A stretch of DNA of 63,730 nt, filler included, from Lenisia limosa (taxonomy: Eukaryota > Protista > Breviatea): the NCBI GenBank assembly GCA_001655205.1. It is 12 parts of 12 records of this genome, joined end to end, with 100 filler letters (N's around TTAATTAATTAA, not from the genome) between each part and the next. Parts side by side here need not be neighbours in the genome. Positions count along the whole stretch, not along the records: positions 53,906 to 56,712 come from LPNZ01003717.1; 11 more parts are not named here. One strand, 5' to 3'. The notes under the pieces are model-generated. The model ran no database searches, was not told the origin of the DNA, and saw nothing but the letters and a program-made list of their open reading frames with translations. Below, piece after piece: positions 1-63,730 of the stretch (positions are counted from its first letter, which is position 1; every line of letters begins with the position of its first letter). A program made the position numbers and the translations under genes.

Positions 1-45
1 AGGTTGTATCTGGCCGTCCACACCATCACGCTTATAAGAAAACAC
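1..45 (+). repeat. Family D/E arm fragment
   Basis: AGGTTGTATCTGGCCGTCCACACCATCACGCTTATAAGA. Confidence 0.65.
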
Positions 46-311
46 ACCCTTCAAAACTTGGTTGTTAGTCCAAGCAAACCGCATATGAGATTGTTGAGGG
101 GGCAGGGGGCGGCAACAGCGGAGAGTTTGAGGGCAAATGCAAAGGACAGTCTATGGAGGTGAGTGTGGTTGCATTGAACGGTTTTTGGTGTGATTAGCAA
201 TGTAATAACAAAGTGAATCTGTCTAAATGTTGTTGTCAGAGCCGTGAATAGAATCTGGTGAAAATTTTTAAAAAACCACAAGATATTTTGGTAGTATAGT
301 TATGAAATCAG

Positions 312-3300
312 AACTACCCGTCTACGAGGGAATGTGGCACGCCAACGCGCTGAGTACGGCCGCGGAGATGACAAGGTTTTCCGGGTGCACCAGGGAGAAT
401 CGGATCAAAGATCGGATCTTGGTGGCAATCAAGGTTCTACAGGGGGGGTTAGAGATGAGAGGGGATATGTTGATATCCATTAAATATATCAAATATGGAT
501 CTCAAAAACGCAGCTGTAACAAAAAACACACAAATAACAGCCATGTATTATGTTGGCCACATCATTCCCTTCGCGAAAAAAGACTGATTTCTCGATAAAT
601 CTTCAAAAACTATCGATATTTTACCTGTCTTTTTTGAACCAAAGTGAAGCCCTAATGATTACCTTGAGAGGAGGAAAGCAAGTTGCTCGCGAAATTCGAA
701 TTTGGTATGAACAAGAACCATTCTGAATGAGGTCAAAGGATTGTTAGTATGTGGGTAGTTAATCAATTCGTTACTTCAAAGAGATTTTGGACANNNNNNN
801 NNNNNNNNNNNNNNNNNNNNNNNNNNNNNNNNNNNNNNNNNNNNNNNNNNNNNNNNNNNNNNNNNNNNNNNNNNNNNNNNNNNNNNNNNNNNNNNNNNNN
901 NNNNNNNNNNNGACGCTTCTGAAAAGCATTATATTTAAAAAGGGAGTGAAATGCTGGAACAAAAGATTAAATATTAGATTCATGATGACAATGCATTATC
1001 TTCGTATTTCATAGCTCTGTTGTTAAATAGCAGAAGCGAACAGGCTCACCAAAGAGGATATAGAGGGCTGCAGGCCTCAAGGGTTTCGACATCAACGTAA
1101 TCGGTGTCTACAAGGGGTTAATTTGCACAAAATGCAATAGGAGTCATTTTGAGTTCAATTATCCATTTCCAATAATAAATCTATTCATACGTCCACCACA
1201 TTCGTAACACCCCCCCCCAAAAAAAAAAAAAAAAAATTANNNNNNNNNNNNNNNNNNNNNNNNNNNNNNNNNNNNNNNNNNNNNNNNNNNNNNNNNNNNN
1301 NNNNNNNNNNNNNNNNNNNNNNNNNNNNNNNNNNNNNNNNNNNNNNNNNNNNNNNNNNNNNNNNNNNNNNNNNNNNNNNNNNNNNNNNNNNNNNNNNNNN
1401 NNNNNNNNNNNNNNNNNNNNNNNNNNNNNNNNNNNNNNNNNNNNNNNNNNNNNNNNNNNNNNNNNNCAAAAACAAAAACAAAAGCAAAAACAAAAACAAT
1501 AAAATCACAGGACTCAGCTTTCTGTCCAACCTTGAGAATGACATATCCAACTTCCTCCTTTAGTGCGGCAGCCAACACACCGAATCGAATGGCCTTGGGT
1601 CTGGCGGGTTAAAATAGTAAGACGTTGACAAGAAGATGAATGCGACATATCATGCAAAATAGAGTCGACACTTCAAGCTATCTCATAACATCATATATAA
1701 TACGATAAGAATTTCACTACAGATTTTTGGTGCCTACCTTTCCTCTTCCTGTAGTATGGTGTTCAAGAATTCCAAAAACTTCTCCAGCTCAACTCCTTTC
1801 TAAACCAGTAACAGAACAGAGTTTGCTGCTACGATAAAAATCGAGAATATACTTATTAATTGCTCAATTCCATTGCAATTGAAGATAGTTTCTACCAAAA
1901 AGTATTGCTGGGGAGGCACGCAGAAAGCTGTGTGCACAAAGTTGTAACGCAAATGATTGGGTGAATTAATATTATACAATAATCCAATATCTCTGCAAGA
2001 AAAAATCTTATTATTTCTCATTGCTATATATTTTATGTCAGTTGCTGTGAACTGAAAAATAACGATCTGCTGTATAATATTGTTTTTGGATCGAAGTGAA
2101 GTCCCACTCACCACTCCGTTCGCAATTGACAGTAAGAAGGGATGGAGGACAGAAAGACACTGTATTGGTGAGATGTGAATTCAGGCAGCTTAAATGTAGT
2201 AGATTAGACGGATGATATTACCACGTATTCTTTATCAACCGACTGGACCCCCGCCCTACTGTCCGAACACCATAGAAATATTCAAAAGTTATATTTGGCG
2301 TGAGTGATTTAGGCCACTTTTGCCTCTTTCACTCGTTTCATTAGATTATCAAATTTTGTTTGTACCATGAGACTGGTGGGAGTAAGAAGGCTTGAACTGG
2401 ATGTTGTATTTGATTTTTGAAAGGGGAGAGGTTTACTTCAAGGTGAAATTAGACAGAAAAAAAAGGAAAAATTAATGTGCACAAGAAGAGCAGATGTGGA
2501 GGAAATATAGGAAAAACAAAAAGAACGAATTACTTCATATGATATGCACTTTGTACTAGACATTATTTGAGCCATTTAGAGAATTAGCGTTGGTTTCAAA
2601 AAGTCCATTGAAATATGCACCTTTTCCCATTCAGAGTTTTCGTAGGCCGCCTGGGCTTTGTCGTAGATGGAACCGCAGAGTACGAGAGCCTCAGTCTCAA
2701 TCTGCTGCCTTGGGGTGTGAGCACATTCAGACAATTCTGTCATCTATCATACAATCATTGTGCTCACAATACTCTGAAACAGTATGTTTCTATATGATAT
2801 GATATAAATGAATTATATGGTTCTACAAATGAAAACAATTCACCCACTCTGTCATCTATGTTTCCTTGGAAGGAAAGACACATAATATGACATGATATGG
2901 CCAGATATAATTGCATATCATATAAATATCACTCATAATGTAAAACATGTGTGTCAAACGACAAACGAAATACATCCCCCACTCTATCACGGAGTCTCCA
3001 GTTGTACCCACTTGAAGATGTCGCCTCTTATGCCTAATGTGTTATGCGTGTCGGGGGGGGGGGGAGGCGAACACCCCCAGTCAATCACTAGTATTTCCCA
3101 AGTGTTGCGAAGAAGAAAGGAACGAGATAAAGGCTGGGCTCAAAATAATGACAGCATATCTGTAACATGTCAATAATTGAGAGCATGTGTAAGTAAGGTA
3201 TACGTAAATATCATATTTAGGAAAACGCTCACTTATTGGGGGTCTTTTCCCTCCTTCTCATATGCGATTCGACGTGCTTCAGAAGTTCCGCCTACAATTG

Positions 3301-3630
3301 GAGTTAAAACAGGCGATAAGTGAGAGACAGGATGATCACTAAAAAAAGATAGGGTAAGGACACAAATTTCAAAAGAGGTGACGTCATGACGGAGTTGGTC
3401 GATACCTGTTTGAAATGCGCACATATCTGGAGTTTAGACAAAACCGATAATTTTGTCATAATATACATTGTGTGAAGTCTCGAACCCGATATCATATTAC
3501 CAGTTTTGTCAGTTTAGTTGCGACATTGTTTGGAGTAAACTAAACCCACCTCCTCCGAATGAGTACAGGCCTCCTTGAAGGCTGCAAGATGGACTGGTGT
3601 CATCTGCTTTAGCTCAACTATGACGTCATT
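312..3630 (-). CDS. Multi-exon gene fragment(s), unknown product
   Basis: Series of short open GC-richer exons bounded by AG/GT on the minus strand (e.g. PKAIRFGVLAAALKEEVGYVILKVGQKAES; QQIETEALVLCGSIYDKAQAAYENSEWEK). No family recognised; may be continuous with the TPR-like gene upstream. Confidence 0.45.
563..654. mobile_element. MITE family A copy
   Basis: Shares the core GAATTTCTCGATAAATCCTCGAAAACTATCGATATTTTAC and the end AAGTGAAGCCCTA with other copies. Confidence 0.75.
1906..1994 (+). repeat. Family D/E internal segment
   Basis: GGGGAGGCACGCAGAAAGCTGTG...CAAATGATTGGGTGAATTAATATTATAC, also seen at 31739, 47440 and 58070 (reverse). Confidence 0.8.
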
Positions 3631-3772
3631 TGAAAAATGGTTAAATTCAACTAATTATTACTCATTATATATACATACTGAGAAAAAATGGTTAGAATTC
3701 AATTTTTACTCATTTTACATACAATATGGATATCTGATATAGTAGCTATATATATATATGATATATGTATAG

Positions 3773-4367
3773 TCAAAGCTCCGGACATCATTCAAAATTC
3801 CCGGACACNNNNNNNNNNAGTAATCTCAATCTTAATCAAATAATGAAACCCCAATTTAACATATTATCGAGTCAAAACCAAATTAAGTCCCTAAGCTCTC
3901 TATTTACGGTCCAAAAAAAGTCAAAAACAAGCAAAACCGTTAAAAAAGGCCACATTCAAGGAATAAATGGCAACTATCCGGGAAAGTTTACCCCTGTAGA
4001 CAGTGCTATTTTGAGCATTTCCCCCTCAAAATTCACCATTACATAGCCAAAGCAAATGGGAACCCGGAACCAATTACTCCGAGGGGTACAAATTTTTGTT
4101 TCTTAACACTAAAATTGGGTTCAGAAAAAAATCCTGTGAAAGGCAAAAGGGGGAGGGACCCCCGGGAGACCAAATTCACGGATTTTTGACATTTGCTCAA
4201 AATTGAAAAAAAAAGAGTTAGGGAACATTAGGAGGTCCATTTCTCTATGTATCTGTCGAAGCATTTTTTTCAAAAAACACTAGCAATGGCCTATACAAGG
4301 TGTCAACTTCAAGCTGTCTGGGAGTTTTGATGTGTCCGGGAATTTTGAATGATGTCCGGAGCTTTGA
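3773..4367. mobile_element. About 600-bp element with a perfect 36-bp inverted repeat
   Basis: TCAAAGCTCCGGACATCATTCAAAATTCCCGGACAC (3773-3808) is the exact reverse complement of 4332-4367. The left arm abuts a gap. Confidence 0.55.
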
Positions 4368-4419
4368 GGACCCACATATATATAAATATTCCTGAGAACC
4401 AAGTCGTTTTGATCCCACA

Positions 4420-6600
4420 TTTCTTGAAGATTGACACAGCCGATTCGAATGACTGCAGGCCACAATGGCACACTGCAAGGCCGAGGCAAATCCGTGCATC
4501 AGCCTCGTCCCATAGATACTGCGGGGGGTAATGGATATTCATAAAACAAAAAAAACCCCCTAATAAATGCTATAATACAACATATATAAAAAAAAAAATC
4601 CCAATCAACATACAGTGACCGGGAAAAGTCTTGACCGATTTGCAAAATGATTTCCCAAGGAAAATCGGTCAAGACTTATACCGGTCACTGTACCTCAAGT
4701 AAACAAAATTCATTTTAACAAATTCCCAAAACAATCAACATACCTCCAGTAACCAGTGGCCGTATTGGTACCATCCTGCCATCATGAAGGCCTCACCCAG
4801 GTCCACTAGCAAGCTTCCTGGGAGGTAAGTACAGACATAGTGTTGTAACGGGCATTATACGATTACAGCTTCTCAATTGCAAAATTTGTGAGCAGAAAAG
4901 AGGTTTCATAAACCGAAAAAGCAGAGCAATCACATTTCTGAAAAGGTATTTGATTAGAGCTTTTCTCTCACATGATGACAAGAAGGTACCCCCACAAACG
5001 ATGCGAATTGTCCTCGATTTCGTTGATTTTGATAATAAGCTCTGTAATCTAAAGTATGAAACCTGCAGTTGGGCTTGGATGATCAGAGTCACAGAGAACT
5101 GTAAGCAAAAAAATGGGGTGATGGGATGGGGTGGGTACCCAAGGAAGAGCAATATATCCAGTATATATTTCATATTTATACATATGATATAGTATATCGA
5201 TATATATGCATATACATGTATTATATGATAATAAATGTATGATAAAATGAAACTGCGTAATAAGATCCGTAACATACCTCTGTTTGTGACATTGGAGGTT
5301 CATGGCCCTCTTCCAGTTCCACATCTATTGCATCAGCAAAGCCAAAGTTGATTCTAAGAGGCATATATTCTACTTTAATATATCATACATAGACTGTATA
5401 TATATACATAATACATGTATTCCTCGGTATTCCCTAGATTTCTAATGAATATTATTTCTCTTGCGCAAAAAAAAAACTTGGTTCCTTGGTTGATCATCAA
5501 GAAAAATAGCTCCGTCATTGTTTCTCGGCAAAAACGATACCCCCCACCCTACCAGGCTGTACTAAGCCCGAAGCATTCGGGGCCCTCAGCAGACAGGCGA
5601 ATCTCAGGATCGACAAGGGTAAAGAGTAGGGCGTGGAGCCCAGTGAGATGATTCCAAGTGCCTCATCGTACTGTGTTGTGAGTTGGACGGGCTAGCATCA
5701 TCATCTATTATATCTATTTGTAGTATATGTCTTTAATGCGGCTCAAAAGACACGTTGATCCCAAAGTTTTTTGGTACCTCATGAATGTGACTCAGCCCAC
5801 TGCACCTTGTTGGTGTTGGCAAGGAGTTCAGCCCAAACAGAGATAAGACCCTCATCATAGATGGTGTTGACGGGGGTAGAGTTCTACTTGGTAAGATGGG
5901 ATAAAACGATTCAACCCTGTATGAAACGGAAATAAAATTGACGAAAGGAGATATGCTCACTTACTACATTCAGTTATATCGTTTGAACTGACAGACCCAA
6001 AGAAATCGCCTCAGAATAGCATGGCATTACGTAATTAAGTTAAGTGCACCTCAAACCTTGAAAGTCTCAAGAATCTCAAGTGCTTTAGGAATACGTCGTG
6101 AGCCAAAAAGTGCCTGGAATATAACGATAGAAATTCAAATAAAATAAAAACGGTCGTATCTTCTCGGAAATACGACTGAAAATGAACAGAAATTGCAGTT
6201 GTGCAATATTTACAGTTCTTATCTACCCCTCGTACTCTGACAGCCTCCTTCAAGATATCCTGTTCCATCCGAATATGGGGGGGCAGCGTATCTGAGTAAG
6301 AGAATTATTCAATAGCTTTTCAATATTGTAATCAGAATGTTAATAAAAAATATTCGTCATAAGTCCAAAGTTTCACAGCGATTGAGTGCAAAAAAGATAA
6401 AAGGAAGATAGGCTTCTCATCATATCCATTAGTCAAAGCACCGACCGAGGAGTGAAAGTGACTGTCTGTACTTGCCCATATTGGTCAGGATCCGGACGCA
6501 AGGCACCACAAAGTCCTTGACACCAGGAACAAGACGGTTTACCTTTTGGAGGATCGGGAGGGACTGTTCATCATCACCAAGTTGACTACAAATGTAAGTG
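4420..6600 (-). CDS. Multi-exon alpha-helical repeat (TPR-like) protein, partial
   Basis: Exons such as LGDDEQSLPILQKVNRLVP...LTNMGKYRQSLSLL, GSLLVDLGEAFMMAGWYQYGHWLLE and YLWDEADARICLGLAVCHCGLQSFESAVSIFKK show TPR-like helix spacing and have GT/AG boundaries. Confidence 0.5.
4611..4692. mobile_element. Tc1/mariner-pogo-type MITE, family B1 (82 bp)
   Basis: TA|CAGTGACCGGGAAAAGTCTTGACCGATTT ... AAATCGGTCAAGACTTATACCGGTCACTG|TA: a near-perfect hairpin with TA at both ends. Confidence 0.9.
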
Positions 6601-6700
6601 CAATGGTTTTGATGGTTTCTCTTAATGATCTTGAAATCGTTGGGAAGAGGGTCATTTAAATATAATAAACTTGGAACATAGTATCTCTCCACGTATGTTA

Positions 6701-6800
6701 NNNNNNNNNNNNNNNNNNNNNNNNNNNNNNNNNNNNNNNNNNNNTTAATTAATTAANNNNNNNNNNNNNNNNNNNNNNNNNNNNNNNNNNNNNNNNNNNN
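6701..6800. other. Artificial scaffold spacer 1
   Basis: 44 N + TTAATTAATTAA + 44 N (stop codons in all six frames). Confidence 0.97.
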
Positions 6801-6989
6801 TGTAATGGAACTTAATGAAACATAAATAAAAAAGCCCAATATCACTCTCTGTTGGCAAAACGGTTAAGAAAACACTTGCGTTTGAAAATAGTACACCAAA
6901 CAAAGCTAATAGCTTCTTAAGCACCACATATATGTATGGGAAACAAAAATATTCTAGAATCCAACAGTGACAATGAACCAGCCTACCAA

Positions 6990-9900
6990 TTGGGCAGTAC
7001 ATGTAGGTGGCCTTTGTGTTTTCCATGAGGCGAAGAGAGAAATTGCCAACATGAAGCGCAACCTTCTCCATCATCACGTGCCGCATGTCATCTTGAGAAA
7101 TTAAAAAACCCAGCCAAATGCCAGGCATTAGCTTCAAGAATTTTCGATAGTCACTAGCATTGAATACTTTTCACCAGTATTGATGTGCATCCCCATAAAA
7201 TATGTCTCAAAAGACCCCCCCCCCNNNNNNNNNNNNNNNNNNNNNNNNNNNNNNNNNNNNNNNNNNNNNNNNNNNNNNNNNNNNNNNNNNNNNNNNNNNN
7301 NNNNNNNNNNNNNNNNNNNNNNNNNNNNNNNNNNNNNNNNNNNNNNNNNNNNNCTACACAGTCAAAATAGCAGTCCCAAGGGAGAACCACAAACAAACAT
7401 ATGATCTGATATAGTAGATGCATATAGTATATTAGAGTATCAAAACAGGGCTTACCTGAACTTCTCGGGTCCGTACTGCACGAGAACATTGACCATCGCT
7501 TCGGGCAAGAGGGTGGCTAAAATAGACCTTTCGTTCATCTGGCTCTGTTGCAGCACCTAAAGAGGTCAAACTTACAAAAGCAGGCACGAGGGGCTAGAAA
7601 TAATAAGAAAATACTCATCATTGTGAAAATATTGATGGTGAGGATCCCAAAATATGAACAATATCACTATCTACCCCCCCCCCCGTCTAAAAAACNNNNN
7701 NNNNNNNNNNNNNNNNNNNNNNNNNNNNNNNNNNNNNNNNNNNNNNNNNNNNNNNNNNNNNNNNNNNNNNNNNNNNNNNNNNNNAAATGCTGTTTGGTAT
7801 GTGTAGCGTGAAGCAGCTTGGTGATGTGGAGGATGTTGGAGCCTGGGTACAGCATGAGGAAGAAGAACACTCCGGTGAGGTAGAACTTTGGCATAACGTT
7901 GAGGTTGTCTTCAATGAGCTTAAGAAGGAGTACGGAGGCCTAGGGAGGGTAAAGTTGGAAAATATATGAAACAAAAAAAAAGGCCCAAAATCAACTCTGT
8001 TGGATAGCAAGGGAACTGTGTTGAAACGTGAAAGAAAAAAAGGTCATGAGGATGAAACGCGAGTTACACGGGGTAACGTCACTGACCTTCTCAATGATAA
8101 GCGGATCGAAGCTGGCTAAGGTCTGAACAATGTGCGGCAAGATCTTGTGGTCACTGATAATTATATCACCGAAAAAAATAATTGTAACAAGGTGACAAGT
8201 ATTATAAATGCTGTGAGCCCCTTTCCTAACCTCAAAATGGCCTTGGCGCGGGGAAGAGGGTAGATAATGGCACCTGACAGGTGAGAGTTCAATGGAAGAG
8301 CGGTCAAAAAAACAAAACCGCATAAGATAAATAGAAATAATAATACTTGTGTATGACACATCATTTTAATATATAAGAGTATACTACCTTCAGGAGTTTT
8401 GTTGGGCGAGTTAACGCACAGACGATGGAGCATGTCCAGGATCATTGCTGAACTGATTGAGCAGGTATCAATACCAAACATATAGTACATAATACCCCTA
8501 TGATGACTTTTTTTTTTACATAAGCAAAATGAGTCCTATTCTGATGTGAGATTGAGGTAGAACTGAGGAAAGGAAACAGCGATGTTTTTCAGGTTGGTAA
8601 GTGACACCGCATACCAGCGAGACGAGTGTATTGGAACACCTCAGGGCCTTCAGCAAGAAGGGTCCAGCGGAACTGTGTAATCTGGCAAAGGGGCATCCAT
8701 GCCTCCATTCCAGGCGCCCAGACTCTGTGCAATTAGATGGAATTTGTAAAAAAAATGTATTATTCATTTCAAATCATGAGGGGGGGGGGTCAACTAGAAC
8801 AAGGTACCTACCGGGTCTTTTCGGTGATTTTGCCTTCTTGGAAAGCCGTTTTCATGTCTGTAGCACTGAAGTGTCAGAGAGGGGAAGGGGGCATCAAAGC
8901 ACAACAGTCATGCACCCATCATCATAAGATCATCTCTTGTCTATTAAAACTAAGAATGACCCCCCTCCCCACCTAAGAGGTCCGATCTTAGACTTGGCAG
9001 CCTCAACGGCAGCAGTGGACCGGTCCATGCCCTGCTTGATCTTCCTCTGAATGTCAGCAGCCTCAGCTTCCGAGGCCTCGTCCAAGGTATAATACCATTC
9101 GGGCTGTCCAACACGCTCCATGTCGCCTGAAATTGTTAGCTGGCTTTTCCTGTTTTGCATGAAAACAGTTGTTTTTGAATGGAGAAGAAAATGAATAGTA
9201 CCCCTATTACCGGAGGTGATGAGGTTAGCTTGTTGTGGTACAATGTTCTTGTCCTTTTTGTCGGTAACATGCACTAAACAAAGCAGATCCACAACAGTCT
9301 CAATTCCCTTGAAGTCCAGGAACATCTTGACGTTCTCCTTGTGCAGCAGTAAGCGGTCGACAAGCACAACCAAACGGTCACGAAGGGTTCTGGGGGGGGG
9401 GGGTAANNNNNNNNNNNNNNNNNNNNNNNNNNNNNNNNNNNNNNNNNNNNNNNNNNNNNNNNNNNNNNNNNNNNNNNNNNNNNNNNNNNNNNNNNNNNNN
9501 NNNGAGTGAAAATACTCAAGGATACAGCTGACTACAAGCTATCAATACCCCATCAGCAGCGCTATTCCCCACCTGTTGCGCGTAGTCTGGAGCATGTTGA
9601 GGATGTGGGGCGTGTCACGAATGGGGCCAATCTTGCCATTGTAGTGTTTGTAAACGACCGCGAGGGCTTGGAGGCAAAGATCCTGAAGGCCAAGATCTTG
9701 CTCCATCAGCAGTCTACATTCATGAGCGATTCAAGAAAACATTTTACTAAAAAGACCAAAAAGTACCGCCATTAAAGGCTTGTTTGAGAACTCTAGTCTT
9801 TTGCATGGACCAAGTAACTATCATAACGGACTCACCTGTGATAGAGCTCATCAAAGAACAGCGCAGGGTCGTGAAGCTTGGGTGCTTTCGAGCCTGGAGA

Positions 9901-10450
9901 ATAAGGTGGCTTTTTCAGAAGCAAATGAAATTTTCCTGCTGAGGAGGCTCATTTGGTAGAAAATATAATATCAAAGAATCGATGACATATTTGGAAGCAA
10001 ACCTGGGGGAGGGTCCAGCAACAGCCGAATGTAGTAGTCACCAATTCTGAGCTCCTTCTGCAAGCACAGGTAGGGTACACTGAATCGGATAAGAAAAGCC
10101 ACTGCGCTGCCTCAATGCTTAGCAGCGAAAAGACTGCTCACCTGAACTCCACGTGGTTCCAAGCAAGCAAATGCTCACCACCGGCGCCACCACTTCCGCT
10201 GCCCATTCCATGCACGTTCTGCTGGTGCTCGAAGTTGCGCGCTTCTAAAACGGGTTATTTTCTGAGTTTCGTGCCTCCTTTGATACGATGTTTTCGTTTT
10301 TTTCTTTAGTTGTTGTTGTGCAAATCATGTCATCTCTAAAGACGGGGGTACGAACCTTGGATGACGTTTTCTCTGAGTTCTTCCCTGGTGAGGTGGTTCC
10401 AAATCAAATCGGCACGCGCGTGGTCACGGTAGATCTGTATCAATCAGAAC
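6990..10450 (-). CDS. DNAJC13: RME-8 / DNAJC13 endosomal J-domain protein, internal fragment
   Basis: Consecutive exons match RME-8: DHARADLIWNHLTREEL, AWNHVEF, ELRIGDYYIRLLLD, FFDELYHR, LCLQALAVVY, RDRLVVLVDRL, GYF_2-like EWYY...GPL, FDPLIIEK, MPKFYLTGVFFF, LLPEAMV, YMYCPI. Both ends truncated by scaffold limits. Confidence 0.92.
7940..8015 (-). repeat. Family C repeat forming the 3' end of an RME-8 intron
   Basis: Minus strand: CCAACAGAGTTGATTTTGGGCC...TTTCATATATTTTCCAACTTTACCCTCCCTAG|exon. Confidence 0.85.
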
Positions 10451-10552
10451 GTAATCAAAAACAAGGGGGATGGGGGAGTGTTTCATTGATTTTCACAGAT
10501 TATTAGGGGAGCGGATGGGTGTTGGGAGATTGTTTTTTCTTGTAAGGACTAG

Positions 10553-10652
10553 NNNNNNNNNNNNNNNNNNNNNNNNNNNNNNNNNNNNNNNNNNNNTTAA
10601 TTAATTAANNNNNNNNNNNNNNNNNNNNNNNNNNNNNNNNNNNNNNNNNNNN
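10553..10652. other. Artificial scaffold spacer 2
   Basis: Same 100-bp structure. Confidence 0.97.
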
Positions 10653-13429
10653 CCCGTGTGTGCGTGTTATGTAGTGTCTTATAAGTGTTCTGTAAAAGAC
10701 GTGTTAATGTGTTAGGTTTTTTAACCGGTGCTTTCTTGTTTTGGATACATTTTTGCTGACGAAATTGGCCAATGAACAAATATTATAAACATGTCATGTG
10801 ATGTTCTTGATCAGATCTGGTTGTTGATTCAGAGAATGTTATGAGTTGTTTGAACTGCGTCTTACGTGGCAAATGGAGATTGTAGTTTATGGATATCACA
10901 CCNNNNNNNNNNNNNNNNNNNNNNNNNNNNNNNNNNNNNNNNNNNNNNNNNNNNNNNNNNNNNNNNNNNNNNNNNNNNNNNNNNNNNNNNNNNNNNNNNN
11001 NNNNNNNNNNNNNNNACGCTAGACAAATAAGCAGCAATCTCGACGTCATTTTTGTTAGCAACACGAGTGTTACGACAATTATCTTAGTTATATATGCCAT
11101 ATTTTTAGCAAAAATTTTCGCATATTTCAAATAAAATCAAAGATAGAGGAAAATTCACAGATATATGGACGGTGTGATATGAATTTTATGGGGATTTAGT
11201 TAATGTAAATAAACACCCAAATTACTCTTGTTTTGACGCACTTCTCTACACAAAAATAAAGTCCATAAAGAAACGAAACACCTAACCTACAACCATATCA
11301 CCCCCAATGCACTTTCTTTGTCGATTGCACGAAAATTGACGAGGAATTCAAGGAGCTTTGTGGCTCACGTGCGAAGACGTCTGTTGGTCTGGAATATTAG
11401 GGATTGCAAGGGCGCCCATCGCAACTTCAATACTTCAAGTTTGGGAGTAAAACTGAAATTGGGTTTGGGAAACACACAAGGGCTAAACAACAAATAAACA
11501 AAGCCCACTTCCCGAAAATAAACTGGTGCTGCTTCCTTCAACCATCAATACCAAATCTGTTTTTTTTTTACAGTGAAGTCTCTATTGAAATTGGGATCAG
11601 AGAGATCCAGCGGTTGACTACACAAAAGAGATCTGTACTTCATGGTCATGCACAATTCCCCTCTCACTCAGGATCCTTGGGCAGCGGGATGGAAGAAGAG
11701 AGAACGGGTGGAGCATGCACGTATGCCATGTTACTAAAACTTTAATGTCACAAAACTCAAAATCTATTTCATCGTACTACAATAGAAACAGAAATAGGTG
11801 AGAAAAAGAAGGCTCCACAGCATGAAAGACTATCGCTAAATACTCAGGTGAATGCAAAATTGAGAAGGATGATTGTCAAATTGAGAGTTTATGCAAGAAC
11901 ATATTGCAGTACTCATTTGACAACACTGACCCCGTCCATCGGGTTTAGAGACATGTTTTTGGCGATTTGAGCAGGCTATGAGCAATTCCGCATAAGTTAG
12001 CAATTTTTTTGTTGTATGGGGCAATACCCAATGCCATTGTTATAATGCTCGTCCCCATTCTTGCCTTGGAAATTGAATTTTTGACTGAAAACCCTCTTCC
12101 CTTGTTTTATGGATAATCAGTTTTTTTTTTCATACAGCCACAGTAGTAAGAAATAAAATCTGAATAGTGCTGAAGCATTCGACACTTGTTGACCTTGTTA
12201 GGTCATGCCTGTCGATTTCTACTACTGTTAGTATGTTGAAGATTCTTCATTGTGCTTAGATAAGAAGAATGGTGGTCACCGTAAGTTCATTAATGACCGA
12301 ACTCTTGTGGCATGGTGTGCCAAATTTATGCTCTATTTTGAATTAACCATTGATACGGCCAAACAATGTTTTGATTCGAGACTCTTAACAACTTGACCAA
12401 CCGATTTTTCTGTGGTGTCAATGCTCGGGGATAACATGCCGTCATCTTTACCATGGAAACGGCCAGGAGTCATGCAAACTATAAGCTGCTTTGCAAATCA
12501 CACTGGCTGTTTTGTCTTCGTTTTATTCGCAACTTAATTGCTATGTTTCGCACAATACAAGGATTTTCGTATGTACACACTTCTTGAACTCAACCTTGAC
12601 TGTCTCTATATTCGGTCTATAAAGACGGAATTCCCCATTAACTCTCTAAAAATCGATCTTAGTGAAGTTGCTCTAAACGCTCTTAAGAATACAAATTTGA
12701 AGGCAGTGAAAAGTAAATCATCAATAAGTAAAAAGGGGTAGATAATCAAATAACCAAAAAAGTATGCAAAGATATATATATATATATATGTAATCAAACT
12801 ATCAAGCTGGGTCGTTATGCTATTAAACATTCTGCAAATTTACTCAGAAAATAGTTTTAAATCATTATTGATGGGAAAATAAATTGTAAACTAATCAATG
12901 CTTATTTTAGCCAACCAACCTTCGAGTTGGGGGAGGGAGGGAAGGAGTGAATGTTGGTTTTGGCTTGGCAGGGGGGGAGTAAACAGTTTTAACGGGGTCG
13001 GCCATAAGGTCGGATCTAGTGGAAATGGGATAATACAAAACCTTTGTTCAAAAGACCAAAATCAATAATAACCTAGAGTCCATACCTGGTGACTGCGCGC
13101 GCAGAATTAGTAAAAGATTGCGCGAGGCGTGACGAAGCTGAAATGCGTTGGGCTACTTGGTCAGTACCGACGTTTGTAAATTGTCCCGATTCGTATTTTC
13201 AATATTGTACGACAAGGGAGAATTCATAGAATATCAAGAATTTATTGATGAATATCTTCCTATCTGGGCAGAAGTGAGAAATCATTGAGTACTGTTTTTA
13301 TTTCTATTTATGTAGTTTCTTGCACTCAAAAAATCAAAGCCACTTACTCTGAGCGTAGTAGCCTTCCCCATTTAGTGTCTTCTGAACAGTGAAGGGTCAC
13401 GTGGGGGTAAAGGGGTATGTAGAGTATGG

Positions 13430-14016
13430 CAGTAGCGGGTGGCAGGGTATACGACGGGTGTTTGTTTGTTGAATAATAACTCCAAGCTTACTGAAGGGTC
13501 GAATGACGAGGAGCGGTACTCTGGATGCTTCAACACTGCACTTTCCGGCTCTGAAATGGTTAATCCCATTTTTCTAAAGTTTAAAAGAGGTAATTCGGCC
13601 TAGGGTTATAGATATAAACTAGTTTATTTATCCCCTAGCCAGATAAAACAATAGACATCGATAAGTTTTCAGCTATCAGGAAAATACTGCGTATTTATAA
13701 AAGTAACGGTTTTGAAGACTCTGGTTTGATAAATATCAAATATATCCCGTTCATACATTGTTACATAAGCCTAAGCAATGAAATCTAGTAAAACAACGAA
13801 CCATGCTTGATCCTGAAAGACCCCGACAGCGGTGTTGCCTGCCTCGTAAACGGGAATGGTGCCGCCAATGAGAGAAATGGCAATGATGAGAATGATTTTG
13901 GCGGAGTACTTGTACTTGACGACTGGATGCTGCTATACACAACAGCCTCCATGATCTTTTGTTGTCTTGTCTTCGTCCAGCAACTTATCTGCGTGATATC
14001 AGTATATTATTGTTAG
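13430..14016 (+). CDS. Possible small membrane protein (C-terminal hydrophobic helix)
   Basis: Open exon-like segments at about 13430-13558 and 13807-14016, ending WMLLYTTASMIFCCLVFVQQLICVISVYYC*. Start not resolved. Confidence 0.3.
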
Positions 14017-14154
14017 ACGTTGGTATAGCACTTGTTTGCAGTTGAAAAGGCATTTAAATTGAAAATGAAGCCTTTTATGACTATAGCGCCGCAGTTTCCT
14101 TTATCTCCTGATTTCGAATTTTCGCACCTTTCGTTCCTGAGCAAAGAAGAAATC

Positions 14155-16247
14155 ATGGGTCAACCAGCTAAGAAGCAGAGAAAGTGAGATGGCGGTACAG
14201 GAGTACGTGGTCCATATTTTGAATGTTCCCTTTTGTATCTCTTGTATTCTTGTGCTGACATTGAAGTCTGTCCAACTCAAAGATTGTAAATATATGTTCA
14301 AGTTGTTAGCGTCAGTATATTCCATTTTTACTTTACCCCCCTACCCCCTCTCTCTCTTTTTTTTTAAGAGAAATATTATACGTTTACTCTCTCTCTCAGT
14401 ATTTAAACACAGTTTTTGTGTTTCAATTAGCAACAATGATAACGTGCAGGGACGCCCCGGTTGTGGACCCAGAGGCCTTGTTAGCAGAAGCAACGAAGGT
14501 CCAGGAGCAGCTGAAGGGCATCGCGAATGAGACACATTTGGGTGGGGGAAAGGGAGAACATAATATCAACCTAAATAAACACGTCTCTTGGCTTCAAGCG
14601 TTACGCTTCAGCAAACCAGAAGGTTGAAGCGGAGTACCTTCCCAAACTTAATGAGAAGCTGAAGTTAAGGGACCAAGCTCTTGAGAAGATTGACCACTTC
14701 TGGTACTTCGCAGTGGGTGTGGTGTGGATAGCGATTGTACCAACGAGATAAATGTGATTGTTTAAATGACCTTTCCATTACTTTGAAATTCAAAAAAAAT
14801 GTTATTAGTTTCCATTTCCACATATGATATATCTGACCAAACCCCTGCAGTTTGCTGCCCACGACATCTTCAACACAGTTGTGCAGGAGTGGTTTGGGGG
14901 GGGGGGGGTCCNNNNNNNNNNNNNNNNNNNNNNNNNNNNNNNNNNNNNNNNNNNNNNNNNNNNNNNNNNNNNNNNNNNNNNNNNNNNNNNNNNAAGACCA
15001 ATCCCCTTTTATTATCACTTCACTGGTGCTTCTTACACCACTTCATTTCTTTCTTGATATGTCAATTTGGATTCCCTTGGCGTTCAATTTTTTTTCTATC
15101 GAAATGATTCTTGTCGAGTTTTTTTTCATCGAAATGATCCTAATCCAGAGTTTTTTTTTTTCATCAAATGAATCTCGTTCTTCCTGACTGCTCCAGTGAC
15201 TTGGAGGCCCTAGGCGCCCTTTCAAAGATTAATGTTGTTGAAACAAACCNNNNNNNNNNNNNGGGGGGGGGGTATCTCCTACACAGTGAGGGCTGTCAAT
15301 GATCCGTATAATATAATATGAAATAATTATATCATATCATATCAAGAACTAGGTTTCAAGGTGTCCTCAAGTTATGTCAGTATCTACCCTTACCACCCTC
15401 CCCCCCTATGTTTCACGTTTACTTTTTCAGTTCTTTGGTGAAAATGACTTCTTTGAGAATGACTGCCTCTCTATCAAAGTTGTCGCGGAGTGGGAGGGGT
15501 GCTAGTTTGGCGATTGAGATATTTGGATTTGAAATGCTGCAATAAACTTTAGCTTTTTATTCTACTCCGTGTAATTGAGCCAGTAGAGTTTTGAAAACGG
15601 TTCGAAAGGTCACTGATAACATCTCTGCGAGAAAGTTCATTTCTTTTCAGGATATCAATGAAGCTCATTGGATGTTTTAGGAATATTGAAGAACCGGTAG
15701 TGACCGGTACTGTTATCAAATGGAAAGAGGGCAAAAATATCACCATTTCCCGTGAAGGTAGGAGGCTGTAACAGCTATTGCATCATTTCCATTGTACCAC
15801 ACTATGCCTTGTTTTTATTTTTTTCATTATTTTGCATGCATTGTTGTAACTGTTCAGAGGACCCCATCAAAAATGGCACTTTCCTAGAGTTCCCCCAGGA
15901 GTCTTTCTTCAACATCTTCCCTGATCCTTCCGAAGTGAGGTTTTTGACTTTTGATATTGGTTCGTTATTCTTTATCTCATTACTTTTAGGGTAGATTGTA
16001 TTCCTCCACCTTGATAGCCTATTTCAAAACATCGCCATCTGACTTCCCCCCTCCAGCACATCCTCTTCGCTGAAATGATCCGTGCCGACTTTTACCGTAA
16101 TCCTGTGGACCCTTTCATGGCTCAACTCACCAAAACGGTAGGAAGAAGAAAAAGCCCGATATCACGTCATGTTCAGGGATCCTCCCTTTTTTATATCATG
16201 TCTTATTTGTCATTTAGATGGAGAACGAGGAAGAAACCTCAAGTTAA
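14155..16247 (+). CDS. NAP/SET family histone chaperone
   Basis: Spliced model MGQPAKKQRK|DAPVV...LRDQALEKIDHFWYFA...DLEALGALSKINV...FFGENDFFENDCLSIK...VIKWKEGKNIT...ESFFNIF...EMIRADFYRNPV. Carries the NAP-domain FW, F.N.FF.N, I.WK.GKN and SFFN motifs. Confidence 0.85.
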
Positions 16248-16459
16248 AGTGTTTCTTTTTTTTGGTTGAGAAATGAGGATTTCGGATATAGTTTGGACGT
16301 TGCCTTACGAAGAACTAAATTTAAGAGCTACTCTTGCATTCACCCCCGAAAAATGAGAATATGTTCAAAAAGCTATTACTGGCACACATATTGGTAAAGA
16401 TTAGTAATGTGGGTTAGTAAGTCAAACTGCATTGTACAAAAACGCCTTAGAGAGGCCTG

Positions 16460-17558
16460 ATCCGAATGTCACCCTTCCTCAAGGATGTGACGTTGAGCTT
16501 CACCTTGGTACCGTCCATCTCCCGCACAAATATCGTGGGGAACTGCGGAGTGGTGAGGAAACGAAGAAGCGAGGAAACAAACACACACAAAAAAAACGAT
16601 TACCGTAATTGCAAAGACAGTATCCCCAAGCAGCTTTTATAGAGTATAAAGGTGTGTGTTGCATACCAGTCCGGGTGTAATAGTTGTAATCACACACTCC
16701 GTCTCAGCTCCATTGGAATATGACACAACAACCTGGTGAATGATTAGACAAAATGGAGGGAAGGGGAAGGCTTCACTTCGGTTCGGGAAAATATTGATAG
16801 TTTTGAGGATTTATCAAGATTCTAACAAGAGTAGAAAATCTGTTTGAACATGGGAGGTGGAAAATGTAGAGGAGTGAAATAAATAGGTTGTATCTAGCTT
16901 AGCCGTACACACCATTACGAGCTACACAAAGCAAGCCGTGTAGCGTTGTATTGAAAAATGTAGTAATATGTATTATGTGGTAGTCTTGATCCATATTATT
17001 CAAATTTCTCTTCCTTAAGTGAATTGGTCAACACTTACAATGGATATACATGAGAGCAAGTATGATATACTAGTATATTATGTTTATTAGAAGTACAACC
17101 TACCCAACTGGCAAAAATGTGAGGGAACTAACCTCCACAGAGAAGTGGAAATTTTAACAGTATCACCAATTTCCCCTAATTACCCCTACCTTAGAAAGGA
17201 TGGGGATTGTTATGCCTTGACAGATAACTGCGCCGTTTTTGAACTCAATCATTGCGTTATCTGAAACAATAAAAACGGAAAGTTTTCCGACAACGAGGTA
17301 TTATAATAATATGATTGTAACAGGAAATCATTTCATGCAAAAACAATAATAATAAAAAAGGAAACCCAGCTTACCAGCCTCCTGGGGTACGCGCATTCTC
17401 TTTTCGATTTGTTTGCGTTCGCGCGCTGAGCGTTGGTTGTCTTTCAAACTCATTTTACTGATATAACGACCGGAGAATTGTTCCGTCTAAATAGTGAGCT
17501 AAAGAAGCATACACCATTCCAAATCCCGCACTCTTCTTGTACCTTGTACTTTGGGTGA
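16460..17558 (-). CDS. Multi-exon gene fragment, unknown product
   Basis: Phase-compatible exons LKDNQRSARERKQIEKRMRVPQEA|DNAMIEFKNGAVICQGITIPILSK and FPTIFVREMDGTKVKLNVTSLRK. Confidence 0.35.
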
Positions 17559-17658
17559 NNNNNNNNNNNNNNNNNNNNNNNNNNNNNNNNNNNNNNNNNN
17601 NNTTAATTAATTAANNNNNNNNNNNNNNNNNNNNNNNNNNNNNNNNNNNNNNNNNNNN
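17559..17658. other. Artificial scaffold spacer 3
   Basis: Same 100-bp structure. Confidence 0.97.
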
Positions 17659-18210
17659 ACTTATTTGTTTCATAAAATCTCCAATTTTACTCCCCCCCTA
17701 CCCCATTATATTAATTTCTTCACCTCCCAGCCCTCCATCAACGCGTATCCGCATTCGATTGGAAGCGACTGTGATGTGGTTTCAGGTTTGTTCTTCCCCT
17801 AGGATCATATCACTTTTTGGATCATTTTGATTTTCCACACAGTGATATGATACCTCATACTCATGTAACAATTGGCCGACGACAAGGCTCAATTTCTTCG
17901 AAATTATTCCGTTTCTTAGTTTCACCCTCCTCCCCCAGACGGTACCGAGCAGGACCAGTGGTCAGCGTCAAGTGATGACGAGGGCGCAAGCGACGTTGAT
18001 GATTTCCTACAATAACGCCTTCAAAACCACCAGGACGTTTGCTCGCTGTCCGTAGTGCCATGCTCTTCCCTCAATCCCACACACCCACCCTGCCGTTTGC
18101 CTGTTTTCTTGCTCTCCTCGTTTTGATTTTATAAGGTTGTGGGGAGAGGGGGGCTTTTTGTGCTATACAACCGTTTAAAAAATCGATATTGCGTCTCTCT
18201 TGTGAAATAA

Positions 18211-18307
18211 TCATTGACCGCGGTTAGTCTTGACCGATTTGCTCTGTGATTTCCCAAGGAGAGTCGGTCAAAACTTATACCGTTCAAGACTTATCCCGGT
18301 CAACGTA
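18211..18307. mobile_element. MITE family B1 copy with internal duplication
   Basis: GTCTTGACCGATTT...CGGTCAAAACTTATACC...AAGACTTATCCCGGTCA. Confidence 0.75.
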
Positions 18308-18788
18308 TATCGATATAGTATGTATAACTATATCAATCATACATCATTCCTCAATAAATTCCATAAAGATTTTGTTGTTAGCTCACTTTCCAGGAGCAAG
18401 CTTTCTTGATCTAGTCTATTTTCTACAGTTCTGATATTTTGATGAAGGTGTATCTAAGTGTTTACCAGGGGCAAAAAACAAAATGGGTAAACTTCCTGGG
18501 GTTGGATTAAATTTCGATAAACCCGTTCACCCGGGTTTATCAGGGTTTATTTGGTTTTCTCGAGGATTGATCGAGTCTTTATCTGTGTTTTCTTTTGAAC
18601 AAATGGGGATATGTGGCATTTGTTGTTTGAGGATCTATCGTGGAAATCGAGGGTTGATTGAGGGTTCTAATCTTGTATTTACACGATATCTAAATTTCTT
18701 CAGTTTCTTTCATTTCCTGAACGACTCGAGACGTTGTGGGACAATGGATTTTGAGTGTATCCAATCCCTGCTCTTACTACGGCGATTC

Positions 18789-18879
18789 GACTTGGGATTC
18801 CCATATTATGGCAATTCAATTCCATGAGATTCCCATTTAAAATATGGGAATTCCGACGTTTTCACAAGAATCCCAAGTC
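18789..18879. repeat. Hairpin repeat, family F
   Basis: 12-bp terminal IR GACTTGGGATTC/GAATCCCAAGTC plus an inner CCCATATT/AATATGGG pair. A related sequence lies at about 22930-23020. Confidence 0.5.
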
Positions 18880-19307
18880 AATGCGCCGGAGTGCTGTGTA
18901 AACAACCTTGGCCAAACCTGCGTTTTAGAGGGGACATAGTGCCGAGTTGGGAGGGAGGAGAAAAAGACGAGCGAATATGACGACGACGAAAAAGATGGGC
19001 CTTTTTCCAACTGTCTGGTATGACGAGGCAGTTTTTTGTGGTATGACGAGGCAGTTATTTTTTATGTGTATTTGGCCACCCCAACCCCAAAGATTTTCAA
19101 ATGTTAAATATTATCATCGCAAGAACAGAAAAGGAGATAGAAAAACACAGAAGAAAGCACTTGAAGGAGATTACTCTGAAGACGGAAGCAGTGCTTCGTA
19201 TTTTGCACGGAGTTTACGAGCTTCTTCCCTCTCCCACTCTTTGATTTTGGCTTTTTCGTTCATTATCTATCAGGTTAGGGGATGAATAAAAACCTCTTCC
19301 TCTCAAT

Positions 19308-19375
19308 TATACCATCATCATCATCATCATCAACCACCACCACCATCACTACCATCATCATCACTAATCATCAGC
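19308..19375. repeat. (CAT)n/(CAC)n microsatellite
   Basis: Direct reading. Confidence 0.9.
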
Positions 19376-19837
19376 TTCATGCAATTGATAATTAATTGTT
19401 GATAACAGTGAATTTTTGAATTGAGATCGACATTTTGAAATAATAGTCTGAAACAGACTGCCTATCACAATATGTCACGCTTTAAATTTAGATAAGTACG
19501 ACTCCTTGCAATTTAGAGCAAATATAATTGCAAAATTTGTTGTTGGACATATTGTTACGGGAACTCCATTTCAGAAACTTAATGTTATCTATTATTTTCT
19601 TCGGCTGATTAATTGCCACCCACCTCCTCTAGGAAGACTGTCCTCCTTTCTTGGTCTTTTTGCTCTCTCTCAGCCGCCAATTCTCTTCGTCTATTCTGGG
19701 GAGGGGGGTCGTAAAAATAGAAAACTAACGAAAGCAAAATAATATAGAAAAAAAACAAAAACAAATCTGCTTAACAATTGACAAAAACGAGGGTTCAACG
19801 CAGCAAAAAAATCAACTGGCGATGAAACAACATGATG

Positions 19838-19989
19838 AACAGTGACTGCGATAAGTCCTGACACAATTGACTATAGATAAATATCAATAGGATTTATTCC
19901 TTGGTTATACTCTGACCGCGATAAGTCTTGACACAATTGACTCAAGTTAAATCTCAATATGTGTGTCGGGACTTATCTCGGGCAGTGTG
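19838..19989. mobile_element. MITE family B2 copy with duplicated left arm
   Basis: Two CAGTGACTGCGATAAGTCCTGACACAATTGA-like arms, then a GTGTCGGGACTTATC arm. Confidence 0.7.
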
Positions 19990-20759
19990 CATATAATAAA
20001 ATTTAATGAAAAAATGCAAAAAATATGACGTGATGATATATCATACAATGTAATATATAATATAGCTATAATATATCATACAATATTGATATGTATGATA
20101 TACTACATGTAATATTCATATATTATATTATTATTAGATAAAAACTCCCCAAGCCAACTTTGTGCATTTCTAGCGATCCGATATACTGCCGGACTTTAAC
20201 CACACAGCTCTTGGCTAAAAGGAGAAGTGAATAATGGGAGTGCGAGAGGGATCATAATTGGACTTCCCAACGGTCCGAAAAAGACCGTTTAAATATTGAT
20301 ATTTATCGAGGATTCATCGAGAGATTCGGTCTTAATCATAAATGACCAATGGCCCCACTCCAGAAAATGGGGTATCAAAACAAAAGCGCTGACAAAAGAC
20401 TAAGGAGTACGGAGGTTTAACAATATTTTATTCGGAGTGTTAGGAAGTTCTAATGGGAATACATTAAGGTGGTTCTGTCTTTTTTTGATTTTGCAAAAAA
20501 AATTGAAAAAATTGTGTAAGTAGTTAAAATGACCCTTCGGGATAATATCTCAGGGTTGAACATGTGAGGTAATGCCCTCACCCACACTTTTCTTATTTAC
20601 TCCCTCACCTTTCTCATTAATTTCCTCAATATTGTCAAAAAACTCTGACGGCGTAACCCCAGGTGGCCTTTTATTTCCGTCTTTAGCCTCGGTTTTGGCC
20701 AGGTCTTTTACGATCGTCCCGGGACCAAGGTAGAAATAGTCCGACCGACTCACGAGCTC

Positions 20760-20859
20760 NNNNNNNNNNNNNNNNNNNNNNNNNNNNNNNNNNNNNNNNN
20801 NNNTTAATTAATTAANNNNNNNNNNNNNNNNNNNNNNNNNNNNNNNNNNNNNNNNNNNN
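20760..20859. other. Artificial scaffold spacer 4
   Basis: Same 100-bp structure. Confidence 0.97.
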
Positions 20860-20936
20860 TACCCCAGGATTTCATCCACTCCTATCATGTTCAGCATGAA
20901 GAACCCACCAATTCCCTCCTCCCGATATCATAAAAT

Positions 20937-21033
20937 AACTTCCCTTCGGTCCCAAAAAAAGAATGAATTTCTCGATAAATTCTCGATTAATATCGATATT
21001 TTAATTATTTTTTTCGGACCGTAGGGAAGCCCA
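20937..21033. mobile_element. MITE family A copy (CCCTACGGTCC-type TIR)
   Basis: Arms CTTCCCTTCGGTCCCAAAAAAA / TTTTTTTCGGACCGTAGGGAAG around the family core. Confidence 0.75.
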
Positions 21034-21049
21034 AATAATAACCCACCAA

Positions 21050-21620
21050 TTTGCCACATGCAGTCTGCTGGCTTGACGTCATGACTCAGCTCTCCCTGAA
21101 ATGGTGAGCTGGATGATGGATAGGGTTGCAAAAGTGCATGATTAATACGGAACAGCACAATTAGCGGTTATTCTGCTTTATAATTTCCAATTCTGTCAAC
21201 AGATTATGATATCGTCCCAACCTCAACAAGAACTTCTTGGGTCTTTGCGATCTTGACTGACAAGTGCTTCTGCAAACGTGAGTATTGTTGTTTAAAAGAT
21301 GTCTTTTGAAGAAGGAGTGTGATTGTCTTTTGTCTTTTATCTACATAAGTGGTGATAGGGTTGCTTCAAACTGCATAATCATACTATATCCTTCCTTGTA
21401 CTTATTCATTTCATCACTCATTTCATTTACAGTATTCATGAGATGTTTCCAATAATTGTCATTTTATAAGATAGAATAGATGATCCAACATGAAAAGATC
21501 CCGATATTCAAGAAATGAAAGAGGAGCTCACAGGCTTGAAGACAACCATCAGATCGCGTCCTCTGGTTCCCTCGGGAAGATCAATGGTGAGGGTGACGTC
21601 AGTAGTGGTCTGTTCGAAGG
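21050..21620 (-). CDS. CS (p23/NudC-like) domain protein, partial
   Basis: Exons NHTFEQTTTDVTLTIDLPEGTRGRDLMVVFKP|KHLSVKIAKTQEVLVE|GELSHDVKPADCMWQI match the NudC CS-domain pattern (QT..eV.v...P.gt+.kdl.V....L.V......G.L...V....s.W). Ends uncertain. Confidence 0.7.
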
Positions 21621-21969
21621 TGTGGTTGGCTACAGGTCAGAGGATGATCTATTGGTATCGAAGACATACCTGGCATTTTCGCTGCAATATTTGAAAAAAA
21701 GAACTGAAGCACAAATAATTAAGAGCCTATTAACGGTGTGGAAGAGGCTGGGGAAATTCAAAATTTCACAAAAAGGTAGGTCTCCGGCCCGGGTTGTTCA
21801 AGCTATAATTAATGATGTCATGACGTCATGTGAAGCAAAACTTACCGTATATGGCAGGTTCCCATCTCACAAGGGTCTTCTGTAAGATCCAGAGGTGATC
21901 TGGGAAATAGCAGGTGTCTTTAGTGTTAAGTTATTTGTTTATTGAGTTTTTTTCCGCTGTTGCCTCAAA

Positions 21970-25585
<3,616 letters not shown>

Positions 25586-26840
25586 ACCCTTGTGTAATAA
25601 ACTATATGTGTTTTCTTATGTCGTATCTTTTGCTATTCGCATTGTGTGAAATAGCACACTTTGAATATTCAACTATTTCGTGTAAACATGCAGGCAATAA
25701 TGATATGCAATTTATAAGATATGCACTTAAGAATCCACAACCATGGGATAACACCTAACCCACTTCTCCAATTCTCTCAAAAAAAAAACGAAACAAAAAA
25801 CAAGCAGAAACAAGCACAGAAACATGACACTATTACCGACAGTAGCCGACATATTATTTGAAATGAACGGGCAATTAAACAACTCGAGTTCAAGGCTCTG
25901 ATGAATAAAACACCAGTGACAATCAAAAATTTGAGAAGAAGACAATAATAAATAGGAAACAAGCCAACCATAGAGACCATAAAAAAGATTATGTTTAAAA
26001 GGGAAAAAGGATTCCACTGATATTAAGAATTAAGTAGAAAGACACACTGTACCCAAATCTATTTAGGCCGGACTGCTTTGAGTCCGTTTGCGCGCGCACC
26101 TCTGGCGGGCGGTCGAGTCTGAGGAGGCGTCTGGATGGTGAGGAGGGCCTCATTTTGGTACCAAAAATTCAAGGACAATACCGATATTGGGGATTAATCG
26201 AGAATTCCGTCTTTTTTTTGAAACAGAAGTGAGGCAATATGGTGAGTAAGTGGTGGAACTGCATTTGGAGACAGTTCAAAACAAAAAAAAAAAGGTAGAA
26301 TTTTGAAGTAACAGAATAATGACAAATCAAAAAAAGTTAATGTTGAGAGAAGTCGAATTGTGAAAGTAGCAACATACACTGAAAGATAAAAAGTCGGAAG
26401 AAATGAAAATGGCGAATATTTTATTATTCTTATTTCATTAACCAAAACAACAACAGAAAAAATAATAATAAAAAATCTGAGAAACAGTAATATCTACTTC
26501 CTTCCCCAACAAAATTGTTTCTGCTTCTTCACTAGTTGTTCAGTTATGTGCTGAAAGAGTGAAACTCTCACATTGATGACCCTATCTTAAAAAAGACACT
26601 TTGCCATGGGGCACTGGCTCACTTCTCTTGATCCTTGTTTTTAATAATTTCTCTTTGTTACTGTTATTCTTGGCAACCTTGTTGTGATAATAATAATCTG
26701 AGTCTAAAGGAGCGTAATTAGTTTTGCCCCTATCCCAATTTTGAATATGAATTGATAGTCCCCTCTTGTTCCTCAAAATCTGTTTTAAACCGTAGAAAAA
26801 TCCAATACCTTCAAGGCATTGCCGAGATGGTGCATGGCAC

Positions 26841-26935
26841 TAGAGCTTCACCTCGGTTCCAAAAACATCGGTAAAATATAGATAATTTTTGAAGATTTAT
26901 CGAGAAATTCAGTCTTTTTTCGAACCGAAGTGACC
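26841..26935. mobile_element. MITE family A copy
   Basis: TAGAGCTTCACCTCGGTTCC...CGAACCGAAGTGA with the family core. Confidence 0.75.
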
Positions 26936-27044
26936 TCGTGTTCTTTTTTATTTCTGGCTTCAATCTTGGTTTTCTTCTTCGAAATTCTCCTGAAACAGTT
27001 CATACCCATCTCAAGATATTATGAAGTACGTGTCCGACACATAG

Positions 27045-27126
27045 TAGGGCTTCACTTTCGATTCCAAAGCTCTGACAAAATATCGATATCGAAAAATCCA
27101 GTCTCTTTTGGAACCCCAAATCCATA
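27045..27126. mobile_element. MITE family A copy, degenerate
   Basis: TAGGGCTTCACTTTCGATTCC end plus ATATCGAT core. Confidence 0.6.
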
Positions 27127-27539
27127 GTACGGGTTTGTTTTCTTTTGTGATGCTGGAAAAAGGAAGTAGAAAAAAATCAAGCAATTTACAGATTATATAG
27201 GAACCTAATCAGCAATAAGTAAAAAAGCTTAAAAAACAACAAAAGCGGAAGAAAGCCCCAAAATTACATATCTAAATCTCAGGGAAGAATAAGTGATGAA
27301 TAGTCAATCATCACGTTCAAATTTACAGTCCTACCTTTTTTGCAGTAGGTTTTTTAGCCTTCCACGAAGAGCCATTACCGCGAGGGGTGTTGGTGGTGTT
27401 GGTATTGTTCTGCCATGGTCGCTGTTGGCCTAAGCGGAATAAAACATGATGATAATGATTGTCTTAATATGGTACGTGGGGTGTGATGATGGTACAATGA
27501 CAATACTGAATGATACAGTATATCATATATACCGCGGCC

Positions 27540-28540
27540 GCTTACCTTGAGGCATGGTCGCATTTGTTGAAGGCTTCCACACCCGCTGCCTCACATATCC
27601 CTTTGGCTTGGGAGCTGGAGCTGGCAAATTAGACAAAAGAGAGAAAATATGAAATGGACTGCGCAAAGTGATCATAATGGTTATGGCTTTATATATACGT
27701 TAAGAAAAAAAAAGTTAAGATTTTCAAAAAATCAAGAGCAAAACAAATCGTAACAAGACGTTAGAAGGGCCGTGTTAGATCTGCTTGACAGATGTTCACC
27801 ACAGCTTCGTCAACAGTCTGAGGTTCACTGACACTTTCATTCCGTCTTTTCAGTGTAATACCGCAAAATACGGAAATATTTGCCGTATAATATATATGCA
27901 ATTGCTCTCGGAGCCTACCTAGGACTTACCTACGGTCCAAAAAAAGACCGGTAAAATATCGATATTTATCGAGGATTTATCGAGAAATTCAGCATTTTTT
28001 TGGGACCCACGAGGAACCCTAACTCTTCCCCATAAAAAAACTACCCAATACCCACCATCAAATTCCTGGGTCTGAGTTTGATTCTGCGAGTTTCTAGAAG
28101 GGGAACACGGGCCGTATCGGCTAACATGAGCTTGCATGGCTCGGATGATGTCACTTCCACACTCCGATATCTTGGGGGGGAGGGTAAAAACAAAAAGCCG
28201 AAGATGAACAACGCAAATAGTACATCCCAAAAAGGCATTGCAAAGTATTAGCATAAAAAGTCCGTCCTACCATCTTGCTTTCCAAAGATTAACAAACAAA
28301 TACCAAAAAGACATTGTAAATAACAGAAATGCAGAAGACAAGCAACGCCCCAAAAACCACAGTGTAACACAAAAAGCACGTGAAAATCCCCAAAAAGGTG
28401 AAGGGAAAGCACTGACCCCTCCCTACCCTCTTGATGTCAAAGGATCGGACTTTGTGAAGGTCATCCACTGTTCTTGGGTTGTGGGCAATGATACGATCAA
28501 GGACAACGTTACTGGGAAAAGTGAGTTTACGGGCTTGATA
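27540..28540 (-). CDS. HRDC-domain protein (RecQ/WRN/BLM- or Rrp6-like C-terminal region), partial
   Basis: ARKLTFPSNVVLDRIIAHNPRTVDDLHKVRSFDIKR|ISECGSDIIRAMQAHV fits the HRDC pattern (..N..L..ia...P.t..eL..i.g....k...G..il..i). 5' part is off scaffold. Confidence 0.6.
27920..28021. mobile_element. MITE family A copy
   Basis: TAGGACTTACCTACGGTCC...GAGGAACCCTA with the family core. Confidence 0.75.
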
Positions 28541-28952
28541 AATAGAAATGAGAAAAATATGGAGGAACAATAAATGGTAAACTGAAGGAGATGGAATGGA
28601 TATCATATGGTGACTGTGAAAAGAGTAAAAGAGTAGGTAAAATATGATCAAAATNNNNNNNNNNNNNNNNNNNNNNNNNNNNNNNNNNNNNNNNNNNNNN
28701 NNNNNNNNNNNNNNNNNNNNNNNNNNNNNNNNNNNNNNNNNNNNNNNNNNNNNNNNNNNNNNNNNNNNNNNNNNNNNNNNNNNNNNNNNCAGTGGAGACT
28801 TTACTGTTTTTTTGCAAACAAAAGTAAAGTAGTGCACATAAACCACAGAAATCACGAGAAACACCTCTGTAAAAATACTAAAACGATTGTAACAACACTA
28901 CATACTATATAACAATGATAACAATGATAACAATAATGATAATAATGATAAT

Positions 28953-29052
28953 NNNNNNNNNNNNNNNNNNNNNNNNNNNNNNNNNNNNNNNNNNNNTTAA
29001 TTAATTAANNNNNNNNNNNNNNNNNNNNNNNNNNNNNNNNNNNNNNNNNNNN
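28953..29052. other. Artificial scaffold spacer 5
   Basis: Same 100-bp structure. Confidence 0.97.
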
Positions 29053-29128
29053 AAAATGATTAGAAGGACCCGGGGGTTTTCTTTTTTTTCGTTTTTTTTT
29101 TCTTTTCAGGTCTTTTTTGACGTTTATC

Positions 29129-30478
29129 ATGGCTTTTGGAGGTACGAATGGCCTCTATAAATAGAACAACACCTTTTATTGATATATGAATTTTTTTAGC
29201 ATGTGCAGTTCTTAGTAAACCAACTCTTTGATTTTAATAGGCACTTTATCACTATTTTAGGACGTGGTGGACCCCCCCGTGGTGGTAGAGGTGGTGGAGG
29301 CCGTGGAGGCGGAGCTGTTCGTGGCCGTGGAGGTGGACGCGGTGGTGGAGGCCGTGGTGGTGGAGGAAGAGGCGGTGGAGGCCGTGGTGGTGGAGGACGT
29401 GGTGGTGCTCGCGGTGGAATGAGAGGTGGAGCTAAGGTTGTTGTTGAGCCTCATCGTCATCCTGGTGTCTTCATTTCTCGTGGAAAGGAGCAGGCTATTT
29501 GTACTCTCAATTCCGTTCCTGGAGAGTCTGTTTATGGCGAGAAGCGCGTCTCTGTCGATGTAAGCTGTCAAATATCTTTTAAAAGCGTTAATTTTCGTGT
29601 AGAACCCAGATGGAACTAAAACTGAGTATCGTCTCTGGAATCCTCTTCGCTCGAAGCTTGGTGTTGCTATCCTTGCTGGTCTTGACGATATCTGGTGAGG
29701 TTTTGGTTATTTTATGGCAATTTCTCCGAGTGTTTCTGACTTTGTTTCTAGGATTAAGCCAGGACTCCGTGTTCTTTACATCGGTGCTGCTGCTGGTACC
29801 ACCGTTTCTCACGTTTCTGATGTTGTTGGCCCCGAAGGTGCCGTCTACGCTGTTGAGTTCTCTCACCGCCCTGGTCGCGACCTTGTTAACCTTGCCAAGA
29901 AGAGAACTAACGTTATCCCTATCATTGAAGATGCTCGTTACCCTCAGAAGTACCGTAAGGGGATTTCCTCTTTGTTTTATCACCTGACTTCCCTCCTCTT
30001 CGACCCTCTTACTGGTTTTTTTTAATGAATAATTGAGCGAGTAATAAAATAATGCACAGTTCTTGGTTGCAGTTTTGAAGTCACTTGATCATTTTCTTTA
30101 GGCATGCTTGTCCCCATGGTTGATGTCATCTTTGCCGATGTTGCACAGCCTGATCAAGCCCGTATTGTTGGTCTTAACGCCAACATGTTCCTGAAGACTG
30201 GTGGCAAGTGCGTTGTTTCCATTAAGGTAAGCCTGTGATAATTTTTTTATATTGTGCCTTCTGAATGTCTTCTTTGCTCCTTTGCTCTTCTAATTGCATT
30301 TTAGGCGTCTTGCATTGACTCTACTGCTGAGCCCACCTCAGTGTATCACAGTGAAATTGATCTTCTCAAGAAGGACGGTTTCTTCCCCATCCAGTTCGTT
30401 ACCCTCGAGCCTTATGAGCGTGACCATTGTGTTGTCACTTGCTCTTACAGAATAAAGCACAAGAAGAACAAGAACTAA
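29129..30478 (+). CDS. FBL: Fibrillarin (box C/D snoRNP methyltransferase), 6 exons
   Basis: RGG/GAR N-terminus followed by [76 protein letters not shown] and TLEPYERDH. All introns are GT-AG and the frame is complete. Confidence 0.98.
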
Positions 30479-30887
30479 GTGTTTATCCCCCCTCTTTTAG
30501 ATTTTCTTATTCGCCTCACTCCCTTGTTTCTGTATCATTGAGTTCTGATGTTCTGATACAATTCTACCTTACAAACTCCAAATTGTGTTACTTTTTATAT
30601 TAAAAAACAATAGAGATTTGAGGGATGACCAAGATCTCCCTAAACATAACACATATGCAAGCACATGCAGAAAGCGCCCCCTGTAATATACAGCGGGTTC
30701 AGTCAGGTTCAGTCGTTGTTTTTGTTTTTGCGCGTCCTCCTACCTAACAACAACTACAAACAACCTAAAACTTATTAATAATAATAATCTAATATACAAA
30801 GCATTTCGGCATTGAGCAACGGGAAAGGGGATTGCTGGCGCTAACTTGTGTTCCTGAAGTCTGACTGCATTTCACCCCGCTGTATTG

Positions 30888-33871
30888 ATGATGGTTGGCA
30901 ATATTCGATGTTATTATCTATTTTTCCGCTCTTAATTCGGCGTAGTCATTGAAAACTGGTGGGTTATTGGTTGCATCATTGGCTCTGTTCATTGCACTGA
31001 CAAGCTTCGCTTTGAGGTAAAGTTCTCCACTTTATTTGCAAATATTACTATTATAAATAAAATTGAACTTAGGTTTCTTAAGACATTATTATAATAGCAT
31101 ATTTTGTTAAATGTTCTTTCCCCACGTACCATCGCTTTTCTCGTATGCTGCATACCATTGCGTAATTACCCTGGAGTTTGAAGTCTCTTCAGGGTGTATT
31201 TTTTGACTGGCTAGATTTATTTTTACTATTTTGCTTAACATGCATCTTCATGTCCTCTGCCTTTCTTTTGAATCACCTCGCAGTGCCGTCCGAGTGACCG
31301 TTCATTCTTGTGATGTCTATTACCCTGCGCCACTGTCAACGGTCATTGGTGCCGCTGAGTAAGCAGTATTGGCTGGGTCGCCTTCTGACTTATAACCAGG
31401 TCGATATATGCCTTCTACCAAGCCGAAGGATTCAGTGGGCTCTTTTCCTCAGCGTATGAAGTTGCACAAAGTGAACTCTTTTCAGAAGTCTACCCTGGCC
31501 TTGTTGACAAGAAGGTTGAGGGATTGGAAAAGGGGAGGAAGAAATACTTGTATGTCGATATACTTGGAAAAAAGTTAACTAACTATTCATGGCAGGACGG
31601 AGGGAAATATTGCCTCAGCTGATAATCACACACGCAAAATATTCACTCATTTATACAATATTCAGAAGAAATGTAGCATAACTATGCTTTTGTTATTTCC
31701 CATTTACTGATAGTGGTACCTATTTATTACCATAGACATGGGGAGGCACACAGAAAGCTGTGTACACAGAGTTTTGGCAAATGATTGGGTGAATTAATAT
31801 TATACTTTTATCCAAATTAAAAGCGTGATGGTGTGGACGATATAATAGGTATATTTGTTTATTTGTTTTTTAAATGGGATAAAGAGGGGTTTTTTTTTTT
31901 AAAAAAAATATATATTTTCCAGTGTTTTTTTTTATTTTGCTTAACGATATAGGTCCTGCTCATCGGTAGTGGCTATATTGAGCAGTTCGTATTTAGAGCT
32001 CAGAGGATGGGGGTAAAGATTGTTATGATTGATAATCGCCATAAGCTTACTCAAGAGTCAATTGACTCCGTCTACAAGTGAGTTGACTAATGTAGGACCA
32101 ATTTTTGTCAATTTGATTAGTTATTCGCTTAATTTCCCAGGTTTATTCACATCAACGACTTCAGTAGGCTATCAATTGAAGATCCGGAAGCGATCTATGA
32201 GATCGTACTGGGGAGGGGGGATCCACCTGTAAGAATAATCACGTTTAAAGCTCCAGTTAGGATTTACTCTTTTAGGTGAAAGACTTTGGCCCTTTCGATG
32301 GAGTAACTACTTTGGTGGAGGACCAAGGTTCTTTGGCTTCTTCATTTTTACATCTTTTTCAAATGCACATTTGGATGTAATAAGTTTAGGTCCACTGGCT
32401 GCTCGCCTTGCAGCCAAATTTGGTGTCCATGGCCATCCCATTGAGGCAGCTGACTTTGCCCGCGACAAGACTGCAGTCCGGCAGCGAATGGAAGAAATGG
32501 GGTAGGTCAATTGTTGTTTGCGGTCCTGTTTTGCATGTCAAACTTTTCATCTTGAGCAGATTGTAATTATTTAGTTCGAAGTTCCACTCCCCCAAGCACA
32601 TTTCTATCAAAAGCCGCGATGAGGTTGCTGCTGCTGCGGAATACATCAAATTTCCTGCCTTTCTCAAGCCTGTCTTTGGAGTAGCTGCCTCCTTTTCTGC
32701 TGAGGTTTGACAAATAAGATAGTACTTCAAATTGTTGAACGATATTGATTTAAATAGGTTCTGAGTGAGGAGCATCTTTATGAGCTTTATGACGAGTTTT
32801 CTGCCAATGTCAAGGACACAGCAGTATGCTAAGTGACAATATGTATCACTTTTTTTCTCTCTGGTTATTCTCTAGTCAAATCCTATCTTCCATTATGGCC
32901 ACGAGTTAATCCTAGAAGAAAAAATTACCGGTTTGTCTTGTCCCTTTGAAGTATAGTAGTATATATTTCAATCTACAATAATCCTCTTCCCAGGATTTGA
33001 GCTTCAGTTTGAGATTGTCCTTTTTGAAGGAGAAGTTCTTTTTGAAAGCTATTCCTCAATGTATGCACCAGATAGGTCGTACGTTACCTTCCCTGCGAAT
33101 TGGACTGAGTCACAGAAAGATGACATTTTAAGTCTTGCTAAAGGTTTGTGATGTAGTCGAGAAGCTTAATTTTCTTTATATTCTCTGACTGTTTTTTAAC
33201 CATTTTAGAAGCGATCAAGGCAACAGGGCTCACACATGGAATTGTAAGGAAGGGAAACTATATTGGGTGGATTCTAACCTCTTTAGATTCACAGCGAAAT
33301 GTTTATGACGGAGTCAGGGCCAGTTCTGATTGAGATCAACAATAGATTATCTAGAGGTTGGGGTTATAATAACTCTTGTCTAGGCTTTTATGATGCTATT
33401 TGTATCATATCTTCTCTCATCATGTCTGGTATTGGTGACTCTTTAGGGTTCCTCATGATGAGACACATGCACCAGGTCCTTTTTGCGTACAACCTTGTTG
33501 GTAAGATGGGGGCGGACAGTATCGCGTGGAAGCCATTTGACCATGTAGACTGGTACGCGGCTGTGCTTCAATTGGCAGTCGGACAAAAGCCCGAGGTGGT
33601 CCGTCGCTCAGCTGTCCCCCTGAACATCGCAACTTTCCCCAATATCCCATCAGAAAATGGCTGGGAAACTTATTCTCCATGGTTTGGTACTGCTGCTTCA
33701 CTTTTATCCTTTGCCCACAACAGGTTTTAACGTTATTAGTGCACTTTATGTTAGTGGCGCCACCAACTCCAATATCGCTGAAGGTAATTCAGGTAGTATT
33801 TAGTAGTAGATATGTTATTTTTCTTGATGAAATTCGTTTTCGACCCAAACAATCCATTCCTGCTGCAATAG
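30888..33871 (+). CDS. ATP-grasp ligase (L-amino-acid ligase / carnosine-synthase-like)
   Basis: Rossmann-like VLLIGSGY...GVKIVMID, DGVTTLVE..PLAARLA...ARDK...RQRM, IKFPAFLKPVFG and GPVLIEINNRLS. Many 40-80 nt introns. Start and last exon are approximate. Confidence 0.75.
31739..31860 (+). repeat. Family D/E copy (intronic)
   Basis: Internal segment followed by the reverse arm GCGTGATGGTGTGGACG. Confidence 0.8.
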
Positions 33872-33926
33872 AAAATACATATCTATATATATATATAAGT
33901 CAATAATAATTTTGAATTCAAGGGTT

Positions 33927-35470
33927 TCATATTTCTCTGAGCCAAAAGCGGACGAAAGACCCTGCTTCACTGTTGCCATTGCAGCCCACATGAACCTGAA
34001 GATTCGCTCCATCAACACTAAATGATGCTCTAAAGAGGTTAACACCAAACTATAAAGGCCCTACTGATGACTTGCCCAAGATCCTGTTCCACCAGCTCCT
34101 GAACAGAGTCCAATACCAGTGTATTTATAAGTATCGTTCTGAAGCGTTAAGGCATAGTATAATACTACTATACAAAGAAGGCCAACTCACCTCAATAGAT
34201 CCGCACACGAAATATGTGTGGCGATAAAGATTATCAAAGGAAAGCATTCCCCAGTCCGAGCTGGCATAAGTGCCCTTAGTGCCAGGAGTAAATGGATAAA
34301 AATCTAAAAAAGATGAAGTTTAACAATAAACACAACCTACCCATTTCTGATAAGAAGATAGAAAAAGAGTCACCAGAGGCGACTTTACAATCAGCACCAA
34401 GTTTCATGTTTGAAGGGAAGTCTGTGAGCGGATGGAAACCTGAGTAGCTTGACGGGTTATTAGACACCTGTTCAAGTTAATGAAAAGAAGTAGTTCAATA
34501 AATGAAATTACAGAGTGCAACAAACTTCAGTGGCGCCATTGGCAAGAAGGGGGAGCCTTGGGTCGTAGTCGGCATTGGCAGTCGCTCCCTGTCTGATTCC
34601 TCCAAGATAGTACGATCCAGTGCTACCGCAGTACACTATAACATTAAAAATATAAGTATGATTGAACCCCCTTACCATTCTTCACAACACCCCGTAGAAA
34701 CACTTGGTAATGCCCATGAGTTCCTCCCGCGGTGACAGCCTCGAGACATGAATCGTCTGAAATGTCATATACAAGATAGTAGAAAAGATACATCAACAAA
34801 AAGCCTCTTTCAAAAGGATACACCCCCTCCAACAAATGGGGCAAGTGGGAACCCCGCTCCACCCGTCAGCCTTAGTACAAGAAATGGTACTATTGGATGG
34901 GACAACTTCGCCAGGACAGTTGACCTAAAAAAGAGGATAAACAGCATGTGGACGAGAATTACTGAGTCCCCCTCACTCTACATAATCCTTCTCCATTGTC
35001 ATAAAATGGGGGGAAACAACGGATAGTGGCACCTCCTCTCATCATTGGTTGGCTAAGACATCTCTAAAGCTGTCAAACAATACTTTTGTAAAGCTACAAT
35101 GAACACGGTCCTACCTCATCTTCCAGCTCTTTCAGCCTCATGAGAGCGGCATCATAAGTGACCTTGGTGATGGGGTGGCTATCTTCAGTGGCAACCTCGA
35201 ATGAACCGACAAGACCAGTAGGACTATTAAATGTTAGAAGGTGGGTGACGAAAAACCGGTATGGCACCTCATGTATCTCACATTCACAATAAATTGAATG
35301 TTGAATAGAATAGATAACACGGAATCAAGACTTCGACCGAAGCCTTAGGCCTGACTTTTCTCCTCCTTTCACCCTTCTCACCCTTCAATCAGTGCACTTA
35401 AGCCGCAGCAGACACATAAAGCGAATGTCAACGCCAATACATAATTATGCGACACCATATTCACACTCAG
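33927..35470 (-). CDS. Probable secreted protein with a sushi/CCP-like module
   Basis: RCHYPLFPPFYDNGEGLCR|VNCPGEVVPSNSTISCTKADGWSGVPTC fits the sushi C...C...C..G.WS..P.C pattern. Possible signal peptide MVSHNYVLALTFALCVCC near 35470. Exon model is partly ambiguous. Confidence 0.45.
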
Positions 35471-35802
35471 ACAACTGCAACTTTGCATGCAAGAATCTTC
35501 CAATTATGATGCTTGCTGGTGTGCTGCCAGTCAGCTGCTAGTGTAGAGTTATATGTTGTTTTTGTTGTCCTATAATTGAGTAATTTGGGAGTAATTGAGT
35601 AATATAAGAGTAAATAAAAGAAACATTTTTGGAAAAAAGGGAGGCGTGCGTGGCGTGCGTGCGCCTAGGAGGCCCTCCTCTTATACAATATTTTACTCCG
35701 CTTCAACTCCGCTTCTCCCTTTTTGCACAGTAACAGGCTCAAATACACTTTTACACTTTTACATATACAATACATATAGAAACACTAAACTCCTATATTC
35801 CA

Positions 35803-38191
35803 TTATGGCTTCTTTGGACGTCGTTTGTTCACCTCTTCTGCTTCCTGGATTTTAACCTCCAAGATCTAGATGACATTAGTTGGTCACAAGTGAATATAAA
35901 AATGAAATACCAATAAAATAAACAAGAGTAGAATTCAGAAGAGTAAATGTTCTCCCAAGTGCTAGCCTACCTTTTCATGAGCAGAGAGGCGTTGTGACAT
36001 TTGACTTCGGAAATCTGCCAATTGCAGGGAGACAACTGAAGAAGTTAGCTCAGAATAAAGAGAATTACTTTGCTTCTTTCATTTCGACACATAGGAAAAA
36101 AACGCTTTTTTCAAAATGAGGTGTTCCTGGTCCACCATGGAGACAGCTTACTTTGTTGAGTTAGAGATTCGAGGTGCTCCTTTGGCACAGTAGCAATTGC
36201 CCTAGCCATTTCTTCTAATCGCTGAGCTTCAGCTTCCTGATTGGATAAATATGTCTTTACTACGGTTCGCTGCAAAAAAGATACCTTGAAAACTCCTTTT
36301 ACCTCAGCATCCCTTTTTTTCTGCTCTTCAATTAAACGTTGTTTTTCGCGCACCCTGTCCTCTTCCTCCTTAAATGGTAAACCAAAAGGTGTTTAAAAAA
36401 TATGTTGAATGGAAGAACAGCCCACCTCAATAAGCTTCTGTTTTGCAAGATCCTTTGCGTTGTTCCATTCTACTAGAGTTTTCGCAGTATGGAGCGGTTC
36501 AGGAAAGGGAGCGGTCTCAATGAAGGTTTTGACCCCAAAGGTTGTGTGTGTTCGAGGTGTGGTAAGGACGGTCTGTGGAAAGTGAGACTGCGGTTACAAA
36601 ATCCCATTCCAGAAAAAGGAAAAGAAATATCAATCACATTTCGCCAAACTAGCCTACTTGGAAAAGTGAAAGATGGGAAAACAGGGAATTCGATAATTCT
36701 GTTGCAATCAATTTAGCCTGGTATTGTCAGAAAAGAGTAAATCAGGAACTACTACTGATTTAAGAAATACAACAAAACAGACCTCTTCAATTGAGAACAG
36801 GTCACAAGAATGTTGTCCTGGACCATTGCTGTGACTCATCAAATGATGACGGAATCTCTCAAAAACTGCAGGCAAGGCTGGGAATTCTCCTAAGATAGGA
36901 AGACTCAGACGAAGGAAAATAAGATGATGAATAAATATTTCTGAAAAGATATTAAGAACGAACTGAGCAAAAAGAAATTTCATCCGGAAGAACAGATAAC
37001 CAATTCACTCACCATTCTGTTCAAGCGTAGAAAAATCCAGAACTATATTGAAGATACTGAAAACTGTGCTCAGCTAAAAAGAATGATTGAGGGTTTTGAA
37101 AAAAAAAAAAAAAAGATCTGAACATGCCAATGTAATGAAATGTTGACTTGACAATGTAGCTTTACGTTTTAACACTCACTTTGACAGGACTGAAGCCTTG
37201 CGTGACAAAAGGAAGCATATTGCCAATATAAGCCTCCACCAATGCACTTGAAACTAAAGATGTTCTGAAGTCGGCTTTATTGATGACTGATGCTACCAAT
37301 CTTGAAAGTGTCAGGCAAATCGACACAGGTTCAAAACAAAAAAAAAATATAATCACAACAAACAGAACCGTTTTACTCAAGCAAGGAAACGTTGTCCCCA
37401 CAAACAGTGAAGCTTTCCCCCAGTCTTTCTTGGAAATGTGGTTGCTCAGTTTCTACATAGTGATGGAACATTAGCTAATAAGGGTATTTCCTGAAGCCTA
37501 CCACAGTATCCTCATAGCTTAGCACTCTGAACGCCAAACATGATGGATTTTCCAAGGCAAATTTTTCATCTTCTGATGTCTGATGTGGAGACCTTTTAGG
37601 TATCACGCTGCAACGTGATAAATAACAGAAAACAAGAGCNNNNNNNNNNNNNNNNNNNNNNNNNNNNNNNNNNNNNNNNNNNNNNNNNGGAGTTGCAGGA
37701 GGCAGCTCAAAACAAAGACGCAAACCTGTAAGTTATTTTCCCTGATGGTCGAGGTGACCCAATCCACACTAAATTGTAAGTCAGGAGTCAGGAAATGCTT
37801 ACGAAATGAGGGTATGAGACGGACTAGTGACAGCCCATGTCATAGCTTCCTCGGCTAGTACATTGATGTCCTCCTTCATTTTGCTCGCAACCTTGCCACC
37901 AGCTCTCTAAAAAGTGACTTCGAAAAAAACACCCAATAAAGTACCATTACTCTTCCCCAATTCTTTCCCACTTATATTAAAGACTCAATATTGTTAGAAA
38001 TAAGCCAGATTTCAAAGAGGATGATGAGAGTGATCACAAACCTGGAACATTTCGACAATGGATTCCCTTGAGGGGAGTGAGCTCGGGATAAATACTGATA
38101 TTGCTTTATCCTTTATTGAAAACAGTGATGGCGGCTCCTTAGACGACTTTCCTTCGCCATGGCCCCTCTTTTTGTCTCTTCTAGAAGACAT
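35803..38191 (-). CDS. Multi-exon protein of unknown function with C-terminal coiled coil
   Basis: ATG (MSSRRDKKRG...) at 38191 and GT-AG bounded exons through ...EKQRLIEEQKKRDAEVK... to ILEVKIQEAEEVNKRRPKKP* at 35803. Confidence 0.6.
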
Positions 38192-38415
38192 ATTCCGGGC
38201 TTTATCAATATGAAAAACTGAAAAACTGTTAAAATTTACTGGTTACTCAACAAACTGACAAAAGGGGGAAAAGGGAACAAGTATTCGTGTAATAAACTGA
38301 TCAGTGATCTCAAAATTACCGGGAGATGTTTGTATCGAAATAAATTTTCGAAAACTATCGAAGAATTCAAAAAAGATCGTCATAATAAACTTAATACCGG
38401 TTGCCTGGTTACGTT

Positions 38416-38487
38416 AGCCACGTAGCGTAGTGGAATCGCGTCCGCTTCCTAAGCGGAAGGTCGAGGGTTCGAACCCCTTCGTGGCTG
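38416..38487 (+). tRNA. trnR-CCT: tRNA-Arg, anticodon CCT
   Basis: Acceptor stem AGCCACG/CGTGGCT, D-arm GCG-TAGTGGAAT-CGC, anticodon stem TCCGC/GCGGA with loop TT-CCT-AA, T-loop TTCGAAC. Followed by a T-run Pol III terminator. Confidence 0.95.
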
Positions 38488-38642
38488 TTTTTTTTATAGT
38501 ATTTCTTTTACTCCCCTACCTTTTTTTGGCTTTTTGTTTTTTGGGCCTTTTTCTTTTTTCAGACAATTAAATAAAAGACTTATATATCAAAGACCTCCAG
38601 TTCATCTTACACCGGGTTTGGCCTTATAGCATAAAAGACTTG

Positions 38643-40240
38643 ATGGGGAAAGGCTTTAATCCATCGCTGGAGGTTTACCCTCTCAAGTTTGATGGGCTTT
38701 TTTTGCAAGCTGTTGTTATATAAAGTCATAATGATGGGGCACTCACTTACCAGGTACTTCTATGCCGAATTTCTTGTTTCCCAGTGGAAAGAGGGCAATC
38801 GTCTTGAGAGGGTAAACGATGAAGTACCTGCCGTTAACCCAGTCACGCCTGAGCTTGAATTGATGTTTTATTGCCTTTCTCAACAAGTTTGTTTGGTGAA
38901 ATTACATTTTGTTTTTGGAACTCTGGACAGGGTGTATTCCATTAATCAATTCCCCAATTCCACAAATACAAGCAACAAGTACTGTTCTTGGGAAACAAGA
39001 TTTTTCAAAAATATTTTTTTTGAACCTTTTCAACAGTTGTACAACTCCTATGCTCTTCAGTGTTGTGATTACCAACACAGGCCAATTATGGAACCTGCAG
39101 CGAGCCCCGGCCAAGCTATTGGACAACAAGCACTGAGGACTTGGAAAAGTGGAAAAGTTGGTGGCTATTTTTTACAGTTATGTATCTTTAAATATTCAAT
39201 CTCTCTAGAGTGGAATGAATTAGGAGACATGAACAAATTTGAAGCAATGCGACTCTTTGTGAAGGCGCTTGAGTTTCACGACAAACATTGGGGCTTGAGA
39301 GTTGACAAGGGAGTGAGAGGGCTGTCTTCTTTACATAATAATATTTTTTTTGTCTTTTCAGAACAGCAACTCACTTAGCAGGATGTTGCTGAAAGTGGCG
39401 AGTCGGAAGAGGAGCCTGAAGTTGAGGTGATGGAGCCGCGGCCGCAGGTGGAGGAGAAGGATTATCCAAAGGTATGTTGGGCCTTATTGCAACAACGCTT
39501 TTATCGAGATTTATACGTTAGGAGGACGGCGTGTCAGTTGAAATAGAGGCGGCATCAGAGCCAGCTTCCGAGTCTGAACAGCCTTTACCGCCGATTTCTC
39601 CAGCTCCGACGATGTCCCCCAATATTTATGACAGTAGGTTTGGTTACCTTTGTTTCTTTTCATATTACTTGGGGTTTATCCTTGTAGACTGGACACCATT
39701 ACTTGGGGTTTATCCTTGTAGACTGGACACCGTTACCCCTTGCTCAAGCAGCAAGATATGGATGTGGTGTCTGTGAGGTAGGAAATAGATGTTTACCATG
39801 TCATCATTTTCTACATTAACTTCTCCCATAAAAACAGGTTAGTATATTCAACATATTTTGATATTCATACCTTTGCAGAAGAATAACCTAACTGTTTGTC
39901 ACTATTTTTAATGTCATGACCTTAAACACAGGGTGAAATGTCTGGGGAAGAAGTTTGCCTGCTTTCTGGTGGAATTGGAAAACGAGGATCCCTACTTTCT
40001 GATACTGTTATTCTAAAAAAAAGTGGGCCTTAAAGGAAAATGATATTTAAGAATATACTCCCTTTTGTTTTGTTTTTTTGTTAAATTTATCTTTTCAGAA
40101 GACTTGACTGTTTTGGATGTTCCAGTCAGTAGTCCGCCTGTTCCACGGGCTTTCCATGCCGCTGCTCTTCTCGGCTCAATTCTTGTAGGGCCAATCTATT
40201 GATGTCCTTTCTCTCTCATTTTTTCAGCTGATTTATGGCG
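38643..40240 (+). CDS. Acyl-CoA-binding (ACB) domain plus kelch-repeat protein (ACBP4/5-like), 5' part
   Basis: YPLK|YFYA...LMFYCLSQQ|ANYGTCSEPRPSYW...EKWK|KWNELGDMNKFEAMRLFVKAL...W, then an acidic linker and the kelch motif PPVPRAFHAAALLGSIL|LIYG. Truncated by the scaffold end. Confidence 0.85.
39664..39731 (+). repeat. Perfect 34-bp tandem duplication spanning a 3' splice site
   Basis: ATTACTTGGGGTTTATCCTTGTAGACTGGACACC x2. Confidence 0.9.
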
Positions 40241-40340
40241 NNNNNNNNNNNNNNNNNNNNNNNNNNNNNNNNNNNNNNNNNNNNTTAATTAATTAANNNN
40301 NNNNNNNNNNNNNNNNNNNNNNNNNNNNNNNNNNNNNNNN
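40241..40340. other. Artificial scaffold spacer 6
   Basis: Same 100-bp structure. Confidence 0.97.
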
Positions 40341-41784
40341 CCATGTGATACGCCTTGAGAAAAGATATTATGTTAATGTAGCTCTTGACTTGTTTTAAGC
40401 TTCATTGTTTTCCATCCGTCTCAACTGTTCCCCAATAATTATATAAATGTCAAAAGAGCATTGTTGAACGAGTTGATTTCTAATTTCTCACAAAGCAACT
40501 GTTTCATTCACAACATTTCCCCCGCCAATTCAATTCGCAAGCTTCACATCAATCTAACCACTCTCTTATAACCACTCTCTTATAACAGTTATCTGAACAT
40601 CCTTGAATTTTATAGTTTAATGAGCTTCTTTTTAACAATCCTCTTCCCCCAAATCCGCTTACCATCAAGAGGGATCACAACCTCATCTGTGTCTGACATC
40701 CTAAAACATGGTCAGCAATATTAGCTAGATATTATCACAATTAGAAGTGGACAATAGTTTGAGGAAAAGGTGCAGTCATGGAGAGGCGTTTAGCTTCAAG
40801 ACAAAGATATGTTGAATAAAACCAATGATGTACTCTTCCTCCTACCTCTTAATGGAAATGCCAATACCGTAGCAACAGTTTTAAGAGAAAGAAGGCACAT
40901 TTTCCATTTTCCTCAATTTTTCCTTCCCCGACCTGGCTCCTTCCGGCTCGACCGCGTCGGTACTAAGACCCCCTTCATTTCAGGTGGGACCGGGGAAATT
41001 TTCCCTATAAAGAAGTCCGGCGGCGTGAAGCTCTTTGTTTTCAAATGTTACAAAATGCCCCCTCTTTCATCGTAAATCCTCTCATTGACATCAGAGCGCC
41101 AAAACGCGCATTAGCAAATAGAGGAGGCAGGAATGATGAACGTCAACAGTGGTGCTGACGATCTGATGACACATCCGTCGCATACGCAACCCAGCACCGA
41201 TCAAGCCTCTAATGAAAGGTACAGATGTTAGGGTAATCGTGTTACATGGAAGCCAACTTTATATTCATTGAAGGATGCGATATGCAACTTCTTTTCTACT
41301 GATTGAATGATAGTTAGTTTTGACAAAAATTGTCATAGTATTACTTGGCATTCTTTTGTATCATACATGTTCTCCTTCAGGAAAAAGCTTGCTGTTGTAA
41401 TGGTGTTCTTTTGCAAGTTAACATCTTTAGTGAGCCTCTTTTAACCGGGAGAAAGGGACGAAACGTCGCGCCTCCATGGTATGCTGGGAAGATGGTGGTA
41501 GACGCTGGATGGATGGACATAGTGGTTGGTCTGTAATAATGATGTATTAGGATGATTGGTTGGGTGATGTGCAGGATAATGGGAGGGGAGTAATGGTGCT
41601 TAGTTGATGAGAATGATGGCGTAAAGTTAAAATGAAATGTGATTGTTTTTGTTTTGTTGTCAAGAGCTACCAAGTTGATACCTTCAAGAACCTCTTCTCA
41701 AGGCCCCTCTTTAAGTTGTAGATCTTACTTTTTAAAATGATTTTTTACAAAACAATAATTCCCTAATTGTACCAGCTCCTATCT

Positions 41785-41885
41785 TGAGCGTCACTCCGCG
41801 ACGAAATAAAAGACTGAATTTCTCGCTAAATCCTGGCGAAATTTCAATATTTACCAGGCTTAATCGGACCAAAATAAGACACTAA
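41785..41885. mobile_element. MITE family A copy, degenerate
   Basis: AAAAGACTGAATTTCTCGCTAAATCC core. Confidence 0.6.
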
Positions 41886-41894
41886 CCGCAACAG

Positions 41895-42858
41895 GTGGTG
41901 GAACGCGTGGCCAAGTGTCCCGGTTCGGCACTTCTTTGCAGTGATCACCATCGTGTATCTGCTCTACGTGTTCGGCAAAGACACTTTCAAGCCAGTCCTC
42001 GAGAATAACGACATTGATGGGTGGAAGAATGTTGGGCTTAGTCCGCTTTTTTGATAGAAATGCAATAAATAAAGTATTCGTTTTTATTCCCCCTTTTTTG
42101 TTTTATCCTTTTCCTGACTTCCTTAGTCCTTCAAGAACTCTGGGTGGCTCCTTATGGCGTCATTCTGTCTTGGTGGTATCTTCGCAACTAAGAAGTCCAT
42201 CCCTTGGGTCTGTGGGCTTGGCTACCGTGATGATCATGTTGCTTGATAGCATCTATAAGCTATTATCATACTAATATTGTACGAATTAGTATAAATCATT
42301 CTATTATCAAGAGATAAAAGGTTACACCATTGCGAACTTTATAATAATGTGTTTTATATATCAAATAGTATATCATAATATATTTACTGAGCTTCACGTT
42401 AAAATAGCATGTATTTCCTATCTAAGCTGATACTTAAGTATAGGGTAGACCCCTTCTATGTAATCCTTTAGTTTGTGTTCAGACTCTCTCACGCGGACAC
42501 CTTGTGTTATCACATTTGGCTCAACTATTTGGTAGGGCATGGGGTTGTTTTCATTTCTGATATGATATACTACACACATAAAAAAAAAATATATCACAAA
42601 AAAACGAAATTTTTTTAATAAATCATCGATACCGAAGTCCAATGTAAAGCAACAGTGTTTGGTTTTCTCCAAGGTTATAAAACTATGAACATCGGCAAAC
42701 CATTTGCTTGTTATAATCTCCTCCAGGCTCTTCTCCTTCTCTTCTATCACATGTTTGGCATCTTCTTTCTGTGGTATCACAAAAAGAAGAACCTCCGAGA
42801 CAAGCTCAGTAAGCCACGAATCGGTTTCAAAACTCAAGCTTTGTCTATACTATCATAA
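41895..42858 (+). CDS. Probable multi-pass membrane protein, partial
   Basis: Hydrophobic exons RHFFAVITIVYLLYVFG, GWLLMASFCLGGIF and ALLLLFYHMFGIFFLWYHKKK...* with GT/AG boundaries. Confidence 0.4.
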
Positions 42859-43091
42859 AAAATCATGAAAACCCCTGACAACATTTTATCAAGAATCCAT
42901 GTATAATAATGCTTTACCGTCTCCTCATATCATCTTTGCGTGAAAATTTTGGGTGAAATTATTAGTATTATATTTTCGTAGACATTACTTGTACGAAGCT
43001 GTTGAGTTCACGTAACACACAGTGTATGTAGTAATAAAGCATACATTATATATATATATCATATCATACATATATATATAGTATATTATAT

Positions 43092-43500
43092 ATAGTATAT
43101 GCTCAAGGTCCAAAATTATGTCGTTATTTCGAATTAATGTCGTTAATTATTTACGGTCGCCAAATCAGTTATTCCCCTTCAAAACAGTGAAGATCTTAAT
43201 TTGTTTATGAAGGAAAACAAAGAAAAATATAACGTTTCAAATTTTTTATTTTTTTTGGCAAGATCAGCACTTTATCGTGGAAATTTATTGTTTTTAGCGC
43301 CACGCTCNNNNNNNNNNNNNNNNNNNNNNNNNNNNNNNNNNNNNNNNNNNNNNNNNNNNNNNNNNNNNNNNNTCATATGTCCTTTTTTACGAGTTTTATT
43401 GTTGTGAAGTTGACTGTAACATGAAAAAGAGACAGTCACAGAAAATTAACGACAAATATTCGAATTAACGACATAGTTTAGGACCTCGAGCATATACTAT
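43092..43500. mobile_element. About 410-bp MITE with roughly 55-bp imperfect TIRs
   Basis: ATAGTATATGCTCAAGGTCCAAAATTATGTCGTTA... / ...TAACGACATAGTTTAGGACCTCGAGCATATACTAT, in a TA-rich context. Confidence 0.75.
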
Positions 43501-43847
43501 GTACATATTATATACTTGTATATATTATAGTACATATTTATACATGTATATTTATACAGTGACCGTGTTAAATAGTGATCGAAATGTCATTCCTGTTGGG
43601 AAATCGGTTTGGACCTCTTTATTAACCCAACATTTATATTCCAGAGAAATTATTATTTTCAATGAATTTAGTGAAGGACTCACTATACCGATTTAGTGAA
43701 ATTTAGTGACTTTAATGAATTTAACGAATGGAATTATAAAAAAAAAACGTGAATTACAAGTTCAGTTCATGTAGTATATATATGTATATTATCCGATCCG
43801 TATTTGACAAATGGTCTGATAACCCCCAGGTAAACCGCAGAACTACT

Positions 43848-44527
43848 ATGCGGTTTTGGCAGCAGCATGCTTCCTTCTTATTGTTTGTGGGAATTATTCA
43901 GTCACATCACTTTCTATTTTCATGCGGGATTTCTTACAGTTCAGATTATTCTATCGATACCCTGGATCAGAAGGAAGAAGTGGAAGTTCTTTTACAGACT
44001 TCACATCCTTTTGGCCCCATGCTTTATGTACCTTTCCTATCTTCATATGTGAGTTAATGTTGCTTTTACATCCTAGCATCATATGCAAATATCATATCAA
44101 TACCATATGATGTCATATCACATCAAATCGAAATCTACTACACTTTAGCACCCCCCTCTTTGGAGATAGCACCTTCTATAATCCTCAGTTGTACACATGC
44201 GTTATTTTGTACTTACGCTTCAGCCCCTACATGATGCACTACCTTCTTTGGACAACCATCATCATGGTTTTGGGTGGGCTTGGGACCAAGGGCTCTATGG
44301 TATGAAAAAGACCCGATAGAATATCATTATTCTGGGAAGCCTTAGTTACTACATTCTAGATCTTTTTTTTAATACGGATAGTGTTTCTTGAAAGCATTAA
44401 ACAAATTTAATTGAAGAAAAATTCCGTTGATAGAATGTTCCCTTTAATTTTTTCAGATGTGATTGTGAGAATTGTCACGTGCAAAACAGCTGACGCTGTT
44501 CTAGAGCCTTCTTACGGGTCAACTATG
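43848..44527 (+). CDS. Possible secreted/membrane protein, 5' part
   Basis: MRFWQQHASFLLFVGII... (signal-like) followed by short exons including hydrophobic YLLWTTIIMVLGGLW. Confidence 0.3.
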
Positions 44528-44560
44528 TGAGTGGCTTTATTATGTTAATAGCCGCAGATA

Positions 44561-44747
44561 TTGGACCCCTTGCTAACAGAGTTGAATTTGGGCTTTTTGT
44601 TTCATAATTTTCCAGTTTTACTTTCCTGCAGCATTAGTACCTTTACACCATTGAAATTTCCTTGGTTTTACTCCCCAACATCAGTGTTGCAAGCCAACCG
44701 AGTTGATTTGGGCTTCTTTTTTTACATACATTTTCCAGTTCGCCCCC
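44561..44747 (+). repeat. Two tandem partial family C repeats
   Basis: CAGAGTTGAATTTGGGC...TTTTAC occurs twice and runs into a spacer. Confidence 0.8.
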
Positions 44748-44847
44748 NNNNNNNNNNNNNNNNNNNNNNNNNNNNNNNNNNNNNNNNNNNNTTAATTAAT
44801 TAANNNNNNNNNNNNNNNNNNNNNNNNNNNNNNNNNNNNNNNNNNNN
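44748..44847. other. Artificial scaffold spacer 7
   Basis: Same 100-bp structure. Confidence 0.97.
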
Positions 44848-44884
44848 GGCTCCTGACTTATAGACCCCGTATTCAGCCTGGGGT

Positions 44885-44965
44885 GGGGGAGGGGGGAGTA
44901 AAACGAAGGAAATTTCGTAAAATTGGAAAATCTATGAGAAAAAAAGCCCAAAATCAACTCTCTGG
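44885..44965 (-). repeat. Family C repeat, partial
   Basis: GGGGGAGTAAAA...AATTGGAAAA...AAGCCCAAAATCAACTCT. Confidence 0.8.
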
Positions 44966-45379
44966 GGTGAGTACTGTTTTTGATTTTGAAGAAACAGTGA
45001 TAAAATCCTGAAATAAGCTTTAAAAGGGTTGAGCTAAGATAGGATGAGGGTGGGGTAAGCCTTACAAGGGTTGAGTTAAGATAGGATGGGGGNNNNNNNN
45101 NNNNNNNNNNNNNNNNNNNNNNNNNNNNNNNNNNNNNNNNNNNNNNNNNNNNNNNNNNNNNNNNNNNNNNNNNNNNNNNNNNNNNNNNNNNNNNNNNNNN
45201 NNNNNNNNNNNTCAAGAGACGGTAATAGTGTATATTCTTTAAGAATCTGTGCAATTCATCTTTTGAGAAATTATTTGACTAAATTTGAGATGAAAGTGTC
45301 TGAAATGGAGTTCCTATAACAATAGGTCTCACGTCAAATTCTGCAATGGATTGTTGAATGAATTGCACGAAGCCTTATT

Positions 45380-48300
45380 TTTCTTGCACCAATATCTGGG
45401 GTATCCTCATACCTGGGTATTGAGAACCTCTTGCACGGCCTCCTTAACCACATCCCGTGACGGCGTTTTGCTGAAACGTCAAAGAGGGGGGAGGAAAATT
45501 GTGAAAAAACAAAAAAAAAACAACTGTTGGCTCAGCATTTGACATGGAGGGGGGAGGGACGCTAACCTGGGGGATACACGAGTTGCCTTATTGGGAGTGG
45601 ATCGCGACGATATGGAACCCTGGGATTTTGCAGGGGTGGCGCGCGCTGATTTCGAGGGAGTAGAGTTCTGAGACTTGCCTGATATGGTAAGGGGCAAACG
45701 ACCCATTTCATGTGCATATCGTAATGGGAGGCGTCATATCACTGCGTGAAAATTTTTTTCAAACGTGTGATAATGATCCAACAAGTAATCTCACAGCTAA
45801 TATATGTGTGTATAACCTAGAGATTGACATGATAAAATGCTGACCAACCTGGTGAGATGTGCAGAGCTGCAGATAAGAACTACGCGTGTGAGTAATGAGC
45901 AAAGGGGGGGGGGTAAGAATATTGACAATTATGAAACAAAACATACCCAGAATCAAATCTGTTGGCTGAACATTTGGGCATCATATTTGGAGTGGGGTAA
46001 AAATGGGAATTCATGAAAAACACGGAACGTACATGTACATAATGCATGTATAAGTATAATTATAGTATATGATAGTATATGATATGGATAATGGATAATC
46101 ATAGCCCCCCCCCCTCCAACCTTTCCCTGCGGGCTCTCGGCGACAATTCCATGCACCACAGACTCGAGGTCTGCCAAGCGTGACGCAAGAGACGGGCCTA
46201 AGAGGTGATGTTTTTGGTGAAATGATAAGGTTTTTGAAGGAAAAAAATGAGTTTTTGGTGATGATGGTCATAATAGTCCGATGGATGGAGTGTTAGGAGC
46301 AATGAGTAGCCTATTTGTACACGTAGTTATATGATTCCCAATGTACTGTTGACTGATAGAATACCCACATTCCCTTCTCTATAGATGATATCATATACCA
46401 CCCTCCTAACGGTTAAGTTGGGCGTTTTCCGGACGACCGGCGGGAGAAGCAGCGGCAATCGAAGGGATATGCCGTCCCTGAGAAGGAGTTAAGAAGGGAT
46501 TCGAAAGAAAAATGCTAATAGGGCGATAAAAAATGTTGGATTATTGTGTTCAAGTTCAGTTGAAGAGTTTAAAGTTTGATAAATAATAAACGAATAAAAA
46601 GACTGATCAAAGATTGACAAATATGATAGTAATTGACAAAATTTGAAAAGTAGTCTGAAATTAATTTCTTGTTACAAGTCCTCTTCAAGGTAATTGTTTA
46701 TTTCCAGACCATTGACAAATATTCCAGAAAATTTTCAGCATAAGAAAAAGAAACACCCTCATTTCACCTGGCGAACTGGGGTGTACACGTGTCGGTTTTT
46801 GACGGGGGTGGTGAAGGGCGATGGACTGGCGGCAGTACGGGTCGCCTCGATTTTGATCAGAATCGNNNNNNNNNNNNNNNNNNNNNNNNNNNNNNNNNNN
46901 NNNNNNNNNNNNNNNNNNNNNNNNNNNNNNNNNNNNNNNNNNNNNNNNNNNNNNNNNNNNNNNNNNNNNNNNNNNNNNNNNNNNNNNNNGTGGCATGAAA
47001 CAAAGAAACATGGAACTCTGTGGAGATCAATGATGATGGTGATGCTGTTCTAAATAATAGTGATGATTCTGGTAATGATGCTACTGAGATAATATACTGA
47101 TGATGTTTTGAAAGTAATTATATGATATATAGTTTACTTACATGTTGAATAAAATATATTGTTTTGTTCTTTTCTTCGCACAGACCATGCATTCCGTTCA
47201 ATCAATCCAGAAAAGACACAAATGATGAAGTTCCCAAAAAATCATAAGTTTCACGGTTTCTGCGCAGCAGCACATACTTTGAGGTTGGTAGCGGCAGTGG
47301 TAAGAAGTGCATCAGTGTGACCGCATGTTTTGACCAGGTCTCGGGCCTCCGTCACTACCGCGTTCATCGCAGCTTGATCCATGAGGGGGTAGAGATGGGT
47401 GGATGGTAGCATAATATACTCTGTATAATAATATTCTGGGCGCTGAAAACTGTAGGCAAATGATTGGGTGAATTACAATAATACAATAATCCAATATCTA
47501 CGACACCATGCAATATATTTTGAAGAAAATAATTGACACATTTGAAAATAAAATCTCATATATAGTATCATATGGTATGCAAAAATTTCCCCTTCAGTAA
47601 AGGCTTAACATATAATATGCCTTGTTCAGGGCTTCATATACAGTGAAGTTTCTATGAGACTTGGGCTTCACTTCAGTTCGAAAAAAGACTGAATTTCTCG
47701 ATAAATCCTCGAGAACTATCGATATTTTACTGGTCTTTTTCGAAACGGTGAAGCCCTAATTAGACTAAGATCCGAAAGATCCGACACGCACAGCCTACCA
47801 GACTCGTATTGGGAAAACAGCGCTTCCAACTGAACCGTTAGTTGTCAGAGTTTCAATTTATTTGTAATAGGACAGCTACTAACAATCACCCATCATCATC
47901 ATCACCATCACCATCACCATCACCATTACCATCATCACCATCATCGTCATCACTTACACCATAGTATCACCCATGAAAGACTCACCTCATGCAACAAGAT
48001 TGAGAGCCTGTTCTTAAGGAGCGTGTTAGCTTCGGCATGAGGCTGGATGCTTTTACCAAGGGCCTTGATAGTAGAGGCTGCTTTGGGCTGAACCTCCCAA
48101 GTCCTGATTAATGATTTTATTAAATCCCATTTGTTCTCTCTCATCCTACAGTTCAGTTCAGTTCACCCCCCACGATTTAATAACGTCCACAGCACCGATC
48201 AGATGACTGGCGAAACCTGCATGCTCAAAAACGGCGATTCTCTGATGCTGAAGGTCGATGCTGGTTTTGTGTACTGTTCATGAGGGGGGGGGGGGAGTAA

Positions 48301-49260
48301 AANNNNNNNNNNNNNNNNNNNNNNNNNNNNNNNNNNNNNNNNNNNNNNNNNNNNNNNNNNNNNNNNNNNNNNNNNNNNNNNNNNNNNNNNNNNNNNNNNN
48401 NNNNNNNNNNNNNNNNNNNNNNNNNNNNNNNNNNNNNNNNNNNNNNNNNNNNNNNNNNNNNNNNNNNNNNNNNNNNNNNNNNNNNNNNNNNNNNNNNNNN
48501 NNNNNNNNNNNNNNNNNNNNNNNNNNNNNNNNNNNNNNNNNNNNNNNNNNNNNNNNNNNNNNNNNNNNNNNNNNNNNNNNNNNNNNNNNNNNNNNNNNNN
48601 NNNNNNNNNNNNNNNNNNNNNNNNNNNNNNNNNNNNNNNNNNGTAAAATGGAACCTCAATATACTCAAGTATTATGTTATGGTTTACTGAGCTGCTTCTA
48701 ACAACTATTATTTTAGTTCGGACAGAGCCCTACCGTCCGACTGAGACTTGAAGGGCTCGACGTAGGGTGACTTTGGTCCGTTTTGGAGGGGCAGCGACGT
48801 GCTGAATAGTGAGTCATGATTGTGATGCTGTATAGGATTCAGGTCCCACACATGATATTCTTTCTAATTGTTGTCACAAAAACTAGCGTGAATATTCTGT
48901 CATTAAGGGTGAACCATATTTGTGGTGATTAGCATTGGAGGGTGAAAAACATTGGCATACTAAACAGTCCAAAAAACATGGCATTAAAAAGTAAACAAGA
49001 CCATGGTCAAATTGTTGAACCAAAAGACTATTAAACAAGAAGGGTGTATTGACCAAAAGGGGTAACACTATTACACTTTGTTCAATTCATGAGATTTTGC
49101 GAGCCATTGATGTTTCATTTTGAAAATTGATATCATATTAATAATTGTATGTTCATATCTTTAAAAAAGACAAATGAATAGCACCCCCCCCCCCAACAGT
49201 TCAGAATGTCTCAATGGATGCGAAGGTTCCGGTGCAATTGTATCATAACTGAAAAACAGG
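45380..49260 (-). CDS. Multi-exon gene of unknown function with S/T/P/K-rich C-terminal part
   Basis: Exons such as MRENKWDLIKSLIRTWEVQPK..., DQAAMNAVVTEARDLVK... and KSQNSTPSKSARATPAKSQG..., all minus strand with AG/GT ends. May be more than one gene. Confidence 0.4.
45903..45972 (-). repeat. Family C repeat, partial
   Basis: G-run-TAAG...ATGAAACAAAA...ATCAAATCTGTTGGCTGA. Confidence 0.7.
47661..47758. mobile_element. MITE family A, best-preserved copy (98 bp)
   Basis: TIRs GGGCTTCACTTCAGTTCGAAAAAAGAC / GTCTTTTTCGAAACGGTGAAGCCC, ending in TA. Confidence 0.85.
47890..47952. repeat. (CAT)n/(CACCAT)n microsatellite
   Basis: Direct reading. Confidence 0.9.
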
Positions 49261-49384
49261 TAAAACATAGGGACACAAGATGATTGCTTTAAAATCGTTA
49301 AAATACAGCAGCGAGTTTTATGGGAGTTTACTTGACTGGCTTCATCCAAATACAATAATATATATATGATATTGTATAGAGATG

Positions 49385-49465
49385 AGAAATAAAACAAGGT
49401 TGTATCTGGCTGAAGACGTCCACCATCACATTTATAAGACATATGATATTGGATAATAGTATACT
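49385..49465 (+). repeat. Family D/E arm
   Basis: AGAAATAAAACAAGGTTGTATCTGGCTGAAGACGTCCACCATCAC...ATAAGA. Confidence 0.75.
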
Positions 49466-49972
49466 ACCCCTTAAAACATGACAGTATGGACGACGACTTC
49501 ATCCAGACAACGTCAAATATGAAAAGACCAAAGAACCAACTTTTCATAACTAGGCGGAGGAATTTGCTCAAGCTTTTGATATAGTCTGGACAGCCTCTCC
49601 CTGTGAAGTCAGAATGAGGCATACCATATTGGAAATAGAGGTATTACTTCATAGGAACTAAGCAAACGCGACGAGAAAGAAGTATGTACACATATGATAT
49701 CATATTCCTTCCATAAAAGATGTCATTTTGTAAAATTTATCTTTATCGTTCAAAAATAGAAAAAAATAATATTGCGCATTAAAGTGAATCCGTTTTCCCT
49801 CAATCCGAAAAAATGCCTGAGTTCATACGGTATGTCAAAAATTCTCTGACATCATTGATAAAGGGCACAATGAGTAAAGCCACTTTAAAATAGGAAAGGT
49901 AAAAAGTCTGTTCTTCCTGTGGAAAAGACATTTCGGTCACACTTATCCCGGTCTTTGTTTATGAATGTGGCA

Positions 49973-50053
49973 ACACTGACCGCGATAAGTCCTGACACGG
50001 ATATTGAGCTTTATCAGCAGTCAATCGTGCCAGGACCTATCGTGGTCAGTGTA
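49973..50053. mobile_element. MITE family B2 copy
   Basis: ACACTGACCGCGATAAGTCCTGAC / CAGGACCTATCGTGGTCAGTGTA. Confidence 0.75.
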
Positions 50054-51402
50054 TGCGCCAAGTAAGCTCATACTAGGAATTATAAAGTTGAACCAATACA
50101 CCCTTCTGTCCCTTACAACTTTCCATTGTGGGCATCCAAAAGGAGTCAGAAATCAAAGGTGTTAAGACACTCAACATAAATACAATACAAATGATGTGAT
50201 CATTATGATAATGATATTATATTGGCTTAATATGTACAACAGAGAAAATAAAGGAGACATCTGACTGAAGCCGTCAACAAATCATGGAATTAAAACTGTA
50301 ATTTGAGGAAGGTATAACTGTCAAAAATAAAAACAGTCAAACAAGACAAAGAATAATGTGACTTCAGATTTTTTCTTCTGTCACAAGAAGAAGCCAGAGT
50401 GAAGCATAGCCCTTTCCATTAACAGGCAAGTAAAGAGGGCCACCCACTTGGTTTCAGCCAAGGATCTCGTAATGACAGGCGAGTTCATGGTGAGACTTGT
50501 CTTTAGATCGACTATCAACCCCGCTCCAGTTGATAAACTTTATGTTGAGTCGAAGGCTGCCAGAGAACTGCTGGAGGGGCGGCTAATCACACAATCGTTA
50601 GCCCCGTCGCTTTTCTTGTTCCCTCTCCACGCTTATTTATCTCAAACAATCAATTGCTTTTCTCAAGCTTTTCTTATTTTGGGAGCTTTCGGTAGCAGCA
50701 AGTAGCAGTGACGGCAGTAGTTTTCCTGGTTTTCTTCCCGCTGCCACTGCGCGTCAAATGCGCGCAATGGCGCGTACACAACATCATAAAAAGTGTACAC
50801 TACACGCCGCAGCTCATGCAAAATCGGAGACTTTGTTGTTTCTAGGGTGAACATACCCCAGATTATTGATGCATTAAAGTTCAAAGTTCAAAGCTACACC
50901 GTACATCACCATCCAGCCCCTTATGTGCCACCAGATACTGGGAGAGTAATCTGGAATCTGGCCATCTGGGATGTATGTACATCGAAAAATTTTTTGTGAG
51001 TAACAAGTCAACAAGTAGAATAAATATCTTGGTTTGATTCTCTTTATAAAGAAAAATCCGCTTTCTGTGACACTTCTGTGATCGTTAGTTAGGAATAGGA
51101 GGTCAAAGAATGTATTTATACCAGTACGATAGAATTACCCCTTAAGAACAAGTACTTCTAAGTTTCTCAGTGGGTCACCATCTTTGTTTGACAAGTCAAA
51201 ACAGTTTGACGTGATTCAGTCAACACCCATCATTGAAGCTACTGGACATGACGTTTTGCTCCCTCGGTGCATTTTTTCAAATTCAAGAAGCTATGATGTA
51301 AGGTGGCAGCGTGAATTGAGAATTGACCCGAAGACCAGCAAAGTACCAATTCACCAAGCAACTCCCCCAATTGTTTTTTGGATGTCTCATAACAATTACC
51401 AT

Positions 51403-51484
51403 TACATGGTAACCGGGATAAGTCTTGACCTATTTTTCAAGGAAAATCATAGCAAATCGGTCAAGACTTATCCCGTTCCCTGTA
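51403..51484. mobile_element. MITE family B1 copy
   Basis: TACA...ACCGGGATAAGTCTTGACC / GGTCAAGACTTATCCCGTT...TGTA. Confidence 0.8.
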
Positions 51485-51638
51485 CATACTTCCACTGAAA
51501 TCTGTCTGCGTTAAGTTTATAACCAGTAAAATAACACCTTCAGTCTTATCATATGATTATCACCTGTGTTTATAATAAATATCATACCATAAAATATGAT
51601 GACTTCAGCAGATATCCACGTCATCCTAAACAACGTAC

Positions 51639-52773
51639 CTCTTCACAAAAGTTCTTCCTTGGGAGCACCAATGATCGCCGTGATTTCAGATGAGCTACTG
51701 CCTTATTCAATTAAATACTGCGGGTGGGCGGGCAAATATATTCACATTGAAAAGAGCCAAAAGTTCAGCAAGATTGATAAAATATCGATTTGAATCGAAA
51801 ATTTTCGAGTATGGCTCTTAGAGTTGAAGCAGCGGCCAAACAAACACAGTTACAACAAATATGATACTCCAGAGACCCTACCTCCTCAAGGGACATTCCA
51901 ATCGACACCAAACAGGCCAGTACTGAAACAGTAAAGTGCGATTCATTAAGGAAGTTGTGCAGTTCGAGTACATATGTATATGGTCCTAAAAAGAGCATTT
52001 GGCCAACCAAGAGCGGACGATCTAGACACCCCAGCCTTGCAGTGTATCAGTAACTTGCCATTGGCTGCCATGACAGACTTGAGAATTTCAGAGGTGGTGG
52101 TGTAGTGTGCCAAAAGGCTGGATTCCAATTCATCCTGTTAATGGTGACATTTATGAAGGTCGTAATGTTGATGTGAACATTTATAATGGTCGTAATGTGG
52201 TTAAATATTCAACAGAATGAAAATAAGCACTAATTTCTGTGAGCTCAGTTGTTCTCTTTTAAATATCTTGTGAGTGGTAATGTAGTTTGTCATGTTTATT
52301 CAAATGTCAATGCAAATGGTAACGTTAGTGCCTGCGATCCCAAAATCAGCCTAATTATTCCGATAAATTCAAAAATTAATCCACACCAAGAAGAACACCC
52401 TCCTCCCCAACTTGGACTGCGATGTGAGTGGCTTTGATTGTTTTGAAGGATGGGGGGCGGCAAACGACAGCTAATTAGTCAAAACTGTGATATGATACTG
52501 ATATAGGATTATGTTTGGTTTGTTAAGGAGATATGAGTCAACAGCTCCCTACCAGATATCACATGCGTGATCCCAAGATCGATTAGCTTTTCCTGGGGGG
52601 TGAAACACAATATGTGCAAATGGGAATCTGGAAGAAAGAAAATGTATGGGATACACCCCCGTGTCCCCTGTTGACATATAAAAGCTGATACCACAAACCT
52701 CATCTTTTGCCCCCTCTATTGACGTGTGGTAGAGGTGCGGTGTGATCTCACTGATCTTGGACAGAATCCCCAT
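51639..52773 (-). CDS. Atypical dual-specificity phosphatase (DUSP22/15-like); last exon unresolved
   Basis: MGILSKISEITPHLY...EKLIDLGITHVIS...LLIHCKAGVSRSSAL|VLACLV...|AVAHLKSRRSLVLPRKNF contains the HCxxGxSRS catalytic loop. Confidence 0.85.
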
Positions 52774-53439
52774 GGTGCTGTCGTGGCACTTCAAATATCA
52801 ATTTCTTCAAGGCTACAAATATAGCAATGAGAAATAAAAAATAAGGTTACATACTTATGTCAACAAATGTGGAAAAACACGAATGACCGTATTAAGTCTT
52901 GACCAACTTTTCGAGGGGGGACAGTCAAGACTATGGACATACACGTATCAAAGGCTGGCATAGTGTCTTGATATCATAGAAATATAAATTGTGTAATATA
53001 TGATTAATAGCCCAGATATGACCATATTAATAGCCCAGATATTGATGTACATGTACACATATTTCTGTGCATCAAGAAAGCTCTTTGCAGACCTGAGAGG
53101 AATGAGAAGATTGGGTTGTGGACCGAGAAACAATCGACTAAATATCAAATCTCCTGTGGTATTACAGACAAAGGGCTAGTTTTACGTTAGTGGACACAAA
53201 GTGGTAGGTAAATGGGACAAAAAGAACAGTGAAATGGGCACACTGCTTCGAGCAAGCTATCAAACTACTACTTAACCTGCAATTCTTCCTTTTATATATG
53301 TCTATATAATAAATACAACGTTGAATGCCATTTTTTTTCTCATTCCGCAGCAGCTAAAAGTCACGCGGCCGGGCGTCATTATCTTTCCTTTTCGTCTTGT
53401 CTTTTCCCTCCACCCAGCCTCCACCTCTTCTTCATTATA

Positions 53440-53730
53440 ATGTCATCAGAGAACAAGGTTGAGGAGGAACACGTTGACCAGGAGGTCGGAGGCGGACCAT
53501 CCGTCCCCGAAACCATTGAAGAGTTCCTGTTGAGCTACGGCTTTGAGCTTACTGACGTGGACCCCGGAAAGTTTGCAACTGCCAAGATTTAAATTTGATA
53601 CTTCATGGAGTTTGGAGTAAAACCATGATCTCCTTCTCACAATCTCAATCAAGCTCATTCCCCTAGGTTGCGGTTGCGCCTTGACACCCCCTTTCTCCAC
53701 CGCGTGTCTCCATGGGCTCTTTGTAAGGAT
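53440..53730 (+). CDS. 5' end of an unknown gene
   Basis: ATG-initiated acidic exon MSSENKVEEEHVDQEVGGGPSVPETIEEFLLSYGFELTDVDPG near the scaffold end. Confidence 0.4.
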
Positions 53731-53805
53731 GTAAGGGGGTCTTTAATGGGGCTCTTTAAAAGGATGTAAGGATATCTTTAAAAGGATGCAAGGATTGGAT
53801 GTATT

Positions 53806-53905
53806 NNNNNNNNNNNNNNNNNNNNNNNNNNNNNNNNNNNNNNNNNNNNTTAATTAATTAANNNNNNNNNNNNNNNNNNNNNNNNNNNNNNNNNNNNNNN
53901 NNNNN
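53806..53905. other. Artificial scaffold spacer 8
   Basis: Same 100-bp structure. Confidence 0.97.
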
Positions 53906-54011
53906 CAAAGTATAACAATCAGAAGAAAAAAGTAATTTGTCCAATTTAGAATTCGAGTATACATATATTCAACTGAACATAACATCAAAATACAAATATA
54001 GAGACAGGATT

Positions 54012-56712
54012 TTACTTTTTGGGCTTCTTTTTAGTCGTGGTTTTGGTGGTGTTCGCTCCTTCTTTAAGTAGTCGCTTACGGTTTGCCTCCAAGCTGGCTA
54101 TGTCATCGAAGTTGTCAAAAAGAACCTAAAATTGTCACCATTGACTCCCATTTTGAATGTAAAAAAGATGGCTTCATACCTTCGGCCCGGCAATGGCACC
54201 CATTTCTGTGGAGAATCTCTGATTTCGAGCTTTGTCTTCCTTCAAGTTGTCAACTGTAGTGATTACTTCGTCGCTTCGAAGGGTTACTACACGCTCGCCT
54301 GGCGTAAGGGGAATGAGAGCCATTGGTGTAATATTTTCTGTTATCGGTCCGACTTCTAAAACCTTGGTAACAATGTCGAAGATGGCTTTTGCTGTAACAT
54401 TGGATGCTTCATATTCTTGTGTTGAACAGAGGATTGTTGAAGCTCCAAGAACTTTCTTGAGAGTACTTGGTAAATCATTGCTTAAAAGAGTCGCCATGGA
54501 GGCCATACCTTCCAAAAAATGGTTTCCAGCTCCAATATCGTTCTGAACTCGCTCTTTGGCGGACTGCACCAGTGCGAATTGGAACTGTGTTGAACCGTAG
54601 GGCTGCTTCTCATTCAGCTTTGTGCGGAATTTGGCAACTTCTTTTATCTCAGCTTTGGGTTTGAACTGGGGGAACGGATCAATGCGGAGTGGGGTCATGA
54701 AGGCGGTACCAGGTGGGCTTTCGAGGTTGATCTTGGAATAAAGGCTCTTGAGGAAGGGAGGTGTGACAGCATTCTCACGGTATGGCAGACCAGGGTCATA
54801 AATTGAGCGGTCAATCAAGAAAGGGTTGTGACGTCCAGTCTTCTCGAAACCACAAGCCTTCATCGATGCTGCATAAACATCGGAGTCGACTTCATGAAGG
54901 CTCTCGGAGATAATACCGGCAACGTGGACATCTTTCACATCCCTTAGAAGTCAACATGTAATTTACCATTTCAAAGTATAGAGTCAAATTGGACAATAAA
55001 ATTCTCACAACACCAGGAATGAATTAATACTACAAATTGCGAAGCTGATGCTTACTTATTGCCGTGAACATTTTTAGAATCCTCCACTTTTTGTCTAAGT
55101 TTGTGGTTCACATGTGCATGATGGTATTGGTCACCAACCTATTGAACAATTAGTATCACAAGGTTAGTATGATTACTTAAAGGGTGTGCGCATCAATATT
55201 AATACTCTCACCTGTAGAAAATGAGATGTAAACGCAGGCTCGATGACAACAATGAGGAAGAATTTGTAGAGCGCGAGTGCCAGCACCTGTGGTGTGGAAA
55301 ACAAAAAATGCAACAAATTGACAATCATTCGATTTCAAACAATAGCATACCTCAGCTGAAATATGGATCCGAGCTCCCTCCATAAGAACAAGACCAATGT
55401 GGTCTGGACTGTGGTTAAACTTCTTTGAGATAAACTCCAGAAACTTCAAAACACTCATTGTGGAAAAATACGACGAGCCGTTGCATCCTATGAGTCGGCA
55501 AGAGTTTAATTTGGCAGCTCTAACGGCTTCGAAAAAGGGTTCGTAGATTTGAGGGGCATGGATTCTGAATTTTCCTTGAAATATTTGGCAACTTTGTCAG
55601 AAAACGGGTCTCCACAAGACATAATGGACACATCAATAGGGTCAACAATTGGGGCCTCACGCCCTTCCACATCTTTCATGATGGATTTCCCACCAAGAAT
55701 GATGGTCGCAGAAACATAGTCACCAGCTGCGGTTGTACATGATATGGCAGATCCCATCGGTTCGCCTTTCAGGGTTCTTAAAAACCTAGGACCAAAAGCG
55801 GTTTCATCTGCAAAATAGATATCTGCCGGGTCCATTTCGTATTCAGGGGTACTCTGCTTATAGGCGTCAAACAATTCTTGAATAATTCGTCCGATGTCGA
55901 TGGCATTTTGACCGCTTAATGCTCTTGTTTTCAAGATCTAGACAATCAGAAACTCTCCGACTAAATATGTACAATGTGTATAATATCGAAATAGTAGATA
56001 TAAATATGATAGACATATTAGTTTGTCAAATAATTGAAGTATAGTTTGTATTAGAACACAATGGTAGATGTTTATATATACGGGGTGTGATACAATGCCA
56101 TCATACAAAACAGAACACTAACCTTTTCTAACTCTTTTGACAGTAATTTGACAGACTCTCCTAGAGAATCCTGAGCTTTTTTCCAATAATGTTGCTCATA
56201 CGAAGTAGCTGATGTGTTGTAATACTCCAAAGCTGAATGGTTAATAATGAAATTGAGATGTTTGATGTTTTTTTGTTGTACAAATGAATACAATACAGGT
56301 TCGATTTTACTCACCTTCATCAAATCTTTCAATCTGAAAGAAGCTAGCAGCATTCAAAAGATGAGCAATTTGGGCATTTTTTGCCATTGTCATTCCGTAA
56401 GCTCCGTATGCAGCTTTTCTCTTTGCCTTATCTGATTTGGCAGCACCAACAGCTGTTGCTATCTCAGCAACAATATTATGTCCTGCATTTACTCCTTGAG
56501 ATTGACGGACGCTGCAATCAGGCTAAAATAGAATGAGAATTAACTTTCACTTAAATAATAATATTTATATTCTACAAATTTAGAATATAATTCAGCTCTC
56601 AAAGTATTCAATCTTGAAGGTTTAGTTTATAGATATCAAAACTAACCTGGGTATGTGAGAATCTTGGAGCATCCATATCTTTTCTTTCAGTATTGAATAG
56701 TTTCTTAATTTT
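54012..56712 (-). CDS. pogo/Fot1-like (DDE_1) transposase-derived protein, about 8 introns, 5' end possibly off scaffold
   Basis: DPADIYFADETAF (cf. pogo IYNxDETG), SCTTAAGDYVSATIILGGK (cf. C.xAxG..xPPxxIxKGK), GCNGSSYF, LVLMEGARIH, EPAFTSHFLQ|VGD (cf. PxHTSHxLQPLD), ASMKACGF and a basic C-terminal tail ending KKKPKK*. Confidence 0.75.
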
Positions 56713-56812
56713 NNNNNNNNNNNNNNNNNNNNNNNNNNNNNNNNNNNNNNNNNNNNTTAATTAATTAANNNNNNNNNNNNNNNNNNNNNNNNNNNNNNNN
56801 NNNNNNNNNNNN
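56713..56812. other. Artificial scaffold spacer 9
   Basis: Same 100-bp structure. Confidence 0.97.
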
Positions 56813-56989
56813 CTCCCCACATGCAGGCACTGGACTCCATTGCCTTTCTTATCTGGCCCCACACCCATCACGCTTATTAGAGAAATTGAATTATAGCAAA
56901 ATACTAATTTCACGCATTTGCTTTACAATTATCAAATGGATCCCCCCCCCTCACTTTCTACAGTCTTCATAATGCAATGCAAGAGTCAC

Positions 56990-58645
56990 TTTAAGTCCCC
57001 CCACTTTACACAGTCATCATGACCGGAGAGTGCAGCATAGTGCAAAGCTGACGTCCCGTTGTTATCAACTTTCCCGTGTTCAGCGCCGAAGTGCAGCATT
57101 ACTCCTTGGGGGGGGGGGGGTAAAATTGGAAAATTTTTGAAACAAAAAGGCCTAAATAAAACGAAGGAAATTTCGNNNNNNNNNNNNNNNNNNNNNNNNN
57201 NNNNNNNNNNNNNNNNNNNNNNNNNNNNNNNNNNNNNNNNNNNNNNNNNNNNNNNNNNNNNNNNNNNNNNNNNNNNNNNNNNNNNNNNNNNNNNNNNNNN
57301 NNNNNNNNNNNNNNNNNNNNNNNNNNNNNNNNNNNNNNNNNNNNNNNNNNNNNNNNNNNNNNNNNNNNNNNNNNNNNNNNNNNNNNNNNNNNNNNNNNNN
57401 NNNNNNNNNNNNNNNNNNNNNTCTTACAACCCCCAGAATATTTTAATTATTCCAAAATCCAACCCCCAGAATATATTAATTATCCCTCTCCCCCAACTAA
57501 GAGGTAACGTGTGTCCCATAGAAGACGCATAGTGCAAGGGGGTGGTACCGTTTTTGTCTGCAATGTTTGGGCTGGCCTGGGGGGATTATACAATAAACTA
57601 TTATCTCTTATTTGGACTTTATTTTGTTTCATAAATTGTCCGATTTTACCCCCCTCCCCACGCCGGCTTCGATGAGGGCCAAAGCGGTGTAGTTGTGGCC
57701 ATGTCCGGCAGCAAGATGAAGCGGCGTATGCCCAAGGTTCTGAACCGCCTCAATTGTTTCGTGTGACTTCTGTAGGATAGCTTCTACAATCTCCTTTTCA
57801 CCCTAGAGTGATGAGAACATATAATACACTGAAACCGCGATAAGTCCTGATACGTTTGGCTCAAGAAAAAGTTCAATATCCATATTATCAGGACTTATCG
57901 CGATCGCAATCATTGTCAGACAGTTTGGGACTTCATCGGACTAATTAACCCTGTATGCAAACACATAATAAAAAAGACACGGATTAGTATGGAAAATACA
58001 GTAACAAGTCTATTCTACTATGATAAAAAGCAATGAGAAATAAAAAACAAGGTTGTAATTGAAGTAGAGAATATTAATATTAATTCACCCAATCATTTGC
58101 ATTACAACTCTGTGCCAGCTTTCTGCGTGCCTCCCCAGCATACAAAATACGATAAAAANNNNNNNNNNNNNNNNNNNNNNNNNNNNNNNNNNNNNNNNNN
58201 NNNNNNNNNNNNNNNNNNNNNNNNNNNNNNNNNNNNNNNNNNNNNNNNNNNNNNNNNNNNNNNNNNNNNNNNNNNNNNNNNNNNNNNNNNCATAACGCAA
58301 CACTCACCCATTCAGGACCAAGTCCAGGAAATAGAGAAGATGTGTAATATAATACAAAAAAAAAAGTCACCCCCCCCCACCTGACTAGCTGCAAGATGAA
58401 GCGCTGTATGTCCACTCGGGTCCTGAAAAGTGACACACATTTGTTTATAAGCTATTAATCCACGCAACGATAGGAGAATATAAAATATTCAAAATCGTCA
58501 CACTTTCTCAAAACCGGCAGAGTTTTGGGCTGGGAGCAAATATATTCCCCTCCCACAGTAAGAGACAAGTCACAATCTGACTGAATCAGTAGAAGGGCAC
58601 AAGTCCTTTGCTTCTCAATAATTGCCACCATCAGTGATGTCATGC
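56990..58645 (-). CDS. Ankyrin-repeat protein, partial
   Basis: GMTSLMVAI...LLI..DCDL, DPSGHTALHLAA, LGHTPLHLAAGHGH...LIEAG|ASPNIADKNGTTPLHYASSMGH and VDNNGTSALHYAALSGHDDCVK. Confidence 0.9.
57105..57175 (-). repeat. Family C repeat forming the 3' end of an ankyrin-gene intron
   Basis: Minus strand: GGCCTTTTTGTTTCAAAAATTTTCCAATTTTAC-C15-AAG|exon. Confidence 0.85.
57577..57661 (+). repeat. Antisense family C-like copy coextensive with an 85-nt ankyrin-gene intron
   Basis: Plus strand: CTGGCCTGGG...TTTGTTTCATAAATTGTCCGATTTTACCCCCCTCCCCAC. On the gene strand this reads GTGGGGAGGGGG...CCCCCCAG. Confidence 0.7.
57825..57905. mobile_element. MITE family B2 copy (intronic)
   Basis: TACACTGAAACCGCGATAAGTCCTGATA / TATCAGGACTTATCGCG. 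Confidence 0.7.
58036..58140 (-). repeat. Family D/E copy
   Basis: Arm start AGAAATAAAAAACAAGGTTGTA plus the reverse internal segment. Confidence 0.75.
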
Positions 58646-58785
58646 CTATGGAGAGTAAAAATGGAATATTTCTGAAACAAAACAAAAACCAACACATGAA
58701 TGTTGGTAACAACAACACAAACAAATCCCAGGCCAGTTGCTTCTGCAGCGTACGGGGGCAGTGCAAATGGACAGCCCCCCCCCCC
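58646..58785 (-). repeat. Family C repeat, near full length, forming the 3' end of an ankyrin-gene intron
   Basis: Minus strand: G-run-CTG...GCTGCAGAAGCAACTGGCCTGGG...TTTTTACTCTCCATAG|exon. Confidence 0.85.
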
Positions 58786-59046
58786 NNNNNNNNNNNNNNN
58801 NNNNNNNNNNNNNNNNNNNNNNNNNNNNNNNNNNNNNNNNNNNNNNNNNNNNNNNNNNNNNNNNNNNNNNNNNNNNNNNNNNNNNNNNNNAATGTCGCAA
58901 TAGCTACAAGGTAACAACGAAGCCTCAACGTTACACGACAGAGAGTGCGATGAGTTTATTTTTGAAAAAGAGAAATAATATACTACATACATGAGAAATC
59001 TGGGGAAATAAACTCACGTTTAGTGTTTATATGATTACCGTCAAGA

Positions 59047-59122
59047 TACAGTGACCGGGATAAGTCTTGTCCTATTTTCCTTGAAAAAAAAAAAACGGTC
59101 AAGACTTTTCCCATTCACTGTA
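59047..59122. mobile_element. MITE family B1 copy
   Basis: TACAGTGACCGGGATAAGTCTTG / CAAGACTTTTCCCATTCACTGTA. Confidence 0.85.
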
Positions 59123-59182
59123 AATGATCTATATAATCTTAAATGTGTACAATACCAATGATTGGGCAATTTAATAGCGATA

Positions 59183-59390
59183 AGAAATAATAAGGCAGTA
59201 TCTGGCCGAAGCCGTCCACACCACCATGCTTATAAGAGATATTATATGATAATATTAAATATCATACATATATAATTATTTGCCTTGCCTCCCCAGCAAA
59301 AAAATAAATATTATACAATAATAATCCAATATCTCTTATCAGCGTTATGGTATGAAAGACTTCGGCCAGATACAACCGTGTTTTATTTCT
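59183..59390. mobile_element. Family D/E element with both inverted arms (about 208 bp MITE)
   Basis: AGAAATAA...TATCTGGCCGAAG...ATAAGAGATATT / AATATCTCTTAT...CTTCGGCCAGATA...TTATTTCT. Confidence 0.8.
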
Positions 59391-59752
59391 AACTTCTACA
59401 TATTATTACAAAAGGCTTCAGCAAGATGCTGCCTTGTTATATTTCCTATTTTTACAAAATATTATTACAAACAAAAATGTCAAAATTGCAAAAAACGATC
59501 AGCGAAGCAGTACAAAACAAATAAAGATGAGTTACTCTTTCGGATCTAAAAGATACGTAAATTCTCGATATTTTTCGAGACGTTACTGCACTGAGGTAGG
59601 TGTCATTTTATTCACAATCCATGAAAAAATGGTACACTTCTGTGTGGTACAACCGAATTGAAATGTTATTGGAAAGTTGTAACGGGGAATTTACTTAAAA
59701 TGTGAGTGTAAAAAGGGAATTTTTTTTGAGCACAGTTGCGAATTGGACGAGA

Positions 59753-59852
59753 NNNNNNNNNNNNNNNNNNNNNNNNNNNNNNNNNNNNNNNNNNNNTTAA
59801 TTAATTAANNNNNNNNNNNNNNNNNNNNNNNNNNNNNNNNNNNNNNNNNNNN
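59753..59852. other. Artificial scaffold spacer 10
   Basis: Same 100-bp structure. Confidence 0.97.
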
Positions 59853-59866
59853 CCCCCCCCCCCCAG

Positions 59867-59989
59867 GCTGCTGTTTCTGCCAGTCAGCAGGAGTGGAGCC
59901 GAATGAAGGACAACAGAATCTGCAGCATCCTGTTGACAAGACGCTACGCTGAGGACGCTGTCGCCTCTGCGTTGGCCATGTTGTTGTAG
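59867..59989 (+). CDS. Terminal exon of an unknown gene
   Basis: C-run plus AG acceptor, then AAVSASQQEWSRMKDNRICSILLTRRYAEDAVASALAMLL*. Confidence 0.35.
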   Translation, partial: AAVSASQQEWSRMKDNRICSILLTRRYAEDAVASALAMLL

Positions 59990-60012
59990 ACGTCCAATGT
60001 ATTTATTATTGA

Positions 60013-60089
60013 TAGGGCTCCCCCGACCCCACAAAAGATTGAATTTCTCGATAAATTCTCGAAATTGTAACGGTCTTTGTCGGGCCCTA
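60013..60089. mobile_element. MITE family A copy, internally deleted
   Basis: TAGGGC...GCCCTA ends around the family core. Confidence 0.7.
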
Positions 60090-60195
60090 ATTATTGGACA
60101 ATAACCAAGATGTGTCTTTGTAGCTACTACCCCGCCTCGGACTGTGAAGACAATTCATAGAAACAAAAAAAAAATACACACAGCTGGAAACAGAA

Positions 60196-62356
60196 TTACT
60201 CTTCCTTCTCAATTACCTCAACCTAAAAGATCAGAAAAGAATATGAACATCTCTGCTTTGAAACAGAGGGAAAATCACCAACTCACAACAGTATCCTTGA
60301 CCATAACAGGAGTCTCAGTTTCAATAATCTCGGGCTCAACAACCTTGACTTCTTCAACCTGAGTGACAATTTCAACCTTCTCCTCTTCCTTCTTCTCGGC
60401 AACCTCAACCTTCTTCTCTTCGTCCTCAACCTTACCGGGCTCAGCCTCCACGGGGGCAGCTTCTGACTCTACGTCGTCAAGAAAGGAAAAGATTTCCCTA
60501 CGGTCCGAAAAAGACCATCATCACAATATCTATATTTATCAAGAATTTATCGGGAAAATTCAGTCTTGCTTGGGACCGTAGGGAAGCACTAGTTATACAC
60601 ATCACTGAGAACCCCCCTTAACTGGAACGGGATTTTTTATAATACCCCCCCCCCCCNNNNNNNNNNNNNNNNNNNNNNNNNNNNNNNNNNNNNNNNNNNN
60701 NNTAGAAGGTGCAGGATGTCTGGAAGAGTGCTATCCATTGGTGCTAAAACTTAGCGGACCAAGAAGTTGGGCTTCAATTCGGTTCGAAAAAAAGACTGAT
60801 TTCTCCATAAATCCTCGAAAACCATCGATATTTTCCCGAATCGAAGTGAAGCCCTAGTTACAAGGACAAGCCTACCTCCTGGGGGGCAACCTCAGTGACC
60901 TCAGCTTCTATGACCTTCTCCTCAGGCACAACCTCCTCAACGACTGGAGGGGGGGGGGGTNNNNNNNNNNNNNNNNNNNNNNNNNNNNNNNNNNNNNNNN
61001 NNNNNNNNNNNNNNNNNNNNNNNNNNNNNNNNNNNNNNNNNNNNNNNNNNNNNNNNNNNNNNNNNNNNNNNNNNNNNNNNNNNNNNNNNNNNNNNNNNNN
61101 NNNNNNNNNNNNNNNTGAGAAGGGAATTAGGAATATCGAGTGAGCACCACGAAATGAGGATCCAGAGCGAAAAAGTTGAAAGCTTCCAGGGTAAGGAAGG
61201 GACTAATTATCTGAGAATATCATGGGTAAGTGCATTGCAAGTCTTGCAGATTGCCGATAAGAACACCCTCAGTTAGTATGGTGTCCAAGCTTATAAGACG
61301 AAGCCCCCCTCCCCCTCACTAAGCTCTGGCTCAATCTTCTCAATCTTCTCAACCACAGCAACCTCCTTCACTTCTTCAACCTGATATTATGAGTGTGAGA
61401 AAGGAATTGACCGGGTTGGAACGGTGTAAGTTTGGAAAAAACAGTGAATTGATATATATTTACAGTGACCGGGATCAGATAATTCCCCAAGGAAATTGGT
61501 CAAGACTTATCTCGGTCACTGTTCATTTCTTTCAAAAAGCTGCCCATCCCTCCCACAACGTTGTGCATTTCCTTGGCAGGAGGAGCAGCCTTCTGAGCCT
61601 TGAGTTGTTCGAAGCTCAGTGACTGGNNNNNNNNNNNNNNNNNNNNNNNNNNNNNNNNNNNNNNNNNNNNNNNNNNNNNNNNNNNNNNNNNNNNNNNNNN
61701 NNNNNNNNNNNNNNNNNNNNNNNNNNNNNNTAGTACCCGCCCTCACCTCGCTCCAGGGAGATGTGGTGAAGCCGTTCTGGTACAGGAAGTAGCGCTTTGT
61801 TGACTCGAAAGCAAGGAACATGAGACCAGCGTAAGGGGCAACCTGGGGGAGGGAGTCAAGAAAAACACAATTAAAAAATGGGAAACCATAAAGTAAGTAG
61901 GGGACAAAAAATGAAACAACAAAAAACCTCTCGGCCTTTGTTACCTAGGGTTTGAAAACACCAAAAAAGCTGAGCCACTAGAGACCGGGTAGGGATGGAC
62001 AGACAGGAACAAGTTAGCATATGCGGGTAGTAGCAAAACCGCAAACCTTAGCAAGGTTGGCAAAAGTTCCACGCCAGAGGCCGAGAACACCATTCTTCTG
62101 GATAGTCTGCAGGATGAAGTAAATCCACGGAATTTTGATGAAAAATGCAAAGGTACTCATCACTATCCAAACAATCTAAAATTCAAAAGAAAATAAATTA
62201 AAGCACTTATACACTGACCAAGATAAACACAATGGCCATTGAAATGGAGAGAAGAAAAAATCGAAAAATTCACAACTCTGTCAAGACTGGCATTTCAGCC
62301 CACCTGTCTGAAACAATCAATCATGCCGTTGAAGTGAACATCCGTTTTGGTGACGT
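60196..62356 (-). CDS. Mitochondrial carrier (SLC25) repeat followed by a long E/V/K-rich tail, partial
   Basis: HFNGMIDCFRQ|TIQKNGVLGLWRGTFANLAK|VAPYAGLMFLAFESTKRYF is a carrier-repeat signature. Phase-compatible downstream exons give SLSFEQLKAQK..., VEEVKEVAVVEK..., ...VEVIEKEE*. Confidence 0.7.
60491..60591. mobile_element. MITE family A copy (intronic)
   Basis: TTCCCTACGGTCC / GGACCGTAGGGAA arms. Confidence 0.8.
60767..60856. mobile_element. MITE family A copy (intronic)
   Basis: GGGCTTCAATTCGGTTCG / CGAATCGAAGTGAAGCCCTA arms. Confidence 0.8.
61461..61522. mobile_element. MITE family B1 copy, deleted (intronic)
   Basis: TACAGTGACCGGGAT / ATCTCGGTCACTGT. Confidence 0.8.
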
Positions 62357-62456
62357 NNNNNNNNNNNNNNNNNNNNNNNNNNNNNNNNNNNNNNNNNNNN
62401 TTAATTAATTAANNNNNNNNNNNNNNNNNNNNNNNNNNNNNNNNNNNNNNNNNNNN
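62357..62456. other. Artificial scaffold spacer 11
   Basis: Same 100-bp structure. Confidence 0.97.
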
Positions 62457-62569
62457 GAAAAAAAAAAAAGTTTACCCATGTCCAAGTGATATTGATCATA
62501 TGGCCGACTTGTCAATCAAAATGATGAACGAAGATAACACGAGTTGATATGAGGTATCATATCACGGGG

Positions 62570-63413
62570 TGGAAAACAACAGTGAACACGTATGAAAATG
62601 ATCCAAAAAGTGATGCTCCTTATTCAAGTCCAACCCTAGAAATAAAATTCCAAGTCAACCCCAGAAGAAATGATCCATATTCCTGGCAAATCCTTGAAAA
62701 AAAAGATGTTTCTTCCCTAGCCCTTAAAAAAGATATTCTAAGCCCACCCGGTGAGGAAGATGCTTCGGATTCCTCTGCCTCCGATTTCGGGGTAACCACG
62801 CATTTCGGGCAGGGCTCGGCCGAATCCGTACCGCAGGTACATGGGGGCTGAAGGGTGATGTATAGAGAGAGAGGGGGAGGGGAGACAATTGGAAAATATA
62901 TGTATATATTGATAACTAAAACAAAAGCCCAAAATCAACTCTGTTGGCTGACAACACACGAGGGTTGATAACAACAAAACAATCTAAGCCCAGGCCAGTT
63001 GCTTCTGCAGCCCCCCCCCCTGGATTACCGTGAACTCAAGCTGCTCTTGGTCTTGGCTATCATCAATGTTCTCGGATAGGAAGAGCTGGGTGTGAGTAAG
63101 GCTTTACTTCGGTTCGAAAAAGACCGGTAAAATATTGATATTTAGAGAGAAATTCCGTCTTTTTGGGAGCGTAGGGAAACCTAGTTAACGTTGAGACGAA
63201 GAAAAAGAAAAAAAAAAAGAGAGAGGAAAAGTATGAAATTATAGCACAGAAAAATGGTTTGCCAGTACCTTAAGCAATACCTATCCACCCTATATCTGCC
63301 ACCCTAAACAACCAATACCCACCCCCACCTTAACCGAGGTTTTAGTGACGATCCGCTGGCCTTGCGATTTCGACGTTTTGAAAGGGGTGCCAGGAGACGA
63401 CTTTGCTGAGTGG
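62570..63413 (+). CDS. Exon fragments of an unknown gene
   Basis: Open segment 62549-62836 ending at a GTACAT donor, and exon TIRWPCDFDVLKGVPGDDFAEW. Confidence 0.3.
62872..63020 (-). repeat. Family C repeat, full length, with G-run and C-run ends
   Basis: Minus strand: G10-CTGCAGAAGCAACTGGCCTGGG...CCAACAGAGTTGATTTTGGGC...TTTTCCAATTGTCTCCCCTCCCCC. Confidence 0.9.
63097..63183. mobile_element. MITE family A copy with mixed TIR types
   Basis: Left arm is CTTCGGTTCG-type; right arm is GTAGGGAA-type. Confidence 0.75.
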
Positions 63414-63552
63414 NNNNNNNNNNNNNNNNNNNNNNNNNNNNNNNNNNNNNNNNNNNNNNNNNNNNNNNNNNNNNNNNNNNNNNNNNNNNNNNNNNNNNNN
63501 NNNNNNNNNNNNNNNNNNNNNNNNNNNNNNNNNNNNNNNNNNNNNNNNNATA

Positions 63553-63627
63553 TACAGTGACCGGGATAAGTCTCGACCCATTTGCTTTGTAATTTCCAAT
63601 CAATCAAGACTTATCCCGGTCACTGTA
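63553..63627. mobile_element. MITE family B1 copy
   Basis: TACAGTGACCGGGATAAGTC / GACTTATCCCGGTCACTGTA, perfect 20-bp arms. Confidence 0.9.
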
Positions 63628-63730
63628 TATTAAGTGTAAGGCTATATAATATAGTATATGTAGTATATAGTATAGGTGAGTGCACACGACCGCGACCTGT
63701 AACATAACCGCGACCGCTTTTCAAATTTTG

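Follow-up and report, generated by a model that had tools for sequence, protein, structure and literature searches.

An intron-rich, pogo-like gene of Lenisia limosa with a putative D-E-D triad and a conserved C-terminal domain

Does the intron-rich gene with pogo-like motifs found in the genome of Lenisia limosa belong to a mobile element, or was a pogo transposase domesticated there into a host gene? The gene lies in one piece (positions 53906–56712, from LPNZ01003717.1) of the window, i.e., the whole stretch of 63,730 nucleotides that was analysed, and this piece defines the scope of the present work. An earlier note on this DNA had favoured a lineage-specific domesticated gene. The results described below point instead, with moderate confidence, to a low-copy, intron-bearing, and very divergent pogo-like transposon as the most likely reading.

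The plus strand of the piece contains short ORFs only, and the minus strand consists of open stretches in alternating frames. The exon model was built from these minus-strand ORFs and from a reading of the junctions, and the exons were joined for the frame check and the residue count. The resulting gene, on the minus strand, comprises nine exons and eight introns, all of which are of the GT..AG type. The exons total 1965 nt, i.e., 654 codons plus a stop at 54012–54014, with no internal stop, which bears out the claim of the earlier note that about nine exons and about eight introns splice into one open frame. At its 5′ end the gene runs past the edge of the piece, and the predicted protein is at least 654 aa long. 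The introns range from 41 to 185 nt (54–185 nt for the seven other than the 41-nt one), with a GC content of 0.21–0.33 versus 0.32–0.47 for the exons. Rfam and tRNA scans gave no match.

In the direction of transcription, exon 0 (56647–56712) is cut by the edge of the piece and contributes 22 codons in a frame that is open from the edge to a donor, GTTAGT, at 56646. Exon 1 (56315–56522; 208 nt; acceptor TTTTAG, donor GTGAGT) encodes a helical-looking N-terminal region, and exon 2 (56123–56232; 110 nt; acceptor TTCAG, donor GTTAGT) is an open frame throughout. Exon 3 (55606–55937) carries the Asp of the ADET motif and the predicted strands β1–β3 of an RNase-H-like core. It is followed by a zone in which the coding frame shifts (55509–55605) and by exon 4 (55351–55564), in which an open frame with the Glu of LMEGARIH runs to the donor GTATGC. 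Exon 5 (55212–55286; 75 nt; acceptor CACAG, donor GTGAGA) is in phase 0 on both sides and has the motif TSHFLQ at its 3′ end, whereas exon 6 (55056–55138; acceptor AATAG, donor GTAAGC) begins with VGD, the third catalytic-type Asp. Exon 7 (54180–54942; 763 nt, about 254 aa) contains the CGF..G..P end of the transposase-like core and the conserved C-terminal domain. Exon 8 (54012–54125), a predicted exon defined by its splice sites and open frame only, lies downstream of a 54-nt GT-AG intron and adds 37 codons and the stop.

The junction between exons 3 and 4 deserves separate consideration. The coding frame changes there, and both frames are open for about 88 nt (55596–55509). A 41-nt GT-AG pair at 55605–55565, with an intron-like GC content of 0.32, would restore the frame as the shortest intron of the gene model. 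Such an intron had been proposed before, and it does exist, but it lies 17 nt away from the positions then given (55548–55588), and it is not unique, being one of 10 GT-AG pairs of 29–110 nt, any of which restores the frame. A 142-aa ORF running through the frame-break zone (P0014) is found without change on two contigs of up to 19,385 nt; a read error is therefore unlikely, although this record is compatible with both an intron and an old frameshift. The simultaneous opening of two frames over 55509–55596 is mildly unusual at 40% GC, and the 41-nt intron model gives no explanation for it.

The three putative catalytic residues are distributed over three exons. The Asp of ADET is encoded at 55808–55806 (exon 3), the Glu of LMEGARIH at 55380–55378 (exon 4), and the Asp of FLQ|VGD, a motif that spans the junction of exons 5 and 6, at 55132–55130 (exon 6). 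The first Asp and the Glu are 129 residues apart, and 36 residues were counted between the Glu and the last Asp, so that both the three motifs and the spacing of about 36 residues previously proposed hold. When the sequences were aligned by eye, the Glu occupied the position of the second Asp of pogo. Further collinear stretches, again judged by eye, are presumably pogo features as well: a β2–β3 segment ending in GGK and an NG..Y/W before the second acidic residue. The same applies to two stretches in the later exons, TSHxLQ before the third acidic residue and CGF..G..P after it, which we take to be resemblances to pogo. Altogether, six pogo-like motifs were found by eye to be collinear and in the expected order.

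To our knowledge, no characterised DDE/D transposase has a Glu at the second metal-binding position. The replacement of the second Asp by Glu may weaken or abolish catalysis, a reasonable prediction from the sequence; if catalysis is impaired, the window copy may be inactive or depend on another copy. A 93-aa ORF with this Glu (P0015) occurs on a single contig, that of 19,385 nt. Pogo transposases have a DDxD triad with 29–59 residues between the last two acidic residues and are encoded by one or two ORFs (PMC7386202). The arrangement found here, D..E..36..D, fits this description in spacing, with Glu as the second residue.

How far the pogo assignment is supported by database comparison depends on the method. 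Single exons were used as queries for Pfam, NCBIfam, the PDB, and the ESM Atlas. Exon by exon, Pfam returned no match to DDE_1 (PF03184) at either E ≤ 1 or E ≤ 10, and with the same two thresholds no HTH domain was detected in exons 0–2, the N-terminus being cut by the edge of the piece; the absence of a recognisable HTH in the visible N-terminal part, as asserted in the earlier note, is borne out to this extent. In pogo transposases this N-terminal HTH DNA-binding domain is of the type CENP-B_N, HTH_Tnp_Tc5, HTH_psq, BrkDBD, or HTH_ABP1_N. NCBIfam likewise gave no match for the exons, nor did PDB sequence searches with exon 3 and with the exon 7 stretch. The ESM Atlas, in contrast, using features from a protein language model, placed exon 3 alone close to clusters scoring 0.94–0.95, and DDE_1 (PF03184) was assigned in 11 of the 30 nearest, with all ten of the best family-bearing matches agreeing on DDE_1. 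These scores are to be read against a calibration in which shuffled proteins reached 0.9 or more in 4–10 of 100 cases and a first hit of 0.95 in about 1 of 100. The description of the motifs as DDE_1-like is thus upheld by the ESM Atlas clusters of exon 3 but not by the exon-wise Pfam search, even with a threshold of E ≤ 10. Similarly, a pogo-type origin with many introns and a D-E-D triad is consistent with the results, whereas DDE_1 membership as such is without statistical support. From these sequence comparisons, a pogo-type RNase-H-like core is very probable, and the pogo/DDE_1 identity, without Pfam support in single exons, is likely.

Downstream of the core, exon 7 encodes about 250 aa that, in the alignment, are conserved across distant relatives down to 25–31% identity. 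Pfam, sequence and family-profile searches of the PDB, and the ESM Atlas revealed no relative of this C-terminal domain; in the Atlas, the best score for exon 7 was only 0.82 and fell on unrelated bacterial clusters, which were rejected. An AlphaFold2 model of exon 7, computed with an 11-sequence alignment, had a pLDDT of 52, with helices at residues 120–200 and most of the rest uncertain; the domain is accordingly predicted to be mainly helical. The end of exon 8 forms a lysine-rich basic tail, TKKKPKK, whose KKKPKK looks like a nuclear localisation signal. Two of the distant relatives described below, P0009 and P0010, likewise have basic tails at their ends, and the similarity of exon 8 to these tails was not significant.

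The relatives of the gene were collected by an exhaustive HMMER search (phmmer) with the 258-aa open stretch at 54177–54950, which covers exon 7, against 1.84 billion cluster representatives. It retrieved 13 relatives (P0001–P0013), all of them ORF fragments of 48–278 aa from ENA metagenome assemblies; none is named, none has a Pfam domain, and none is annotated at full length. The closest, P0001 and P0003 on the 19,385-nt contig, are 98–99% identical to the window copy, the differences being two substitutions, a deletion of 3 nt, and a T6 run that is one T shorter and breaks the frame. This run, at 54516–54521 on the coding strand, is the site of frame loss in P0001, and a homopolymer error in an assembly is possible there. 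P0001 and P0003 may stem from a further copy or an allele, or may owe their broken frame to a homopolymer error; their contig may also be another assembly's version of the same locus. P0002, on a 52,002-nt contig, is 91% identical in the coding frame and switches frame near 54474. P0004, on a 21,411-nt contig, has a deletion of about 24 aa and is 79% identical by phmmer and 63% by tblastn (137 columns, gaps included). Both P0002 and P0004 read past exon 7 into intron 8 sequence, and because this intron sequence is kept, they are DNA-level copies, not retrocopies. P0005 and P0013 (4,620-nt contig) and P0006 (12,672-nt contig) are about 57% identical and fragmentary, and P0007–P0012 are 25–31% identical, some of them being intact over 230–280 aa. 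A further contig of this set measures 17,252 nt. None of the relatives above 60% identity is whole, each being either broken or a fragment. Copies other than P0001 and P0003 may belong to different organisms represented in the metagenomes.

Other searches added little to this set. A word-index protein search with the exon 7 stretch returned P0001 and P0002 only, and those with exons 3 and 4 returned only the window's own ORFs. Among JGI metagenomes, GTDB genomes, and viral contigs, no true relative was found at related loci; one viral contig (L001) was rejected as a relative because it shared a 9-mer, QELFDAYKQ, by chance. As an observation in its own right, this contig (L001:147-3365, IMGVR_UViG_3300019269_000231) is nearly filled by a 1072-aa ORF that has a GDD-type motif and looks like an RNA-virus polymerase.

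Four of the distant relatives at 25–31% identity (P0007, P0009, P0010, and P0012) have ORFs that start within about 10 codons of the exon 7 acceptor (window positions 54914–54942). This hints at an intron 7 that would be old and shared with distant relatives. Intron 8 is absent from P0009 and P0010.

Pogo elements are recognised by TIRs and by a target-site duplication of TA (or TAA, TAAA), neither of which is visible in the piece. Within 53906–56712, only short, imperfect inverted repeats were detected, none of them convincing, and the 3′ flank on the minus strand (53906–54011; 106 nt, GC 0.26) contains no recognisable TIR end. The earlier statement that no TIRs are seen is correct within the piece, yet this absence means little, since the piece is cut inside the gene on the 5′ side and extends only 106 nt past the stop.

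The relatives lie on different contigs and extend from nearly identical copies to broken, heavily decayed ones, a range that fits a low-copy transposon family and not a set of conserved orthologues of a domesticated gene. With moderate confidence, the piece would then contain the greater part of a single copy of a DNA-transposon gene that has introns and a low copy number, and the element would be a very divergent member or a close relative of the pogo superfamily (IS630-Tc1-mariner group). Its protein would consist of an RNase-H-like core with D..E..(36)..D, followed by the conserved C-terminal domain of about 250 aa and by a basic, NLS-like tail. The core would adopt a DDE_1-type transposase fold, and the copies would have arisen by cut-and-paste transposition. 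The earlier note named many near-identical, TIR-flanked copies as the sign of an active transposon; several copies, judged from their ORFs, are seen. Speaking against a transposon are the eight introns, as opposed to the one or two ORFs of pogo elements (PMC7386202), the failure of Pfam to detect DDE_1 in any exon at E ≤ 10, and the lack of a visible TIR or TSD, together with the possibility that the closest copy is a single locus assembled twice and that the others belong to different organisms. Moreover, the pattern of the relatives, judged from their sequences, suits a transposon family of low copy number as well as a gene family that includes pseudogenes, and the intactness of the window copy is compatible with a host gene too. 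That a pogo transposase was domesticated here into an immobile gene, maintained by selection for some new role, e.g., in DNA binding or at chromatin, is a possible reading that we hold with low confidence. Catalysis would have been lost or altered by the change of D to E, the C-terminal domain would be an addition, the introns would be host-like, and the broken relatives would be either paralogues that have become pseudogenes or the orthologues of other species. The frame that stays intact over nine exons, under a splice model with an ambiguous exon 3/4 junction, agrees with this, as do the eight introns, unusual among pogo elements, and the altered second catalytic residue, which may be compared with DN35D of the domesticated POGK (PMC7386202). 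The conservation of the C-terminal domain down to 25–31% identity in the intact long ORFs P0009 and P0010 also agrees with it, as does the start of several relatives' ORFs near the exon 7 boundary, a hint of an old shared intron. However, transposases too stay conserved across hosts, so that conservation alone cannot discriminate, and the relatives above 60% identity are all broken or fragmentary, which argues against conserved orthologues. Domestication has been taken to be marked by the lack of TIRs, an intact coding capacity under purifying selection, conserved synteny, expression, and a phenotype (Feschotte and Pritham, cited in PMC4231638). For the gene studied here, the only relatives are the 13 metagenome ORF fragments, among them frameshifted or deletion-bearing copies that are about 98%, 91%, and 79% identical, and the lineage-specific domestication proposed in the earlier note is not supported by them.

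The frame break between exons 3 and 4 raises another explanation, namely that it is a real frameshift in a pseudogene of a transposon or host-gene family and that the apparent intactness arises from a short GT-AG pair bridging the break by chance. The 41-nt intron is indeed shorter than the other seven (54–185 nt), the two frames are open together for about 88 nt (55596–55509), frameshifts occur in other copies of the family, and with ten GT-AG pairs restoring the frame, finding one is unsurprising. Nevertheless, a dead copy is unlikely: the 41-nt candidate has canonical ends and an intron-like GC content, the other exons are free of stops, and the ORF over the break is unchanged on two contigs, which speaks against a read error and fits an intron and an old frameshift alike. 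It is very unlikely that the gene is not a transposase at all but an ordinary multi-exon gene of another family whose short pogo-like motifs arose by chance. The lack of any Pfam, NCBIfam, or PDB sequence match for the exons would be expected of such a gene, and scores of 0.9 or more are attained by 4–10 of 100 shuffled proteins in the ESM Atlas. Against it, the Atlas score of exon 3 was 0.95, a value reached by only about 1 of 100 shuffled proteins, and the DDE_1 clusters among the nearest agree with one another. Furthermore, the other exons supply five more motifs that follow the order of the pogo core with the spacing of the family, and multiple broken copies fit a mobile element.

Considered together, the present evidence indicates, on balance and with some reserve, a sparsely sampled family of transposons, and it does not demonstrate a domestication. 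A broader proposal is doubtful: that the gene represents an undescribed lineage of pogo-derived proteins, in which a D-E-D RNase-H-like core would be combined with a new, conserved C-terminal domain (about 250 aa) and with introns that are old and in part shared, and which would be either a host gene family derived from a transposase or an active transposase using Glu. If the pogo assignment is true, the range of the superfamily would be widened by a member too divergent for Pfam to recognise in single exons, one distinguished by the number of its introns, by Glu as the second catalytic residue, and by a conserved domain at the C-terminus. Whether a D-E-D triad supports transposition or marks the loss of catalysis would be revealed by the conservation of the Glu across the family together with mobility. 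The parts most worth following are this Glu and the conserved C-terminal domain without a known relative.

Among known systems, the closest counterparts by description are the pogo transposases and Mover, a family of pogo from red algae and Chromista in which all elements have DD36D and the DNA-binding domain escaped detection by hmmscan (Gao et al. 2020, PMC7386202). The window gene shares with pogo and Mover the motif order, i.e., DET, a hydrophobic strand with an acidic residue and xxxH, TSHxLQxxD, and CGF..G..P. Its likeness to Mover in particular consists of the 36-residue spacing of the last two acidic residues and of an N-terminal DNA-binding domain that was undetected (here by Pfam, exon by exon, with the N-terminus cut), both compared by description. 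It differs from pogo and Mover in that the second catalytic residue is Glu instead of Asp, in that Pfam did not detect DDE_1 exon by exon, and in the conserved C-terminal domain of about 250 aa without known relative; the eight introns and nine exons further distinguish it from pogo, with its one or two ORFs. Domesticated pogo genes occur as single, syntenic copies, evolve under purifying selection, and retain recognisable CENP-B_N or HTH_Tnp_Tc5 together with DDE_1, whereas the relatives of the window gene are multiple and mostly broken, and its own exons contain no recognisable Pfam domain. A non-canonical triad is common to the window gene (D-E-D) and the domesticated POGK (DN35D; PMC7386202). 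Finally, the window gene resembles the domesticated CENP-B, JRK, TIGD1-7, POGK, POGZ, and Drosophila CAG in having an extra domain fused to a transposase-like core, a role taken by a KRAB domain in POGK, by zinc fingers in POGZ, and by a dimerisation domain in CENP-B.
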